A stretch of DNA of 64,000 bases from Candidatus Heimdallarchaeota archaeon (GCA_019058275.1 JAHLVW010000016.1:1-64000), one strand, 5' to 3'. Numbered from the stretch's first letter, positions 1 to 64,000 are shown. Numbers and translations are program-made. The notes: generated from the sequence alone by a model not told the origin.

Positions 1-462
1 AACCTCTGTCTCGAGAGAATCGAAGAGCAAGTATTGCTCACTTTCAATAGAAAAGTCATTAGTGATATCTAGCTTTGTGTAAACTTTTTCAGTAGCATTA
101 TTCACCAGGTAATTCTTAGAACCAGTCAGTTGTGGAATGCCCCAATTTTCTAGATCTTCGTTTTCGTCATAGATTGGAAGAATTCCTAGTAGATCGCTAC
201 TCTTGTCAATGTTTGGCATTAGAAGAGTAGTAGTCACAGTTTGGAATTTCTTTGTTGATAATCCTTTACTCATGTAATCATAATCAACTTCAACAGTTGC
301 AGTTGAAATGAGCACCATGTCAGGAATCAAGTTCTCAGGATTAGCAGCGAATTCTGCTAGTAGTTCATCTTCAGTTGTTGCTGCAGCATCAAAAATACCG
401 ATTGCTGCAGGCATAACAAAAAGATAAACTATGAGGACTATACAAATTGTTCTTTTCTTCAA
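1..462 (-). CDS. Partial secreted/surface protein, paralog of the 479-1954 gene (runs off the window)
   Basis: Not in the ORF track; translated by hand. TTG start at 462 after GGAGG; open to position 1: MKKRTICIVLIVYLFVMPAAIG (signal peptide)...LIPDMVLISTATVEVD. Confidence 0.75.
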   Translation of the reverse strand, partial: MKKRTICIVLIVYLFVMPAAIGIFDAAATTEDELLAEFAANPENLIPDMVLISTATVEVDYDYMSKGLSTKKFQTVTTTLLMPNIDKSSDLLGILPIYDENEDLENWGIPQLTGSKNYLVNNATEKVYTKLDITNDFSIESEQYLLFDSLETEV

Positions 463-478
463 CTTAGTAAGTCCTCCA

Positions 479-1954
479 CTATTTCTTTCTAGTTGCTAGC
501 CAAGCAATTGTAGCAATTAATCCAATACCAGCAGCACCCGAGGTAGCAATTATTATCGCAAGTATTGCACCATCACTAAGACCTAGCTCGTAAGCTTTCA
601 ATCTTGCACGAACCATAAAAGCTGCAAGAGGTTCACAGATTTTTTGAGTGGCACCTGTAACTTTGTCTAGAATGTTTGTTGCAAAACTAGTTGAACTGCC
701 TTTAGACCTTTGTGCAGCAGCAATTATTGCATGAGAAACATCGCTAATACCTTCAGCATCATCGTTTTCTTTCAAGACGTTTGGTTTGATAGCTGTGGTG
801 ATGGTAAATCTTCGAATGGTGTCATCCCTGGTTTCTTTTACATAGGCTTCTGGAGCAGCTAGTTCATTCCTCGCACTTCGAAGCTTGTCGTAAATGTCTT
901 TAGATAAAGGAGGGGGACAGGTACATTTCGTCACACATTCAGTTAGTTTGTAATCATCGATGTCACCAATGGTAATTGCTTTTGCATGGAGATAAGCACC
1001 AACTTCATTATTGATGATTTTAACCCAAGCTTCGTACAAAGCATTCTCAAATTCATCAGCAGTTTCAAAGCCTACACCTTTAACAGTATTATCTTGAAAA
1101 TCTTCAGTATAATCAGCACCAAGCTTGTAGATTTTCTGCCATTCAGTTGTATCATTTAATGTGGAAACATTAATAGGATTAGCGTCTAAACCCATTGTAA
1201 TCTCTTCATATCGTTCATCTCTAAAATCTTGAGTGGAAGGAAGAGAGTAGATGTAGATAGCATCACACATAAGCTCATCAAAAGCAATGTGAAGAATGTA
1301 AGGTCTTGAGCTATTTGTTTGCTCTAAATCAAGCCTATAGAATAAGAATTTTTGAACCGGAACCAGTTCGTTGAGAATTGTTGTATTTGTTGTATCAGCT
1401 GCATCAGAGATATTGCTTGTTAGACCATCTGAATAACTGATAATTATTGTTGTAGCACTTGTAGAATTACTTCTAGCTCTTTTAATTGCTAAAAGATTGT
1501 AAGTATTAGAATTAAAATCATCAGTGATGGCATAAGCATCAGTTTGGTCAGTTTCATTCTTGATATAAGGAGATCCCTTGTCAAGGAATAATTCTAACTG
1601 CCAAGAGCTTACATCATCTTGTACTTCAACAGCAGGATCAATGCTGACATCATCAACATCAGAAGAAGTGATTGATAACTCAGATTTTATAGTCATTCGC
1701 AAACCATTCTTTGTTACTTGAAGATTGCTTAAATGCTCAGTATCAAAGAGTGCTTGCCTAGAAATTTTCGATAGTAAAACAGAGTTAGCGATATCAATAT
1801 CGACATCGGCTGTCGATAAAATAGTCATATCAGGAAAAATTTCAACTTCTGTAGTTGTTGCTGCATGACTATTCGAAATACTAGCACTACTAACAAGGAT
1901 CAAACTTGCAAGAATGATCGAAGTTAGAATTTTGTTATTTATATTTAGCTTCAT
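479..1954 (-). CDS. Secreted protein with C-terminal membrane anchor, function unknown
   Basis: ATG at 1954 follows GGAGG (1966-1970); N-terminal signal peptide; C-terminal hydrophobic helix plus basic tail (WLATRKK). Confidence 0.75.
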   Translation of the reverse strand: MKLNINNKILTSIILASLILVSSASISNSHAATTTEVEIFPDMTILSTADVDIDIANSVLLSKISRQALFDTEHLSNLQVTKNGLRMTIKSELSITSSDVDDVSIDPAVEVQDDVSSWQLELFLDKGSPYIKNETDQTDAYAITDDFNSNTYNLLAIKRARSNSTSATTIIISYSDGLTSNISDAADTTNTTILNELVPVQKFLFYRLDLEQTNSSRPYILHIAFDELMCDAIYIYSLPSTQDFRDERYEEITMGLDANPINVSTLNDTTEWQKIYKLGADYTEDFQDNTVKGVGFETADEFENALYEAWVKIINNEVGAYLHAKAITIGDIDDYKLTECVTKCTCPPPLSKDIYDKLRSARNELAAPEAYVKETRDDTIRRFTITTAIKPNVLKENDDAEGISDVSHAIIAAAQRSKGSSTSFATNILDKVTGATQKICEPLAAFMVRARLKAYELGLSDGAILAIIIATSGAAGIGLIATIAWLATRKK

Positions 1955-2317
1955 TTTTTTGAAAACCTCCCGGGGATCCCCGTCTAGCCCTGGCCTTGGA
2001 ACAGGCATTTTTGTTCGAATGGTCCCTGAGGAAAGATGTTCGAACTATGATTTTGAGTATTTGAGTAGCGAGGATTCCAGGAATTCAATATATACTATAG
2101 AATAAGCAATATAAATGTATTACGAATGTAAGACAAAATAAGTTATTATCAACATAATATATAGAGATGTTTAGTTCAAGTAAGATACAATTTTCAAGTT
2201 CAAGACACCAATTGTGACCACACATTTTGTACACTCGATTTGAGACTTCAAATTGTGAATTTTCTTTATATAGTAAATGAATCAATTTTTCCATAACACA
2301 TTTATGAGGATTCTAAT

Positions 2318-3800
2318 ATGCCTAATGATATAAATTTTGAGAAATTTAGGAAATATGCAAATGAGCAAATTGATCTATTTAAAAATGCAGGAATAGCGGT
2401 ATCTTTTGTTTCCAGTAATGAGGTTTTATTTGAGGAAGGATTTGGATATCGTAATGTTCCAGAAAAATTACCATTTACAACTAAAACTCTTTTTCCGCTT
2501 GGTTCACATACAAAATCCTTCACTGCAACAGCTATTGCAATGCTTGTTGATAGAGATTTACTAGATTGGGATACACCAATAAGAAACTACATTCCGAAAT
2601 TTAGATTAGAAAGTCCATATGCAAGTGAGAAAGTAACAATTCGAGATGTTTTATCACATACAACTGATTTACCACATCACCAATTTACCTTTATGAATAC
2701 TGAATGGAATTATAAAGAAATCTTCAAAAGATTACCACATCTCAAACCAGTATTTGAATTCCGTACAAAACATAAGTATTCTAATTTGAATTATTATTTC
2801 ATAGCAACAAAGATCATTGAAGAACTTACAGGAAAGAATTATTTTTCATTTATGAAGGACAAATTCCTCAAACCATTGGGTATGAAAAATACCAATTTTT
2901 CAGTTGAAATTTCTTTAAAACAGATGATTATACAAAAGGATATAGAAAAACTGATGATGGATTTGCTGAAGAATATTATCCAAATCTTCAATATATTTCT
3001 GTAGGGGCGGGTAGTAGCAATTCTTGTTTAACGGATATGAATAAATGGTTTCAATTTCACTTAATTAAAGGAATGGTAAATGGAAAGCAGCTTATTTCTG
3101 AGAAAACATTAAGCAATTTGTATATAACACAACGAATAGACAATAATCCATTTACTGCAATTGTTCCTGGTAAGAATTATGTTCAAAATTATGGGGGTGC
3201 TTTAGGTTGGTGGGCTGTTGATTATGAGAAACAAAAATCTATCAACATTATGGAACAGGTCCAGGTATAATATTTAATGGCGGATTTATGCCAAATAATG
3301 ACATTGGTTTTATTCTCTTTTCAAACAACTCAGAAATTGATTTGCCTTTTATTTTTAATTTCGACATCGCTGACCAAGTTCTTGGATTAGATTTAATTAA
3401 TTGGGGATCAAAACTAATGAAGTTTGAAGAAATGAAAGCAAAAATGATAGCTAAAAGAAAAGAAGCTTCAGATGATCCTCAAAAGAAGAAAACAAAACCA
3501 TCTCGCTCAATTGAGGAATTTGTAGGGATTTATCACAATCCAAGTTATGGAAAGCTTGAATTTATTGTAGAGGAAAATCAACTTATAGGAAAATTTGGAA
3601 AAGATTCAAAATTAGAAACAAATCATTATCATTATGATACTTATACAATAACTATCACACATCTTGGCGGTTTTGATGATATAAAATTCGTTACATTTAG
3701 AGATAATTTCAAAGGTGAAATATCACATTTGGAAATTAATGCAGAACCAATGCTTGACCCTATAAAATTTGAAAAAATTAACAAAGAAAATATGAAATAA
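2318..3800 (+). pseudogene. Serine hydrolase (AmpC/beta-lactamase family, DUF3471-like C-terminus) split by two frameshifts
   Basis: SxxK (SHTK), YSN and LGMKNT motifs in 2318-3004; the protein continues in the -1 frame from ~2920 and again from ~3235 into 3288-3800. Confidence 0.8.
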
Positions 3801-3805
3801 ACAAC

Positions 3806-5296
3806 TTAATTGTTTGATTGTAACTTTTTGAGAGCTATTTCTGCAGCTAGAGTAGTTGAAGAAATAGTATCTCCAAGTCCTACTGTGAATTTTGGTTTAT
3901 CTACAAGTATTGTTGGAACTGAGATAAGATTAAATCCGTGATACTTTGCAATTCCCAGGGTACGAAATTCATCTTCATTTATATCAGGTTCTTCTTTCAG
4001 AATAGTTACTAATTCTTTATATGCTTTAGTTAGATGGGAATCAATCCTTGTTGAAGAAATTAGTGAATCGACATCTAGGTCCCTTTTTATTTTTCCTGTG
4101 TTTGCTTTTTGGGCTGTGATTAATGATGCGAAACACAATGATTTCTTAACTAATTCATTAGGTATTGAATAGTCATCTTTTGTGAGAACAGTATAACAAC
4201 CAAATTGATGTAGATGTAAGCGTTTAAGCGAAAGTTTCTGACACACCTTTGAACATCCATCTAGTACCTTCTTTTGAAATGGTTCTCTCGAAATTTCTTT
4301 TGCAAGTTTTGATTCACCTATTACACTTAATACTTCAGCTAACTCTCTTTCATTACAACCTATACTATCCCAATAGACATCTTTTCTTAAGAGTTTGAAT
4401 AGTTCTAGCAAGATTACATTGTTTTTTGTGCTGGAAAGTTCCAAATGTAATAGGATATTCGGATTTGATATTTTTGCTTGCTTAGTAAGCTTTAGAACAG
4501 CCATTATTCTTTCTTTTACTTTTTCTAAACCTAATTCAGTAGTATTTAGCAAATGAAATCCTGAAAGTATAATTGCATCTGTGGAAGTAGCAATTAGTTC
4601 TATGCCTTCCCTGAAACTATCTAAAATTTTCAATTCAGCATTTGGTGGATCAAAGGTAGCTATAAAACGATTATTCTTTGGACAGATCCACTCTATACTT
4701 GCTCCGATTTTTATTCCATCATTTTTGTGAATTTCGGATATTAGATGTAAATATAATCTGTCATCAATAGTCTTTACTTTTCTTGGATGTGTGAAGACAA
4801 CCTCTCTATTTTTATTAAATACAGGCATAACAAGATTTTTGTTTCTGGTAAATAATTTTTTGAGTTCGTTAGGTAAAGTGTTAGAATGTACTATTACTTT
4901 TCGTAAACCTAATTCTGATAAAGCATTGGCCATAATACCTGCTTGTCCTCCCATCCTCAGTGTTCTATCGATTGGCAGATTTTCTAAAAGAAAATTGTAC
5001 GTATCTTCATTCTGAATCAACCATTCACTTGCTTTCCCTTTTTCAAAGCAGCCACATAAACCAGCAACATAATCATCTGGTTCCTCGATTATTCCTTTCC
5101 ATTTCACAATTTTTTTGTAAAGTGAAACACTATCAATATCTAATTTGTGAATTAATTCCACAATTCTTTCTGATCTCATATGATAGATTGCGTCAACATT
5201 TGTGTTTAAACCAACAGCAATACCATTTACTAGCTTAAGATTTTTGAAAACTTCTTGAAAAGCTAATTTGTAAAACTCAGACCAAGTTGTACTCAA
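3806..5296 (-). CDS. ADP-dependent glucokinase/phosphofructokinase (PfkC family)
   Basis: NTNVDAI, RMGGQAGIMAN, NRFI, HLELSS and TVGLGDTIS motifs. Confidence 0.9.
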   Translation of the reverse strand: MSTTWSEFYKLAFQEVFKNLKLVNGIAVGLNTNVDAIYHMRSERIVELIHKLDIDSVSLYKKIVKWKGIIEEPDDYVAGLCGCFEKGKASEWLIQNEDTYNFLLENLPIDRTLRMGGQAGIMANALSELGLRKVIVHSNTLPNELKKLFTRNKNLVMPVFNKNREVVFTHPRKVKTIDDRLYLHLISEIHKNDGIKIGASIEWICPKNNRFIATFDPPNAELKILDSFREGIELIATSTDAIILSGFHLLNTTELGLEKVKERIMAVLKLTKQAKISNPNILLHLELSSTKNNVILLELFKLLRKDVYWDSIGCNERELAEVLSVIGESKLAKEISREPFQKKVLDGCSKVCQKLSLKRLHLHQFGCYTVLTKDDYSIPNELVKKSLCFASLITAQKANTGKIKRDLDVDSLISSTRIDSHLTKAYKELVTILKEEPDINEDEFRTLGIAKYHGFNLISVPTILVDKPKFTVGLGDTISSTTLAAEIALKKLQSNN

Positions 5297-5444
5297 GTCA
5301 AGTTAACCTCATATTACTGTGTTAGGTTAGAATTTGCATACAAATGTTTGTTATCGATTTTTCTAATTTAAGTACTAAATATTCTACTTCAAAAATTTAG
5401 TGTAATGAAAAAGAAAAGTAAGGAAGAGTTAATTGTTTTAACAA

Positions 5445-6617
5445 TCACTCATCCGAGGAATCATCGTCTCCGTTATCATCATCTACATCCCGACCCTTGC
5501 TCCATCTTGATGGATACGTTTCTCCAGCAAAGGAATAAGCCAGGATGAACAATATTAAGTAGACGACACATGCTAATGCCAATGCAACAGTCAATGCATG
5601 ATTTCTAATATTTTCCAAATTACCTGATCTTATGAAATCTACAGCAATGAATATTGGTAGCATAATATAGGCACCAAATGGAACATTGTCTCTGTCTGAT
5701 CTTCTGGTTTTCTTGAAGAATCGTAAAATAAACTCCAAGACACCTAAACCAACTGATACACCACTAATAATCCAGAAGATAATATTCCGATTCAGTGATT
5801 CAACATCTAGAAGCATGTAAAGAAGGAATATTCCTATTGCAACCAAAAACTCAACAATATATAGAAAACCTTTTGGTCTTTTACTAAAGCGATCGACTTG
5901 AGAAGCACCTTCATATATGAATGAAGCAAATCCAGCGAAAACTGCTCCAACAGCTACAGAATAACCAAAGCCATAAAGAACATGTATCCAACCAAATCTT
6001 TCAAGTAATGTTCCTGTTGTAGCTCCACCTGTCCAAATAGTCCATATGTTTCCCCAAACTTGACCATACTGAGCACAGAAACCAATCGCTAAGATAACTG
6101 GTATTGCTCCTAATATTAAACCAGGTATAATAGAAATCCACCAAGGTAATTGTGCACCAGTCTTCTTTTTAACTAACCAAGGTACTAAACCAAATGCAGC
6201 GAAGACTGTAATTATTGGTGAACCAAATGGTAAAATAAAGAAAACAAAAATGAAGAGTGCATTAACACTATAAAATAAATTCAATCCTATACTGACTTTT
6301 CTGAGAGCTCTGCCCATATTGTCGAATGTTTCTCCGATTCTGTCTTTATCTATAAACAGAAAAGTAACCCACGGCATACTAAAGAAGAACGGAACTCCAA
6401 ACCACACAACAAACTTCGCAAATCCTTCCGGTAGAAATGGTATAGATGTCTTTCCAATATATGAAAACATTTCCCAGGTTATTATTGGTGGATCAAACCA
6501 ACCAACCTCTGTAAGAGATCCTACCACAAGCAAAATAAAGAATGCTGGAATTGCAAACAAAAGGATTAGTACTATTAACCGTCCAACTTTTAATCCTTGC
6601 AACTTTTTCAATGCCAT
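5445..6617 (-). CDS. Polytopic membrane protein, function unknown
   Basis: About 10 hydrophobic segments and an acidic tail. Confidence 0.7.
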   Translation of the reverse strand: MALKKLQGLKVGRLIVLILLFAIPAFFILLVVGSLTEVGWFDPPIITWEMFSYIGKTSIPFLPEGFAKFVVWFGVPFFFSMPWVTFLFIDKDRIGETFDNMGRALRKVSIGLNLFYSVNALFIFVFFILPFGSPIITVFAAFGLVPWLVKKKTGAQLPWWISIIPGLILGAIPVILAIGFCAQYGQVWGNIWTIWTGGATTGTLLERFGWIHVLYGFGYSVAVGAVFAGFASFIYEGASQVDRFSKRPKGFLYIVEFLVAIGIFLLYMLLDVESLNRNIIFWIISGVSVGLGVLEFILRFFKKTRRSDRDNVPFGAYIMLPIFIAVDFIRSGNLENIRNHALTVALALACVVYLILFILAYSFAGETYPSRWSKGRDVDDDNGDDDSSDE

Positions 6618-6871
6618 TATAGATTCCTCACTATTTTATTTGGGACGTTCATTCATTTAAGGTTGTCCTTATAGCATTTTAAAGCGAAGCCAATGTTTTA
6701 TTCCATGTTACTTATTTCAGCAAATTGCTATCATATTGGAAAAAAACTCCACTAGAAGATGAGGTCAGTAAAGTTTATAAGTGAGTTGATTCTTAATGTT
6801 AGTTCCAATAGAAACTAAGGTTAGTTAAGAGGTCTCCAATTTCTAGCTCAATAAATGAGTAAGGTGAAAAA

Positions 6872-7591
6872 ATGGCTCTCCAAACAAATGGGTTAATTAT
6901 ACCTAGAGGTATGGTTCTACCTTTGAGACTGTACCACATAAATGAAGGATCATTAAGTGCCACGTCTACGATAGTCAATAAACTCAAGCAACATCCAGTA
7001 GAATTTAAAGAACGCAAATATTACGAAGGATTCTCTGATGTGGATTCAAATGGTAGGATGATCAGTGTGTACTATACTATTGGTCAACCAATTACCGTCC
7101 AAAGAATGCAGGATGATGAGTTATCAACACAAGTTGTCTATTCCCAAGGCCGATGTGAATACATTATTCATGTTAAAGAAAAGTACCTCGAATGCAGAGG
7201 AACTTCATGGGTAGCAAAGAAAGGTTTAGGTCCTCTAATGAATATTTTGGGTGTTGAATTTGATGGTGTAAAATTGGATGAGAATTCAATGGTTTCACTC
7301 TGTAGAGATGCAGCCATGGTAAAAACAGTTCAAATATCAGAATTAGATAATCCAGCGTTAAGCCAAATTCAACTAAACGGCGAAATTCTTGATTCTGCTG
7401 AATGGACAATCTATAGAAGGCAAGGAATAATCCGATTCTTTAGAGGATTTATCGATCTTCCAACTGGAGGTCAAATTAGTGCCCAAGTAACAAACAGAGG
7501 TACATTGTTAATCTACAAGAGAGGAGAAGGAATTCCTGCAGAAGATGTCATAGCAGCAGTAAATATAGTCATGAAATTAGCTAAAAACTAA
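6872..7591 (+). CDS. Hypothetical alpha/beta protein
   Basis: 239 aa ORF with AGGTGA RBS and a TTTATAA box at ~6774. Confidence 0.75.
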   Translation: MALQTNGLIIPRGMVLPLRLYHINEGSLSATSTIVNKLKQHPVEFKERKYYEGFSDVDSNGRMISVYYTIGQPITVQRMQDDELSTQVVYSQGRCEYIIHVKEKYLECRGTSWVAKKGLGPLMNILGVEFDGVKLDENSMVSLCRDAAMVKTVQISELDNPALSQIQLNGEILDSAEWTIYRRQGIIRFFRGFIDLPTGGQISAQVTNRGTLLIYKRGEGIPAEDVIAAVNIVMKLAKN

Positions 7592-7606
7592 AACGTTACG
7601 CTTCTT

Positions 7607-7743
7607 TCAAGAGAGACCTTGTTCGAATGGTCTCGTTGAGAGACCTGTTCACCTGCACTGGATTGCGATTGTCCCCTTCCATACGCGCTCCCCATTAATT
7701 CGCAAGGATTAATGGTTTTCTTTTTGGGGTCGTCGCAATCCAG
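7607..7743 (+). ncRNA. Candidate structured RNA (3' UTR element or sRNA)
   Basis: GC-rich intergenic stretch. CTGGATTGCGA/TCGCAATCCAG 11-bp stem, CCCC/GGGG stem, CCATTAATTC-GCAA-GGATTAATGG tetraloop hairpin, GAGACC/GGTCTC hairpin. Confidence 0.6.
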
Positions 7744-7892
7744 CCAATTTTCTCTTTTATGAAAACTTTTTTTCACAAGTTTTAGTATCGTCACTTCTCA
7801 TTGATAAGATTTATTGTTACCTTTTCGTGTTGATTTGAGGAGATGCCTTAACTTTTTATTTCATAAAATGGTTAGTTCTTTAGGTTAGCATC

Positions 7893-8321
7893 ATGTCTTC
7901 TAGTGGTATTCGTGCTGAAAGAGACCTAGTTCACCAATTTTGGAATGCTGGTTTTGCTGTTTTACGGGCACCTTCATCAGGTGGTGGGACCGTTCTACCA
8001 AGACCTGATTTAATCGCTGGGTCAGCAACTCGTCAAAAATTCTTCGTTTTAGAGATTAAAACTGTTCGAAAAGATGTTCTCTATATTTCAGAGGATCAAA
8101 TTAATGGTTTAGTTGAGTTTGCAACTCGGTTGGGTTTTGAAGCTTATCTTGGTGTGAAATTTAAGAACAGAAGAAAGGGATTTTTCTTTCTTAAAGCACC
8201 ATCACAATTGGAACAGGTATCTCGCAGTAAGAATTACAAAGTTTCTTTTGCTCATGCTTCAATTGAAGGTTTATCCTTTGGTGAACTTATAGGAGATTAT
8301 CAGCAAAAGAAACTTGCTTGA
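7893..8321 (+). CDS. hjc: Holliday junction resolvase Hjc
   Basis: G..AERDL, GFAVLRAPSSG, PDLIAG and EIK motifs (archaeal PD-(D/E)xK resolvase). Confidence 0.92.
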   Translation: MSSSGIRAERDLVHQFWNAGFAVLRAPSSGGGTVLPRPDLIAGSATRQKFFVLEIKTVRKDVLYISEDQINGLVEFATRLGFEAYLGVKFKNRRKGFFFLKAPSQLEQVSRSKNYKVSFAHASIEGLSFGELIGDYQQKKLA

Positions 8322-8360
8322 AAAAAAGAGGCATTCTCCCCAAATTTTCAATTGAATTTT

Positions 8361-9587
8361 TTAAAAGTAATAATAGTCTTCTCTATGAGCTCTTGTTTCT
8401 GCTTTTTGAGCTTCTTCTTCAGATTGTTTTATTGCAGCTTCAATTGTAGCTATTGCTGTTTGTATCATATCTTTTACATCACTATTTTTTTCCTTGCTTA
8501 ACAATTCTTGTAGGTGTTCCTTTGAATTGACACTCTTCAATTTACTTAAGGACCAAGCTGAATACTTTCTCACTTCAGGACTTTTATCAGTCCCTAATTG
8601 CCAGAGTAAAGGTTCTACTGCTTTTTTATCATTGATATCACCAAGAGCAATGACAGCTGCACGTCTTACTTGTTCATCTTTAGATTTCTTCAAAGTGTCA
8701 ATTATAGCATTTACTGCTCTCTTCTCTTTATGTTTTCCTAATGAAGCTATGATTTCTTGTTTTACAGCTTCAAAATTTTCTTTGTCTAACTGAGACATCA
8801 AAGCTGATGAAATTCTACTATCTCTTATTCTTCTTAATGCCCATGCAGCTCCCTTTCTAACTATGAGGCTTTTATCATTCTTGAGTGAGTTAACAAGAGG
8901 ATCCACAGAAGTAGTATTTGCGATTCTACCCAATGAAATGACTATTGATTCTCTTACAGAATCATTATCTTCTTTCTTTAAAACTGCAACAAGTGGTTGT
9001 ATTGCAGCTCTACCACCGATACGTCCAAGACCTGCAGCAACTTCTGACCTGATCAAAGCATTTTCAGAAGAAGTTAACAATTCCGTAAATAGAGGGGCAG
9101 CTTTTCTTTCGCCCAACAAGTAAAGAGATTTTATCGCAGCAACAATAATCTTAACATTCTTTTCAGTTATTACTATATTTTGTAAATCATCTGCAGCTGC
9201 TTTATTATTTAATTTACCTATTGCAACTGTTGCTGCTTCTCTAATTAGAATAATCTTCTCATTCAGCATTGCATCTATTAAGGTATTATAAGCAATATCA
9301 TCTCCGAGTTCCCCGAGTGCAGTTAACATTGCAACCTTAACTTTCTTATCAGGATCATGTCTAAAAGTTTCTATCAATAATTCTGTTGCTTCTCGATCCC
9401 CAATTTTTCCTAATGCTTGAGCAGTAGCAACTCTAGTTTCCACATCAGGATTTTCTTTCAAAGCCATCATTAATTCAGGAGTTGCTTTTCTATCACAAAG
9501 TTCTCCTAAAACTTTGGCAGCTTTTACACGTTTAGTAGCTTCTTTAGATTTGAGTTTTTTTAATATCATAGTTATGTTTTCTGACAT
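8361..9587 (-). CDS. HEAT-repeat (PBS lyase-like) protein
   Basis: About 11 repeats of the type VRxxAAxALGxIGDxxAVxxL; likely start ATG at 9587. Confidence 0.88.
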   Translation of the reverse strand: MSENITMILKKLKSKEATKRVKAAKVLGELCDRKATPELMMALKENPDVETRVATAQALGKIGDREATELLIETFRHDPDKKVKVAMLTALGELGDDIAYNTLIDAMLNEKIILIREAATVAIGKLNNKAAADDLQNIVITEKNVKIIVAAIKSLYLLGERKAAPLFTELLTSSENALIRSEVAAGLGRIGGRAAIQPLVAVLKKEDNDSVRESIVISLGRIANTTSVDPLVNSLKNDKSLIVRKGAAWALRRIRDSRISSALMSQLDKENFEAVKQEIIASLGKHKEKRAVNAIIDTLKKSKDEQVRRAAVIALGDINDKKAVEPLLWQLGTDKSPEVRKYSAWSLSKLKSVNSKEHLQELLSKEKNSDVKDMIQTAIATIEAAIKQSEEEAQKAETRAHREDYYYF

Positions 9588-9803
9588 GAAATTATGCTCC
9601 GATTCTTTTACATTGCAGAATTTACTTTTCATCAGTAAATTAAGAGATTATTTTTTTTACATATTTTGAGGGACTTTCACTAGTAAATAAGCGTTATGCT
9701 TTTTATTACAATATTATCAAAATTTCATATCATTTTGAACCTTTAGAAACAGTATATTCTATGCTACTATAAAAGATGTTTGCTAAAAAACTTAAAACTT
9801 TAA

Positions 9804-10316
9804 TTGCCTATTTGTGTGATAGTGATTTGTAACGTGCAAATAAATAAACAAGATATAATTACTCGTAAAATTGATAAAAGTAAAGATATACCACTTATCA
9901 AAGAAATAAGTGTAAAATGCTTTCCAGATGAGGATGCATTTGAAATTGTTAATGCATTATTTGATATTGAACATTTTTATGTGGCGGAATTCGTTAAAGA
10001 AAAGAAAGTGGTTGGTTACATTGCTTTTGGTATCTATTCAATTAGAACCTCACACATTATGATTCTAGCAGTTCATCCAGATTATCAACAAAACGGTATT
10101 GGCTCTATTCTTCTTTCAATGGTAACAGACATTGCTGAAAAATTACCAATTACAAAGATTAGACTTGAAGTAAGAACAACTAATATACCTGCAATTAAAT
10201 TCTATGAAAAATATAATTTTGATATTATTACTAAATTAGAAAGTTATTACGATGATGCATCTAATGCTTACCTTATGACTCGAGATACAAGAAAAGAAAC
10301 GAAAGAAAAAGATTAG
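9804..10316 (+). CDS. RimI/Ard1-type GNAT N-acetyltransferase
   Basis: HIMILAVHPDYQQNGIG, LEVRTTN..AIKFY, YYDD..NAYLM. Confidence 0.88.
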   Translation: MPICVIVICNVQINKQDIITRKIDKSKDIPLIKEISVKCFPDEDAFEIVNALFDIEHFYVAEFVKEKKVVGYIAFGIYSIRTSHIMILAVHPDYQQNGIGSILLSMVTDIAEKLPITKIRLEVRTTNIPAIKFYEKYNFDIITKLESYYDDASNAYLMTRDTRKETKEKD

Positions 10317-10342
10317 ATTTTTGTGTAAGAACACAGCTAAAT

Positions 10343-11041
10343 CTAACCAGTTATTATTCTACCACAATAATCACACTTGATTTCTTCACCAGGCAAAGGT
10401 GGTTCTGTAAGGTGAGCACCACAATGAGGACAATTTGTTGGAGCTTGAGCAAGTTGATCGCTTCCTTCTCGAGAGAGAATTTTTCCACTCTTCCAATCAT
10501 AGGTTCCGGTAAATAATCCTCTTTTTTCCATACCCACAACAATTCGTTTTATTTCTTCAACTGTCATGCCTGTTTCAATACTTAACTCTTCCAAAGTAAT
10601 CCTACGTTTTGAGTTAATAATGCCAATAAGTCTTTCTGCAATAGAACGTCCTTCTTGTGTAACAAAATCACCAGTTGCTTTATCAAAATAAACTATGATT
10701 AAACCCTTTTCAATAATCCTTGAAACTGATTTTTCGACTTTTTCTTCGTTACTATGAGCCTTTTCTGCAAGAACAGCTGGAGTAATTCGATCATGTTTCT
10801 CTAATATTTTTGAGACTTTAAGGTCAAAAGCATTGTTTCCAACATCTATGAATGCTAAGATTAACAAAATAATTCCAGGAATAAAAAGTATAGATCCCAT
10901 AACAATTCCACTAATCATACCTCCAAAGCTGTTATCCCATGAAACATCAAATACATAACCAATAATTGGAATTCCTGCACTGAAAAAGCCAGTAATTGTT
11001 AATAATATTCCGAAAGTCCATTTAAGAGCAGTTCGAACCAT
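10343..11041 (-). CDS. Two-TM protein with winged-helix (PCI-like) domains and a C-terminal zinc ribbon
   Basis: 2 N-terminal TM helices; two WH-like units; CPHCG...CDYCG. Confidence 0.7.
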   Translation of the reverse strand: MVRTALKWTFGILLTITGFFSAGIPIIGYVFDVSWDNSFGGMISGIVMGSILFIPGIILLILAFIDVGNNAFDLKVSKILEKHDRITPAVLAEKAHSNEEKVEKSVSRIIEKGLIIVYFDKATGDFVTQEGRSIAERLIGIINSKRRITLEELSIETGMTVEEIKRIVVGMEKRGLFTGTYDWKSGKILSREGSDQLAQAPTNCPHCGAHLTEPPLPGEEIKCDYCGRIITG

Positions 11042-11204
11042 TGAATTTACATCCTTTTGAAATAACTTATCGTTAACATAGATATATTTTTCTTTACTAT
11101 GAAAAAAAACTTTCCTAATGATTCTTAGATGATTAAAAGTTTAAAAGTAAGACAAAAAGAGTTTAATGAGAAAGTAAAATAGCTCAACATAAAGGTGGTT
11201 TCAA

Positions 11205-11573
11205 ATGAATAAACTTGATGAATTTAAAAAATATCGAGAAAAAATGAATGAAAAGATTTTAGCAAGTGATAATAAACAAATAAAGAGATTTTTTGCTCTA
11301 GACTCTCGAGCATATGAAGAGGGATTATTATCAGTTAAAGTGAAAGAATTATTGGGACTTGTAGCATCAACTGTTCTTAGATGCGATGATTGTATAACAT
11401 ACCATATCATAAATTGTGTAAAGGAAGGAGTAACTCCCGAAGAGTTTTTTGAAGCAATGAATATTGCATTAATTGTAGGTGGTTCAATAATTATCCCTCA
11501 TTTAAGAAAAGCAGTTGAGATTTTTGAAGAATGTATAAGATTGCAAAATGAAGGAAAAGAACTAGCATTATAA
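11205..11573 (+). CDS. Carboxymuconolactone decarboxylase/AhpD family protein
   Basis: KELLGLVAS..LRCDDCITYH. Confidence 0.88.
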   Translation: MNKLDEFKKYREKMNEKILASDNKQIKRFFALDSRAYEEGLLSVKVKELLGLVASTVLRCDDCITYHIINCVKEGVTPEEFFEAMNIALIVGGSIIIPHLRKAVEIFEECIRLQNEGKELAL

Positions 11574-11620
11574 CAAAAAAAGAAAATAAAATAGGCAGTT
11601 AATATTGCTATTAACGCCCA

Positions 11621-13108
11621 TTATTTCTTCTTCTCAGGATAGAGATTCTTATAGGGAGCTCTTTCACCAACTAAGTATTTTTCGTGTGGATCAGTTATAA
11701 AGAATAATAGTATCACTCCAATGATGAAGAATAAGATTAATCCTCCTAAAGCAAATCTGTAAGCATGATGCACTCCAAAAGGTCCAGCAAATGCATAGAT
11801 AAGACCTGAAAAGATAAGGGGAGAAGCAATCGCACTTACTCTGCCTGCAATTTTTTGAAAACCACCGTATTGCGCCATCTTGTGTGGAGGTGCTAATTCC
11901 ATAATGAACTGCCGACCTATAATCCATATGCCACCGAATCCTATACCGATGAAGAATGCTCCAATAAACATTGGCCATTTGATAAACTCAACACCAACAT
12001 TTGGAAAAGTCCAACCAGAGACCATAACAATCAAAATAGCTATTGCCCAACTAATACCGTTAATTATGAAAGTTAATTTTGGACCAAATTTACTCATAAA
12101 GAATCCAGTTAGAAGAGCAAAAACAAAACTTCCGCCTATGCCTGCAAAAATGACATAATTAGTTACTTCTGGTGTATATCCTACAGCTCCTTGGATCACA
12201 ATAGCCATGTACATAATTGCAGTATTTGCTGCATCCGTAATAAAGAACCAACTTAAGAAGAAGATAATGGAATTACGATCTTTTACTATTTCTTTGAGAG
12301 TGACTCTGAAATCCTTTATGGATTCTTTGAAGTTTTCCTTCATAGTACTTTCTTGAGGATTCTCAACTTCCTTATGGAATAGATAAGGTATTGCCATTAA
12401 TAATATAACAGCTGCACCAATAACAAAAAGCCATTTAATGTTTTCAAAATCTGCTAGTGTAAAACTATCATAATAATCTGGGTCTGCTTCCCAAACTGCT
12501 GAATCAATGTGTTCCCAATCACCAATAAACGATCCAACAATCATAGTGGTTACTACAGCAAAAACAGAGCCAAAAAAGCTTAGTGAACCACCAACTGCTT
12601 GTAAAATGGTACGTGATTCAGTTTGAGCAATGAAAGGAATCTGTGCATCATAGAACATCCGACCAGCTTGATAACAGAAATTAGCTATCATAAACATAAC
12701 TGATGCCCACCAAAAGTTTACCCAAGCGGTTATTACTGCTGATGTTGCAATCATAATACTGGCTACTATTATTACAGCACCCTTCCGTTTCCCAACTTTA
12801 TCTGATATCGATCCCATTATTGGACCCATTACGGCTATTAATAAGTTTGAAACAGCCATAAAAATAGATACAATAATGAAGGATTTTTCATAAGACCAAC
12901 CCAATTGATATATACCAAGCACGAGAGCAAATGGTGTATAAGCTAAGCTGATAATTAATTGTGAAAAGTAAGTATCTGCAGCGTCATAAAAATACCAGAG
13001 AAAAGCATTTGACCAACCAGTAGTTTTTGCTTCTATACTTGCTGAATCGTCAGATTCTATATCACCTGTCAATTCTGCTTTTTCAGCAGCTTCAATGTGA
13101 TCTGCCAT
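11621..13108 (-). CDS. MFS transporter (UMF1/Atg22-like)
   Basis: WYFYDAA, GSISDKVGKRK, about 12 TM helices. Confidence 0.85.
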   Translation of the reverse strand: MADHIEAAEKAELTGDIESDDSASIEAKTTGWSNAFLWYFYDAADTYFSQLIISLAYTPFALVLGIYQLGWSYEKSFIIVSIFMAVSNLLIAVMGPIMGSISDKVGKRKGAVIIVASIMIATSAVITAWVNFWWASVMFMIANFCYQAGRMFYDAQIPFIAQTESRTILQAVGGSLSFFGSVFAVVTTMIVGSFIGDWEHIDSAVWEADPDYYDSFTLADFENIKWLFVIGAAVILLMAIPYLFHKEVENPQESTMKENFKESIKDFRVTLKEIVKDRNSIIFFLSWFFITDAANTAIMYMAIVIQGAVGYTPEVTNYVIFAGIGGSFVFALLTGFFMSKFGPKLTFIINGISWAIAILIVMVSGWTFPNVGVEFIKWPMFIGAFFIGIGFGGIWIIGRQFIMELAPPHKMAQYGGFQKIAGRVSAIASPLIFSGLIYAFAGPFGVHHAYRFALGGLILFFIIGVILLFFITDPHEKYLVGERAPYKNLYPEKKK

Positions 13109-13295
13109 TTATTTCACCAATCCCAACGATGAGTCCTTGACAAAAATCTTTAATGGGAGTAGTTTTGTAAACTTTTAAATATTATTCTCGATTTGTCGAT
13201 AATCTTTATTGATTAGGTTTATTTCTCAAATACTTTTTATAGTTGAACCGTATGACAAAATACTATTAACATCCAATTATTGGAGTTATTTAACT

Positions 13296-13844
13296 ATGAG
13301 CACAAAAGCAGAAAAAGCTGAAAAAGGCGTAAAACCAGAAAAGCCAGATGTTAAAGTTGCTCTAGCAACTTTTAATGAAAGACTTATTGCAGCTCTTATT
13401 GATTATGGAATTGTATACGCACTCTATATTTTTGCGATAATTTTCTTCTCAGTCATTACTATTTTCATCACATGGTTAGGAATCATTTTAGGTTTATTGA
13501 TGACTGGTATAGGTTTAGCTGCTGGATTTTATATTTGGGTTTGGATGCCTTATAAAAATGAAGGACAAACAATTGGTAAGAAGATGCAGAATATTAAAAT
13601 CATGTTCATTAAGGACGAAGCTAAATGGACCTTACGACCTGTTGAAGAGGATGATATGACTCAATTACTTCTTAGAGCCATTATAGGTGCAATAGAAGCA
13701 ACAGCAATACCTATTGTCATAGCTTGGTATTTTATCACCAATGATAAGAACAGACAAAGATTTGCTGATCAATTAGCAAAAACAGTTGTTGTTCAATGCG
13801 ACCCAGAGACTAAAGAACCTTTGAAGAAACCAAGAGAAGGATAA
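13296..13844 (+). CDS. RDD family membrane protein
   Basis: RLIAALID, GQTIGK, QRFADQLAKTVVV; likely start ATG at 13296. Confidence 0.88.
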   Translation: MSTKAEKAEKGVKPEKPDVKVALATFNERLIAALIDYGIVYALYIFAIIFFSVITIFITWLGIILGLLMTGIGLAAGFYIWVWMPYKNEGQTIGKKMQNIKIMFIKDEAKWTLRPVEEDDMTQLLLRAIIGAIEATAIPIVIAWYFITNDKNRQRFADQLAKTVVVQCDPETKEPLKKPREG

Positions 13845-13952
13845 TTCTCTTAATCCTTTTTTATTTCAATTGTAATTATTCATTTGAAAAAATAATTGAA
13901 GGATCCAATAAAATCGGATCCATTTCTATTTTTCTAGCTTTTTTCGTAGTGG

Positions 13953-16040
13953 CTATCCTATTCCACCGCCTCCTCCTCCTCCACCACCGCCACCGAAACC
14001 TCCACCAAAACCACTGATACCACCACTAGAAGATGGAGGAGTAAATCCCTCACTCATATTTGAGATGGCAGTTGTTAGTCCTTCAGCCATATTAGAGATA
14101 GCTTTTGGCAAACTTTCAGCCATATTACTGATTCCACTAACAACAGATTCAAAACCCCTACCCATGCTGTCGAAGCCAGTAATTGTTCTATGTCTTGGTC
14201 CACCAGCAGATGGAATGTAGATACGGGGATAGTAATACCAATAGGGAGTTATGAAGTGGTAATCATCTCGAGGTGGTTGTTTAGATACCCTTCGAGAAAT
14301 ATGTTTGAGATGGTTTGGTAAATCGAAGTTTGGTGCTACCAATAAATAAGAGAAATGATCCATTGAATAGTTAAACTGATCATATGGATCTGGGAATCCT
14401 AGCATTTGTCCTCTTATCAATTGTAAATAGCTTTCCCAACTGGCTTTCATTTCCGCACCATGTTTAGTTAGTTTTGGCATTCTCCTTGAAAGTAATAATC
14501 CAATAAAACTAGCAACTACAACACCAATAATACCAGTTAGTAAATTACTGATAAACAATAGTGACGAAGCAAAAAATAGAATAACTGATCCACCGATACC
14601 TGTAAAGATTGCAGCACCGAAATAGAATCCTCTGATTTTTTCTGGATCTGATTCAAAATATTTAGTATCGCCACCAGCCAATCTATTATAAACATCTGTT
14701 TTATGTGTCCATAAAGAGCGAATATTTGTTTTGATAGTAGATAGTGATGTTACTTCAACGGGAATTTCCTTTGACTTTTTAGTCTCATCTTTAAACCAGA
14801 TTGTTTCATAGGAATTCTTTTCTATAAACTTTAAGATACCTCGATCGAATTTTGATAGACTGCCATAATATTCATCCTTTTCTGTTCTTTGGAAGAAAAT
14901 TTCATCACTATCTGTTGTTTGTATTAATTTGAGGTATCCTGTTTCTGCCAAATAGAATATCTCTGCAATAAAATCTATCTTATCAAATTTCTCATCCAGT
15001 AATGTTCCAACTTCTGCTGGTGTAAGATCATTCGGTGGTCCTACTTCACTAACAACACGCATCCCATCACCACATTGAGGACAGTATTTTATTTTTCGCA
15101 AGTCTCTAAAACCACATTGGAAGCATTTTTTCATTGCAACTTCATTTAATGTTGGAATTACTTTTGCTTTGGGATCTATCCCTTTTACAAGAAAAGCAAT
15201 GATAAAGAACAGAAATATTGGAACAAATCCAATAGCTATTACTAATATCCAATTTGTATTTAGATATACCCTCCAAGAGAAAGGCATATCAATTCCTGCT
15301 GGTGGTGAATCTGTATCAATAGTATAGCTTGAGTAAGGAGCGACTACGCTTTGATGATAAGTTACTATTGTATGACCAGTTACATTTGCTACAGATCCAG
15401 CATCGTTACCTTGTGATTGTCCCTCATAATAAGTTGTTGAATTAATATCACTTAAAGAGTATTCTTTTGGAAAAATCACAGTAGTATCAATATCATATAT
15501 TGAGACTTCAAATTCACCACCAATGACATTCCAGTAAACCCTATCTCGATTCCCACGGAGATCCATTGCTGAAGATACATTGTAAGTTAGAATAAAAATG
15601 TATTCTGTATTTGATGGTACAGATGTTCTTAACCATTCCCACTTAAAGTGGATTACTCCAGCTTCCCTTTCCATATCATAGTAATTTATTGAAGGAGTAC
15701 CAGCTCCAGAGCTAATACTCCATGAATTAATGTCGTGAAAACTACGCCATTTTAAATCTCGAAAAACAAATCCATAGGAACCAGCGTCTAACCTAAAGGT
15801 CATTTCCTCAACAATTAATAGTGAACCATCCATTCCAATGGTTATATTTTGATTCCAATCTGAATAAATATAACCATTAGTATCCAAACCGCCACCACTA
15901 ATGGGTGATTGTATTTTTGCTACAACATCTCTAGTAACTAAAAAAGCAATACTCATATTGAGTGAAATGACTATTAAGAGTAAAACAATTGATTTAATTT
16001 GTCTGTTTTTTATTTTCAAATTATTAGAATCCTCCAGCAA
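13953..16040 (-). CDS. DUF2207 (YciQ-like) membrane protein with an inserted zinc ribbon
   Basis: DGSLLIVEEMTF, YWNVIG, PPNDLTPAEVGTL, Gly-rich C-terminus; CFQCG...CPQCG insert. Confidence 0.85.
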   Translation of the reverse strand: MLEDSNNLKIKNRQIKSIVLLLIVISLNMSIAFLVTRDVVAKIQSPISGGGLDTNGYIYSDWNQNITIGMDGSLLIVEEMTFRLDAGSYGFVFRDLKWRSFHDINSWSISSGAGTPSINYYDMEREAGVIHFKWEWLRTSVPSNTEYIFILTYNVSSAMDLRGNRDRVYWNVIGGEFEVSIYDIDTTVIFPKEYSLSDINSTTYYEGQSQGNDAGSVANVTGHTIVTYHQSVVAPYSSYTIDTDSPPAGIDMPFSWRVYLNTNWILVIAIGFVPIFLFFIIAFLVKGIDPKAKVIPTLNEVAMKKCFQCGFRDLRKIKYCPQCGDGMRVVSEVGPPNDLTPAEVGTLLDEKFDKIDFIAEIFYLAETGYLKLIQTTDSDEIFFQRTEKDEYYGSLSKFDRGILKFIEKNSYETIWFKDETKKSKEIPVEVTSLSTIKTNIRSLWTHKTDVYNRLAGGDTKYFESDPEKIRGFYFGAAIFTGIGGSVILFFASSLLFISNLLTGIIGVVVASFIGLLLSRRMPKLTKHGAEMKASWESYLQLIRGQMLGFPDPYDQFNYSMDHFSYLLVAPNFDLPNHLKHISRRVSKQPPRDDYHFITPYWYYYPRIYIPSAGGPRHRTITGFDSMGRGFESVVSGISNMAESLPKAISNMAEGLTTAISNMSEGFTPPSSSGGISGFGGGFGGGGGGGGGGGIG

Positions 16041-16205
16041 ATAACTGGCAGAATATTGATTTTTTTTCTTTTATGGGTAGTCTATAGAGAATTGTAATTT
16101 TCATTATTAAAAAAATTACCTTTCAGAAAAGAGAATGAGTAAAATAAAATTACTTTTTCAGTCCAAGCTATGCTTCAAGATGTAATATTGCCTTAAGACA
16201 TATGT

Positions 16206-16213
16206 TTTATAAA
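16206..16213 (+). promoter_or_regulatory. TATA box for the structured RNA/dnaG transcript
   Basis: TTTATAAA centred ~26 nt upstream of the first base-paired segment (16236). Confidence 0.5.
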
Positions 16214-16235
16214 ACAGAAATACACTAATAATACA

Positions 16236-16710
16236 ATCAGTGAAAGACAAAGGTTTAAAAACTTCGATGAAAGAAAACTGATAACGAAAAATTAACAATA
16301 ATATAAACAGATAAACGATAAAAAGATTGAAAAGAAAAATTCACAACATTGCTCTAACCAAAAATGTAGAGAGCAATTTCATCAATAATTAGGATTACTG
16401 GATTATTATTAATAATCACTCAAGATAATTTCAATTATTTAGGAGAATTAATGAGTAAAAATGGAAGAAGATTTCCATTTTTAAAATCAAAAAGCGGTAG
16501 TTTAAAAATACTACAAGAAGAGATAAAGAACATTCAGGAAATGTTCTATTACTCTAGTAAAGAATAGATGAATTGTAGATTCTTTTTAATCTTCTAGTAC
16601 ACAAAAGAAAAGTGTAAATAAAATTCGAAAAAAAAGGAATGTCTAGTTTAATTAAATGGAAAATTTCCTAAGTTTTCGATTGTTTGTTCTATTTTATTGT
16701 TAATCACTGA
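16236..16710 (+). ncRNA. Candidate large structured RNA or dnaG leader
   Basis: Nested long-range stems: 16237-42/16705-10, 16291-301/16694-704, 16310-19/16679-88, 16323-36/16580-93; at least 6 internal hairpins; G-U pairs favour the + strand. Confidence 0.65.
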
Positions 16711-16738
16711 ATCAAACCTATGGAGGTTAGATATACAG

Positions 16739-18184
16739 ATGAAAGAAAATAACGTTAACATAAATCATGATGATAAAGAATCAACTACTACCAAATATAT
16801 GATCTATGCTGATTTTAACATAGATGGTTTAGTTGAGAAGCCAGATGTAGTTGGTGCTTTATTTGGACAAACAGAAGGATTGTTGTCCGAAGAGCTAGAA
16901 CTACGTGAGTTACAGAAAGGTGGCAAAGTAGGCAGAATTCAAGTTTACTTATCGGTTAGGGGTGGCAAGACAAAAGGTAGTATTAGCATTCCATCAAGTT
17001 TAGATAAGGTTGAAACTTCAATTTTAGCAGCAGCTATCGAAACTGTAGATCGTATTGGCCCTTGTAATGCTAAAATTAGTATTAGAAGAATTGAAGATAT
17101 AAGAAAAGAGAAAATGAAGAAGATTCGAGAACGAGCTTCTGAATTATTACAAAAATGGAATACCGAAGCATCTCAAGAATCTAGTCATCTCACAGATGAG
17201 GTTCTAAAAGCTGCAAGAATTGGAGGAATAACCCATTTTGGTCAATTACCGGCTGGACCAGAATTAAATGATTCAGATACAATAATTATTGTAGAAGGAA
17301 GAGCTGATATCGCAGCTTGCCTTCGCGCAGGTGTAAGAAATACAGTTGCTGTTCAAGGAGCATCTGTTCCAAAATCAGTTATTAATCTTACAAAAAGGAA
17401 AACTGTAATAGCTTTCTTGGATGGTGATCGAGGAGGGGATTTAATCCTCAAAGAATTGCTAATGTATGCAGATATTGACTACATTGCACGAGCACCTAAA
17501 GGTAAAGAAGTTGAAGAACTAAAACCAGATGAAATAATTGATCAACTTAGCAAAAAAGTTCCAATTGAAATAGCAAGTTTTGTGTCAGAAATTCATGCAA
17601 GTGAAATTGTTCAAAAGGCTATAAAAAGAAAGGCAGCTAAAAAGATACCAATTGCAAAAGCGCCATATTCTAAAGAAAGAGTCGAGAGACAACCAATCAA
17701 GAAGGAAGCTGAGAAAGCAAGAGCTCCTCCCCCTCCTAGAGGAAGTCCTAGAAAGACTCAACCTGCACCTAAAGATTATAGAACAGATTCAAGACAAACT
17801 ACAAGACGTGCACCTCCTAGAGATAGTAGAAGGAGATATCCACAAAGGGATAGAAGACCCTCATATAGAGATTCTCGTCCTAGAACATTTAAACCAAAAA
17901 TACCCGAAGAGTTAATGCCAATAGTAAAAGAAATCGACAATAAAGAAAAACAAGAAGGTATATTTCTTAACGAAAAATTGAAGAAAGTAAAGAGAGTACC
18001 AGTCGAAGCAATATACGATGAAATTAAGAAATCAAAAGGCGTAACCAAAGTGGTCTTCGATGGAGTTATAACTCAAAGACTAATTGATGCTTGCAACGAA
18101 AAGAAGATTGATGTTATAATTGGTGCAAGAATGGCAGATGTAGAAAAACGTCCTGCAAATCTTAAAGTATTTACTTTTGCTTAA
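16739..18184 (+). CDS. dnaG: Archaeal DnaG (TOPRIM; exosome-associated)
   Basis: GLVEKPDVVGALFGQTEGLL, IIIVEGRAD, FLDGDRGG, FDGVITQRL; GGAGG at 16722, ATG at 16739. Confidence 0.95.
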   Translation: MKENNVNINHDDKESTTTKYMIYADFNIDGLVEKPDVVGALFGQTEGLLSEELELRELQKGGKVGRIQVYLSVRGGKTKGSISIPSSLDKVETSILAAAIETVDRIGPCNAKISIRRIEDIRKEKMKKIRERASELLQKWNTEASQESSHLTDEVLKAARIGGITHFGQLPAGPELNDSDTIIIVEGRADIAACLRAGVRNTVAVQGASVPKSVINLTKRKTVIAFLDGDRGGDLILKELLMYADIDYIARAPKGKEVEELKPDEIIDQLSKKVPIEIASFVSEIHASEIVQKAIKRKAAKKIPIAKAPYSKERVERQPIKKEAEKARAPPPPRGSPRKTQPAPKDYRTDSRQTTRRAPPRDSRRRYPQRDRRPSYRDSRPRTFKPKIPEELMPIVKEIDNKEKQEGIFLNEKLKKVKRVPVEAIYDEIKKSKGVTKVVFDGVITQRLIDACNEKKIDVIIGARMADVEKRPANLKVFTFA

Positions 18185-18201
18185 AATTAATAACTCTAAA
18201 A

Positions 18202-18230
18202 TGTTGGTTAAATATAAAATTTAACCAACA
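18202..18230 (+). terminator. Hairpin downstream of dnaG
   Basis: TGTTGGTTAAAT/ATTTAACCAACA 12-bp inverted repeat followed by a T tract. Confidence 0.6.
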
Positions 18231-18330
18231 AAACCTCATTTTTTTAGTAATTTTGTTAAATTATGGATATAATATATAGATAATCTATTATTTTAAGAGG
18301 GCTGTTTTGTATAAGTTAATCGTGCTTAAA

Positions 18331-19917
18331 ATGTCTAGGGGTCAAGAAAAAGCTTATTCGGATGAATTTAAAAATAATAAATCTAACGAACATTCAGGTG
18401 AAGTGAATAAAACTCCTAGTGAATTTTCTGATGAATCTCGTATTATTAGAATGAAAGATATCGAAGATACGTTTGATGTTCCAATCCCAAAAGATCCCTT
18501 AAAGAGGATTATTGGGCAGGATTTTGCTATTAGAATTGCTAGAATAGCAGCTCATCAAAAAAGAAATCTTTTGTTAATTGGACCGCCAGGTATCGGAAAA
18601 TCTATGATTGCTCAAGCATTATCTTTCCATTTAGGACAACCATCAGAGGAAATATGGATAGTTCATAATCCTGAGAATCCTGAAAGACCCTTCTACGAAA
18701 GAAAGAAACTGCATGAACTAAAAAGCAGGAAAGAGAGAAACATTAACAGTGGAGAGTATGGCAAGCTTATTCATCCATCTAAAGCACCTTTTGATGTTGC
18801 AGTAAAATTAGGTTTCGCTTGTGAACAATGTAGAAAGTTCTCCATACCAGAAACAAGAATTTGTCCACATTGTAGTCAATCAAAGAGAAAAAAAACTCAG
18901 TCTCGTTTTGGTGACTTACTTTCGCTTTCTCCTTTTAGAGCAAAATCAACTGATGGAACAAAAGTATCTAAGGCAATTCAACTTCCTGATGGTAGAGAAG
19001 AGATATTGCTTTTCGAAGAAGCTGGAAATAATATTCGTGTTTTTGATCAGGAAGCGATTGAATTATCAAAAGCAAAAAAGGGTCCACACCCTATGAAGGT
19101 TCTTGTACCTATTAGACGGTCTCTTTTTGTTCAAGCAACTGGTGCAAGTCCAACTGAATTATTAGGAGATTGTTTACATGATCCTTATGGGGGTCATCAT
19201 AAATTAGGAACTCCACCTTACAAACGAGTAGTTGCTGGAACAATTCATGAAGCTCATCAAGGTGTTCTCTTCATTGATGAATTATCTCAATTAGGAATAT
19301 TACAACGATCACTTCTGACTGCTCTACAAGAGAAAAGATTCCCTATCATTGGTAGAAACCCTCAAAGTTCAGGAGCTTCTGTACGTGTTGATGATGTTCC
19401 ATGTGAATTCGTGTTAGTGGCAGCCTGCAATATTGCTGATCTACCAAAGATTATTCCACCTTTAAGATCCAGGATTCAAGGAGATGGGTATGAAGTCCTT
19501 CTTAAGACTACAATGCCTGACAATGACGTTAATCGATTAAAACTTATACAATTTATTGCTCAAGAAATCATAAGAGATGACAAAATACCAGTCATGGATA
19601 GAAAAGGTATTTTTGAAGTTCTTAAATGTGCTAGAATTATTGCAAAAAAGATAGACAGCGAAGAATCTTCTTTAACATTAAGATTAAGAGAATTAGCTGG
19701 TGTTATTAAAGTTGCAGGTGATTTAGCTGTAACAAATAATAATGATAGGATTACCAGCAAACACGTCAAAGCAGCAATGGATATTGCCAAACCTCTAGAA
19801 GAGCAAATTCTGCAAAGATATGGTTCATTTGAAGCTGCATTTAAGAGCGAGAAAAGAGGCATTCCCACAACTTCAGATGATCAAAAACAAGCTCCATTCA
19901 ACTTCTGGAATGGGTAA
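18331..19917 (+). CDS. LonB-related AAA+ ATPase without a protease domain
   Basis: IIGQD, GPPGIGKS, HDPYGG, HEAHQGVLFIDE, LRSRI, LRLRELAG; ends without a Lon Ser-Lys domain. Confidence 0.85.
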   Translation: MSRGQEKAYSDEFKNNKSNEHSGEVNKTPSEFSDESRIIRMKDIEDTFDVPIPKDPLKRIIGQDFAIRIARIAAHQKRNLLLIGPPGIGKSMIAQALSFHLGQPSEEIWIVHNPENPERPFYERKKLHELKSRKERNINSGEYGKLIHPSKAPFDVAVKLGFACEQCRKFSIPETRICPHCSQSKRKKTQSRFGDLLSLSPFRAKSTDGTKVSKAIQLPDGREEILLFEEAGNNIRVFDQEAIELSKAKKGPHPMKVLVPIRRSLFVQATGASPTELLGDCLHDPYGGHHKLGTPPYKRVVAGTIHEAHQGVLFIDELSQLGILQRSLLTALQEKRFPIIGRNPQSSGASVRVDDVPCEFVLVAACNIADLPKIIPPLRSRIQGDGYEVLLKTTMPDNDVNRLKLIQFIAQEIIRDDKIPVMDRKGIFEVLKCARIIAKKIDSEESSLTLRLRELAGVIKVAGDLAVTNNNDRITSKHVKAAMDIAKPLEEQILQRYGSFEAAFKSEKRGIPTTSDDQKQAPFNFWNG

Positions 19918-19949
19918 AAAAGGAATATAGTTAAACTATATTCATTTTT

Positions 19950-21203
19950 TTAATCAGCAATAAGTTCGCCTAAGGTTTCAAGAGCTTCTTTTAAAATTTG
20001 AATTTCTTCTTCAGTATTGTATAGATATATTGATGCTCTTGCTGTACCTTCACTCGGTTTTATTCCGAGAGAATAATGAAATGGATTCGTACAGTGAGCT
20101 CCTGCTCGTATCATTATTTTGTAACCTTCTACATCATTATCTAAGTAGTTTGCTATATCACCTGCAGTATCGATGTTCTTCAATTTGAAAGCTACCAAAC
20201 TATGTCTTTTTGATGGATCCATTGGACCTACAATTTTGATTCCTTGGACATCTTTTAATGCATCAAATAACTTTTCAGTAAGAATCTTCTCTCTAGCTTC
20301 AATATTCTCCATACCTATTGAATTTAGATAATCTACAGCTGCACCAGCACCGATTTCACCAGCATAGTTCTGTAAACCTGCTTCAAATTTATATGGAGGT
20401 TCCAAATATGTTGGAATCATTTCACCATTTTCATATTTTACATCTTTAATGGTATCCCCACCAACGAGAAATGAATCCATTTCTTTTAATAGATGCTCTT
20501 TTCCATAGAGAAAACCAATACCTGTTGGTCCAAGCGCTTTATGCATACTAACAGTACAAAAATCTGCATCTGATTTTTGAACATCCATTTTCTTATGTGG
20601 AAAATATTGGGCATCATCAGAGACTACGTAAGCACCATAATCATGAGCTATTTTGATTATTTCTTCAAGTGGAGCAGTTGTACCACTTACATTTGAAGTA
20701 TGAACGATCGAAATTAATTTGGTGTTTTTATCTATTGCATTCTCAAAATCTTCTATATTAAACAACCCTTCATCATTTGCATCAACAATTTTTAATTTCA
20801 AGCCTTTCCTTTTAACTACTTTATGAAAAGGTAGAACACCACTATGATGTTCAAGATTTGTTGTTATAATTTCTTGTCCCTTTTCGAAATGTAATGAATT
20901 AGCAACCAAATTCATAGCTTCAGTTGTATTTCTTACCCAGATTATTTCATTAGTACTTCTTGAATTAACATGTTTAGCTATTTTCTCTCGAGCAGCATCT
21001 CTTAGTTCTGTAGTTTCTCGTGCAAGAGAATGTATTGAACGTCCTCCACAAGCTCCCAGATTGTGATAGTAATAACATAAAGCATCAATAACTTGGTTTG
21101 GTTTAAAAGCCATGCAAGCACTATCTAAATAAATAATAGGTTTACCATCAATTTTTCTCTTTACTGTTGGAAAATCATCTCTTATTTTTACCCAATCTAC
21201 CAT
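19950..21203 (-). CDS. Cysteine desulfurase (SufS/CsdA class V PLP enzyme)
   Basis: IYLDSA, EHHS, SMHKALGPTGIG, RAGAHC; likely start at 21203. Confidence 0.88.
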   Translation of the reverse strand: MVDWVKIRDDFPTVKRKIDGKPIIYLDSACMAFKPNQVIDALCYYYHNLGACGGRSIHSLARETTELRDAAREKIAKHVNSRSTNEIIWVRNTTEAMNLVANSLHFEKGQEIITTNLEHHSGVLPFHKVVKRKGLKLKIVDANDEGLFNIEDFENAIDKNTKLISIVHTSNVSGTTAPLEEIIKIAHDYGAYVVSDDAQYFPHKKMDVQKSDADFCTVSMHKALGPTGIGFLYGKEHLLKEMDSFLVGGDTIKDVKYENGEMIPTYLEPPYKFEAGLQNYAGEIGAGAAVDYLNSIGMENIEAREKILTEKLFDALKDVQGIKIVGPMDPSKRHSLVAFKLKNIDTAGDIANYLDNDVEGYKIMIRAGAHCTNPFHYSLGIKPSEGTARASIYLYNTEEEIQILKEALETLGELIAD

Positions 21204-21295
21204 TATTTTCACCAAAAGTTGGATGTTGAAATTTATCAATTGAAAAGAATTTGTGTCTATGAAAAACTTTTCTATACCTAGAAAATTCGACAAAA

Positions 21296-23557
21296 TTAAT
21301 CTTTTATTAAAGGCGATACTGTTTGATGAATTGCTGCAAGCTTATCATTTTCAGGATACTGAATTCTTAAGCCTTTTAGCTCCATTATCAATGATTGCCA
21401 ATATGAGTTTTCTTCAATTGAAGTTTCTTCTAAAATGACATTTGTTAATGCTCGAGCTAATTCAACTTGAATGTTTTCGTTCAAAGAGTATTGCTTGAGA
21501 TGTTTTCGCAAACTATCCAATTGCTCTTCAACAAGTTCGAATTTGTCCAATTTATATGCCATTGTTATAATTCGTCTAGTTGACCTTGCAAGCATCTCTT
21601 GAATATCATTTTCTTCATGGAAATCAATGCTGATTGATCTAAGTTCATGGAGTAGACTCAAACTGCGAGTTAAATCTAAATCTTGAGCATACCAGCGTAT
21701 TGAATGTGTTAATCCTCTTGCTAGTTGCACATTAATGACTCCATATGATGGAAAGTGGATAGCGATGTCCCTTAGCTCATCTAATTGAAGAAGCATCTCA
21801 TTTATTTTGGAATTCTTGCCATAACTACTAATAGTATTCACTAAAGCTTTTGCTAAGATTATATGAAAATCAATATTGGTAGGATCATCATCAATCCAAT
21901 CTTTTATTTCCATCACCATTGGATTAATTAGCTCCAACTCATTTATGTCACCATAAATTTTGATAACATCAACATAGGCTTTACCTAAACGAATTAACAC
22001 CTCTAAGCTTTCTGTGGATTCAGTGAAATCTCTTAAAACATCAAGCTTTTCGTCCATTTCACCAATTTTCCCATAGAGCCCAAATGCTCGAATTACATTT
22101 ACAAGAGCTTTTGAATAGCTTAAGATTACCATGTCATCTTCTGGGTACTTTATTGTTAATTGTTTTGATTCAGATAAGTAATTCAAAACACCATCGAAGT
22201 TTTCATTGAATTCACTTACCATATAAATTATATTCACTAAAGCTTGAGAGTAAAACCTAACGATATCAATTATATCAGGATTTTTCTGATAAAGAGAGGA
22301 AAGTTCATCCAAAATTTTAATCATTAATTTTTCTTTGTTTATTAATGAAAGCTCTTTTGTTATATTGAATAAACCTCTTCCTAGAAGGATTTTAATTTGA
22401 ATATCTTCTGGAAATCTTTTGTAAACTTTCTCGACACTTGTTAATAGAGCATTTATCAAACCTACTTCCCAAAAAACACCTGCCCAAATTGCTGCTTTAA
22501 AGACACCCATAATTGCTAAAGATTGTATTCGTTTATTATTTGGCATTTCATCTGCAAGGGCTAGTAATTTTTTAGCTAGTTTCGTTGCATTATCCAAATC
22601 TTCCATAACACCGCAATGATCTAAAGCTATACGCAATCCATTAGCAAAATGGATTTTTGCTTCGATATTTTGTGAAAACTCTTCAGATAAATCAGTTAGT
22701 TCATCAAGAATTTCTATCATTTCTTCGTATTCTTCTGCTTCACCAAACCAATTTATAGCTTTCACTAAACCATCCAGGTAATTCAATATGGATTCATTAT
22801 CTAATTTAGTTTTTTCAAGGTAGAGCTCACGCATTAGTTTTAGAGTTCTTTTTAGAGATGAGAATTCGTGCATGTCTCCATAGCAATCAATTTCCTCTGA
22901 AAGTCCTTTAATTAGTATACCAGCCAAAAAACCATCAATTTCTTTTGGTGGCAACAATCCCTTTAATATGATATCAAATTCTTTGGTCTTTTCATAGTTC
23001 CAATCTTCACCAAATCCTCTAATAGCTAAAATAGTTGCTTCAGCAGCAGTTGTTCTTAGCATGAGGTCATCTGGATTATCAATTGATTTGTTAACAAGAT
23101 AAATAACATATTCTTCAAGCTGATCATATAATTCATTGCTAATTAGAATCACTAAGGTATTAAGTATAGCATCGCTTAAGGATGCTAAATAATCAAGGTT
23201 GCCTTTATGTTTCTCAAATAAGGATATCAATTGATCAATTATTATAGTTATGTTTTCAGCATCGTCTCCCTCTTGATAGAGATTTGCTATTTCTGATATA
23301 CCCTCTACCATTGTATAGAAAACTTCGTAATTATTTGGATGACTTTTAGTTATGTCAACTAAAATTCCCAAATACTTCCTAATAATAGTAGCATTCTGAT
23401 TTAATGTTTGTTTCAAATTTTCACAAATTTCTCTTGTTATAACTAATGGATCACCTTTTAGATCTATATCAAAATCCTCTTCACCAGCAATAATGTCTTC
23501 TCGCAAACCATCTTCATCGAGAAATTCATTATCTTCTGGTTCTTGACCATTAGTCAT
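21296..23557 (-). CDS. Alpha-helical repeat (TPR-like) protein
   Basis: Repeats of the type LAKALVN.I..YG....EM...LDEL. Confidence 0.75.
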   Translation of the reverse strand: MTNGQEPEDNEFLDEDGLREDIIAGEEDFDIDLKGDPLVITREICENLKQTLNQNATIIRKYLGILVDITKSHPNNYEVFYTMVEGISEIANLYQEGDDAENITIIIDQLISLFEKHKGNLDYLASLSDAILNTLVILISNELYDQLEEYVIYLVNKSIDNPDDLMLRTTAAEATILAIRGFGEDWNYEKTKEFDIILKGLLPPKEIDGFLAGILIKGLSEEIDCYGDMHEFSSLKRTLKLMRELYLEKTKLDNESILNYLDGLVKAINWFGEAEEYEEMIEILDELTDLSEEFSQNIEAKIHFANGLRIALDHCGVMEDLDNATKLAKKLLALADEMPNNKRIQSLAIMGVFKAAIWAGVFWEVGLINALLTSVEKVYKRFPEDIQIKILLGRGLFNITKELSLINKEKLMIKILDELSSLYQKNPDIIDIVRFYSQALVNIIYMVSEFNENFDGVLNYLSESKQLTIKYPEDDMVILSYSKALVNVIRAFGLYGKIGEMDEKLDVLRDFTESTESLEVLIRLGKAYVDVIKIYGDINELELINPMVMEIKDWIDDDPTNIDFHIILAKALVNTISSYGKNSKINEMLLQLDELRDIAIHFPSYGVINVQLARGLTHSIRWYAQDLDLTRSLSLLHELRSISIDFHEENDIQEMLARSTRRIITMAYKLDKFELVEEQLDSLRKHLKQYSLNENIQVELARALTNVILEETSIEENSYWQSLIMELKGLRIQYPENDKLAAIHQTVSPLIKD

Positions 23558-23668
23558 ATTTATTCACTCGAAGAGTTTGTTACCCTAGTTTAAGAATTTA
23601 CTATTAAAAGATTTTTAGGTAATTGCTTTGTGAGAAAAAAATAAGTATAGAAGCAAAATAAAAGAGAT

Positions 23669-24088
23669 TTATTTTGCTTTGGGATTATTGGCTCCATCAA
23701 CTGTTAATCGATAAACAAAGCAGTATATACCACCTACTACCAACAGAAAGCCTGGTAATGTAAAGGAAGCAATTCCTAATATAAACAAGACAAGACCAAC
23801 AATGGCTACATCGATTTTAATCATGATGTTGAAAATAGCATTTATAAAGATCTTTAGACCGGCGATTAACGCTAAAGCTCCAATAAGGATATTTACAACA
23901 GCTCCTACCACGGTAGACCAAGTTGAATATCCAGCGTACACAAAGAATCCTATACCATCTAAGAAATTCAAATTTTCAGTTTGGATAATGCCAATGATTA
24001 AACCAACAATTGCATTGGCTATTAATAAAGCTCCACCAATAAAGAAGAAGAAAAATGCCCACTCTTCTGTTTTTTTAATTTCTAACAT
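23669..24088 (-). CDS. Small membrane protein
   Basis: 3-4 TM segments; GGTGGA RBS. Confidence 0.7.
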   Translation of the reverse strand: MLEIKKTEEWAFFFFFIGGALLIANAIVGLIIGIIQTENLNFLDGIGFFVYAGYSTWSTVVGAVVNILIGALALIAGLKIFINAIFNIMIKIDVAIVGLVLFILGIASFTLPGFLLVVGGIYCFVYRLTVDGANNPKAK

Positions 24089-24182
24089 CTAGTTCCACCA
24101 TTTTTTGGTTTTATAGCATCTATATAAGCATGAGGGACATTAAGTTAAATAAGACTTTCTAGTATTATCATCATATTATCTG

Positions 24183-25382
24183 CTATTTTTTTACATATGT
24201 GTCCAAAATTCCACCTAAAATAATCTTAGATGCTTTCACAAGATCAGATAGATAGACGTACTCGTTAGCTTGGTGGAGAACTGAGGGACATCCACCACCA
24301 ATTATAGCAAATGGTATATTGTCAGGAGGAACTAATGCAGCTGCATCTGTTCCATAAGTTAAACCTATTGGATCACTTGTTGTATTAGTAACAAGATTGG
24401 AATGCTTCAGTAATCCCTTAATAATTGACTCATTTGGGTTTGTGCTTAAGGCTGGTAAAGAATGGAATACTTTATGTGAAAATACACAAGAGTTTTCTTT
24501 AGACAATTTCAACAAAAGTGTCTTTATTTGGCCATTTAATTCATCATGCTTATCTTCTGGTATTAATCTAAAATCACAATCAACATAGCATTCATCAGGA
24601 ACTACGTTTATTGTTACTCCGCCTTTAATCATACTAACATTTAATGTTGATTTCCCAAGGATATCATGTTTTGTGTCAGGTAGTATTTTCTTTAACTTGT
24701 TTATCCCTATACAAGCACCATCAATTGCATTTATTCCAGCTTCCGGCATACTCCCATGTGCAGCTTTTCCTTTTACATTCATTCTAATCCAATAAGGTCC
24801 TTTTTCTGCAATCCCGACCTTCAAATCAGTTGCTTCAGTAATTATTAAACAATCAGCGTTATCCATAACACCCTTTTCTTTTAGTTGAAATGCGCCATTC
24901 ATACCAACTTCTTCATCTGCTGTGCCTGCAAAAACAATTCTATGTGATAAATTAACATCCGAACGACTAATAGCATCCATTACAGCTATGAGTGAAGCAA
25001 CACCTCCCTTCATATCGACTGTACCCCTACCGAAAAGCTTTCCATCCTTTTCGGTCACCTCCAATGGAGGATATTTCCATTGAGATTTATCACCAAAAGG
25101 TACAGTATCAAGATGACCACTAAGGACGATATCCCTTTCACTTTTTCCAAAAGTTATTACAATATTTTGTCGTTTATCATCCAATTTGTAAATTTGTGAT
25201 TGAAAACCTAAGCTTTTACTTTCTTCTTCTAGATATTTAGTAATATGATCAGTTCTACCAGGGGGATTTTGACTATCCAAAGCTACAAGATCTTTAGTCA
25301 AGCGCAAGATTAGGTCTTCATCAATTTTGTCTATTATTGATTGGTAATTCAAATTAACACCCACAATTATGAAAGTAATCAT
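24183..25382 (-). CDS. M20 metallopeptidase (ArgE/DapE family)
   Basis: SGHLDTVP, GRGTVDMKGG, DEE, GKAAHGS, HQANE. Confidence 0.9.
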   Translation of the reverse strand: MITFIIVGVNLNYQSIIDKIDEDLILRLTKDLVALDSQNPPGRTDHITKYLEEESKSLGFQSQIYKLDDKRQNIVITFGKSERDIVLSGHLDTVPFGDKSQWKYPPLEVTEKDGKLFGRGTVDMKGGVASLIAVMDAISRSDVNLSHRIVFAGTADEEVGMNGAFQLKEKGVMDNADCLIITEATDLKVGIAEKGPYWIRMNVKGKAAHGSMPEAGINAIDGACIGINKLKKILPDTKHDILGKSTLNVSMIKGGVTINVVPDECYVDCDFRLIPEDKHDELNGQIKTLLLKLSKENSCVFSHKVFHSLPALSTNPNESIIKGLLKHSNLVTNTTSDPIGLTYGTDAAALVPPDNIPFAIIGGGCPSVLHQANEYVYLSDLVKASKIILGGILDTYVKK

Positions 25383-25457
25383 CTATAATTTTGTGAATTA
25401 TTGAATAACAACTTACTTAATAATAGTTTTTCGAATAATGAGAAATGTAAGATTAAT

Positions 25458-26498
25458 TTATACTATCGGTTTCAGCTTATTATAAGTTTGAATTATAGCT
25501 TTATAGATATCTTTGTTAGTCATCGAGTCCCAAATTTGTGCAAATACAGGGACAATTTCCTTTACCTCATGAACATTATACGGATCATCATTCTTCTCTC
25601 TAATCTTAAGTGCCTTAAAGAGATCCTTTTTGACATGTATACATGCAGCATCAACAATGGTTGAAAGCTTGTCAACATTTGATTTTGCAATGGATTTCAA
25701 GGAATCGTTCTCAAATAAGTTGATATTCAAAAGAAAAGTACGTCCTATCTCATGAATTAGTATCCTGTATAGATCCATTTCTTCTTGTTCGTATGAAATT
25801 ATTATTTTTTCAGCAAGGAGATTTGTAGCAATTGTCTTTGTAGGTTCTACTAATAAAGCTACAAATTCGTGATAAGGAAATTCAATATTGAATAACTTTT
25901 TCCATGAGTTGATAATGTTGATTGGTTTAATTATTACTTCAAGATCAGCAATACGTTTCTCTAATTTTGCTTTTGCTTCTTTCTCCCAATAGTCACCGTA
26001 AAACCTATCCCATAATCCAAGTAGAATTTGCTTGAATATTGTGAAAATTTCTTTAATTAACTCTTTTTGTTCGAATAACTTTTTGAAATGCTCATCAAAG
26101 ACATTCATTGGAGCATAGATTGGCAGATTATCAAAAACTCCAGGATAGCTTGAAAGCAACGATTCTAGTGAGCCTTCATCAATTGCTTCAGATATTTTAT
26201 CATACGTGCTTAGAACCATTTCAAGATCTTCAGCAGGTATATAGCTTGGAATTTGAAAAAGAACTGCAAAAAGTTCAGTATTACAACCTAATGTCATGCA
26301 TTTTTTAGAAGCAATTTCCCATTGTTTGTATTCTTCTTCAAGAATTGTAAAACGATGTTTTAATCCATAATCGGAATTGTAAAAAGAGCCTTCGATTTCT
26401 AAGCATGAGAAAACATGCATGATAATATTAGGTGTTAAACTTGTTTTCACCACTATCTTTTGAGTCATATTTTTTCTACTCTTACCAATATATCTCAT
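25458..26498 (-). CDS. Hypothetical protein with a degenerate zincin-like motif
   Basis: ILIHEIGR, where HExxH lacks the second His. Confidence 0.6.
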   Translation of the reverse strand: MRYIGKSRKNMTQKIVVKTSLTPNIIMHVFSCLEIEGSFYNSDYGLKHRFTILEEEYKQWEIASKKCMTLGCNTELFAVLFQIPSYIPAEDLEMVLSTYDKISEAIDEGSLESLLSSYPGVFDNLPIYAPMNVFDEHFKKLFEQKELIKEIFTIFKQILLGLWDRFYGDYWEKEAKAKLEKRIADLEVIIKPINIINSWKKLFNIEFPYHEFVALLVEPTKTIATNLLAEKIIISYEQEEMDLYRILIHEIGRTFLLNINLFENDSLKSIAKSNVDKLSTIVDAACIHVKKDLFKALKIREKNDDPYNVHEVKEIVPVFAQIWDSMTNKDIYKAIIQTYNKLKPIV

Positions 26499-26587
26499 AA
26501 ACTATTGAATTATTATACCATTTCAGAATAAAGAATTTATGTTTAAAACTGAATTTATTACATTGAAAAAATACTAAGTTTATTTAA

Positions 26588-26869
26588 TTATGTTTTTTGA
26601 CTGACAGTTGTGTATGATAGAATTTCATTGGATTCTTCACTTACAACTGCTATCTGAGTGTCTTTTGGGAGTAGTTGTAGATGATTATGAATACATTTCT
26701 GGTGGACTTTTCTCTTGTCTGTCAAATCAGCATCAGCAAAAACTACCAAACAATCCTCTTTTTTAAAAGTAAAACCACAAATATAGCATTGTTCTTTATC
26801 AACTGATTTTTCTAGCAATGGTACTTTTTGATTTGTAACTATTAAACCAAAGATTTTTTGTTTTGACAT
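26588..26869 (-). CDS. Small zinc-finger protein
   Basis: CYICG...HQKC. Confidence 0.6.
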   Translation of the reverse strand: MSKQKIFGLIVTNQKVPLLEKSVDKEQCYICGFTFKKEDCLVVFADADLTDKRKVHQKCIHNHLQLLPKDTQIAVVSEESNEILSYTTVSQKT

Positions 26870-27102
26870 TCTAGAAGTTCAAATCCCCTACATCAATAAC
26901 AGTTTAGCACATTAATTTACCAAAATGCTACATTTAACTATTACAAATATTTTGTAAAATCAAATATAAGGATTCCCAATTAGGAATCTTTTGTTTAAAT
27001 TCATGAAAATCTAGTTATTGAATTCCTTTTCCAAAAAAGAATGACATATTTATAATAAAGAAAGTATTATCTTAAGATAAGAAATAATGTGTAACCAATT
27101 AC

Positions 27103-27513
27103 TTGGAGGAAATGAAAATGGATTCAACTGACAATACAAACGAAATCCCTCTACTACTAATGAACTTGAAGAAGGTTTTTGATCAAAGAATTCAAGGTCC
27201 TATAAGAAATAGAGAAAGAGAATACCAAGTGAATACAAAATCCGAATTCATCAAGGACATTACAAAGTACTTCTCAGCGAGAGGAATACAGAAATTAGCA
27301 GGTATAAGCGCATGGGAAGATGATGGCGAACTAAAAATCGCTTACCACTTTATAGCAAAAATAGGTAATGAATTCTTAGATACAAAAATCACCATTGTAA
27401 CATTTCTCTCTAAGGATAAAAAATTGATAAAATCAATAACACAGATTTTCCCAAATGCTCGAATTTTCGAAGAAGAAATAAGCAAATTATATAAAGTTGA
27501 TTTTGAGGATTAA
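27103..27513 (+). CDS. Stand-alone NuoC/EchD-like subunit
   Basis: LAGISAWE, IAYHF, SITQIFPNARIFEEEISKLYKVDF. Confidence 0.75.
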   Translation: MEEMKMDSTDNTNEIPLLLMNLKKVFDQRIQGPIRNREREYQVNTKSEFIKDITKYFSARGIQKLAGISAWEDDGELKIAYHFIAKIGNEFLDTKITIVTFLSKDKKLIKSITQIFPNARIFEEEISKLYKVDFED

Positions 27514-27716
27514 GTATCATCGTTTTAAGCTATTTTATTTTCTTTATACTTGATTTTACAATGCAATTTTTAACCTATAAATGGTAACATCAGTTAGTTT
27601 ATAAAAGTAAAATTTCAAATGTATAGTTAGCAACAAAATTTAACCTTGCAAGGTTAAGGATTTTTGAAGTTTAAAAAAAAGAATATACAGTAAAAAATAG
27701 TTAAAACTCAAAAGGG

Positions 27717-30284
27717 TTGATACTGTTGTCTGAAGAAAACGAAAATGAAAATACTATTGAAGAATCAGAAGAACCTGAAACCTTAGTGACAACAGAAGAA
27801 GATGAAGACGAAGAAGCAACAGAAGCAGAAGAAACATTAGAAGCAGATACTACTGAGGATATAGATGAAGAAGTGGAAGAAGACATAGCAGCACTATTAG
27901 AAGAGGAACAAGAAGAAGTTCTGGACGAAGTGAGTGCAGAGGAAACTGAGGAAGAAGATGAATTAGAAGACGAAGAAGATACTACAGAAGAAGAACTCGA
28001 AATTCCAGATATACCACTTGATGTTGAAACAGAAGCGGACGAATTGGAAATACCTGACATACCAATTGAAGCTAAGGAAGAAGAGCTCACTGAAGAAATA
28101 GAGGCTGAGCCAATAGAAGAAGTTCTTTCTGAGGAAGAAGAAAAAGAAGATGTAGATATAGACGATTATGGATTTGAACCTGAAGAAGTAAAGGCTATTA
28201 AGAAAGCTAAAAAGAGTAGAGCATTTCTATGGGGCTTTTTGATAGGACTTGCAGCAGCAATTATTATTGAAGTTGCATTTTCTATACCCATCTGGTTAGG
28301 TGGTGTAGGCCGTCCAGATTTGTATTATATCGAGCTAGTACTAATTCTAGTTGCATTAATGATTCCTGGATTATTTACTAGAAGCATGCAAAAAGGCATC
28401 CTTGGGGCATTTATTATATTTATAATTTCATTTGCTGTTCCATTAGTACTTTCAGCATTTAATCTCAACTACATATTAAATCCATTAACTCCATTATTCT
28501 CAAGTACTGATTTTGCTTTAGATGCATATGATGTTTTTAGCGGGTTATTCCAAGGTCTAGAAAACGTACCTATAGCACAAATCCAAAAATGGATTTGGAT
28601 TGTAGACCTAGTTTTGATGTTCATTTTAACAGTAATTGTTGTAACATTTGCTACTTGGTTACTAAAGAACATCACTATAAAAAAGAAGAAAGTTGGTCAT
28701 TGGATTGGCATACCACTTTTAAGCATTGCTTTAATTGTATTCGGTATTTTCACACCAATTCTCTTTTCATCAACATATGGGATAATAAATGCAAGCACAT
28801 CATTTCTAGCAGGAGCAACTAAGATGCAAGAAGCATACGATGTCTTTAGTACTGGAGAAGATTTCGGTACTCAACAATTAGATGCTATAGATGAAGTGTT
28901 AGTTGAAGCTAATTACTGGATGAATATTTCATCGGAGAATTATGAAGGTTTAAGAAACATAGGCATTATTAATTTCGCAATCTTAGCGTCAGGAAGATAC
29001 GGACCACTAATCGAAGCAGGTGATCAATTGGCACTATCAACGTTAGCGTTGTCGCAGATACTTGTACCTTTATTCAACGGGCTTTATAATTTGACTGATA
29101 GCCTTAATACTGCAACAGATAGTCTATCAAACTTTGGAACTTCTCCGAGCCTTATGCTCTCAGATACTGGACCATATACATTTGAAAAGCAAGATATTTC
29201 AGATATAGAAACATTAACAGCAGACATACTAGCAGCAGTGCAAGGTTTAGAAGCAGCAGAAGCAGCAATGGAAATTGTTAAAGCTAAACTAGAGGATGCA
29301 GAAATTGAAGGAACATTTTCTGATATAGCTGATACTTTAAGCGAGCTTGATACTGAATCAATGCAACTATTCTCAATAGGAGATGTTGTTCAGGAAATTA
29401 TAAACACAATTGATACTTTTGACGATCAATTAGCTGGATTTATTGATTTTGTTTATTATGTAGCAGATTCTCTTGGACCAACAAAACACTTGTTATGGGT
29501 ATCCTACAATAGTATTGTTGGTAATGAGTATTTGAGATATAATAGATTCACTGATGCAAAGAATTCATTCCAATACGCTATAGATAATATCTCTGCAATT
29601 GATTCTTTAGCTACATACACACCAGATCCAGCTTTAGGAGAAATTTTCTCTGTTCAAGTAACAGATGGTTTTGCAACTATGTTAAATGACCTACTAGATC
29701 TAATGGAACCTCTATTGAATGAGAAATTCTATTATGCGGAAACATTTGAGAGAATAAGTCTCATAATGGAAGCTTTTGCATCTGAACCAGATATGACAAC
29801 TCTTGATTATGGATCTATTGTTGTTCCTACAGCTTCAGCAGCAGTAATGCATTCATTTAGTGTCGCAACAAATACATCGCTAACAGCATTTAGAGCTAAT
29901 GTTCAATTAGGAATTTATGGTTCCATATTTGATGATATCGGTAGTAATTTTGAAGAAATCTTATCAGAAGATTTCAGACCAATTGAATTCAGTCATATGA
30001 CTGGTGACCTATCACTAGTTGTTACTAACTTTGTTTTAGGATGTCAAGCATACACTGCATCAGATTTCGCATTTGCTCAAGCTAATTTGACATTTGCTGA
30101 AGACACTATGATTAATGACATTACACCAATGATAATAGCAGATGATCCAACATATCTCAAGAATTACCTCGGAAATTGGACTTTAGCAATGACTAATATC
30201 CAAAATAAGATGGAAACATTAGATACATATGCTTCAATACAAATAGACATAGATAATCTATATATTGCAACACAAGAAAGATAA
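27717..30284 (+). CDS. Large membrane protein with an acidic disordered N-terminus
   Basis: ~150 aa Glu/Asp-rich N-terminus, ~5 TM segments, long helical C-terminal domain. Confidence 0.75.
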   Translation: MILLSEENENENTIEESEEPETLVTTEEDEDEEATEAEETLEADTTEDIDEEVEEDIAALLEEEQEEVLDEVSAEETEEEDELEDEEDTTEEELEIPDIPLDVETEADELEIPDIPIEAKEEELTEEIEAEPIEEVLSEEEEKEDVDIDDYGFEPEEVKAIKKAKKSRAFLWGFLIGLAAAIIIEVAFSIPIWLGGVGRPDLYYIELVLILVALMIPGLFTRSMQKGILGAFIIFIISFAVPLVLSAFNLNYILNPLTPLFSSTDFALDAYDVFSGLFQGLENVPIAQIQKWIWIVDLVLMFILTVIVVTFATWLLKNITIKKKKVGHWIGIPLLSIALIVFGIFTPILFSSTYGIINASTSFLAGATKMQEAYDVFSTGEDFGTQQLDAIDEVLVEANYWMNISSENYEGLRNIGIINFAILASGRYGPLIEAGDQLALSTLALSQILVPLFNGLYNLTDSLNTATDSLSNFGTSPSLMLSDTGPYTFEKQDISDIETLTADILAAVQGLEAAEAAMEIVKAKLEDAEIEGTFSDIADTLSELDTESMQLFSIGDVVQEIINTIDTFDDQLAGFIDFVYYVADSLGPTKHLLWVSYNSIVGNEYLRYNRFTDAKNSFQYAIDNISAIDSLATYTPDPALGEIFSVQVTDGFATMLNDLLDLMEPLLNEKFYYAETFERISLIMEAFASEPDMTTLDYGSIVVPTASAAVMHSFSVATNTSLTAFRANVQLGIYGSIFDDIGSNFEEILSEDFRPIEFSHMTGDLSLVVTNFVLGCQAYTASDFAFAQANLTFAEDTMINDITPMIIADDPTYLKNYLGNWTLAMTNIQNKMETLDTYASIQIDIDNLYIATQER

Positions 30285-30325
30285 AAGAAAGGAAGAAATA
30301 TTTTTTCTTCCATATTTCTATTTTT

Positions 30326-31159
30326 TTATTCAGTTATTTCTTCATCAATAATTTCTGGATAGAGGAATCTACGTTCTTTTAGATATCCACCTATTAATCC
30401 ACCAGATATTGCCATCACTGAAAACAGCAGAAGGAATAATGCTGAATTTATTATCATTTTTGAAATAGTATTCCAATCTGCACTGAAGAAAGCAATAAAT
30501 AATGCTGTAATCGGTAGAACAGAAATAAAACTAGCAATCATACCAGAACGTCTTTCGCCTGCTACCATACCACCAAAAAAGCCACTAATAATGAAACCAA
30601 CTAATAAAATGATTAAACCAAGGAGACCTCCAGATTCAGGTAAAGCAGCTTCAATTAGTTCTATTGTAAAAGCATACACAACAAACAAAGCTCCTATTAC
30701 AGCAGCAGTTATTATTGCGCCAACACTTAGTGAAACTATATTCCTAGAAGCGGTTGTTCCTTCCAATTTTTTTGTTATATTTTCCTCAAATGTTCTAAAA
30801 GGCGATACATCAGTTGTTGCTCCTTCATCAAGAAGATGTTTGTATTTATTTCTAAAATCAGTCAAGAGTCCCAAAAGCGTTTCATTAACCAACGGCTCAT
30901 AATCATTTGAATGACATATTGCTGCTATAATATAACGATCATCAGCTTTGTATGCTAATTTTCTATCAATACCTTCTATAGCAGAGATATCTACTAGACC
31001 AGCCTCGCTTGAAAAGTTTCTAAATGCTAACAAAAGCCCTGAAACTAGTTGCTCATCTATTGTTTTCTCTTTGGTTTCAGTACACCAGTCGTAGATACAA
31101 ATCCCGCTATGACTATCAATTAACCAAATGTTTTCTATAGCCAAATTTAACTCAACCAT
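30326..31159 (-). CDS. Longin-like domain fused to 4 TM helices
   Basis: IWLIDSHSGICIY..IDEQLVSGLLLAFRNFSSE..FRNKY..FRTFEENI pattern typical of Asgard longins; hydrophobic C-terminal half. Confidence 0.75.
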   Translation of the reverse strand: MVELNLAIENIWLIDSHSGICIYDWCTETKEKTIDEQLVSGLLLAFRNFSSEAGLVDISAIEGIDRKLAYKADDRYIIAAICHSNDYEPLVNETLLGLLTDFRNKYKHLLDEGATTDVSPFRTFEENITKKLEGTTASRNIVSLSVGAIITAAVIGALFVVYAFTIELIEAALPESGGLLGLIILLVGFIISGFFGGMVAGERRSGMIASFISVLPITALFIAFFSADWNTISKMIINSALFLLLFSVMAISGGLIGGYLKERRFLYPEIIDEEITE

Positions 31160-31358
31160 AATTATTAATTTGTTACTATAGAATAAGTTTCACTAACATT
31201 ATTTTACTTTTGTGGGATAAAATAATTGCAGATAAATTGAAAATCTTAAGTCTTCTTTTGTTGAGAAATTTTGTCTGTTGAATTTTACCGCAAGCGGAAA
31301 CTTATTATTAATAATTTCAAAGGTAAGATATCGTATACTCTATTCAAGAGGGGACGAT

Positions 31359-31766
31359 ATGAAACTTATTGAGTGTTCGAAAGTAAAAATATCAGATGCA
31401 ATAAACTCACCCATATTACCCGAAACAGTAAAAAGTGATTTGAAAGGGTCGGGCGACACTTTTCTAACAATTTATACAAAGAAGAGTAAAACTTTGAGGT
31501 TTTTCCCCACCAAAGATGATGAAATTTGGTGGTTAAGAATTGCTATTAATAGCTTTAGTCCTGAAACAAGTGGTAAATTTTTAGCGAAACTCAATAAGCT
31601 TGTCTCAGATTTTGTCTATTCTACAGGCGTATGCATCTCCAAATCTGATTGTTTTTGGGATGGAATTATTCTTGAATCATCCTTCAAAACAAGCAAAGAA
31701 AATGTGAGAGAAACTTTAGAAGAAATTCCAAATGTAACAAAGGTTATAATAAATGCTGTAGAATAA
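31359..31766 (+). CDS. Hypothetical protein, possibly with an ACT-like C-terminus
   Basis: YSTGVC...LEEIPNVTKV; GAGGGG RBS. Confidence 0.6.
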   Translation: MKLIECSKVKISDAINSPILPETVKSDLKGSGDTFLTIYTKKSKTLRFFPTKDDEIWWLRIAINSFSPETSGKFLAKLNKLVSDFVYSTGVCISKSDCFWDGIILESSFKTSKENVRETLEEIPNVTKVIINAVE

Positions 31767-31813
31767 AATATTGCATAGGTCGATTCATTCGACCAATCGC
31801 AATTATTAGTTGT

Positions 31814-32239
31814 TTAAAAATCTAGTTCTTTTACTCTATTAACTATAAATCGATTCATTACAATCCAATATTCTACTTCAGCAGTTTTACCTGCACCTAC
31901 TATTTCATTTAGTTTAGCAAGATGCTCTTCACTGGAAGGTTTTGGAATTGAAATTGTTTCATATGATTCTTTGTCCATTACTGACATTTCTTCACCTTCG
32001 ACAGTAATAACTTGAGCATTTCTTTTATCGATAATTGGTACTTGTACTCTATTTGTAGATGGCATTACGATGGATCTCTTCTTTTTATCAAAAAGGCCAA
32101 TAACTTCCATTCTTATTTTAGCATGACCATGCTTTCCTGTTTTTGAATGGCTTAAATCTAGAACTTGACATGGTTCTTCATCAGCTAAGATGTAGTTACC
32201 TCTTTTAATGGAATTTGCCTCTGTTGGTCGGGTTGACAT
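31814..32239 (-). CDS. eif5a: Translation factor aIF-5A
   Basis: Hypusination motif SKTGKHGHAK; VPIIDKR. Confidence 0.96.
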   Translation of the reverse strand: MSTRPTEANSIKRGNYILADEEPCQVLDLSHSKTGKHGHAKIRMEVIGLFDKKKRSIVMPSTNRVQVPIIDKRNAQVITVEGEEMSVMDKESYETISIPKPSSEEHLAKLNEIVGAGKTAEVEYWIVMNRFIVNRVKELDF

Positions 32240-32426
32240 GATATTCACTCATTTACTTTTTATTATTGATTAAAATAACCAGCATTAAAGTTTTTTTGTT
32301 ACTGTTATGTTTTTACATAACACAAACTTTTATCATTTATTCTTATTACTTTAATATTATAGATTAAATAGTACATATAGTAAGTATTTAAAAACAAATA
32401 TGAGAGATTCAGAGTTGTGATATAAT

Positions 32427-35306
32427 TTGATGAAAAATTACAAATACCCGCTTGTAACAGGAGGTATCTTATTCTTAGTGGTACTGCTTAGTGGTTTTTG
32501 TAATTATGGTTACGCTATAAATGATATCGATTATCGAATTACTTCAAAAAGTGATGATAATTTAGATAAAACTTTCAATCCCTTAGATGAGTTTACAGAG
32601 GATGATGCAGGAAGTGGAGGTGATGCAAATGATTCCTTACCATTTGCTACAAATATTATTCCTGGAAGTTATAATGGAACATTAACAGCTGATGACATAG
32701 ATTGCTATACATTCTATGTAGAAATTGGAGTAATCATTAATTTCACAATGATTCCCCTAAATTTCACTGTTGATTTTAATTTACAACTTTATGACCCAGG
32801 TCAATCACTGATATTGAGAGAAGATCCAAATGGTGCCGGAGTGCGTGAATCAATAATATGGTCTACTGCATATGCAGGAAATTATTTTGCTAAAATATCA
32901 CCAGCAACTGTTAGTGATATAGCAAATTATACATTTTCAATTTCCACACAAGAACAAAACGATTTTAATTCTGGTACAGATGCTGGTAACTTTTTTGCTA
33001 CATCATTGAATATTAGTGCAGGTAATTCTAGTGGAACTATGGTTGTTGATAGTGATGTTTATGATTTTTATGAAATTTCTCTTACCAAGGGAGATGTTAT
33101 TGATATTTTCCTAAAACCTCTTAATACAACTAACATTGATTTATTCTTGTTTGATTCAAGCGTAGTTGAATTAGCAAGTTCTACAAAATTCACAGGTATT
33201 AATGAGTCGATTTACTACGCAATCAGCATTAATGGATCTTATGTTATTGGTGTACAATTAATTGAAGCAACTGGTGTAGAAGAAATATTGCCATACAATA
33301 TTTCAATTATTATTGACAGACAAGATGATGCTGATTCAGGAACAGATGCTGGTGACATTCCAGAAGATGCCTACTTAATCACACCTTTAATGGGTTCAAA
33401 ATTTGAAGGAAGATTAATTTGGAATGGAGACCAGAGGGACTTTTACAGATTTGTTATTTCGCAACAATCACAAATTTTTGTGCATTTAGAAGTACCTGAG
33501 AATGTTAATTTCGATCTTGCAATTTATGATCATGAAGGAGCAATTCTATATTCATCAGAGAAAGAATGGGGTAATGAATATATTTCAGAAATTCTACAAA
33601 ATGGCACATATTATATATCAATCGAATTCATGACAGGTGGAACAGCTATTGAGGGGCAATATACCCTGGAGTTTAGTATCATTCCTCTTGCACTAAACAC
33701 AACAACTGGTTTAAATCCTGGAGAATGGATTCCTATTGTTATATCAGCTGTTTTAGTACCGATTTCATTATTGATTATAATTATATTAGTTTTATACATG
33801 TTTACTGAGGTTAGAATTCCTTGGGTTTCAAAGAAACTTGACCAATACTTCAGTAAGGAAGGACAAGAAGACAGTGTAAAATCCCTTAGATATGCTTTAC
33901 GAGTGAGAGATGATCAAATTGGCACTCTACGTGAAGAAATGATTGATAAGGATTCTAAAAGAGCAAAAGACTTGGAATCCCTTCATCGTCTCGAGGAAGA
34001 TCAGAAATCCAAAGAAAAGGTTCTGACTAAATTACGAGAAGAAAGTACTGGATTAAAAACTCAACTAGATAACTTACAAGCAGTTAATGATGACTTGGCA
34101 AATATTATTGATAGTACGATAAGAAGGCAATTATCTAAATCAAGTAAACCTTCACAAAAGGCTAATGTTTCTTCAATAACATCACTTTTATGGTTATCTG
34201 AAGAAAGACTGGTTAATTACATCCAATCTATTCCATTGTTAAATGAACGATATATACTCGATAGATCAAAAAGCGTAATATTAACTCGAGAATACGCAAG
34301 AGAAATAGTAAGACAAGCCTATTGGAAGAGAGTAGGTGCTATGCATCTCAAGAAAATTAAGCAAGTAAAAATTGCTAATTTAGCTGATGACACGAAAATC
34401 GAAATCAATACTTTGAAAGAAATTCTACGAGAACTAGTTGAAAGAAAAGAGATTCCCGCGCCAATACATATGGATCGAATCTCCTTGCTACTGTCGATAT
34501 CAGAGGAGCTTATTGCAGAATTAGCAGATATTGCTCAATCAATGCCTATTATTTCCTTAAAGGAAATATCAAAATCCTACGATACAACTCCAGATAGTGC
34601 TAAGGTTATCTTTGAACGAATTGCTGAAGAAGGATACGCAAATGGTGAATTCATAAATGATGATACTTTTGTTGTTTTTGATTTGTTTGCTGAAATGATT
34701 ATTAATGAAGGAAGCATTAAAATCTCAAAGTTAATAGAGGAAAATAAACTGCAAGGTCAAAAAGAAGAGATTAAAATTGTTGTTGAGAAGCTTTTACAAT
34801 CAAATGAAATTGAGGGAGAATTCTTAACTGATGACATGTTTCTATGCTTCAATAACCTTACTGATCAACTTAAAACGCTAATTAAATCAAGCATTGAAAA
34901 CATCGCTAAAGGTGATACAAGACGAGTTGTTTTTGATATGGGAAGTGTAGTTGAATCTATCACTAAAGAACGATTAATCATTGATATTCATGAAACTGAA
35001 GATATATCAAAATTACCTCGTTATCAAGACATCATTGAATCTAGGGAACTTGGAAGAATACTACGTGCTGCAGAGGACAACAAAATATCATTGCCATCTT
35101 TTATTGAACTAAAATCCCTCAACAGATTCTGGGCTCAGAAAATTAAACATACAAAACCAGGAGAACTACCTTACATTCCAACACTAGGTGAGTCTCGAGA
35201 CTTTTTATTTGAAGCTAATAAAGCATTGAATAAACTATTGTCACAAAAGATTCCCACAAAATGGAAGAAAAAGATAGCTGAAAAGCTTTTGAAAGATAAT
35301 AAATAA
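32427..35306 (+). CDS. Single-pass receptor-like protein: PPC-like repeats, TM, coiled coil, winged helices
   Basis: Signal peptide; 3 repeats of DDAGSGxDA...D.Y.F...DFxL.LYD; TM at ~aa 435-460; coiled coil; NGEFINDDTF/EGEFLTDDMF units. Confidence 0.75.
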   Translation: MMKNYKYPLVTGGILFLVVLLSGFCNYGYAINDIDYRITSKSDDNLDKTFNPLDEFTEDDAGSGGDANDSLPFATNIIPGSYNGTLTADDIDCYTFYVEIGVIINFTMIPLNFTVDFNLQLYDPGQSLILREDPNGAGVRESIIWSTAYAGNYFAKISPATVSDIANYTFSISTQEQNDFNSGTDAGNFFATSLNISAGNSSGTMVVDSDVYDFYEISLTKGDVIDIFLKPLNTTNIDLFLFDSSVVELASSTKFTGINESIYYAISINGSYVIGVQLIEATGVEEILPYNISIIIDRQDDADSGTDAGDIPEDAYLITPLMGSKFEGRLIWNGDQRDFYRFVISQQSQIFVHLEVPENVNFDLAIYDHEGAILYSSEKEWGNEYISEILQNGTYYISIEFMTGGTAIEGQYTLEFSIIPLALNTTTGLNPGEWIPIVISAVLVPISLLIIIILVLYMFTEVRIPWVSKKLDQYFSKEGQEDSVKSLRYALRVRDDQIGTLREEMIDKDSKRAKDLESLHRLEEDQKSKEKVLTKLREESTGLKTQLDNLQAVNDDLANIIDSTIRRQLSKSSKPSQKANVSSITSLLWLSEERLVNYIQSIPLLNERYILDRSKSVILTREYAREIVRQAYWKRVGAMHLKKIKQVKIANLADDTKIEINTLKEILRELVERKEIPAPIHMDRISLLLSISEELIAELADIAQSMPIISLKEISKSYDTTPDSAKVIFERIAEEGYANGEFINDDTFVVFDLFAEMIINEGSIKISKLIEENKLQGQKEEIKIVVEKLLQSNEIEGEFLTDDMFLCFNNLTDQLKTLIKSSIENIAKGDTRRVVFDMGSVVESITKERLIIDIHETEDISKLPRYQDIIESRELGRILRAAEDNKISLPSFIELKSLNRFWAQKIKHTKPGELPYIPTLGESRDFLFEANKALNKLLSQKIPTKWKKKIAEKLLKDNK

Positions 35307-35350
35307 AATAAGTTTCCTTAGGGAAGACCCTAAGGATAGCTTTCAATTTT

Positions 35351-38059
35351 TTAAGTTATTATATAAGCTAGTTTCCTTCTATTCTGGAAGAACATGAAAA
35401 TACGTTCAATAAAGGAAATAGAAGGTTTATGAATTAGTATTATGCTATCTTCGTATATATAGAGAAATTCTAATCGATTCAATTTTACTTCTTTCTCTTC
35501 ATCTAATGTTTCAACCTTAATTGCTTCTTCTTCAATTTGAGTAATCTTGCCTTTGAGCAGTGTGTCTAAATCATCTTTTGTTTGCAGTGAAACAGGTTTA
35601 CCATTTAATGATTCAATAATTGAACGTTGTTGCTTTTCTTTTCCTTTCTTAAGATAAATATCAAATGGTTTGAAACCAATAACAAATTTCTCAGCAGAAA
35701 TTGTCTTAGTTTGTTCTCCTAAGGTAATAATGAATGTGCTTGCTGAAAAGTCAGCTTCATTCAATTCAAATGAATCCAAATGAGTTAAACGAGTAATCCC
35801 TTTTTGTAATAGTAGAATATCTCTTCCAACGATATCATTAATATAGGATATTGGAACTCCAGGAACCTTTAGTTCTTTGATTTCCTCTTCACCGTTCTCA
35901 ACGAATTTTGTTTTAAATGTAAAGATCTTTTCATTACCACCAATTTCAACAATCTCACCAATTTTTCCATTCTTGAAAACTTGTTTTTGTCCTAAGGACA
36001 TTTCATAGATGTTGAAGTCACTAGCAAAGACTGATTCTTTCTGTTTGTCTGATGAAGTCTTAAGCTTTAGTGGTGATGTTATTTTATTTGACAAGGTGAT
36101 ATCTTCTAGTTTTCCTATTATGAAGTTCTTTTTGTCTATTTTTGAAACTGCTACAATATCCTTACCTTTCAGATATTCAAATTGATAAGATAAGTGTGAA
36201 AGTGTATCATAATCTTTTATTCCTGTTTCACTATATTGGTCTTGGAATGTTTCATTTATGATATCAGCAGCCTTTTTCCGCATTTCATGCAATTCACGAA
36301 TGAAATCCCTTCTTACAAATGGAACTAGTAGAAAGAATGGTAATAGCGCTGCTTTAAATGGTCGAAGCTTTTCTTGTTCAACTAAAGCCATAACTCTATA
36401 AGCAGATTTAGGATGACTTGCTATTAAATTAACAAAATTCTCCATAACATTTGGTTTAATATAATTCCTATACATATTTCTTCCAGCATCACCTAAGAAT
36501 CGCAACTTCTCTGATTTTGTTTGTTCTTTGTCTGTTAGCAAATAGACACTCAAACCCATTTCACTTGCTACGCCTTGATAAAAACCATCAAGTTTAACAA
36601 GAGATTTAGCAAGTGGTTTCCCATAACCAGCTCTCATTGTTAGAAGATCTGCTCTTCCTTCAAGAAACCTAACAAATATGTAAGAGAAAGCTAGCAAAGC
36701 AATATTGTATAAATAATACCAGAGAAAACCAAATCCTACATCAGGATCGAATATGTAATCAAGAGTAGTTGCTGGTAAATTAAGTGCTTTTGTAATAGCA
36801 AATGTTAGTGCTGTAAGTATCAACAGCCAAAAGGTATGGATTTTTTGAGAATGTACTAATTCATGTCCCGCAATACCTCTTATATCATCATCTGAAAAAT
36901 CTGAAAGATCTTTTGACATAAAAGCTATTCTTTTATCAAAAAATGCTCCAAAGGCAAAGGCATTTAGGATTGGAGCCTTTACTTTTCCAACTTTTATTTT
37001 TGTTCTAATTCTAAGTTTTTGTCTTACTTCTTCAACAAGTTTCAAAACTCTCTCATGGTGTTTTCTATCTATGACTTTTTGTTCCAATTTTTCAACTAAT
37101 TTTGTTATACGTTTACTACTAAGTTCGGAAGTTTCTGTTTTTAATTTATCAATTGATTTCAATATTTGCTCATCTTTAACTTGTTTAGTTAATTTGTTCT
37201 CAATATCATCAACAGATTTGATAACATTCTCCTCTGCATCTTTTTTCACTAATTTCTGTTTTATTTTAGCAGTCAATTTTGTGAAATCTTCTTCCTTTAT
37301 ATTCTTGACTCCAAAGATTAGATGAAGCAAAGGTCCAGATATAAGATAAAGAACAAAATTCGTAAGAATCATAATTTCATAGGTTCCAAAGGAAGCGAAT
37401 AATAGCCGTTCTGCTACAGGACCCGTAAAAGTACCATAGAAGAAATTTAGACCATCTTCACCAAAATTTGAAAATTGATATAGGATAACATATGAGAAAG
37501 CAAATAGCAAAAGATAAATGATTTGTGGTGATGTTAAGCGAGATACTAAAAAGAATCTTCTACCAAAGAATATGATACAAAGTAAGAAGAAAACATAGAT
37601 AAAAACATTCCAGGCAAGTCCGAACCATTGTTGACCATTAAATGCTCCAAGTGTAAAAGCACCTTCATCACCATCAAAATGGAATTTTGAATATGTTTCC
37701 ATTACGAATTGCATTATTCTACCAGCTAGAACAACAACATAAGATATCAGAGAGGCTAACATCAATTCGCGCCATACTGGACTTTCACGAATAACCCAAA
37801 GTGAAAAAATCATTAACCAACATAAAGCTGCAAGAATAGCTAGCAAAGCATCTTGAGTGAAACCTTGAATTAAACCACCAATAACTCCTCCTAGTAACAT
37901 CATAACTAAATCAGGTTCATTCTTCTGAGTTATTACAGTATATAACTCAGTTAGTAGAAATATACCACAAAAAATGGCTATAATAAATCCTAAAGTTGCT
38001 GGTAAATTTTCTGTTGAAAACCAATCTCTAAGAACATCAGTAAAAGCTGCTAATTCCAT
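35351..38059 (-). CDS. M48 (HtpX/Ste24-like) membrane metalloprotease with large N- and C-terminal extensions
   Basis: NAFAFG, GHELVH, EGRAD, ASHP..AYR. Confidence 0.85.
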   Translation of the reverse strand: MELAAFTDVLRDWFSTENLPATLGFIIAIFCGIFLLTELYTVITQKNEPDLVMMLLGGVIGGLIQGFTQDALLAILAALCWLMIFSLWVIRESPVWRELMLASLISYVVVLAGRIMQFVMETYSKFHFDGDEGAFTLGAFNGQQWFGLAWNVFIYVFFLLCIIFFGRRFFLVSRLTSPQIIYLLLFAFSYVILYQFSNFGEDGLNFFYGTFTGPVAERLLFASFGTYEIMILTNFVLYLISGPLLHLIFGVKNIKEEDFTKLTAKIKQKLVKKDAEENVIKSVDDIENKLTKQVKDEQILKSIDKLKTETSELSSKRITKLVEKLEQKVIDRKHHERVLKLVEEVRQKLRIRTKIKVGKVKAPILNAFAFGAFFDKRIAFMSKDLSDFSDDDIRGIAGHELVHSQKIHTFWLLILTALTFAITKALNLPATTLDYIFDPDVGFGFLWYYLYNIALLAFSYIFVRFLEGRADLLTMRAGYGKPLAKSLVKLDGFYQGVASEMGLSVYLLTDKEQTKSEKLRFLGDAGRNMYRNYIKPNVMENFVNLIASHPKSAYRVMALVEQEKLRPFKAALLPFFLLVPFVRRDFIRELHEMRKKAADIINETFQDQYSETGIKDYDTLSHLSYQFEYLKGKDIVAVSKIDKKNFIIGKLEDITLSNKITSPLKLKTSSDKQKESVFASDFNIYEMSLGQKQVFKNGKIGEIVEIGGNEKIFTFKTKFVENGEEEIKELKVPGVPISYINDIVGRDILLLQKGITRLTHLDSFELNEADFSASTFIITLGEQTKTISAEKFVIGFKPFDIYLKKGKEKQQRSIIESLNGKPVSLQTKDDLDTLLKGKITQIEEEAIKVETLDEEKEVKLNRLEFLYIYEDSIILIHKPSISFIERIFMFFQNRRKLAYIIT

Positions 38060-38198
38060 TTTAAATGCACCATTGATTAACTTAACAAAGATTATTTATC
38101 CAAATTATTTACAAAGAGTTAAGATGAATACTCATAAACATTTCTGCTAGATTAACTATTGTTTTAAAGAACAAGATTCTATATAAAAAATAATGGAA

Positions 38199-38225
38199 AA
38201 GTGATTAACAATGAGTTAATCACTT
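38199..38225 (-). terminator. Hairpin after the hydrogenase operon
   Basis: AAGTGATTAAC/GTTAATCACTT 11-bp inverted repeat. Confidence 0.6.
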
Positions 38226-38233
38226 TGAGTTAC

Positions 38234-39535
38234 TTATTTTCTTCTGAAATCAATAGTTATTGCATGTGCTGAACAAGATATGCAAGGATCATAGGATCTG
38301 ACCAGCATATTTAGAAGTAATTCAATTTCCTCTTGTTTCTTATCAGCAATCATTGGGGCAAATTTCTTGACATCATCCTCAATTTTGTTCGTATTATGTG
38401 CAGTTGGGGTTATTACATCAACACGAGTGATAATACCATCTTTGTCCACATCATATGAATGATTAAGGAGTCCTCGTGGAGCTTCTGTAGCGATTGTACC
38501 AGTGCCTGCTTTAATCTTGAAATCTTTGTTGTCATCTTTAGGTGGTTTCTCAATGTATTTGTCAGATATTTCAATTGCTTTATCTACACAATGCATTAAC
38601 TCAATAACTCTTGTGAGATTGTTATTAAATGGATTAAAATTTGGGAGTTTCAAACTAAATTGCTTTACCAAAGCTTTAGCATCATCAGTTAAGAATTTAT
38701 TATTGATATTTACTCTTGCAAGAGGAGAAACATAATAAATCTCACCATTGTTTATCGTTGAAAATTTTGCAGTAGAATAATCTCGAACTTCTTCTTTAAT
38801 GAAGTCCTTTTTGTAATCCTCAGCAGGAATAGTTTTTCCACTAAGCAAGCATTTTAGATCGCCTTTGAGAAATGGATAGGTTTTTCCATCATAGATAGCT
38901 ATCTGTTCTGTTTTATTGTTAAATTTTGGCATTTCCAATCCTGCATAGAGGTCAGCAAGAACTTGTGTTCCTTTTTTAAATACAATTAATTTTTCTTTCA
39001 TGGTCTCTAGTTGCTTAGTTGTTGGGTATTTACCAAAACCACCCGGTCTAATGTTTACTGGATGGATTTCACGACCGCCTATCAATGCCTGTAAATCATT
39101 AGCTATCCTTTTCATTCTGAGAATTAGCTTAACTTCATTTGGAAACTTTGGTACCATTTGTATGACTCCATCATATCCTAAGAAATCAGGCAAAGCAAGC
39201 ATTCCTACGTGTAAAATATGAGATTGAGTATTTTCTCCATGATCTAATAAGAGTCTGAAGTCTTCAACTTGTTTGCTCGGTTCAATACTAACTGAACGTT
39301 CTAACGCTTCAACAGCGGATAATTGATGGGAAGCACTACAGATAGCACAAATTCTAGACATAATATTAATTGCTTCATTATATTTTCTGCCAACAGCTAA
39401 TCCTTCAAAGAATCTTGCTCCTTCTATGATTTGCATTTCTACATTGTTGATTTCTTTCTTATCCATTTCAACTAGTAGACTTCCGTGACCTTCTACACGA
39501 CAAATGTGTTCTAAATGTAATTTCTTTACTGTCAT
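38234..39535 (-). CDS. hydA: Group 3b [NiFe] hydrogenase large (alpha) subunit
   Basis: RVEGHG, RICAIC (L1), EAPRG, DPCISCSAH (L2) plus a cleavable tail; likely start at 39535. Confidence 0.93.
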   Translation of the reverse strand: MTVKKLHLEHICRVEGHGSLLVEMDKKEINNVEMQIIEGARFFEGLAVGRKYNEAINIMSRICAICSASHQLSAVEALERSVSIEPSKQVEDFRLLLDHGENTQSHILHVGMLALPDFLGYDGVIQMVPKFPNEVKLILRMKRIANDLQALIGGREIHPVNIRPGGFGKYPTTKQLETMKEKLIVFKKGTQVLADLYAGLEMPKFNNKTEQIAIYDGKTYPFLKGDLKCLLSGKTIPAEDYKKDFIKEEVRDYSTAKFSTINNGEIYYVSPLARVNINNKFLTDDAKALVKQFSLKLPNFNPFNNNLTRVIELMHCVDKAIEISDKYIEKPPKDDNKDFKIKAGTGTIATEAPRGLLNHSYDVDKDGIITRVDVITPTAHNTNKIEDDVKKFAPMIADKKQEEIELLLNMLVRSYDPCISCSAHAITIDFRRK

Positions 39536-39548
39536 TTCACATTCCCAC

Positions 39549-40361
39549 CTATTCTTTATCATCCTCTCCATACTTGAGATTTTTATCTTGCTCTATCCAA
39601 GCTTTTAATAAAAATTCCTTCACCTGAGGGTCTTCGCCATTATATTTTAAAACAAATCTAGTGACATCGCTCACAGATGCGCCTTTTTTCACCATTAAAT
39701 CAACTTGCTGTTGATATGCTGCTTCTAATGTCGAACCACGACAACCATCACATGGTAATCCATAACTTGGACATAATGCATCACACCCAGCTTGAATTAC
39801 TGGTCCCATACAAATTATATTATCCTCTAAGAAAATGCATCGATTTTCTTTTGCCTTACATTGATGACAAACAGGCAGATTTGGTAATTTTGGTTTACCA
39901 CCAATAAGGACATACTTAACAAAATCTAAGAATTCATATTTGTTAACAGGACATTCAAGTATATAATGATCTACCTCAACCACATTGTTAATGGGTTTAA
40001 CTTTGATAACTGGAAGTTTATCAGCATCTTTACCATATTGTGCTTCTCGGATTACTCGATCATTTCTATAGTTTCTAATTGCTTGCACGCCCCCAAAACA
40101 AGCACATGATCCTATTGCTACGAGAACTTTTGCTTTAGTCCTTAGTTCTTTTAGTTCTTTTTCTTGTTTTTTATTTACGATGCTTCCTTCAACGAATAGA
40201 ATATCATATGGACCTTTCTTATTACCAGTCATAGCCATTCTGAAATCGATGATATCAACTAAGTTCAATAAGTCAAGTAGCTCATCTTCTAGATCAAGAA
40301 TACTAAGCTGGCAACCAGTGCAACCAGTAAATCCAACTATTCCAATTTTTGGTTTTGACAC
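39549..40361 (-). CDS. hydD: Group 3b hydrogenase small (delta) subunit
   Basis: GCTGCQ, VEGS, GSCACFGG, CMGPV..AGC.ALCP..CDGCRG. Confidence 0.9.
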   Translation of the reverse strand: MSKPKIGIVGFTGCTGCQLSILDLEDELLDLLNLVDIIDFRMAMTGNKKGPYDILFVEGSIVNKKQEKELKELRTKAKVLVAIGSCACFGGVQAIRNYRNDRVIREAQYGKDADKLPVIKVKPINNVVEVDHYILECPVNKYEFLDFVKYVLIGGKPKLPNLPVCHQCKAKENRCIFLEDNIICMGPVIQAGCDALCPSYGLPCDGCRGSTLEAAYQQQVDLMVKKGASVSDVTRFVLKYNGEDPQVKEFLLKAWIEQDKNLKYGEDDKE

Positions 40362-41233
40362 TACATCAAAGCCTCCGGTAATGTTCTGATTTGCCTTAAG
40401 GTGAAGACTGGTCCATCAATGCAGACAAATTTATCACCTACACCACAATGGCAACATTTACCAACACCACATTTCATTTTCCTTTCAAGAGACAGGTAAA
40501 TGTGATCACTATTCAAACCGAGTTTTTCAAGTTCTATAAGTACGAATTTGTACATAATAGGTGGTCCACAAATCATTGCTATCGTATTTTTAGTGTCAAT
40601 TTGATCAGCAATCTTTGGAAAGAGATTTGTAACTACTCCTAAATTCCCTTCCCAGCACCTATCATCATCACGATCAACAGTGCATTGGAAATCTATGTCT
40701 TCTCGAACTTCATATTCATCATTTTCTTCAGGGAACAATATATCTGATGGGCATCGATCACCATAAAGCAAGAATATTTTACCATAGTCTTCTTTTTTAT
40801 CAATTGCATATCTAAATACAGAACGAAGAGGTAGATAACCTAAACCACCAGTAATGAAAAGTAAATCTTTGCCTTTGTAGTCTGCTATTGGGAATCCATT
40901 TCCAAATGGTCCTCTAATACCTACAATATCACCTTTTTTCATATTATGAATGGCATTTGTTACATTGCCGACATTTCTTATACCTAATTCAAAGGAACCT
41001 CTTTTTGTTGGAGGTGATGTTATACTAATAGGAACTTCTCCAATACCATATATTGATACCTCAACGAATTGTCCAGGAACATGTTCAAATAAAGGATTTA
41101 AATGGTTTTGAACAAATTTTAACTCAAACAGTTTTGTAGTATCAGTTAGTTCTCGAATGTTTACTATTTTAGCTTCATGGGGTATGCTAATACCTTTATC
41201 GTGGGTAACTATTGCTCTCATTTTACATTTCAC
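40361..41233 (-). CDS. hydG: Group 3b hydrogenase gamma subunit (FAD/NAD(P)-binding)
   Basis: PGQF, RGPFGNGF, GGLG..PLRS, CGPPIM, ERKMKCGVGKCCHC. Confidence 0.9.
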   Translation of the reverse strand: MKCKMRAIVTHDKGISIPHEAKIVNIRELTDTTKLFELKFVQNHLNPLFEHVPGQFVEVSIYGIGEVPISITSPPTKRGSFELGIRNVGNVTNAIHNMKKGDIVGIRGPFGNGFPIADYKGKDLLFITGGLGYLPLRSVFRYAIDKKEDYGKIFLLYGDRCPSDILFPEENDEYEVREDIDFQCTVDRDDDRCWEGNLGVVTNLFPKIADQIDTKNTIAMICGPPIMYKFVLIELEKLGLNSDHIYLSLERKMKCGVGKCCHCGVGDKFVCIDGPVFTLRQIRTLPEALM

Positions 41234-42266
41234 CTCTAACGTCTTCTACAACATCTCTAACATCAATAACTGCTGGACAGTAAGTAATGCATCTTCCACA
41301 ACCAACGCACCCTTCAACATTATATCTTCTTGGTATATCGATAAATTTGTGCAGATAACGATACCTAAATCGCCTTTCCTTTTCATGTCGAAAGTCATGT
41401 CCACCAGCTACACTTGCAAATTCGGGATAGTAGCATGAGTCCCATTCTCTTTGTCTAGTTCCAGTTTTTAGATCAATTGAGATCTTATCCTTTACATTAA
41501 AACAGTAACAAGTTGGACAGACAAAAGTACAAGAACCACAAAACAGACATTCTTTTGTATATTTCTTCCAAGCACGAGATTCGAATTTATCTTCCAATTC
41601 ACTTGGTAATCCTTCAACAAGAATGTATTTCTTGAAATTATTCTTTTTAAGCTCAAGGGTTCTTACATATTTTTCAAAATCATCATCTGTTGGCTCTTGA
41701 AAGAGATCTGGATATAATTTAAGAATTCGTTTACCACCATCGGTATTTGGGACTATAATAAATTTATCTTTAGCAATTTCTGTGAGCATTATATCATAAC
41801 CACTTTTAGGATCATTTGAGCTCATTGACTCACAGAAACAATTCTCATAACATGGTTGCAAACAATTTATACCAATAATAAGGGCTCTTTCTCTAAGAGT
41901 GCTATAGAATTCATCTCTGAAATATTCCTTAAAAATCTTATCTAGAACATTATTTCCAGTTATATCGCAAGGTCTGACACCAAAAACAACGATTTTCTTT
42001 TCAACACCAATATCTGATTCATCTAAACAGCTTTTAATCACACCTTTAGTTCGATTAAATTTAAATAAATCTTGTTTGGCAGGATGAAAGAGTTTCTTTA
42101 TTGATATCATTGGAAGTTCGGTATCAAATAGAACCTCATCTGAACTGGATATTTCTATAAGAGTTGGTACATTATTTTTATCTGTTGTTGCTATAACTAC
42201 AAAATCACCTATCATAGCATCTACAAGTTCAGGAATTTTTTTTCTTGATATTAACTTTGAGACCAT
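41223..42266 (-). CDS. hydB: Group 3b hydrogenase beta subunit (AsrA-like Fe-S protein)
   Basis: RPCD, CLFCGSCTFVCPTCYC, WDSC, CVGCGRCITYCP. Confidence 0.9.
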   Translation of the reverse strand: MVSKLISRKKIPELVDAMIGDFVVIATTDKNNVPTLIEISSSDEVLFDTELPMISIKKLFHPAKQDLFKFNRTKGVIKSCLDESDIGVEKKIVVFGVRPCDITGNNVLDKIFKEYFRDEFYSTLRERALIIGINCLQPCYENCFCESMSSNDPKSGYDIMLTEIAKDKFIIVPNTDGGKRILKLYPDLFQEPTDDDFEKYVRTLELKKNNFKKYILVEGLPSELEDKFESRAWKKYTKECLFCGSCTFVCPTCYCFNVKDKISIDLKTGTRQREWDSCYYPEFASVAGGHDFRHEKERRFRYRYLHKFIDIPRRYNVEGCVGCGRCITYCPAVIDVRDVVEDVRGEM

Positions 42267-42554
42267 TACAATGACTCCAAATTGCAGAATTTTTCAAATC
42301 GTCCGAGCTTTTGTTGACATTACTTTTTAATTATATTGATGATGTTAATTATTAGTTACGATTTAAAAACTTAGAAAATTGTAATAAGCTAGTGTCAAAA
42401 ATTCATTTTTGTGAAAAAATCCACAAATTTAACCTTCTAATTTATCTTATAATATAAAGCTAAAGTATTAAAACTGAGTTTTCATAAATATACAAAAAAT
42501 CTATTAGTTTAAAAGAATGAACATCTTAAAAGAGAATTTAAAGTTGGTTGGAAA

Positions 42555-43490
42555 TTGGTTTCCAGTAAATCTTACATTGTAAAGAATCTAAAGGTTTCTC
42601 CAGATTTAGAAATTAAAAACCAATATTTTTCGAAAAGACAGAAAATTTTCTCTTACAATCTTAAATCTCTAAAAATAAAGGAACACTTAGAAACAGAAGA
42701 AAAAATAATACTCATTCGTCCTTGTGATGCCATAGCTTTGGAATACATTGACAAAGTAATGCTAGAGGAGCCACATGATCCTCAGTATAAGAAGATGAGA
42801 GAGTTAAATGTTTTCGCAGTAGTAAATTGCATAGAAACCTGCGAAAAGGGTTTCTGTGTGTCAACTGGTGGGAGCTTGATTAATAATGGATTGGGTGATC
42901 TTGAATTAACTCCTCTTGAAAAGGAAACTTTTCTCGTTGAAGTGTTAACTGAAAAAGGAGAAAATTATGTTAAAAAGCTAGCATTAAAGGAAGCCACAGA
43001 AGAACAGATCAAAAAGTGTGCTAAAGCAAAAAAGAAAGCAATAGAAAATCCAGGTCAGAATATTATAGAAATTCCTACACCTGAACAAATAAGAGCAATC
43101 CCATTTGAAGAATGGGAAAAAATTGCATCAGGTTGCTTGGAATGTGGGTTCTGCAATTATTCTTGTCCAACATGTACTTGTTATGCGGAAACTCATGCTG
43201 AAAGAGGATCATCTAATTATTCCAAAATAAGAGTATGGGATGCATGCGTTTTAGAATCCTTCAACCTTATGGCGGGTGGTCATACAACAATGCCAAATCG
43301 TTCAAGGCGATTCATTAGACGTTACAGTCATAAATTTGAAGTCATACCAGAAAGTTATGGTGTACTTGGATGTGTTGGTTGTGGTAGGTGTTATCAATTA
43401 TGTCCAGCACATTTTGACATTCAAAAAATCTTAACTTATCTAGCAAAAAAGGGGGTTGAAGTAAAATCACCAGTCATAGTAAACCAATAA
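42555..43490 (+). CDS. AsrA/FlxB-like 4Fe-4S protein
   Basis: RPCDA, CLECGFCNYSCPTCTC, WDAC, CVGCGRCYQLCP. Confidence 0.85.
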   Translation: MVSSKSYIVKNLKVSPDLEIKNQYFSKRQKIFSYNLKSLKIKEHLETEEKIILIRPCDAIALEYIDKVMLEEPHDPQYKKMRELNVFAVVNCIETCEKGFCVSTGGSLINNGLGDLELTPLEKETFLVEVLTEKGENYVKKLALKEATEEQIKKCAKAKKKAIENPGQNIIEIPTPEQIRAIPFEEWEKIASGCLECGFCNYSCPTCTCYAETHAERGSSNYSKIRVWDACVLESFNLMAGGHTTMPNRSRRFIRRYSHKFEVIPESYGVLGCVGCGRCYQLCPAHFDIQKILTYLAKKGVEVKSPVIVNQ

Positions 43491-43528
43491 TTTGTTCCAT
43501 TACAGATATTGCAGATGAGACTGTAGAT

Positions 43529-44272
43529 GTGAAAACATTCACTTTTACTGTAGAAGGTCAAGAGATTATAGATTATCTTCCAGGGCAATTCTTTATGTTA
43601 ACAGTGTTTGGTGTAGGTGAAGCACCGTTCGCTTTTTCATCTATTGCTGGTAAGAAATTCCAGGCGACTATAAGAGAAGCTGGAACTGTCACAGAAGCTT
43701 TACATAAACTTTCAGTTGGTAACAAGGTAGGTATAAGAGGACCATTTGGAAAACCATTTCCTTTGGAAGATTTGCAAAAAGCTGGAACTATACTTGTTGT
43801 TGCTGGTGGAATAGGTTTACCGCCACTTCGTTCATTGATACAATATATACATGCAAATAATTTCCCAAAACAAGTTATTCTTTATGGTGCTCGAACTCCT
43901 GGTGATCTTATTTACAAAAAGCAATTTGAAATGTGGAAAAAGAAACTAAAAACTGAAATGCTAGTAACAGTTGATAGAGGTGACCAAAAGTGGAAGGGGA
44001 ATGTAGGGGTTGTAACCACACTTTTTGACAAAATAAAAGTCCCTGAAAAAGTAAAAGTTGTAACTATCGGACCTGCAATAATGATGAAGTTTGTTATCAA
44101 GAAATGCTTAGAGCTTGGAATACAACCTGAGGATATTATTGTAAGCCTAGAGAATAGGATGACTTGTGGTTATGGCAAATGCGGTAACTGTGGATATGGG
44201 AAATATCTTGTCTGTAAAGATGGACCAGTATTTTCCTATGAGCAAATCAAAGATATTAAGGGGATTTTCTAG
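43529..44272 (+). CDS. FlxA/AsrB-like FAD/NAD(P)-binding subunit (true start probably further upstream)
   Basis: PGQF, RGPFG, GGIGLPPLRS, ENRMTCGYGKCGNC. Confidence 0.87.
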   Translation: MKTFTFTVEGQEIIDYLPGQFFMLTVFGVGEAPFAFSSIAGKKFQATIREAGTVTEALHKLSVGNKVGIRGPFGKPFPLEDLQKAGTILVVAGGIGLPPLRSLIQYIHANNFPKQVILYGARTPGDLIYKKQFEMWKKKLKTEMLVTVDRGDQKWKGNVGVVTTLFDKIKVPEKVKVVTIGPAIMMKFVIKKCLELGIQPEDIIVSLENRMTCGYGKCGNCGYGKYLVCKDGPVFSYEQIKDIKGIF

Positions 44273-44274
44273 AA

Positions 44275-44751
44275 ATGACACGTGGATTAGTATTTTATCC
44301 TGAAAAATGCAAAGATGATTGCACAGAGTGTATAGATGCATGTAAGAAGGAATATGACATTCCCTTACTTACATTAACACCTTCGAAAATTATCGTCAGT
44401 TGCCATCAATGCGAATCACCTTATTGTATGAATGTTTGCAATTCACAGGCGATTACAAAAAACAAAGGTATAGTTAAAGTTGACCCTGAACTCTGCGTTG
44501 GTTGTCATTTCTGTTTAGGAGCTTGCCCATATGGTGGTATGTATCCACATGAATTGAAAGTTCGCAAATGTGAGATGTGTGATGACAAAGAGAAACCTCT
44601 TTGTGTTGTAGCATGCAAGGAAGGAGCCTTGCAAGTTGTTGATGTGCCTAGTGAAGCAATGAAGAAAATCAAACTACCTGCTCAAAGAGTATTTACAATT
44701 GGTGAGGACTTAATTTGCTTCGTAAGCATTATCGAAGAAGGTAGCAAATAG
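44275..44751 (+). CDS. 4Fe-4S dicluster protein (HydN/CooF-like)
   Basis: CHQCESPYCMNVC, CVGCHFCLGACP, KCEMC. Confidence 0.85.
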   Translation: MTRGLVFYPEKCKDDCTECIDACKKEYDIPLLTLTPSKIIVSCHQCESPYCMNVCNSQAITKNKGIVKVDPELCVGCHFCLGACPYGGMYPHELKVRKCEMCDDKEKPLCVVACKEGALQVVDVPSEAMKKIKLPAQRVFTIGEDLICFVSIIEEGSK

Positions 44752-44755
44752 TAAT

Positions 44756-46774
44756 TTGACTGGTGAAATTAAAATGACAGTTGGTGTTTTCGTTTGTCAT
44801 TGTGGTAAAAACATTGCTGGAACAGTTGATGTAAAAAAAGTATCAGAAGAAATGAAGAAGAATCCATTGGTTTCATATTCAACTGATTATGAGTTTATGT
44901 GTAGTAAATCAGGTCAAGAACTAATAGCCCAAACGATCAAAGATAAAGGCATTGATAGGGTTGTAGTTGCTGCTTGCACACCTAAGCTTCATGAGAAGAC
45001 CTTTAGAAGAGTTTTGCAGAAAAATAACTTGAATCCATTTTACTTGGAATTTGTTAATATTAGAGAGCAGAATTCTTGGATTCATTCTGATATGAAATTA
45101 GCTACTATTAAAGCAATAGATCTAGTCAATGGTGCTATTGAACGAGCAGCTGCCCTTGAAGCTATAGATTCTACTGAATATCCAGTCGAAAAGAAAGTTT
45201 TAGTTGTTGGCGCAGGTGTTGCGGGTATACAAGCAGCTCTTGATCTAGCTGAAAAGGATATTGAAATTTATTTAATAGATATTGATGCAACGATTGGCGG
45301 ATACATGGCAAAGTTGGACAAAACTTTTCCTACAAACGATTGTTCAGCTTGTATTTTAACCCCAAAAATGAATGATGCTTATACACATCCCAAGATAACT
45401 GTGTTGACATTGACTGAAGCAGTTAGTGCTCATAGAGTTGGCGGTAATTTTGAGGTTGAGCTAGTTCAACATCCAAGATATGTTGATATTGAGAAATGTC
45501 GTTCCTGTTATACTTGTATAGAAAATTGCCCTTTGAAAAAACGACCTAACAAGTTTTTTGACAATATTGGTACTACCAAAGCAGTATTTTTCCCATTCGC
45601 ACAATCAATTCCAAAAGCAGTTGTAATTGACCAAGATTACTGTCTTTACCTAAAGAATCGTGATAAGGGCAGAGATGTTTGTAGAAGATGTGAAAAGAAT
45701 TGCCCAAGTGGTGCAATTGATTTCTCTCAGACTAAGAAACATATCACAATGGAATTTGGAGCGATTATTCTTGCAACTGGATTCGAGGATTTTGATCCAT
45801 CAATAATTGAGGAGTACAACTATCAAAACAGTCCTGACATTGTTACTAATTCTGAATTTGGTTTTATGTTCAATGTATCAGGTCCAACAGATGGGAAGCT
45901 TATAAGACCAAGTACAAATAAAGCACCAAAATCGGTAGCATTTATTCAATGTGTTGGTTCTCGAGATGATATTGCTGAATATTGTTGCAATATTGGTTGT
46001 ATGGCTAGCTTGAAACATGCTTATCTTACATTGAAACAAAATCCAGATACGAAAGTTTACATTTGCTATGCTGATATGCGAACTGTTGGGAAAGGTTACG
46101 AAGAATACTATAAACGAATAAGACAGCTGGGAGTTCGGTTTATAAGAGGCAAACCAAGTCAGATAGACTTATTACCTGACGGACAATTGCAAATTAAGGT
46201 CTATGATTCTGCAATTGAAAAGCTAGAAAACATAACAGTTGAAATGGCAGCACTACAAGTTGGTCTACGACCAAGTAAAAAAGCAGGTGAAGTGAGAAAA
46301 ATCTTTGGGGTTGATCCATCTTCTAGCGGTGGAGAAATGAATGATTATTTCAAAGAACTTCATCCTAAATTAGAACCCGTTGATACAAAAGCATCAGGGG
46401 TTTATATTTGTGGATGTGCAAGAAGTCCAAAAACAATAACTAGTTCTGTCAGTGAAGCTAAAGCTGCTGCAAGTTCAGCAAGTAGCAGATTAATTACTGG
46501 TAAAATAACTATAGCAAATAATACTGCACAAGTAAACGAAGAAACATGTGTTGGTTGTGGTGCTTGTATTGAAGTTTGTCCTTTTGATGCTATTGAATTA
46601 CAAGGACCTATCAAACGAGTAGCAGTTGTTAATCCCATTGCTTGCAAAAAATGTGGAACTTGTGCTTCAGTTTGTCCAACAGGTTCAATACAATTACCTC
46701 ATTATAGAACAATTCAGATTCTCCCACAAATTAAAGGAATTACTGATAAGAATCTCGAGGTGAAAGAGTCTTGA
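44756..46774 (+). CDS. hdrA: Heterodisulfide reductase subunit A
   Basis: GVFVCHCG, VVAACTP, NIREQ, GAGVAG, DKTFPTNDCSAC, QCVGSR. Confidence 0.95.
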   Translation: MTGEIKMTVGVFVCHCGKNIAGTVDVKKVSEEMKKNPLVSYSTDYEFMCSKSGQELIAQTIKDKGIDRVVVAACTPKLHEKTFRRVLQKNNLNPFYLEFVNIREQNSWIHSDMKLATIKAIDLVNGAIERAAALEAIDSTEYPVEKKVLVVGAGVAGIQAALDLAEKDIEIYLIDIDATIGGYMAKLDKTFPTNDCSACILTPKMNDAYTHPKITVLTLTEAVSAHRVGGNFEVELVQHPRYVDIEKCRSCYTCIENCPLKKRPNKFFDNIGTTKAVFFPFAQSIPKAVVIDQDYCLYLKNRDKGRDVCRRCEKNCPSGAIDFSQTKKHITMEFGAIILATGFEDFDPSIIEEYNYQNSPDIVTNSEFGFMFNVSGPTDGKLIRPSTNKAPKSVAFIQCVGSRDDIAEYCCNIGCMASLKHAYLTLKQNPDTKVYICYADMRTVGKGYEEYYKRIRQLGVRFIRGKPSQIDLLPDGQLQIKVYDSAIEKLENITVEMAALQVGLRPSKKAGEVRKIFGVDPSSSGGEMNDYFKELHPKLEPVDTKASGVYICGCARSPKTITSSVSEAKAAASSASSRLITGKITIANNTAQVNEETCVGCGACIEVCPFDAIELQGPIKRVAVVNPIACKKCGTCASVCPTGSIQLPHYRTIQILPQIKGITDKNLEVKES

Positions 46775-47739
46775 AAAAGGAAAAAGAAAGAGTCATAGGA
46801 TTCTGCTGTAACGAATGTGCCTACGCAGCTGCAGATTTAGCAGGACAATTAGGGATGAAATATCCTGTAAATGTACGAATAATTAGAACTCCTTGTAGTG
46901 GTACAACAGATCCCCTTTGGGTTCTTGATGGATTAGCACAAGGTGCGAAAGGGGTTTTTGTTTCTGGTTGTTTACCCGATCAATGTCATTATGGTGACGG
47001 CAATGTTCACATGGAAGAAAGTGTAGTATTCCTACGAACATTATTGAAAGCAATAGGAATAAATCCTAAGCATATTATTAGCTACCTAAATTCAGCTGGT
47101 ATGCCAGAAGCATTTGCTAATTCCACTTCAGATTTTGTAAAAGATGTTCTTTCATTACCAACTCTTCCAGACATTAAGAGTGAAGTAAAAAGTGCTGATA
47201 AAAGGGAGAGATTTCTCGAGATACTAACAGCATATGCCAAAGCTACTGGAAAGATTGATAAATTAGATGAAAAACCCATTCCTCGCGAAGGTTTTGGGAT
47301 GATAACTGTTGATGAGGATAAATGTGTTTCATGTGGAAGTTGTGGTTATTTGTGTGAAACAGATGCAATTACAAAACAAGAGACAAAAAAACATCGCAAA
47401 ATGTATTACGCTCACTATTTGTGCACTGGATGTGAAGCTTGTGTTAGAGCATGTCCAACTGAAGCAATAACAGTCAATAAAGAAATTCACTTGAAGCCAT
47501 TCCTTGCTAAAGAAAATAACCAATTCTCAGGAAGTCAACTTGTCACCTGCTCTAATTGTGCTGACAAATTTGCTACAGTGGCAATTTTGGAAAAGATTGA
47601 AGACCAGTTTGAGCTTATTGATTCAGAAATAATCTCCTTGTGTCCTGCATGTAGAAGAGATGTTATTGGTGAAGACTTTGTGAATCTTAGTCGATATCTA
47701 GAAGCAGCTAATATTAAATCAGAGGAGGAAGCTAAATGA
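46771..47739 (+). CDS. MvhD/FlxD domain fused to a 4Fe-4S ferredoxin domain
   Basis: FCCNECAYAAADLAG, PCSG, GC..DQCHY; C-terminal CxxCxxC clusters. Confidence 0.88.
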   Translation: MKKEKERVIGFCCNECAYAAADLAGQLGMKYPVNVRIIRTPCSGTTDPLWVLDGLAQGAKGVFVSGCLPDQCHYGDGNVHMEESVVFLRTLLKAIGINPKHIISYLNSAGMPEAFANSTSDFVKDVLSLPTLPDIKSEVKSADKRERFLEILTAYAKATGKIDKLDEKPIPREGFGMITVDEDKCVSCGSCGYLCETDAITKQETKKHRKMYYAHYLCTGCEACVRACPTEAITVNKEIHLKPFLAKENNQFSGSQLVTCSNCADKFATVAILEKIEDQFELIDSEIISLCPACRRDVIGEDFVNLSRYLEAANIKSEEEAK

Positions 47740-48218
47740 ATTTTGATGAAACAACTTGTTATATTTGTGCAAAGTGTACAAGTGGTTGTCCTACTGCAGT
47801 TTATGACCCTACCTTTAAACCCCATGTAATTGTTGCGAGGTCTAAAGTTGATCATGAAAATCTTATAGAAGAAGAGAATCTCTGGTCTTGTGTACTCTGC
47901 AAACGCTGTGAACGTCGTTGTCCTCAAAACGTTTCACCTCTTTTAATTGTAACAGAACTAAAAAATGAAAGCTATAAACATTGTAAGGAGCATGTGCCAA
48001 AGGGCTTTGAAGTTCTAATTAAATTAGTCAAAGATACAGGTTTAGCATCCAGAGAAGAAACAATAATCACTGCTGATTTTGATGAGTTTGAAAGAGAAGA
48101 TTTAGGATTACCACCCATACCAAACATTAACACAAAAGTAATAACAGAAGCACTAACTGAACTAGGATTTTTCGATAAAATTTGCGAAGAGTCTGGATCA
48201 ACAAGCACGGAGGAATAG
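47736..48218 (+). CDS. hdrC: Heterodisulfide reductase subunit C
   Basis: CYICAKCTSGCP, WSCVLCKRCERRCPQ. Confidence 0.88.
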   Translation: MNFDETTCYICAKCTSGCPTAVYDPTFKPHVIVARSKVDHENLIEEENLWSCVLCKRCERRCPQNVSPLLIVTELKNESYKHCKEHVPKGFEVLIKLVKDTGLASREETIITADFDEFEREDLGLPPIPNINTKVITEALTELGFFDKICEESGSTSTEE

Positions 48219-48220
48219 AA

Positions 48221-49060
48221 ATGGAACCTGCTTTTTTAAATCTAGGATGTAAAGTACCAACTTCACAATATGCTTTTGAATTGTCAACTAGAGCAGTAAT
48301 AAAAGAGCTTAACCTACCTATTGAGGTACAACAAGAATACAATTGTTGTGGATTTCCATTTATCTCGCTAGACAAAAATGCTTGGGTTTATCTCGCTACA
48401 AGAAATTTAGCTTTTGCTGAAAAAGCAAAAAGAAACCTACTTCCAATTTGCAATGGATGTTTCTTATCTTATGTTGAAGCGAGAGCAGAATTATTACATG
48501 ATAGTAAACTGAAGAAGAAGATAAACAAACAACTGGCAAAAGAAGGTTTGAAGTTTACTGGAAAATCTAAAATTGTTCATTTAGTTGATATCTTCTATGA
48601 AGTAAGGGATGAAATAAAATCAAAAATAGTAAAGAATTTTGATAAAAAGAAAATAGCTGTTCATCTAGGATGTCATGGTGAAGAAGAAAAAAATGAAGAA
48701 CCAATTGATGGTATACCTCGAATTGATAAAATGATGACAATAATGAGAGACTTAGGTATTGAGACTGATTTATACCCTACAATTCACGAGTGTTGTGGTG
48801 CAGGTGGAATTATTTCAGAAAAAGATTTACCATTCAAGATGTCAGGTAACAAACTAGTTGAGTTAATTGAAATGGGTTATGAAGGTATGGCTACAATTTG
48901 TCCATTCTGTCAAAGTCAGTATGAGACAAAACAAGCATTAATTTCTCAAATAATCAGCAAAAAAGTACAATTACCTGTTTATTATCTTACACAGCTTATG
49001 GGTATGGCTTGGGGTTTAGATGAAGAAACATTGGGTCTTCACTTGAATACATCTCTTTAA
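48221..49060 (+). CDS. hdrB: Heterodisulfide reductase subunit B
   Basis: Two CCG domains (CCG..CNGC; ECCGAG..CPFC); YLTQLMG; GGAGG RBS. Confidence 0.9.
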   Translation: MEPAFLNLGCKVPTSQYAFELSTRAVIKELNLPIEVQQEYNCCGFPFISLDKNAWVYLATRNLAFAEKAKRNLLPICNGCFLSYVEARAELLHDSKLKKKINKQLAKEGLKFTGKSKIVHLVDIFYEVRDEIKSKIVKNFDKKKIAVHLGCHGEEEKNEEPIDGIPRIDKMMTIMRDLGIETDLYPTIHECCGAGGIISEKDLPFKMSGNKLVELIEMGYEGMATICPFCQSQYETKQALISQIISKKVQLPVYYLTQLMGMAWGLDEETLGLHLNTSL

Positions 49061-49069
49061 ATCGAAAAA

Positions 49070-49804
49070 TCATATGTAATTGAATAATTCAGTTAACTTC
49101 GAAATAGTATTGAAACGTTGGTCTAAATCTTCACTAAAAACTAGTTCTTCTTCTCGACGAATTATTAGAACGTTTAAATTATAATTTCTCGCTCCAATCC
49201 CATCTGTCTTTAATTCATCACCTACATGTAGTATTTCAGATGGTTGCAGTTTCGAATGCTCCAAGAGAATCTTGTAATTATCTATCTTTTGTGGATTGAA
49301 TTTGTCAACTGTGATAATTTCCTCAAAAAAATTAATAATGTTGTTTTGTTCCAGAAGTTCGATTATTCCATCCGAATGATTGCCTGATAAAACATACTGT
49401 TTAATTTTTTTCTGATTTAATTGTTTTATAGTTTCCACAACATCATTATAAAGAATCTTTTTTTGAATAATAAATATCTGATTTACTAACCACGTCTTTA
49501 ATTCTTCAATATCATGACATGAATTCTGAATTTCTAACATGTCAACTCTTATTTTATTATATTCTTTGATGAACTGAATTCTTTCTTCTTTAGAAAGAGT
49601 ACCAAATATATTGCGTTGGTGTTTAAGATTATCAGGTAGATTTTGTAGCACCTCAAGACTTCCTTGCATTAATTCTTCTTTAGTAACAATAATTCCCTTC
49701 AGAGCAAGTAATCTTGGTATTAGATCATGTGTTGCTGGTGTAACATGCGCTAAGGTTCTATCAAAATCGAAACTAATGCATTTTATCAATTCAAAACCCC
49801 ACAC
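49070..49804 (-). CDS. HAD-superfamily hydrolase
   Basis: FDFDRTL, HVGD...D. Confidence 0.85.
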   Translation of the reverse strand: MWGFELIKCISFDFDRTLAHVTPATHDLIPRLLALKGIIVTKEELMQGSLEVLQNLPDNLKHQRNIFGTLSKEERIQFIKEYNKIRVDMLEIQNSCHDIEELKTWLVNQIFIIQKKILYNDVVETIKQLNQKKIKQYVLSGNHSDGIIELLEQNNIINFFEEIITVDKFNPQKIDNYKILLEHSKLQPSEILHVGDELKTDGIGARNYNLNVLIIRREEELVFSEDLDQRFNTISKLTELFNYI

Positions 49805-49818
49805 ATTAATTCATAGTT

Positions 49819-50892
49819 TTATTTCTTGAATTTCAATCCAATACTAGGTTTTACCAATTCCTTATCCGGATCTAAATCAACCAAGGAATCAATTATCGCC
49901 TGTCTATAAGATATTTTATACTCAAATCCTAATGCTTTCAATTTATTTGAGCTATAAATCAGAGTTTTTCCAATATAGCTAATTGCAATCGGAGAAAGTG
50001 CTATTTTAATCAGTTCAAACTTTGGGAATATTTTGTTGAGTACCCTCAAAAGAGGTAAGAGTAATCTGAAAAACCAATATTGAACGGAAAAAGTTGGTGG
50101 ATTTCTATTATAATACTCAGCAATAACATCCATGATTTCTTTATATGAAATTGGTTCGAGAGCTATATTGTATTCTTCCCCTGAAATATCGTCATTATAT
50201 TCTACAAGATAAACTTGAGCTCTTGCTACATCTATTGGTGATGTTATAGATAAGAGATTTTTCCCTTTGTTAATTAATTTTGGTAAGGCACGATATGATA
50301 ATAATTTTACAAGATTGGGTATGGTTTGTCTGTCACCTGCACCGACTATCGGGCCCAGTCTTGTTGTTACAAATTTCTTATCGGGATGTCTTTTGGAATA
50401 ATCATTCACTATATTTTCAGCAATTCGCTTGGTTACAGTATAAGGTAGACCATCTAATGGACCAATTGGACTATTTTCATATATTGTATAGGTTTTTACT
50501 CTGTCATTAAAAGCCTCATAAACAGCAATAGAGCTTGTATAAATAAAACATTTAGCTTTTGATTTAACGAAAGCATTAAGCATTAACCTTGTACCCAAAA
50601 CATTTGATTTGTACATTTGTTCATAAGTTTGGTTTAACAGAATATTTGCTGCTATATGAAAAACATAATCAATACCACTATTCATAATATCAGAAATTGT
50701 GTCACTATCTAGCAAATCACCCTCGGTTATTGTGACTCCTAATTCTTTTAATTTAGCAGCTTTGTCGGGATTTCTTACCAAGCAAATTACATCTTCTGGT
50801 CTAGTTACATCTAACTTCTTCTCAGTAATGATGTATCTTACTACTTGACTACCAACTTGACCAGTTGCTCCTGTTACGAATATTTTTGCCAT
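49819..50892 (-). CDS. NAD-dependent epimerase/dehydratase (extended SDR)
   Basis: TGATGQVG, YTVTK. Confidence 0.88.
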   Translation of the reverse strand: MAKIFVTGATGQVGSQVVRYIITEKKLDVTRPEDVICLVRNPDKAAKLKELGVTITEGDLLDSDTISDIMNSGIDYVFHIAANILLNQTYEQMYKSNVLGTRLMLNAFVKSKAKCFIYTSSIAVYEAFNDRVKTYTIYENSPIGPLDGLPYTVTKRIAENIVNDYSKRHPDKKFVTTRLGPIVGAGDRQTIPNLVKLLSYRALPKLINKGKNLLSITSPIDVARAQVYLVEYNDDISGEEYNIALEPISYKEIMDVIAEYYNRNPPTFSVQYWFFRLLLPLLRVLNKIFPKFELIKIALSPIAISYIGKTLIYSSNKLKALGFEYKISYRQAIIDSLVDLDPDKELVKPSIGLKFKK

Positions 50893-51017
50893 TGATTATC
50901 CATCGATGCAATTTTTGGTGCGATGATTCATATCGCATAGATATAATTGTAAATACTAGCCTTGATCTAGAATCGTTTATTCTTTTGCTATTTCTTTACT
51001 AAATTTATAAGCTTTAT

Positions 51018-52052
51018 TCATTTCTTTGCATAGAGTTTATGAATTACATCAATCACAAACTCTATATCTTCCTTTTCAATCCCATAATGAGTAACTAAAC
51101 GAAATACTGTATCCCAACGACTCGAAACTGTAATATTATTCTTGGCTAAATCTGCTTTGAATTGTTCTCCTGTGATGTTTAAACCTGATATATCAATAAA
51201 GAGTATATTTGTTTGACATTCCCTTGTTATTAGACCTTCAATATTAGACAATCCCTTTTTTAAGATTTGAGCATTTTTATGATCATCTGCTAATCTATCA
51301 ATCATTTTCTCGAGAGCAATAATTCCGGGTGCAGCAATTATTCCAGCTTGTCTCATCCCTCCACCTAGCATCTTTCTTATCCTTAATGCTTGGTTAATGA
51401 ATTCTTGACTTCCTGCTACTATAGAACCTATTGGACAAGCTAGTCCTTTACTTAAACAGAACATTATAGAATCAGCTCCCTTAACTAACTCTCTTGCAGA
51501 AATACCAGAAGCGATTACAGCATTAAACAAACGAGCACCATCTATGTGTACTTTTAGATTATTCTTCTTTGCTGATTTATATAGATCTTGTAGTTGTTCT
51601 TTAGACCAAACTTTCCCACCAGCCATATTGTGAGTATTTTCTATCGAAACCAGAGAGCTTATTGGATAATGAAGATCGATACCTCTTACAGCATCATTCA
51701 ACATTTCGGGAGTAATCAAATATCCATCTTTACCTTGCAGAGTTCGTAATTGTAATCCACCTATCACTGCAGGTGAAGCAACCTCATGTAGGACTATATG
51801 CGAGTTCTGTTCCAAGATTACCTCATCCCCTTTTTTTGTTTGGCTGACAAGTCCACAGATATTACCCATTGTACCTGAGCAAACCAATAAAGCAGCTTCC
51901 ATACTTAAGAGCTTTGCAGCTTTTTCTTGTAACTCAATGACTGTTGGATCGTCTCCAAAAACATCATCACCAAGCTTTGCATATCTCATAGCTTCGAGCA
52001 TTTCCTCAGAAGGTAAAGTTACTGTATCACTACGCAAGTCTATTTTTTTCAT
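51018..52052 (-). CDS. ltaE: Low-specificity L-threonine aldolase
   Basis: DLRSDTVT, GDDV, ENTHN, HIDGARL, CLSKGL. Confidence 0.93.
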   Translation of the reverse strand: MKKIDLRSDTVTLPSEEMLEAMRYAKLGDDVFGDDPTVIELQEKAAKLLSMEAALLVCSGTMGNICGLVSQTKKGDEVILEQNSHIVLHEVASPAVIGGLQLRTLQGKDGYLITPEMLNDAVRGIDLHYPISSLVSIENTHNMAGGKVWSKEQLQDLYKSAKKNNLKVHIDGARLFNAVIASGISARELVKGADSIMFCLSKGLACPIGSIVAGSQEFINQALRIRKMLGGGMRQAGIIAAPGIIALEKMIDRLADDHKNAQILKKGLSNIEGLITRECQTNILFIDISGLNITGEQFKADLAKNNITVSSRWDTVFRLVTHYGIEKEDIEFVIDVIHKLYAKK

Positions 52053-52235
52053 TTAATTCATCTCTGGTGGAAAATTCTGATAGTAATTTTAGAAAGCTAA
52101 TTTTTGCCCGTTTTTATAAATTGTTATCCATTGATTAAAAACACCATTAGAAAAGACTTAAAGCATTTAAATGTTTAAAATATCCGAAGGATTAATAATA
52201 AATTGATTATTAATAGAGTCTGGGAGCAATGATTC

Positions 52236-52898
52236 ATGCACAAGCTAGATAAAACCGACTTACGAATATTAATAGCATTATTGGCTGATTCACGAACAAG
52301 TTATGCAGCCCTTGCTCGAGAGACAAATTTAACTATTCCATCTATTAAAACCAGAATCCAAAAATATATTGATTCAGGTTTAATTGAGAAATTCACAATC
52401 ATTATTGATGAACATATGATTATGAAAGGTACATCAATGACTTTTCTCTTAAAAGTAAAACCTAGTGATTTAGACACAATCGCTAAAGAAATTTATATTA
52501 GTCCCTTTATTGCAAATATGACTATAACTTCTGGACATTACAATTTAGTTATTGTAACCCACCCAATGAGTGACAAAGATAAATTAGAGTTTATTAAACA
52601 CGTAAATACACTGCCCGGAGAATCTGTTATTGAATTAGTTTCATCAATAAATCTTGAGACATTTATGTGCAGGCCAATAGAGTTACCCAAAACCCCTATA
52701 AACCTCCTAATAAGATGCGATTATTGTCATAGAGAGTTTTCTGGTGAAGTATTTTCAAAAGCAATACTTGGTAGGAAAAGATATTTCTGCAGTCCTATTT
52801 GTCAAGAGAAATATGAGGAAAGGGCTAAGAAATACATTAGAGGGGAATTATTCCAACATCCTGATGAGGAAAAAGTAAGGAAAGAAGCTAAGAGTTAA
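52236..52898 (+). CDS. Lrp/AsnC regulator with a TRASH domain
   Basis: LDKTDLRIL..L..DSR.SY HTH; CDYC...YFCSPIC. Confidence 0.88.
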   Translation: MHKLDKTDLRILIALLADSRTSYAALARETNLTIPSIKTRIQKYIDSGLIEKFTIIIDEHMIMKGTSMTFLLKVKPSDLDTIAKEIYISPFIANMTITSGHYNLVIVTHPMSDKDKLEFIKHVNTLPGESVIELVSSINLETFMCRPIELPKTPINLLIRCDYCHREFSGEVFSKAILGRKRYFCSPICQEKYEERAKKYIRGELFQHPDEEKVRKEAKS

Positions 52899-52985
52899 TA
52901 TATCTAATTCTTACTTCACAAGATTTTTTTTCTTAAAAAGACTTTATACATGATAATAGAAGCATATTAATTGGAGATAGAGTAA

Positions 52986-53705
52986 ATGGCTAAAAAGCAA
53001 CAATTTGATGCTGTTTTTTTTGATTTAGATGATACGCTTTTTAATAGTTCCTTAATGTCATTAACTGCAAGGAAGAATGCTATTAGAGCACTAAAAGAAG
53101 CAGGATTAGAGTTAGATGAAGATGATGCTTTCAAGATTCTTATGGGAATTGTAAAAGAGTATGGCTCTAATTATGGCGAGCATTTCAATAGATTAATTGA
53201 GAAATTAGGTTATGAGATTCACCCCAAACTTATAGCAGCAGCAGTTGTTGCATACCATACAACAAAATTTTCTTTGTTAAGACCATTTCCAGGTGTTATT
53301 CTGACTTTACTTACTTTAATGAAATCCATGAAAATCGGCTTAATTTCTGATGGTATAAAAATCAAACAATGGGAGAAGCTTACCTACTTGGGAATTCAAC
53401 ATTTCTTTGAAGCAGTAGTAATTAATGATTTGCCCAGCCAATGGAAACCAGCTGATCATGGATTTAAAGTTGCTTTAAAGAAATTAAAACTAAGTGATGC
53501 AAGCAGAACCATTTATGTTGGGAATAAAATAGAGACAGATATCATAGGAGCTAATAGAATAGGTATGGTTAGTATTTTGTTTGAGCATGAGCAAAAAACA
53601 AATGTTACTGAACTTTCGAATGAAGAGAAACCAAATTACTTAATTGGTAGTAGCTCAGAGATTACAGAAATCGTTGGATTAAAACAATTGAGATGGAGAT
53701 TTTAA
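52986..53705 (+). CDS. HAD hydrolase (TIGR02253-like)
   Basis: FDLDDTL, QWEKL..LG, KP, YVGN...DI.GA. Confidence 0.87.
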   Translation: MAKKQQFDAVFFDLDDTLFNSSLMSLTARKNAIRALKEAGLELDEDDAFKILMGIVKEYGSNYGEHFNRLIEKLGYEIHPKLIAAAVVAYHTTKFSLLRPFPGVILTLLTLMKSMKIGLISDGIKIKQWEKLTYLGIQHFFEAVVINDLPSQWKPADHGFKVALKKLKLSDASRTIYVGNKIETDIIGANRIGMVSILFEHEQKTNVTELSNEEKPNYLIGSSSEITEIVGLKQLRWRF

Positions 53706-53842
53706 GAAAAATAAAGTAAAGAAAATGGTGTTTTAACTGAATGAGGAGGAAACACCATTGAGTAATAAAAGTATTGAGGAAAAGAATTTTCCCCCGTTCA
53801 CTTATTATTTTCGAATTATAAATAAAAATGAAAAATGGATCT

Positions 53843-54109
53843 TTAAGCTTTACCTATAAATGGTTTAGCTTTAGAACCATCGGTACAAGTTGGTACATCT
53901 ACTGATTTTCCGCATCCTTCAACGACACAGTTAAGTTTGTCACCTTCTAGTTCCATGACTTCTCCACAACAAACTGGCCAGTCTAGTGCTGAGCCATCTG
54001 GACATTTGAATAGCAACTTCATCTCTGATTCTTGTGCTTTTGTGGTAGTTTCTTTCAACTTTACGCCTTGTAGGTCTATTTCTGATACTTGCATTTCTTT
54101 TTCTGACAT
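53843..54109 (-). CDS. Small Cys-rich protein with a WH2/beta-thymosin-like N-terminus
   Basis: ATG at 54109 after GGATGGTG; MSEKEMQVSEIDLQGVKLKETTTK followed by C..PVCCGEVM..C..C..C. Confidence 0.7.
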   Translation of the reverse strand: MSEKEMQVSEIDLQGVKLKETTTKAQESEMKLLFKCPDGSALDWPVCCGEVMELEGDKLNCVVEGCGKSVDVPTCTDGSKAKPFIGKA

Positions 54110-54264
54110 TGGTAGATAAACACCATCCTTTTCATAGAGGAAGATTTGATTATTATTTAATATTACGTTAGGGACATCTATAATATAAATTTGATTCATC
54201 AGATATATAAAGATAAAATGATGTAAAAATAAGGGGAATTTGTGAGAGAAAAAAGTACACAAAT

Positions 54265-55455
54265 TCAATTTGATAGATATTTTAAGGCTGTAAGTGCTAG
54301 AATTGAACAACCAAGTGGCAAAGCGTCTTCATCGATATCATATTTCGGACTATGACCAGGATGTATAATTCCCTTTTTCTCATTTCTAATACCCAACCAA
54401 AACATTGATACTGGAATTCTATAATTATCACTGAATTCGTAAAAATCTTCAGCTCCCATGCTCGGAGCATCTGCTAGCAGTACTTTGTCTTCTCCCACCA
54501 ATTCAATTGTAGCTTCCTTGATTAGTTTATTCAATTCTGGATCATTTAAGCCAGGTGAATATCCTCTTGTTATTCCTGGTGTTATTTTCGCACCAAACGT
54601 CTTAGCTACACCATCTGCAATCCTTTTGATACTTTCATATGTTGCTTCTCTTACTTCAGGTTTAAGTGCTCGAACGGTTCCAGTCAGATGTGCTTTTTCA
54701 GGAATAACATTGTATACTGTACCAGCGTTAAACGTCCCAACCGTAACGACAACTGGATTCACAGGATCGGTGTTCCTTGATGCTATTGTTTGTAATGCAC
54801 AAACAAGATTTGATGCAACTACTATTGTATCAATTGTATCATGTGGAGCAGCAGCATGCCCACCTTTACCTTCAATATCAAACCAAATTTTATCTGCACT
54901 TGCTGTAAAACAGCCATCTTTTACCTTTATATGACCTACATTAGTTTCATCATCTACATGAAGTGCGATAACAGCTGAAACATCTGGATCCTCAAGTGCA
55001 CCTTCTTGAACCATTGGTTTTGCTCCGCCCAAACCCTCTTCAGCAGGTTGAAAGAATAATTTAATGTTCCCTTTTATCTTATCCTTCATTTTTACAAGAA
55101 TTTTAGCAATACCTAACAACATTGTAGTGTGAGCATCATGTCCACAAGCATGCATCACACCATCGATTTTTGATTTGTATGGAACCTCATTTTCTTCTTG
55201 CAATGGTAAAGCATCCATGTCTGCACGAATTCCAATCGTTTTACCATCACCAGTCGTCCCCCTAATTAGTCCAACAACACCAAACTTAGCAACTTTTGTT
55301 TTAACTTCAATACCAAGCTCTTTTAGCTTTTTAATCACTAATTCCGATGTCTTTTCTTCTTCATATCCTAATTCAGGATACATGTGAATGTTTCTTCTTG
55401 TTTCAATAACCTCATCTTTTATTTCTTGAGCTATCTTCCACACTGCATCTTTCAT
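54265..55455 (-). CDS. M20D amidohydrolase (CpsA/HipO-like)
   Basis: HMYPELG, RADMDALP, MHACGHD, FQPAEEG, GAEDF. Confidence 0.92.
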   Translation of the reverse strand: MKDAVWKIAQEIKDEVIETRRNIHMYPELGYEEEKTSELVIKKLKELGIEVKTKVAKFGVVGLIRGTTGDGKTIGIRADMDALPLQEENEVPYKSKIDGVMHACGHDAHTTMLLGIAKILVKMKDKIKGNIKLFFQPAEEGLGGAKPMVQEGALEDPDVSAVIALHVDDETNVGHIKVKDGCFTASADKIWFDIEGKGGHAAAPHDTIDTIVVASNLVCALQTIASRNTDPVNPVVVTVGTFNAGTVYNVIPEKAHLTGTVRALKPEVREATYESIKRIADGVAKTFGAKITPGITRGYSPGLNDPELNKLIKEATIELVGEDKVLLADAPSMGAEDFYEFSDNYRIPVSMFWLGIRNEKKGIIHPGHSPKYDIDEDALPLGCSILALTALKYLSN

Positions 55456-55549
55456 TAATTCTACCTCACATTACATTAATACACTGAAATTTAAAAGTAA
55501 CTCAAAACTTGAGTTAATAATTGATTAACTATTGAGATTACAAAAGAAG

Positions 55550-55840
55550 TTACTTTCTTAAACGATATTTGCTAATCGTGTTTAAAATGGATTTCTCAAC
55601 ATCAATATCTAAACCTCTTCCTAAAGCAATCACAGCGAATAAAAGGTCGCCAAATTCCTCTGCAAGCTTTTCTTTAGTTGTTGATTTTCCTGGATGTAAT
55701 CCTGCATCTATCTGTAATTCTTTAGAAAATTCACCTAATTCTTCAATAACGGGTTCGATTAACCATTCCTTTGACCAGTAACCACCTAATATATCAATCA
55801 ATTGATCGACTTCTTTGCAAATTGATTCGAGATCAGTCAT
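55550..55840 (-). CDS. MazG-like nucleotide pyrophosphohydrolase
   Basis: GGYW, EELGE, EEFGDLLF. Confidence 0.85.
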   Translation of the reverse strand: MTDLESICKEVDQLIDILGGYWSKEWLIEPVIEELGEFSKELQIDAGLHPGKSTTKEKLAEEFGDLLFAVIALGRGLDIDVEKSILNTISKYRLRK

Positions 55841-55913
55841 TTACATCATCTACTATAAAATAGTCAAGTAATTCTTTAGAATAAAATTTAACGGTAATTT
55901 AGGTTAAATAATG

Positions 55914-57947
55914 TTATTCAGTTTGATATTCAGAAGCACTTACTAACCAAAAAGTTTCTTTTAAATATTCGATGCCTTGATTCAGATAAGTTTCCCTTTT
56001 CTTAGCTAGTTGTTCTTCACTTAGATCTTTCTTATCTAGCTTTTTCAATTCTTTTAGTTCTTTTTTGATTGAATCTGTGAATTTTTCCATTCCTAATTCA
56101 TCTGCTAATTCAATTGCTTCTGTTAATTCTTCAATACCGTCTTCAATATCATTCTTATAAGCAAGAACTTTACCAAGAACTTTTTTCGTATACATCGTTA
56201 ATGGCAGGAATTCTAAATCTAGAGAGATGAATAGCATATCATCCATTGTTTGGAGTACTTCCTCCATTATAGAATCATCCTTCTTCTCTTGAAAATTCAT
56301 AATTTGAACTACTGCTTTTTCAACTAATGCTAAAGCCATAGTTAAAGCTGAAGGAAATTCCTGTGCTTTTTCGAAGACAGTTTCTAAGAGCTTTTCTGCT
56401 TGAACAAGTTCCTTTTTCTGAATGTGGAAGCGTATTTTAGATATCAATGCTTGAACATTTTCTTCTTCTGAATCATGAATTGAAGCGAATAAATCCGCTC
56501 TGCTCATATATGCTTCAGCTAAAGCTAGTTTTCCAATTGCTGTTGAAATTTCAAATAACCAATTAAGAATATCAAAGTAAATATCATTCTTGATGTTTAA
56601 TTTCGTACAGTAATTTAAAGCATCCTCAAATTCATTAAATGCTGAATCTAAGTTGCCAACAATCGCATTTAATTGTCCAAGCTTCATTCTATCAATCAAT
56701 AAATCTTCTTCACTGTATTCGAATTTTAATTTGTAGATAATCGCTCTACTCCTGTTTTCAACAGCAGACCAGAAATCACCTGAGATAAAATCAACATGCG
56801 CTAAACCATCATAGATTTTTGGCAATAAATAATCAAAACTATTTTTCTGAGTGATATCTAGTACTTTTTTGAATGTGGCCAATGCTTCAGCATATTGACC
56901 ATGTTTATAGGATATTTTTGCTAACGAAGTCAAAGCAACAGCCATGCCATAAAAGTCCTTCATATCTTCAGAAAGATTATAAGATTTAGTAAAATATTGC
57001 TCTGCTTTATTTTGCTGATCATTGTTCTCAGCCAATTGAGCTAGCAATGTTAAACAAATTGATACACCTATTCTATCCTTAAGTTTTTCATAAGCTTTTT
57101 TAGCTTCTAGATATGTTTTTTCAGCTGTAGTAATATCGCCTTGTTTCTCGATAAGTTGCCCTTTTATTCGAATAGCTTTTGCTTCTAATGCCAAATACTT
57201 CAACGTTTTAAAAGTTGTAAAAACCTTGGTTAGATAATTGTTAGCTTCATCCAATTTCCTTGACAAGATATTTGATAGCGCTAAATCTAACTCAAAATGC
57301 GTCATCCAATAATGATCACTAACTTCTTCTGCTAATTCATAAACAGGAGTAATTTCATTGATAATTTCAGTTGGAGATAATTGTTGAGATTTAACTCGAT
57401 TCTCAATGAGATAAGCAGGCATGAACTTATGATCAAAATCAGGTAATTTTCCTTTATTTTCTTCCTCAAATTTAGCAATCCTTTCCAAAATTGCCTCAAG
57501 TTTTTCTTTATCTTCAGTTCCTCTCACAAAATAAATTTGTGCTAAAACACCCAAACACTCAATAAACTGAAGGTGGTCATTGTCATTTTCAATTTTCTCT
57601 TTAATATCTTCCAAAATATGTGTTGCTTCGTCCATTTGACCTTGAACAGCCAGAGCTAGGGCATACCAGATTCTAGCACCATCATTATCATATTCTTTGC
57701 TTTTGAATTCTTCAGTTTTAAAGAAATCATATTGTGATTGGAAATAAGCAATTTTTGATGCTAAATAAATAATTTCAGTATCTTCTGGAGGTAGAGTTGG
57801 TGATTTGGAAATTTTCAGGAACCTATTGAAAAAAACATGTATATTAGAAGAATCTTGATCTAATCTTTCAAATTGAAACTCAATTGCATCCAAAGAATCT
57901 TTTGATAGTCTTGTTTCATGTAATTGAAATGCTTTTGGAAATACCAA
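55914..57947 (-). CDS. TPR-repeat protein
   Basis: Multiple TPR-like units (e.g. LAKISYKHGQYAEALATFKKVL). Confidence 0.85.
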   Translation of the reverse strand: MVFPKAFQLHETRLSKDSLDAIEFQFERLDQDSSNIHVFFNRFLKISKSPTLPPEDTEIIYLASKIAYFQSQYDFFKTEEFKSKEYDNDGARIWYALALAVQGQMDEATHILEDIKEKIENDNDHLQFIECLGVLAQIYFVRGTEDKEKLEAILERIAKFEEENKGKLPDFDHKFMPAYLIENRVKSQQLSPTEIINEITPVYELAEEVSDHYWMTHFELDLALSNILSRKLDEANNYLTKVFTTFKTLKYLALEAKAIRIKGQLIEKQGDITTAEKTYLEAKKAYEKLKDRIGVSICLTLLAQLAENNDQQNKAEQYFTKSYNLSEDMKDFYGMAVALTSLAKISYKHGQYAEALATFKKVLDITQKNSFDYLLPKIYDGLAHVDFISGDFWSAVENRSRAIIYKLKFEYSEEDLLIDRMKLGQLNAIVGNLDSAFNEFEDALNYCTKLNIKNDIYFDILNWLFEISTAIGKLALAEAYMSRADLFASIHDSEEENVQALISKIRFHIQKKELVQAEKLLETVFEKAQEFPSALTMALALVEKAVVQIMNFQEKKDDSIMEEVLQTMDDMLFISLDLEFLPLTMYTKKVLGKVLAYKNDIEDGIEELTEAIELADELGMEKFTDSIKKELKELKKLDKKDLSEEQLAKKRETYLNQGIEYLKETFWLVSASEYQTE

Positions 57948-58251
57948 TTATTTGCCCTCAGTTTCCAACTTAGTAGTATTTTATATCTCGACCTAAAAAA
58001 CAGTTTCCTATTATGTGGATATTTCTATTCTTAGGTTATTCTGAAGAGTAGTTATTTATTAGTGTTGGAGTTTTTTAATGTTTATTATTGATTAAAAAGT
58101 TAAATTAAAAGTCTTTTTAAGAGCAAAAGTAAAATACTCAAAAGAAATTTCCCTATCTAAAAGATAATAAGGTAGTTTAACAGCTTTTTTCTACAAGAAA
58201 AAGCTTTTTCAATTTAGACAAGAACAATTTTTCGAATAACGGTGATTAAAT

Positions 58252-59724
58252 ATGAGTGATGGAGCTAGCAACATGAGTCAAAAGCAACTTGAGAAATTGC
58301 AAAAGAAAGCTAAAGAAATGGGTTATTCAAATTTAGCATTTTTCGTTGATGATATCGATATGCTTTTGCGTCCTGCTAATTTATTGAAACAAAAAGATAT
58401 GAAGTATTTTGAGCTTGAAAATTTGATTTCACTTCTCAATAGCAAGAATGTTAGCTTAGGTATGGCCCCCCGTATGATAAGCATGGTTTCAAAATATTCT
58501 GAGAGGAATGAAGAATTAGAAACAGAAAACGCTTCATTGAAGCAATCCAATATAACCATGCGAAGTAAGTATCAAACTGCTGAAGCTCATGTTAAAGAGC
58601 TTACCAAGCAATTATCTGACCTTTCCGTTGGGTCAAAAACAGACGCAAAGATTAGGGAGCAAAATATTAAGCTTATAGAAGAAAACAAGTACCTAAAAAT
58701 GACAAATGATTCATTATCAGGCGACTTGAAGAAAACAAAGGAAAAACTTGACCAGAAGTTAGACGAAGCTAATAATCTTGAAGTTGAAAACACTCAATTG
58801 GAGTTAAAGGTTAAAGACTTAAAACGAGAATTAAAGGAAGTAAGTCTTGAATATGAAGAAATAAAGAAGAAAGGAACAGGAGAAGATCAAACTAAGAAGA
58901 AAATTGAGGAATTGATCGAGGAACTTGATGAGCTTTATGGAACTATAGATGATCCATTTAAAAAAGAGTTCTTAGCCTTTATGGGAGTAGAATTATCAGA
59001 AATTGTTGATGATAGACATATCACCAAACAAAAGGTCTTGAATCAGATATCTATACATGCAAGGGAAATTGAAAAAATCTTTGAACCCCAAATTGCTACT
59101 CTTAAGAGAGCACAAGCAACAGCTTCGCAAATTGCAACAACTCCAGTAACAAGAGCATCTATGAAAACAGAAAAAGTCAAAGAATCTGAAGAAAAGGATA
59201 TAATTCCAGAACCAGTAAAAAGGAAAGCACTTGAACCAGTCGAAACACCAGCTGAAGATGACCTTGATATTCCTGATGAAGATGATGTTGGTGATAGATA
59301 TGTTAAACCTAGTGAGTTCTTAAAGGGTAAAAGCGTACATACAGGAGAAGCAGTTAAAGAGAAGGAAGCTCCAGTAACTGCAGAAGATGGTGGTTTAGAA
59401 CTTGCAGAAGAAGCTGTAATTCCTAAACTAAAACCCGTTTCTTATCCTAAGGAAAAAAGGAGATCTAAGAAAGTAGCTCCTGTTGATAGAACTCCAAGTC
59501 CAGAATTGATAAAAGTCTTTGATGTTTTTATCAAATATTTAGAAGCAATTACTGATAACAACTCTTACAATGATATCTGCGATAAAATCATTGAGCAATT
59601 GTACGAACACGTTGGTTCTCCTGGTATGACCAAAGTGTACAAAATTAAGAGCGGTGGCGTAAGGCGAAAGCAACTGCTTGTAGATCTCTTAATAAAATGG
59701 AAAGCAAAATTACCTGAAATGTAA
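58252..59724 (+). CDS. Coiled-coil protein with a disordered linker and a C-terminal helical domain
   Basis: Heptad-rich aa ~80-235; Pro/Glu/Lys-rich linker. Confidence 0.75.
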   Translation: MSDGASNMSQKQLEKLQKKAKEMGYSNLAFFVDDIDMLLRPANLLKQKDMKYFELENLISLLNSKNVSLGMAPRMISMVSKYSERNEELETENASLKQSNITMRSKYQTAEAHVKELTKQLSDLSVGSKTDAKIREQNIKLIEENKYLKMTNDSLSGDLKKTKEKLDQKLDEANNLEVENTQLELKVKDLKRELKEVSLEYEEIKKKGTGEDQTKKKIEELIEELDELYGTIDDPFKKEFLAFMGVELSEIVDDRHITKQKVLNQISIHAREIEKIFEPQIATLKRAQATASQIATTPVTRASMKTEKVKESEEKDIIPEPVKRKALEPVETPAEDDLDIPDEDDVGDRYVKPSEFLKGKSVHTGEAVKEKEAPVTAEDGGLELAEEAVIPKLKPVSYPKEKRRSKKVAPVDRTPSPELIKVFDVFIKYLEAITDNNSYNDICDKIIEQLYEHVGSPGMTKVYKIKSGGVRRKQLLVDLLIKWKAKLPEM

Positions 59725-59780
59725 AAAAAATAGATTTACGTGAGAGAAGAGATTAAACTCGTCTTTCAAACTCATTCTTT

Positions 59781-60215
59781 TTAAAGCTGTATTTCTGCAA
59801 TCTGATTTAATGCATGTGCAGTCATGCCACTTTTAATAAATCTGAGTCGTACTTGTTTTGATTTATCTTTTCCATGAATTCCAATAACTATTCCTTTTGC
59901 TGTTGCTTCGCTTTCTGGGAACTTTATTATGAATTTTTTACCAATTAATGTTTTATGATTATACTCGTCAAAAATTTTAGCAATAGCTTGATTTGTTGTT
60001 TGTAATCTATTATTTCTACGATAGCTCATAATAATAGCCTTAACCACTTTAGGCTTTCTAGCTGCAGGTTTTTTGGTTGCTGTAGTAGTTTTCTTAGTTG
60101 TTGGTTTCTTTGTTGTTTTAGCTGCAGGTTTTTTAGCTATAGTTGAGCTTTTTTTTGTAGAAGATGAGCTTTTTGATGTTGGTTTCTTTGTAGTTTTTTT
60201 ACTTTTTCGTGACAT
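59781..60215 (-). CDS. rpl35ae: Ribosomal protein L35Ae (eL33) with a basic N-terminal extension
   Basis: AIIMSYRR..Q..NQAI, LIGKK, G.VIGIHG...VRLRF. Confidence 0.82.
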   Translation of the reverse strand: MSRKSKKTTKKPTSKSSSSTKKSSTIAKKPAAKTTKKPTTKKTTTATKKPAARKPKVVKAIIMSYRRNNRLQTTNQAIAKIFDEYNHKTLIGKKFIIKFPESEATAKGIVIGIHGKDKSKQVRLRFIKSGMTAHALNQIAEIQL

Positions 60216-60339
60216 AAGAAATCACATTCTTTATCCTCTAATTTAGGGGATAAAAGGTCTATTCTAAAAGGTTTTCCCTACAACTGATTTTTCTCAAGGA
60301 TAAGCAGTCATGTAGAGTTTAAGTAAAAGCTCAATAAAG

Positions 60340-61770
60340 CTACTTCACTATCTCACTTTTAAATTGAGTTTCAACCTTTAAGAGCGTATTTTCCAAACTC
60401 TCCAAAAATTCTTCAATTTCTTTCTTCTTTATATTTACAACTCTGCCAGATTGATGTACGAGAGTGTTCCTTTTCTTGCGGATTGTATTGAACGCTTTTT
60501 CTTCTTTTTCGGAAATGAATTCTTTATCTTTAAGAAATTGCAATATCATTGAGAAATTTGTGTATATCTCAATTGGAGCATCATATCGTTCTATTAAACT
60601 CTTGAATAACTGCTCAGTTGATCTGAATAAAAATACTAATGAGGTTGCATGTTCTTCTTCTGATATTTTATCCCAAAGTTTTAAACGATTTTTAACATAC
60701 TCGATGTCAGTTTTTAGTGATGTTACTTCATGCTCATAACTAAAGACCCCTCTAGCTATTTCATAGAAGGGACTGTCAAAGAAGCGATCCTTAATTATTG
60801 CAGTTTGTTTTGGTGAAACTTTCAAACTATCTAATATAGGTCTATAGATTCTCCAAGCTTGTTGCTTTGCTACTTGATTTCTAGCATAAACACGTAATGC
60901 TTCAGATAATGGTTCAGCAAATTCATCCCGAAATATTAGATCAATACGTCTTGGATGTTTTCTAATTAATCTATCACCAACTAAATTTTCAATTGGAAAT
61001 TGACTTAATGCTCTGATGTAGTTATTTCTTTTAATCTGTTCCTCTTCATCAACAGGAATAACTATTGGTAACGTTTCCAACATTAATTTTCTTAATCTAC
61101 CTACTGAATAATAAGCAAGGATATCACTTAAAATTGTCATTACAGCAAAGATTGAAACAAAGATTGCAATATTAACTGGATTATCGATTTTATCAATCAC
61201 AACAAAATCCAATTCAATTGGTCTGAAATGCAATATTATTACACCTATCAAATCAGCTAATGAAAGAATGGACCACATAGTTGAGAACAAGAATAAAGTT
61301 TCAAAACTGCTAAGTAAAGTTTCTTTTCTACTACTACGAGTTCTACTAACATATGAGTCGATATATAATCCTCTTACTTCTTCAACTAATTCAGGTATAA
61401 GTTGTTCATCTATTGCTTGATGTATTTTAGCTTTTTGTTTTTCTGTCAAGCTTTCTTCATCATCTGAAAAAATGAAAAGTGATTCAATGTTATTTTTCAG
61501 ACTTGTTTCATATGATTTCCCTACACTACTAACAAAATAGATGAACATTGGTGATATCATGTAGAAGAATAGAGCTGGAGCTATTAACATTAAAGCCCAT
61601 AAAATAATACCCCAATTCAACTCAACACCTTTTGCTGAAGTATAAATTGCATAAACAATAAACTCAAGGATGATGGGAGAATAAACACCAAGTAAGAATC
61701 TCTGATTAAAGAGAGCGTTAGTAGTCCTTAACCGTGAAAAATAGCCAGATTCACTCAACAGATTCACCAA
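60340..61770 (-). CDS. Membrane protein with a C-terminal HEPN-like domain
   Basis: 4 TM segments; FRSTEQLFK helix and RNTLVH (RxxxxH). Confidence 0.7.
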   Translation of the reverse strand: MVNLLSESGYFSRLRTTNALFNQRFLLGVYSPIILEFIVYAIYTSAKGVELNWGIILWALMLIAPALFFYMISPMFIYFVSSVGKSYETSLKNNIESLFIFSDDEESLTEKQKAKIHQAIDEQLIPELVEEVRGLYIDSYVSRTRSSRKETLLSSFETLFLFSTMWSILSLADLIGVIILHFRPIELDFVVIDKIDNPVNIAIFVSIFAVMTILSDILAYYSVGRLRKLMLETLPIVIPVDEEEQIKRNNYIRALSQFPIENLVGDRLIRKHPRRIDLIFRDEFAEPLSEALRVYARNQVAKQQAWRIYRPILDSLKVSPKQTAIIKDRFFDSPFYEIARGVFSYEHEVTSLKTDIEYVKNRLKLWDKISEEEHATSLVFLFRSTEQLFKSLIERYDAPIEIYTNFSMILQFLKDKEFISEKEEKAFNTIRKKRNTLVHQSGRVVNIKKKEIEEFLESLENTLLKVETQFKSEIVK

Positions 61771-61851
61771 GTAATTAACTGAAAAAGTAATTTAAGAATG
61801 CTTCTTAAATATTTATTGAATTACTATCATATGTTGTATTAACAGATTGAG

Positions 61852-63249
61852 GTGGGACCAGAAATAAACAGACCAATAATCAAAAATAGAGATATCCTAC
61901 TTAATCCTCTACTTGAAAATGATATAATCAGTATAAGAAAGGTTGTTTTAGATATCCTTGAAGCTGGTGTGCTAGCTGCTGATCCTCAAGATGCTGTAAT
62001 GAGAGCCATTTCATGTAATGAAGATATGATTATTCTACCTGATGGATTAAAAAAGAAATTTTCTGAAATAGACAGAATATTCGTCATTGGTGTGGGAAAA
62101 GCCTCTGCTGCTATGGCAAATGCTCTCGAGACATTATTAGGTGAAAAGATCAGTAATGGTTATATTAATATCCCAGAAAATCAAAATTTAGAACTATTTG
62201 ATTTAAAGAAAGTCAAGGTTAATCCTGCAGGTCATCCTCTAGTTAATAAAGGGAGCATTGAGGGTACGAAGAAAATAATTGGTTTGCTAAAAGACCTAAC
62301 AACTTCAGATCTCATTTTCTGTTTACTAAGCGGAGGAGGTTCAGCACTCTTAGAATTGCCTGCTGATGGGATAACTTTAGATGATCTAAATTTGCTATTT
62401 AAGGAATTATCTCGAGTAGGTGCAACAATTCATGAATTAAATACTCTGAGAAAACATCTTTCTAAGGTCAAGGGAGGAAGACTCGCTCAAGCAGCACAAC
62501 CTGCTATGGTTGTTTCACTTATTATTAGCGATGTTGTAGGTGATGACCTTGATACTATAGCTTCTGGACCTACTGCTCCTGATAGATCAACTTGGTTAGA
62601 TACCAAGAAAATTATTGAGAAATATAATCTTTCAGAGACCATTCCAAGTTCCATAATGAAGATTATTGATGAAGGAATTAACGGGATAATTGATGACACT
62701 CCGAAATTCAACAATCTTGTTTTTAGGAATGTGAAGAATATAATAATTGCATCTAATAAATTGTCATGCAATGCAATGAAAGAATATGCAGAAGGTATTG
62801 GTTTACAGTCCACTATTGTTACAACTTCCTTATGTGGTGAAGCAAAGACAATTGGTAAAGATCTTGTAAAAGATATACGCGAACAACAAAACAAAACTGC
62901 ACTTATTATGGGTGGGGAAACGACAGTAACTATAAAAGGAAAAGGAAAGGGTGGGAGAAGTCAGGAATTAGTTTTAGCAAGTTGTGAAATGATTGGGGAT
63001 GAAAAGGGATTAGCTATAGCAGCTATTGGTTCTGATGGAATTGATGGACCAACTGATGTAGCAGGAGCAATTGTTGATAATTATGTATCTCAGCAAGGAC
63101 AAAAATTAGGATTAAAAATCAGCAAGTATCTTGAAAATAATGACTCGTATAATTACTTGAAAGAAACTAAAAGCCATATTATCACTGAACTGACAGGTAC
63201 TAATGTAATGGATCTTATAGTAGCAGTTAAAATGAGCTCAAAAATGTAG
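61852..63249 (+). CDS. Glycerate 2-kinase (GckA/TtuD, MOFRL family)
   Basis: GKAS, LSGGGSAL, RKHLSKVKGG, IASGPT, GGETTV, SDGIDG, TGTNVMD. Confidence 0.92.
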   Translation: MGPEINRPIIKNRDILLNPLLENDIISIRKVVLDILEAGVLAADPQDAVMRAISCNEDMIILPDGLKKKFSEIDRIFVIGVGKASAAMANALETLLGEKISNGYINIPENQNLELFDLKKVKVNPAGHPLVNKGSIEGTKKIIGLLKDLTTSDLIFCLLSGGGSALLELPADGITLDDLNLLFKELSRVGATIHELNTLRKHLSKVKGGRLAQAAQPAMVVSLIISDVVGDDLDTIASGPTAPDRSTWLDTKKIIEKYNLSETIPSSIMKIIDEGINGIIDDTPKFNNLVFRNVKNIIIASNKLSCNAMKEYAEGIGLQSTIVTTSLCGEAKTIGKDLVKDIREQQNKTALIMGGETTVTIKGKGKGGRSQELVLASCEMIGDEKGLAIAAIGSDGIDGPTDVAGAIVDNYVSQQGQKLGLKISKYLENNDSYNYLKETKSHIITELTGTNVMDLIVAVKMSSKM

Positions 63250-63420
63250 ATATTGCATATGCTTAAATCCTTATACTTAAATTAATAGACTTTTATATAG
63301 GTAGTATACTAGGATATTATTAGTTTCAAAGGGCCTTACAATCAAATCCTTTGAACTAAAATGCAAAGAATGGTAAATTTATAAGATAGTTGTAGTTATA
63401 AAATATCGAGTGTGTAACAA

Positions 63421-64000
63421 TTGGCAAACTCATCACTATATCAATATGCATCCAAATATGCTCAGAAAGCTTATGAGCAAGATAAGGCAGGAAATTATAA
63501 AGCAGCACATCAAAACTATTTGAAAGCAGCAGAGGTACTTCAACAGCTATTATCCTTTACAAGTAATCCTCAACTAAAAAACATGTACTATGTTAAGGCA
63601 AAAGAATACCTTGCACGTGCAAAAGAATTGAAAGATCAAGGATTACAACCTGTTGAATATGGTGGGAAGAGAAAGAAAGGTTCAAAGAAGAAAACATCAA
63701 AAAAATCAGATGAAGAATCTGATGAAGAGCAGGATGAATTAGAAGAAGCGATTTCTGATATTATTGTAGTTGAAAAACCAAATGTAAAAATGAGCAATGT
63801 AGCAGGATTAAAAGAAGCAAAAAGAGCATTAAGAGAAGCTATAATCTTGCCAATGAAAAGACCAGATCTCTTTAAAGGAGCAAGAAATCCTTGGAGAGGT
63901 ATTCTGCTTTTTGGTGCACCAGGTACTGGTAAAACACTTCTTGCAAGAGCTGTTGCAACAGAAGTAGATGCTACATTCTTTAACGTAAGTGCCTCTAGTA
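63421..64000 (+). CDS. vps4: Vps4/CdvC-like MIT-AAA ATPase (partial, runs off the window)
   Basis: Not in the ORF track; translated by hand: TTG start, MIT domain ([30 protein letters not shown]), [39 protein letters not shown]. Confidence 0.9.

Follow-up and report, generated by a model that had tools for sequence, protein, structure and literature searches.

What is contained in the 698-nt gap (positions 16041–16738) that lies between two divergent genes, one for a DUF2207 membrane protein (13953–16040, minus strand, named from Pfam) and the other for DnaG (16739–18184, plus strand, ATG at 16739 and stop at 18184, a Toprim protein of 481 aa matching Pfam Toprim_4/Toprim), in the 64,000-nt stretch of Candidatus Heimdallarchaeota DNA analysed here and called the window below? 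The assembly behind the window comprises 4.12 Mb in 118 contigs, and its DnaG is 78–79% identical to that of the nearest named relatives, which are 'Candidatus Heimdallarchaeota archaeon' MAGs. A preliminary description of the sequence had placed a large multi-branched RNA at 16236–16710. We find that a conserved, previously undescribed structured RNA element does lie upstream of dnaG, with conservation among relatives, a common architecture, a single copy and strict linkage to dnaG, and we give a probability of about 0.6 to its being a lineage-specific, highly structured 5′ untranslated leader of the dnaG mRNA, ~455 nt in length.

The helices named in the preliminary description are all present in the sequence at their coordinates and are reproduced in the minimum free energy (MFE) structure of 16236–16710. 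On the plus strand this segment folds at −105.1 kcal/mol (RNAfold) versus −68.5 ± 4.9 kcal/mol for 100 dinucleotide shuffles, none of which was as stable (z = −7.48), and the claim of a fold exceeding that of shuffled sequence is thereby upheld; the minus strand reaches −93.7 kcal/mol (z = −5.45). For comparison, 460-nt segments of 72 further gaps without ORFs in this genome had a mean z of −0.67 (sd 1.49, minimum −5.09), making the dnaG gap the most extreme among the 73. When only the leader predicted to begin near 16281 is folded, the MFE is −104.6 kcal/mol and z is −7.9, and the orthologous leaders described below give plus-strand z-values of −3.4 to −7.9, every one of them better than their shuffles.

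Folding alone does not settle the strand. It had been proposed that the wobble pairs work on the plus strand only, and this is true of the window, but the orthologs are inconsistent, the minus strand folding or pairing equally well or better in some of them, and neither wobble pairing nor fold stability was therefore used to assign the strand. Base content is more consistent: the plus strand contains 44.5% A and 31% U in the window leader, with 42–45% A and 27–33% U across lineages, and an A over U skew this strong was found in only 1.6% of 128 ORF-free gaps. The plus strand is favoured because of this conserved excess of A together with the orientation of the BRE/TATA block and the context provided by the Shine-Dalgarno (SD) sequence and dnaG.

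We located dnaG in eight of the ten other genomes of the genus (g1), where its orthologs are 67–72% identical, and seven of these eight share the divergent DUF2207–dnaG arrangement with a gap of 640–770 nt; in the eighth (G002) dnaG is partial at a contig end and the element is again found upstream of it. A pattern scan of metagenomes yielded 72 matches, six of them with dnaG, from which three further distinct sequences were gained; the element is thus also present on three metagenome contigs with dnaG, one of which represents a new lineage. The comparison set amounts to 12 distinct orthologous sequences from seven lineages, eight of which were used in the gap alignment. A sequence-only covariance model of the segment from P2 to the box (R1; both features are described below) was searched against 83 genomes of the class and gave a single strong match per genome in 10 of the 11 genomes of the genus, that of the window (G000) counted, and no strong match in the 72 class genomes outside the genus. 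In all nine genomes in which dnaG was located the R1 match lies 340–410 nt upstream of the dnaG match, and in the tenth R1-positive genome (G004) the locus is cut by a contig end.

Within the gap alignment the conserved blocks are ACAAAGGTTTAAAAA (16246–16261), ACGAAAAAT (16284–16292), ATTGTTA (16696–16702) and the SD sequence, in addition to both arms of a 14-bp helix (16323–16336 / 16580–16593) and a hairpin followed by a C/A-rich box (16348–16402). Each of the eight orthologs, folded alone from its predicted start to the AUG, adopts a common frame consisting of a closing helix (P1), an internal helix (P2) and a hairpin (Ha), along with a second domain and a small hairpin at the SD, both described below. 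The expectation that related dnaG upstream regions would hold a conserved structure was therefore borne out, with the P1/P2/hairpin frame and P1 complementarity both kept. The AATTCA/TGAATT helix proposed earlier fared less well, being present in the window but not kept in the orthologs.

The 5′ strand of P1 (16291–16314, plus strand), which takes in the helices at 16291–16301 and 16310–16319 of the preliminary description, pairs with the 3′ strand (16680–16704, plus strand) through 23 bp in the MFE structure, so that nucleotides ~8–40 of the RNA are paired with a stretch of ~30 nt ahead of the SD region. An equivalent duplex of 19–32 bp was found in every lineage with a differing sequence: most lineages have the core UAACA/UGUUA, two have UGACA/UGUCA instead, and the inner parts are unrelated in sequence. 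The cognate duplexes of the seven lineages sum to −140.7 kcal/mol; the 5040 possible re-pairings of strands between lineages average −89.1 kcal/mol (sd 10.8), and the true pairing is the single best of them. The two strands of P1 co-evolve.

P2 is formed by AAGAUUGAAAAGAA (16323–16336, plus strand), a sequence-conserved 5′ strand, and UUCUUUUUAAUCUU (16580–16593, plus strand), a 3′ strand containing a U5 tract that is invariant across lineages. In orthologs it takes the form AGAUCRAAAAGAA with UUCUUUUUGAUCU and closes a domain of ~245 nt that starts with Ha and the box. Formal column-wise covariation across the seven lineages was countable for P2 only: on alignment A2 its 13 pairs are paired in 95% of cells, with three pairs compensatory and seven invariant, and judged from these columns the conservation of P2 is mainly at the level of sequence. 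Hairpin Ha (16348–16377, plus strand), with an 8-bp stem and an A-rich loop, stands directly 5′ of the box and is found in every lineage with differing stem sequences, although an alignment-based search, in which the alignment is ambiguous here, gave no consensus pair for it. The C/A-rich box itself (16378–16402, plus strand) reads UUCAUCA..UUAGGAUUAC in the window and UCACGAUUAC in most orthologs, and is conserved in the alignment. Its 5′ half can pair with GAUGAA at 16567–16572 on the same plus strand (P3). A UCAUCA/UGAUGA duplex of this kind is found in six of the seven lineages, its two strands being sequence-conserved to the extent that the permutation test is uninformative.

The interior of the fold is far more variable. 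Between 16390 and 16555 (plus strand) the MFE structure contains five to six hairpins, including one of 11 bp (16456–16483) and one of 15 bp (16519–16555), and this inner domain roughly keeps its length but not its sequence between lineages. The region for which a single hairpin at 16384–16439 had been drawn is indeed folded, but as three small hairpins in the MFE structure. Among five close relatives, two of the 48 predicted pairs of P1, P2 and Ha vary, neither of them in P2, and about half of the changes in the inner stems keep pairing while about half break pairs; selection may be acting on the inner hairpins, for which these changes provide weak support. A second domain (16598–16679, plus strand), flanked by the P2 and P1 3′ strands, consists in the MFE structure of a hairpin at 16598–16616 and a branched hairpin at 16625–16679, and its counterpart in orthologs spans 90–110 nt.

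The 5′ boundary is indicated by a probable promoter. The most conserved part of the gap is a BRE/TATA-like block on the plus strand, ACAAAGG followed by TTTAAAAA (16246–16261), which is invariant or has one mismatch in all 12 distinct orthologous sequences. An A-rich BRE beside the TATA box is given as general for archaeal promoters (PMC5316973). The tRNA genes of the same genome share a recurring upstream motif, CGAAAG-n-TTTAAAA, which the block fits, and the matches to RNase P and SRP RNA both start 27 nt after TTTAT/TTTAAA. With the same spacing from the start of the TATA element, transcription would most likely begin near 16281, which would give the dnaG mRNA a 5′ leader of ~458 nt (16281–16738, plus strand). 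This moves the 5′ boundary of the RNA from 16236, where it had first been set, to ~16281. The outermost helix (16237–16242/16705–16710) would consequently fall outside the RNA, since the likely TATA box is located downstream of its 5′ arm, and although this helix is present in the window it is not preserved in orthologs; it is no longer regarded as part of the element. Some 45 nt further upstream, at 16186–16214, there is another conserved element, TTGCC..N10-14..TTTTATAA(AA). Its TATA-like part (16205–16213) is kept in six of the eight sequences, and the element could be an alternative promoter, with an earlier start near 16233, or a regulator site. At the other end of the gap, the genus-conserved TTACCTTTC block of the eight-gap alignment (16095–16125, minus strand) is the probable BRE/TATA promoter of the divergent DUF2207 gene.

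At the 3′ end the SD sequence GGAGG occupies 16722–16726, and in the MFE structure a local plus-strand hairpin (16707–16738), formed by AUCAAACCU / AGGUUAGAU plus CUG/CAG, takes in the second half of the SD and everything that follows it as far as the last base ahead of the AUG. Averaged over the SD, the unpaired probability is 0.42 in the window and 0.03–0.60 in orthologs, a value set by the local hairpin, and AACCU is found upstream of the SD in four lineages. In the thermodynamic model, leaving out the upstream 400 nt does not alter the SD unpaired probability. Since SD accessibility is unaffected by the upstream fold, masking of the SD by the large fold is unlikely in this genus, no translational switch being apparent, and control of SD exposure by long-range structure was ruled out within that model.

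A number of known identities were considered for the element. No family of Rfam 15 gave a gathering-score match anywhere in the window; at E ≤ 10 the segment 15950–16800 gave only three chance-level matches (E 2.8–5.9, 14–20 bits), and nine related dnaG loci gave nothing at E ≤ 1. The families covered by this test include riboswitches, OLE, GOLLD, ROOL and rne5. RNase P RNA (RF00373) and SRP RNA (RF01857), which the preliminary description had discounted for want of their motifs, likewise have no match here and were found on other contigs, the former at G000:C22:3491–3829 (136.3 bits) and the latter as a full-length match at G000:C74:6866–7172 (94.9 bits). A MITE or other repeat was rejected: the region is the sole full-length match in the 4.12-Mb assembly (the runner-up in BLAST spans 55 nt with 79% identity), and all relatives carry the element at the same syntenic position. 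The description of the RNA as a new one therefore holds, both with respect to Rfam and with respect to MITEs.

Archaeal pre-rRNA processing stems and BHB introns are also built on long-range inverted repeats around several hundred nucleotides, as is the case here. BHB introns have a 3-nt bulge, 4 bp and a 3-nt bulge, whereas inspection of the P1 duplexes of eight orthologs showed no bulge larger than 1 nt and internal loops that are symmetric or nearly so; no P1 duplex has the BHB motif, the locus bears no sign of excision or circularisation, and an intron or rRNA-type processing stem was rejected. C/D box sRNAs have conserved C (RUGAUGA) and D (CUGA) boxes that a terminal stem brings together, with guides of 10–12 nt. 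A UGAUGA-like motif precedes the P2 3′ strand in five to six lineages and is Watson-Crick complementary to the UCAUCA box. A C/D box test by eye found no conserved partner CUGA in the gap alignment.

The main argument for a leader transcribed together with dnaG comes from the spacing at the 3′ end. Only 17 nt, with no T-run among them, separate the end of P1 from the SD, so any RNA containing both P1 strands would have to run into dnaG, and there is no room downstream of the fold for a separate dnaG promoter. Co-transcription with dnaG, as originally suggested, is thus supported. Such a leader probably sets DnaG output in cis. Transcription would start near 16281 from a promoter of tRNA grade at 16246–16261, and the transcript would pass through two folded domains into dnaG, its 5′ end pairing through P1 with a stretch of ~25 nt right before the ribosome-binding site. 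The likely means of control would be mRNA stability, premature termination at the U5 tract that all lineages keep in P2, or both, with the local hairpin that half-buries the SD acting alongside, and the P2 helix and the box would be candidate protein-binding sites.

Oligo-U tracts are termination signals in archaea. Runs of at least five T occur once or twice per leader, in the P2 3′ strand (where the run is invariant) and, in six of the eight sequences, in the P1 3′ strand. If the U5 tracts act as such signals, premature termination yielding an RNA of ~310 nt becomes a live possibility, one in which the leader and a discrete non-coding RNA (ncRNA) would merge.

As to the effector, DnaG binds A-rich RNA on the Csl4-exosome (PMC3672285, PMC4227792). 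The leader is A-rich, and the genome contains exosome core genes, namely a pair of neighbouring Rrp41/Rrp42-type RNase PH genes, which makes feedback by DnaG or the DnaG-exosome on A-rich RNA attractive, if speculative.

Such feedback would have a parallel in bacteria, in long leaders that are controlled by the very enzymes encoded behind them: the rne 5′ UTR by RNase E and the pnp leader by PNPase. The E. coli rne 5′ UTR (RF00040) is, as here, a long, single-copy, multi-hairpin leader in cis before the gene for a subunit of an RNA-decay machine. It differs in that the rne and pnp leaders have no sequence or structure match here (no Rfam match) and the present context is that of an archaeal promoter and SD; there is also a 25-bp helix closing the 5′ to the 3′ end here, which the rne leader does not have, and feedback would be hypothetical in the present case. 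In archaea, L7Ae binds a K-turn in its own 5′ UTR and the leader of the L1 operon mRNA is known in Methanococcus. These are 5′ UTR structures for self-control by an RNA-binding protein, as hypothesised for dnaG, but the L7Ae and L1 sites are tens of nucleotides long and mimic an rRNA or sRNA motif, whereas the dnaG leader is ~455 nt long and no conserved K-turn or, in the alignment as inspected, C/D motif was apparent.

A rather unlikely alternative is that the element is a discrete, abundant, trans-acting ncRNA made from the strong promoter, possibly an RNP scaffold or a partner of the DnaG-exosome, with dnaG expressed only by read-through or processing; it would extend over ~305–310 nt, from ~16281 to the U5 tract at 16584–16588, or over ~420 nt to the end of P1. 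The promoter resembles those of stable RNAs (tRNA, RNase P and SRP), the terminal stem recalls the architecture of stable ncRNAs, transcription by archaeal RNA polymerase could end at the invariant, U-rich 3′ strand of P2, and the invariant sequence of P2 may indicate a protein-binding site; a consensus-strength promoter and invariant U5 tracts fit this explanation and the leader equally well. However, P1 needs an RNA reaching 16704, 17 nt from the SD, so that some transcripts at least enter dnaG, the element is found always and only upstream of dnaG, its range at the sequence level is one genus, which is unusual for a core RNP RNA, and its inner domains evolve fast. Also doubtful, and slightly more so, is the more specific proposal that the promoter-proximal ~310 nt, or the ~420-nt fold closed by P1, would constitute a discrete, abundant Asgard ncRNA transcribed from a promoter of stable-RNA grade, with dnaG expressed solely through regulated read-through or processing, and serving as physical partner, decoy or substrate of the DnaG-exosome. 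If true, an ncRNA would couple RNA-decay capacity to DnaG synthesis; we know of no description of archaeal attenuation of this read-through kind or of an exosome-associated ncRNA.

Much less probable is an element acting at the level of DNA, such as an origin of replication built on inverted ORB-like repeats, a cruciform, or a group of transcription-factor operators serving both the DUF2207 gene and dnaG. The inverted repeats do fold on both strands, G+C content is low (27.7% in the 1-kb segment 16001–17000), the P2 arms are conserved in sequence in the manner of protein-binding sites, and dnaG is annotated as a primase. Binding repeats would keep their sequence, whereas the P1 arms change sequence yet stay complementary, and the conserved A over U strand asymmetry and the G-U pairs in the window helices also speak against this explanation. 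Archaeal origins have ORB or mini-ORB repeats of conserved sequence on either side of an AT-rich unwinding element, and orc1/cdc6 is usually their neighbour. An origin was rejected in view of the variable P1 repeats and of the position of the Orc1/Cdc6 genes, since genes with a Cdc6_C domain lie on other contigs (C42, C69 and C117) and not on C2.

It is highly improbable that the gap encodes a small protein, with the structure being incidental. A 38-codon ORF (16451–16567, plus strand) does have an SD-like AGGAG 5 nt upstream, but no other lineage contains a counterpart, the aligned sequences having stops or no start and no small ORF being conserved, and P1 and P2 would be left unexplained; we judged the ORF non-coding. 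Equally improbable is functionless chance folding, for although AT-rich sequence forms many weak A-U helices and blocks shared by close relatives in slowly diverging intergenic DNA are possibly conserved by descent, a z of −7.5 against a minimum of −5.1 in 72 gaps and the maintenance of P1 pairing despite near-complete sequence turnover argue against it.

The leader interpretation may also be viewed against the dnaG genes of other groups. In the sister genus g4 (family f3; loci L021–L033, e.g., L030:1330–1503), dnaG is preceded by a leader of ~140–170 nt with one long hairpin. The basal helix is 94.9% paired, with four compensatory pairs and numerous G-U pairs in both directions, which excludes the minus strand. 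The 3′ strand of this helix, GUUUCACC, is complementary to the SD region GGUGAAAC over 8 bp, a match that is fully kept and includes one C-G to U-A covariation. Two alternative partners exist for GUUUCACC, the 5′ strand GUGAAAC and the SD region GGAGGUGAAAC, an anti-SD/anti-anti-SD arrangement that may work as a switch. A covariance model of this leader (R2) gave one match per genome in 18 of the 22 g4 genomes, each match abutting dnaG where the coordinates of dnaG are known, and no match in other families, g1 included.

The g4 leader is like that of g1 in belonging to the same gene, in its position and in having a helix that joins the 5′ end to the stretch before the SD, and its GCAUAU-CAUCAUUAUUAC box resembles the box of g1, best in L013. 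It differs in being a single hairpin of ~140–170 nt and not a fold of ~455 nt, and homology of the two is unsupported, as R1 and R2 each miss the leader of the other genus. A box-like motif (a stem and AUCAYSAUUAYUAC) occurs upstream of dnaG in several families; at loci L017–L020, L025 and L035–L038 a stem followed by a C/A-rich box resembling TCACGATCAC / TCATCATTAC lies 90–215 nt upstream of the gene, and family f2 has a conserved GTCTGA...TCAGAC hairpin further upstream. Leader-based control of dnaG looks recurrent in the class, as far as these upstream sequences indicate. A class-wide RNA family is unsupported by R1 and R2, and what remains is a recurrent theme and the box-like motif.

To our knowledge, archaeal mRNAs only rarely carry long structured 5′ leaders. 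Here an RNA element supported by comparative genomics precedes the gene for the exosome-associated DnaG, and two genera of the class with different structured dnaG leaders would point to a real need to tune the dosage of this protein. The P1 helix, P2 with its U5 tract and the SD hairpin provide testable parts for the study of archaeal mRNA stability, termination and feedback, and the element is a candidate for a new Rfam RNA family.

Beyond the class, diverse archaea (L042–L121) frequently have a long ORF-free gap before dnaG: by a crude measure its median is 225 nt and its upper quartile 466 nt, and some Thor-, Hod- and Methanosarcina genomes have gaps of >700 nt. In Methanocaldococcus sp. 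28A (L090:2213–2463) the 250-nt stretch that precedes dnaG has a folding z of −10.3, and the only Rfam matches are two tRNAs located upstream of this stretch, at 1978–2160.

Some minor observations concern the flanking genes and the rest of the genome. Four other ORF-free gaps of the same genome also have low z-values, G000:C22:136817–137342 (−5.1), C77:22309–23217 (−4.2), C84:54491–55379 (−4.2) and C84:38820–39431 (−4.0), and possibly contain further structured RNAs or repeats. DnaG of this genus has a long, low-complexity insert rich in Arg, Pro and Lys between the Toprim core and the C-terminal domain (residues ~330–405, window positions 17730–17960), near which the DnaG match in other families splits into two blocks. 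The C-terminus of the DUF2207 protein (13953–14030) ends in a run of ~20 glycines that follows repeated 'ISNMAEGL'-like units.
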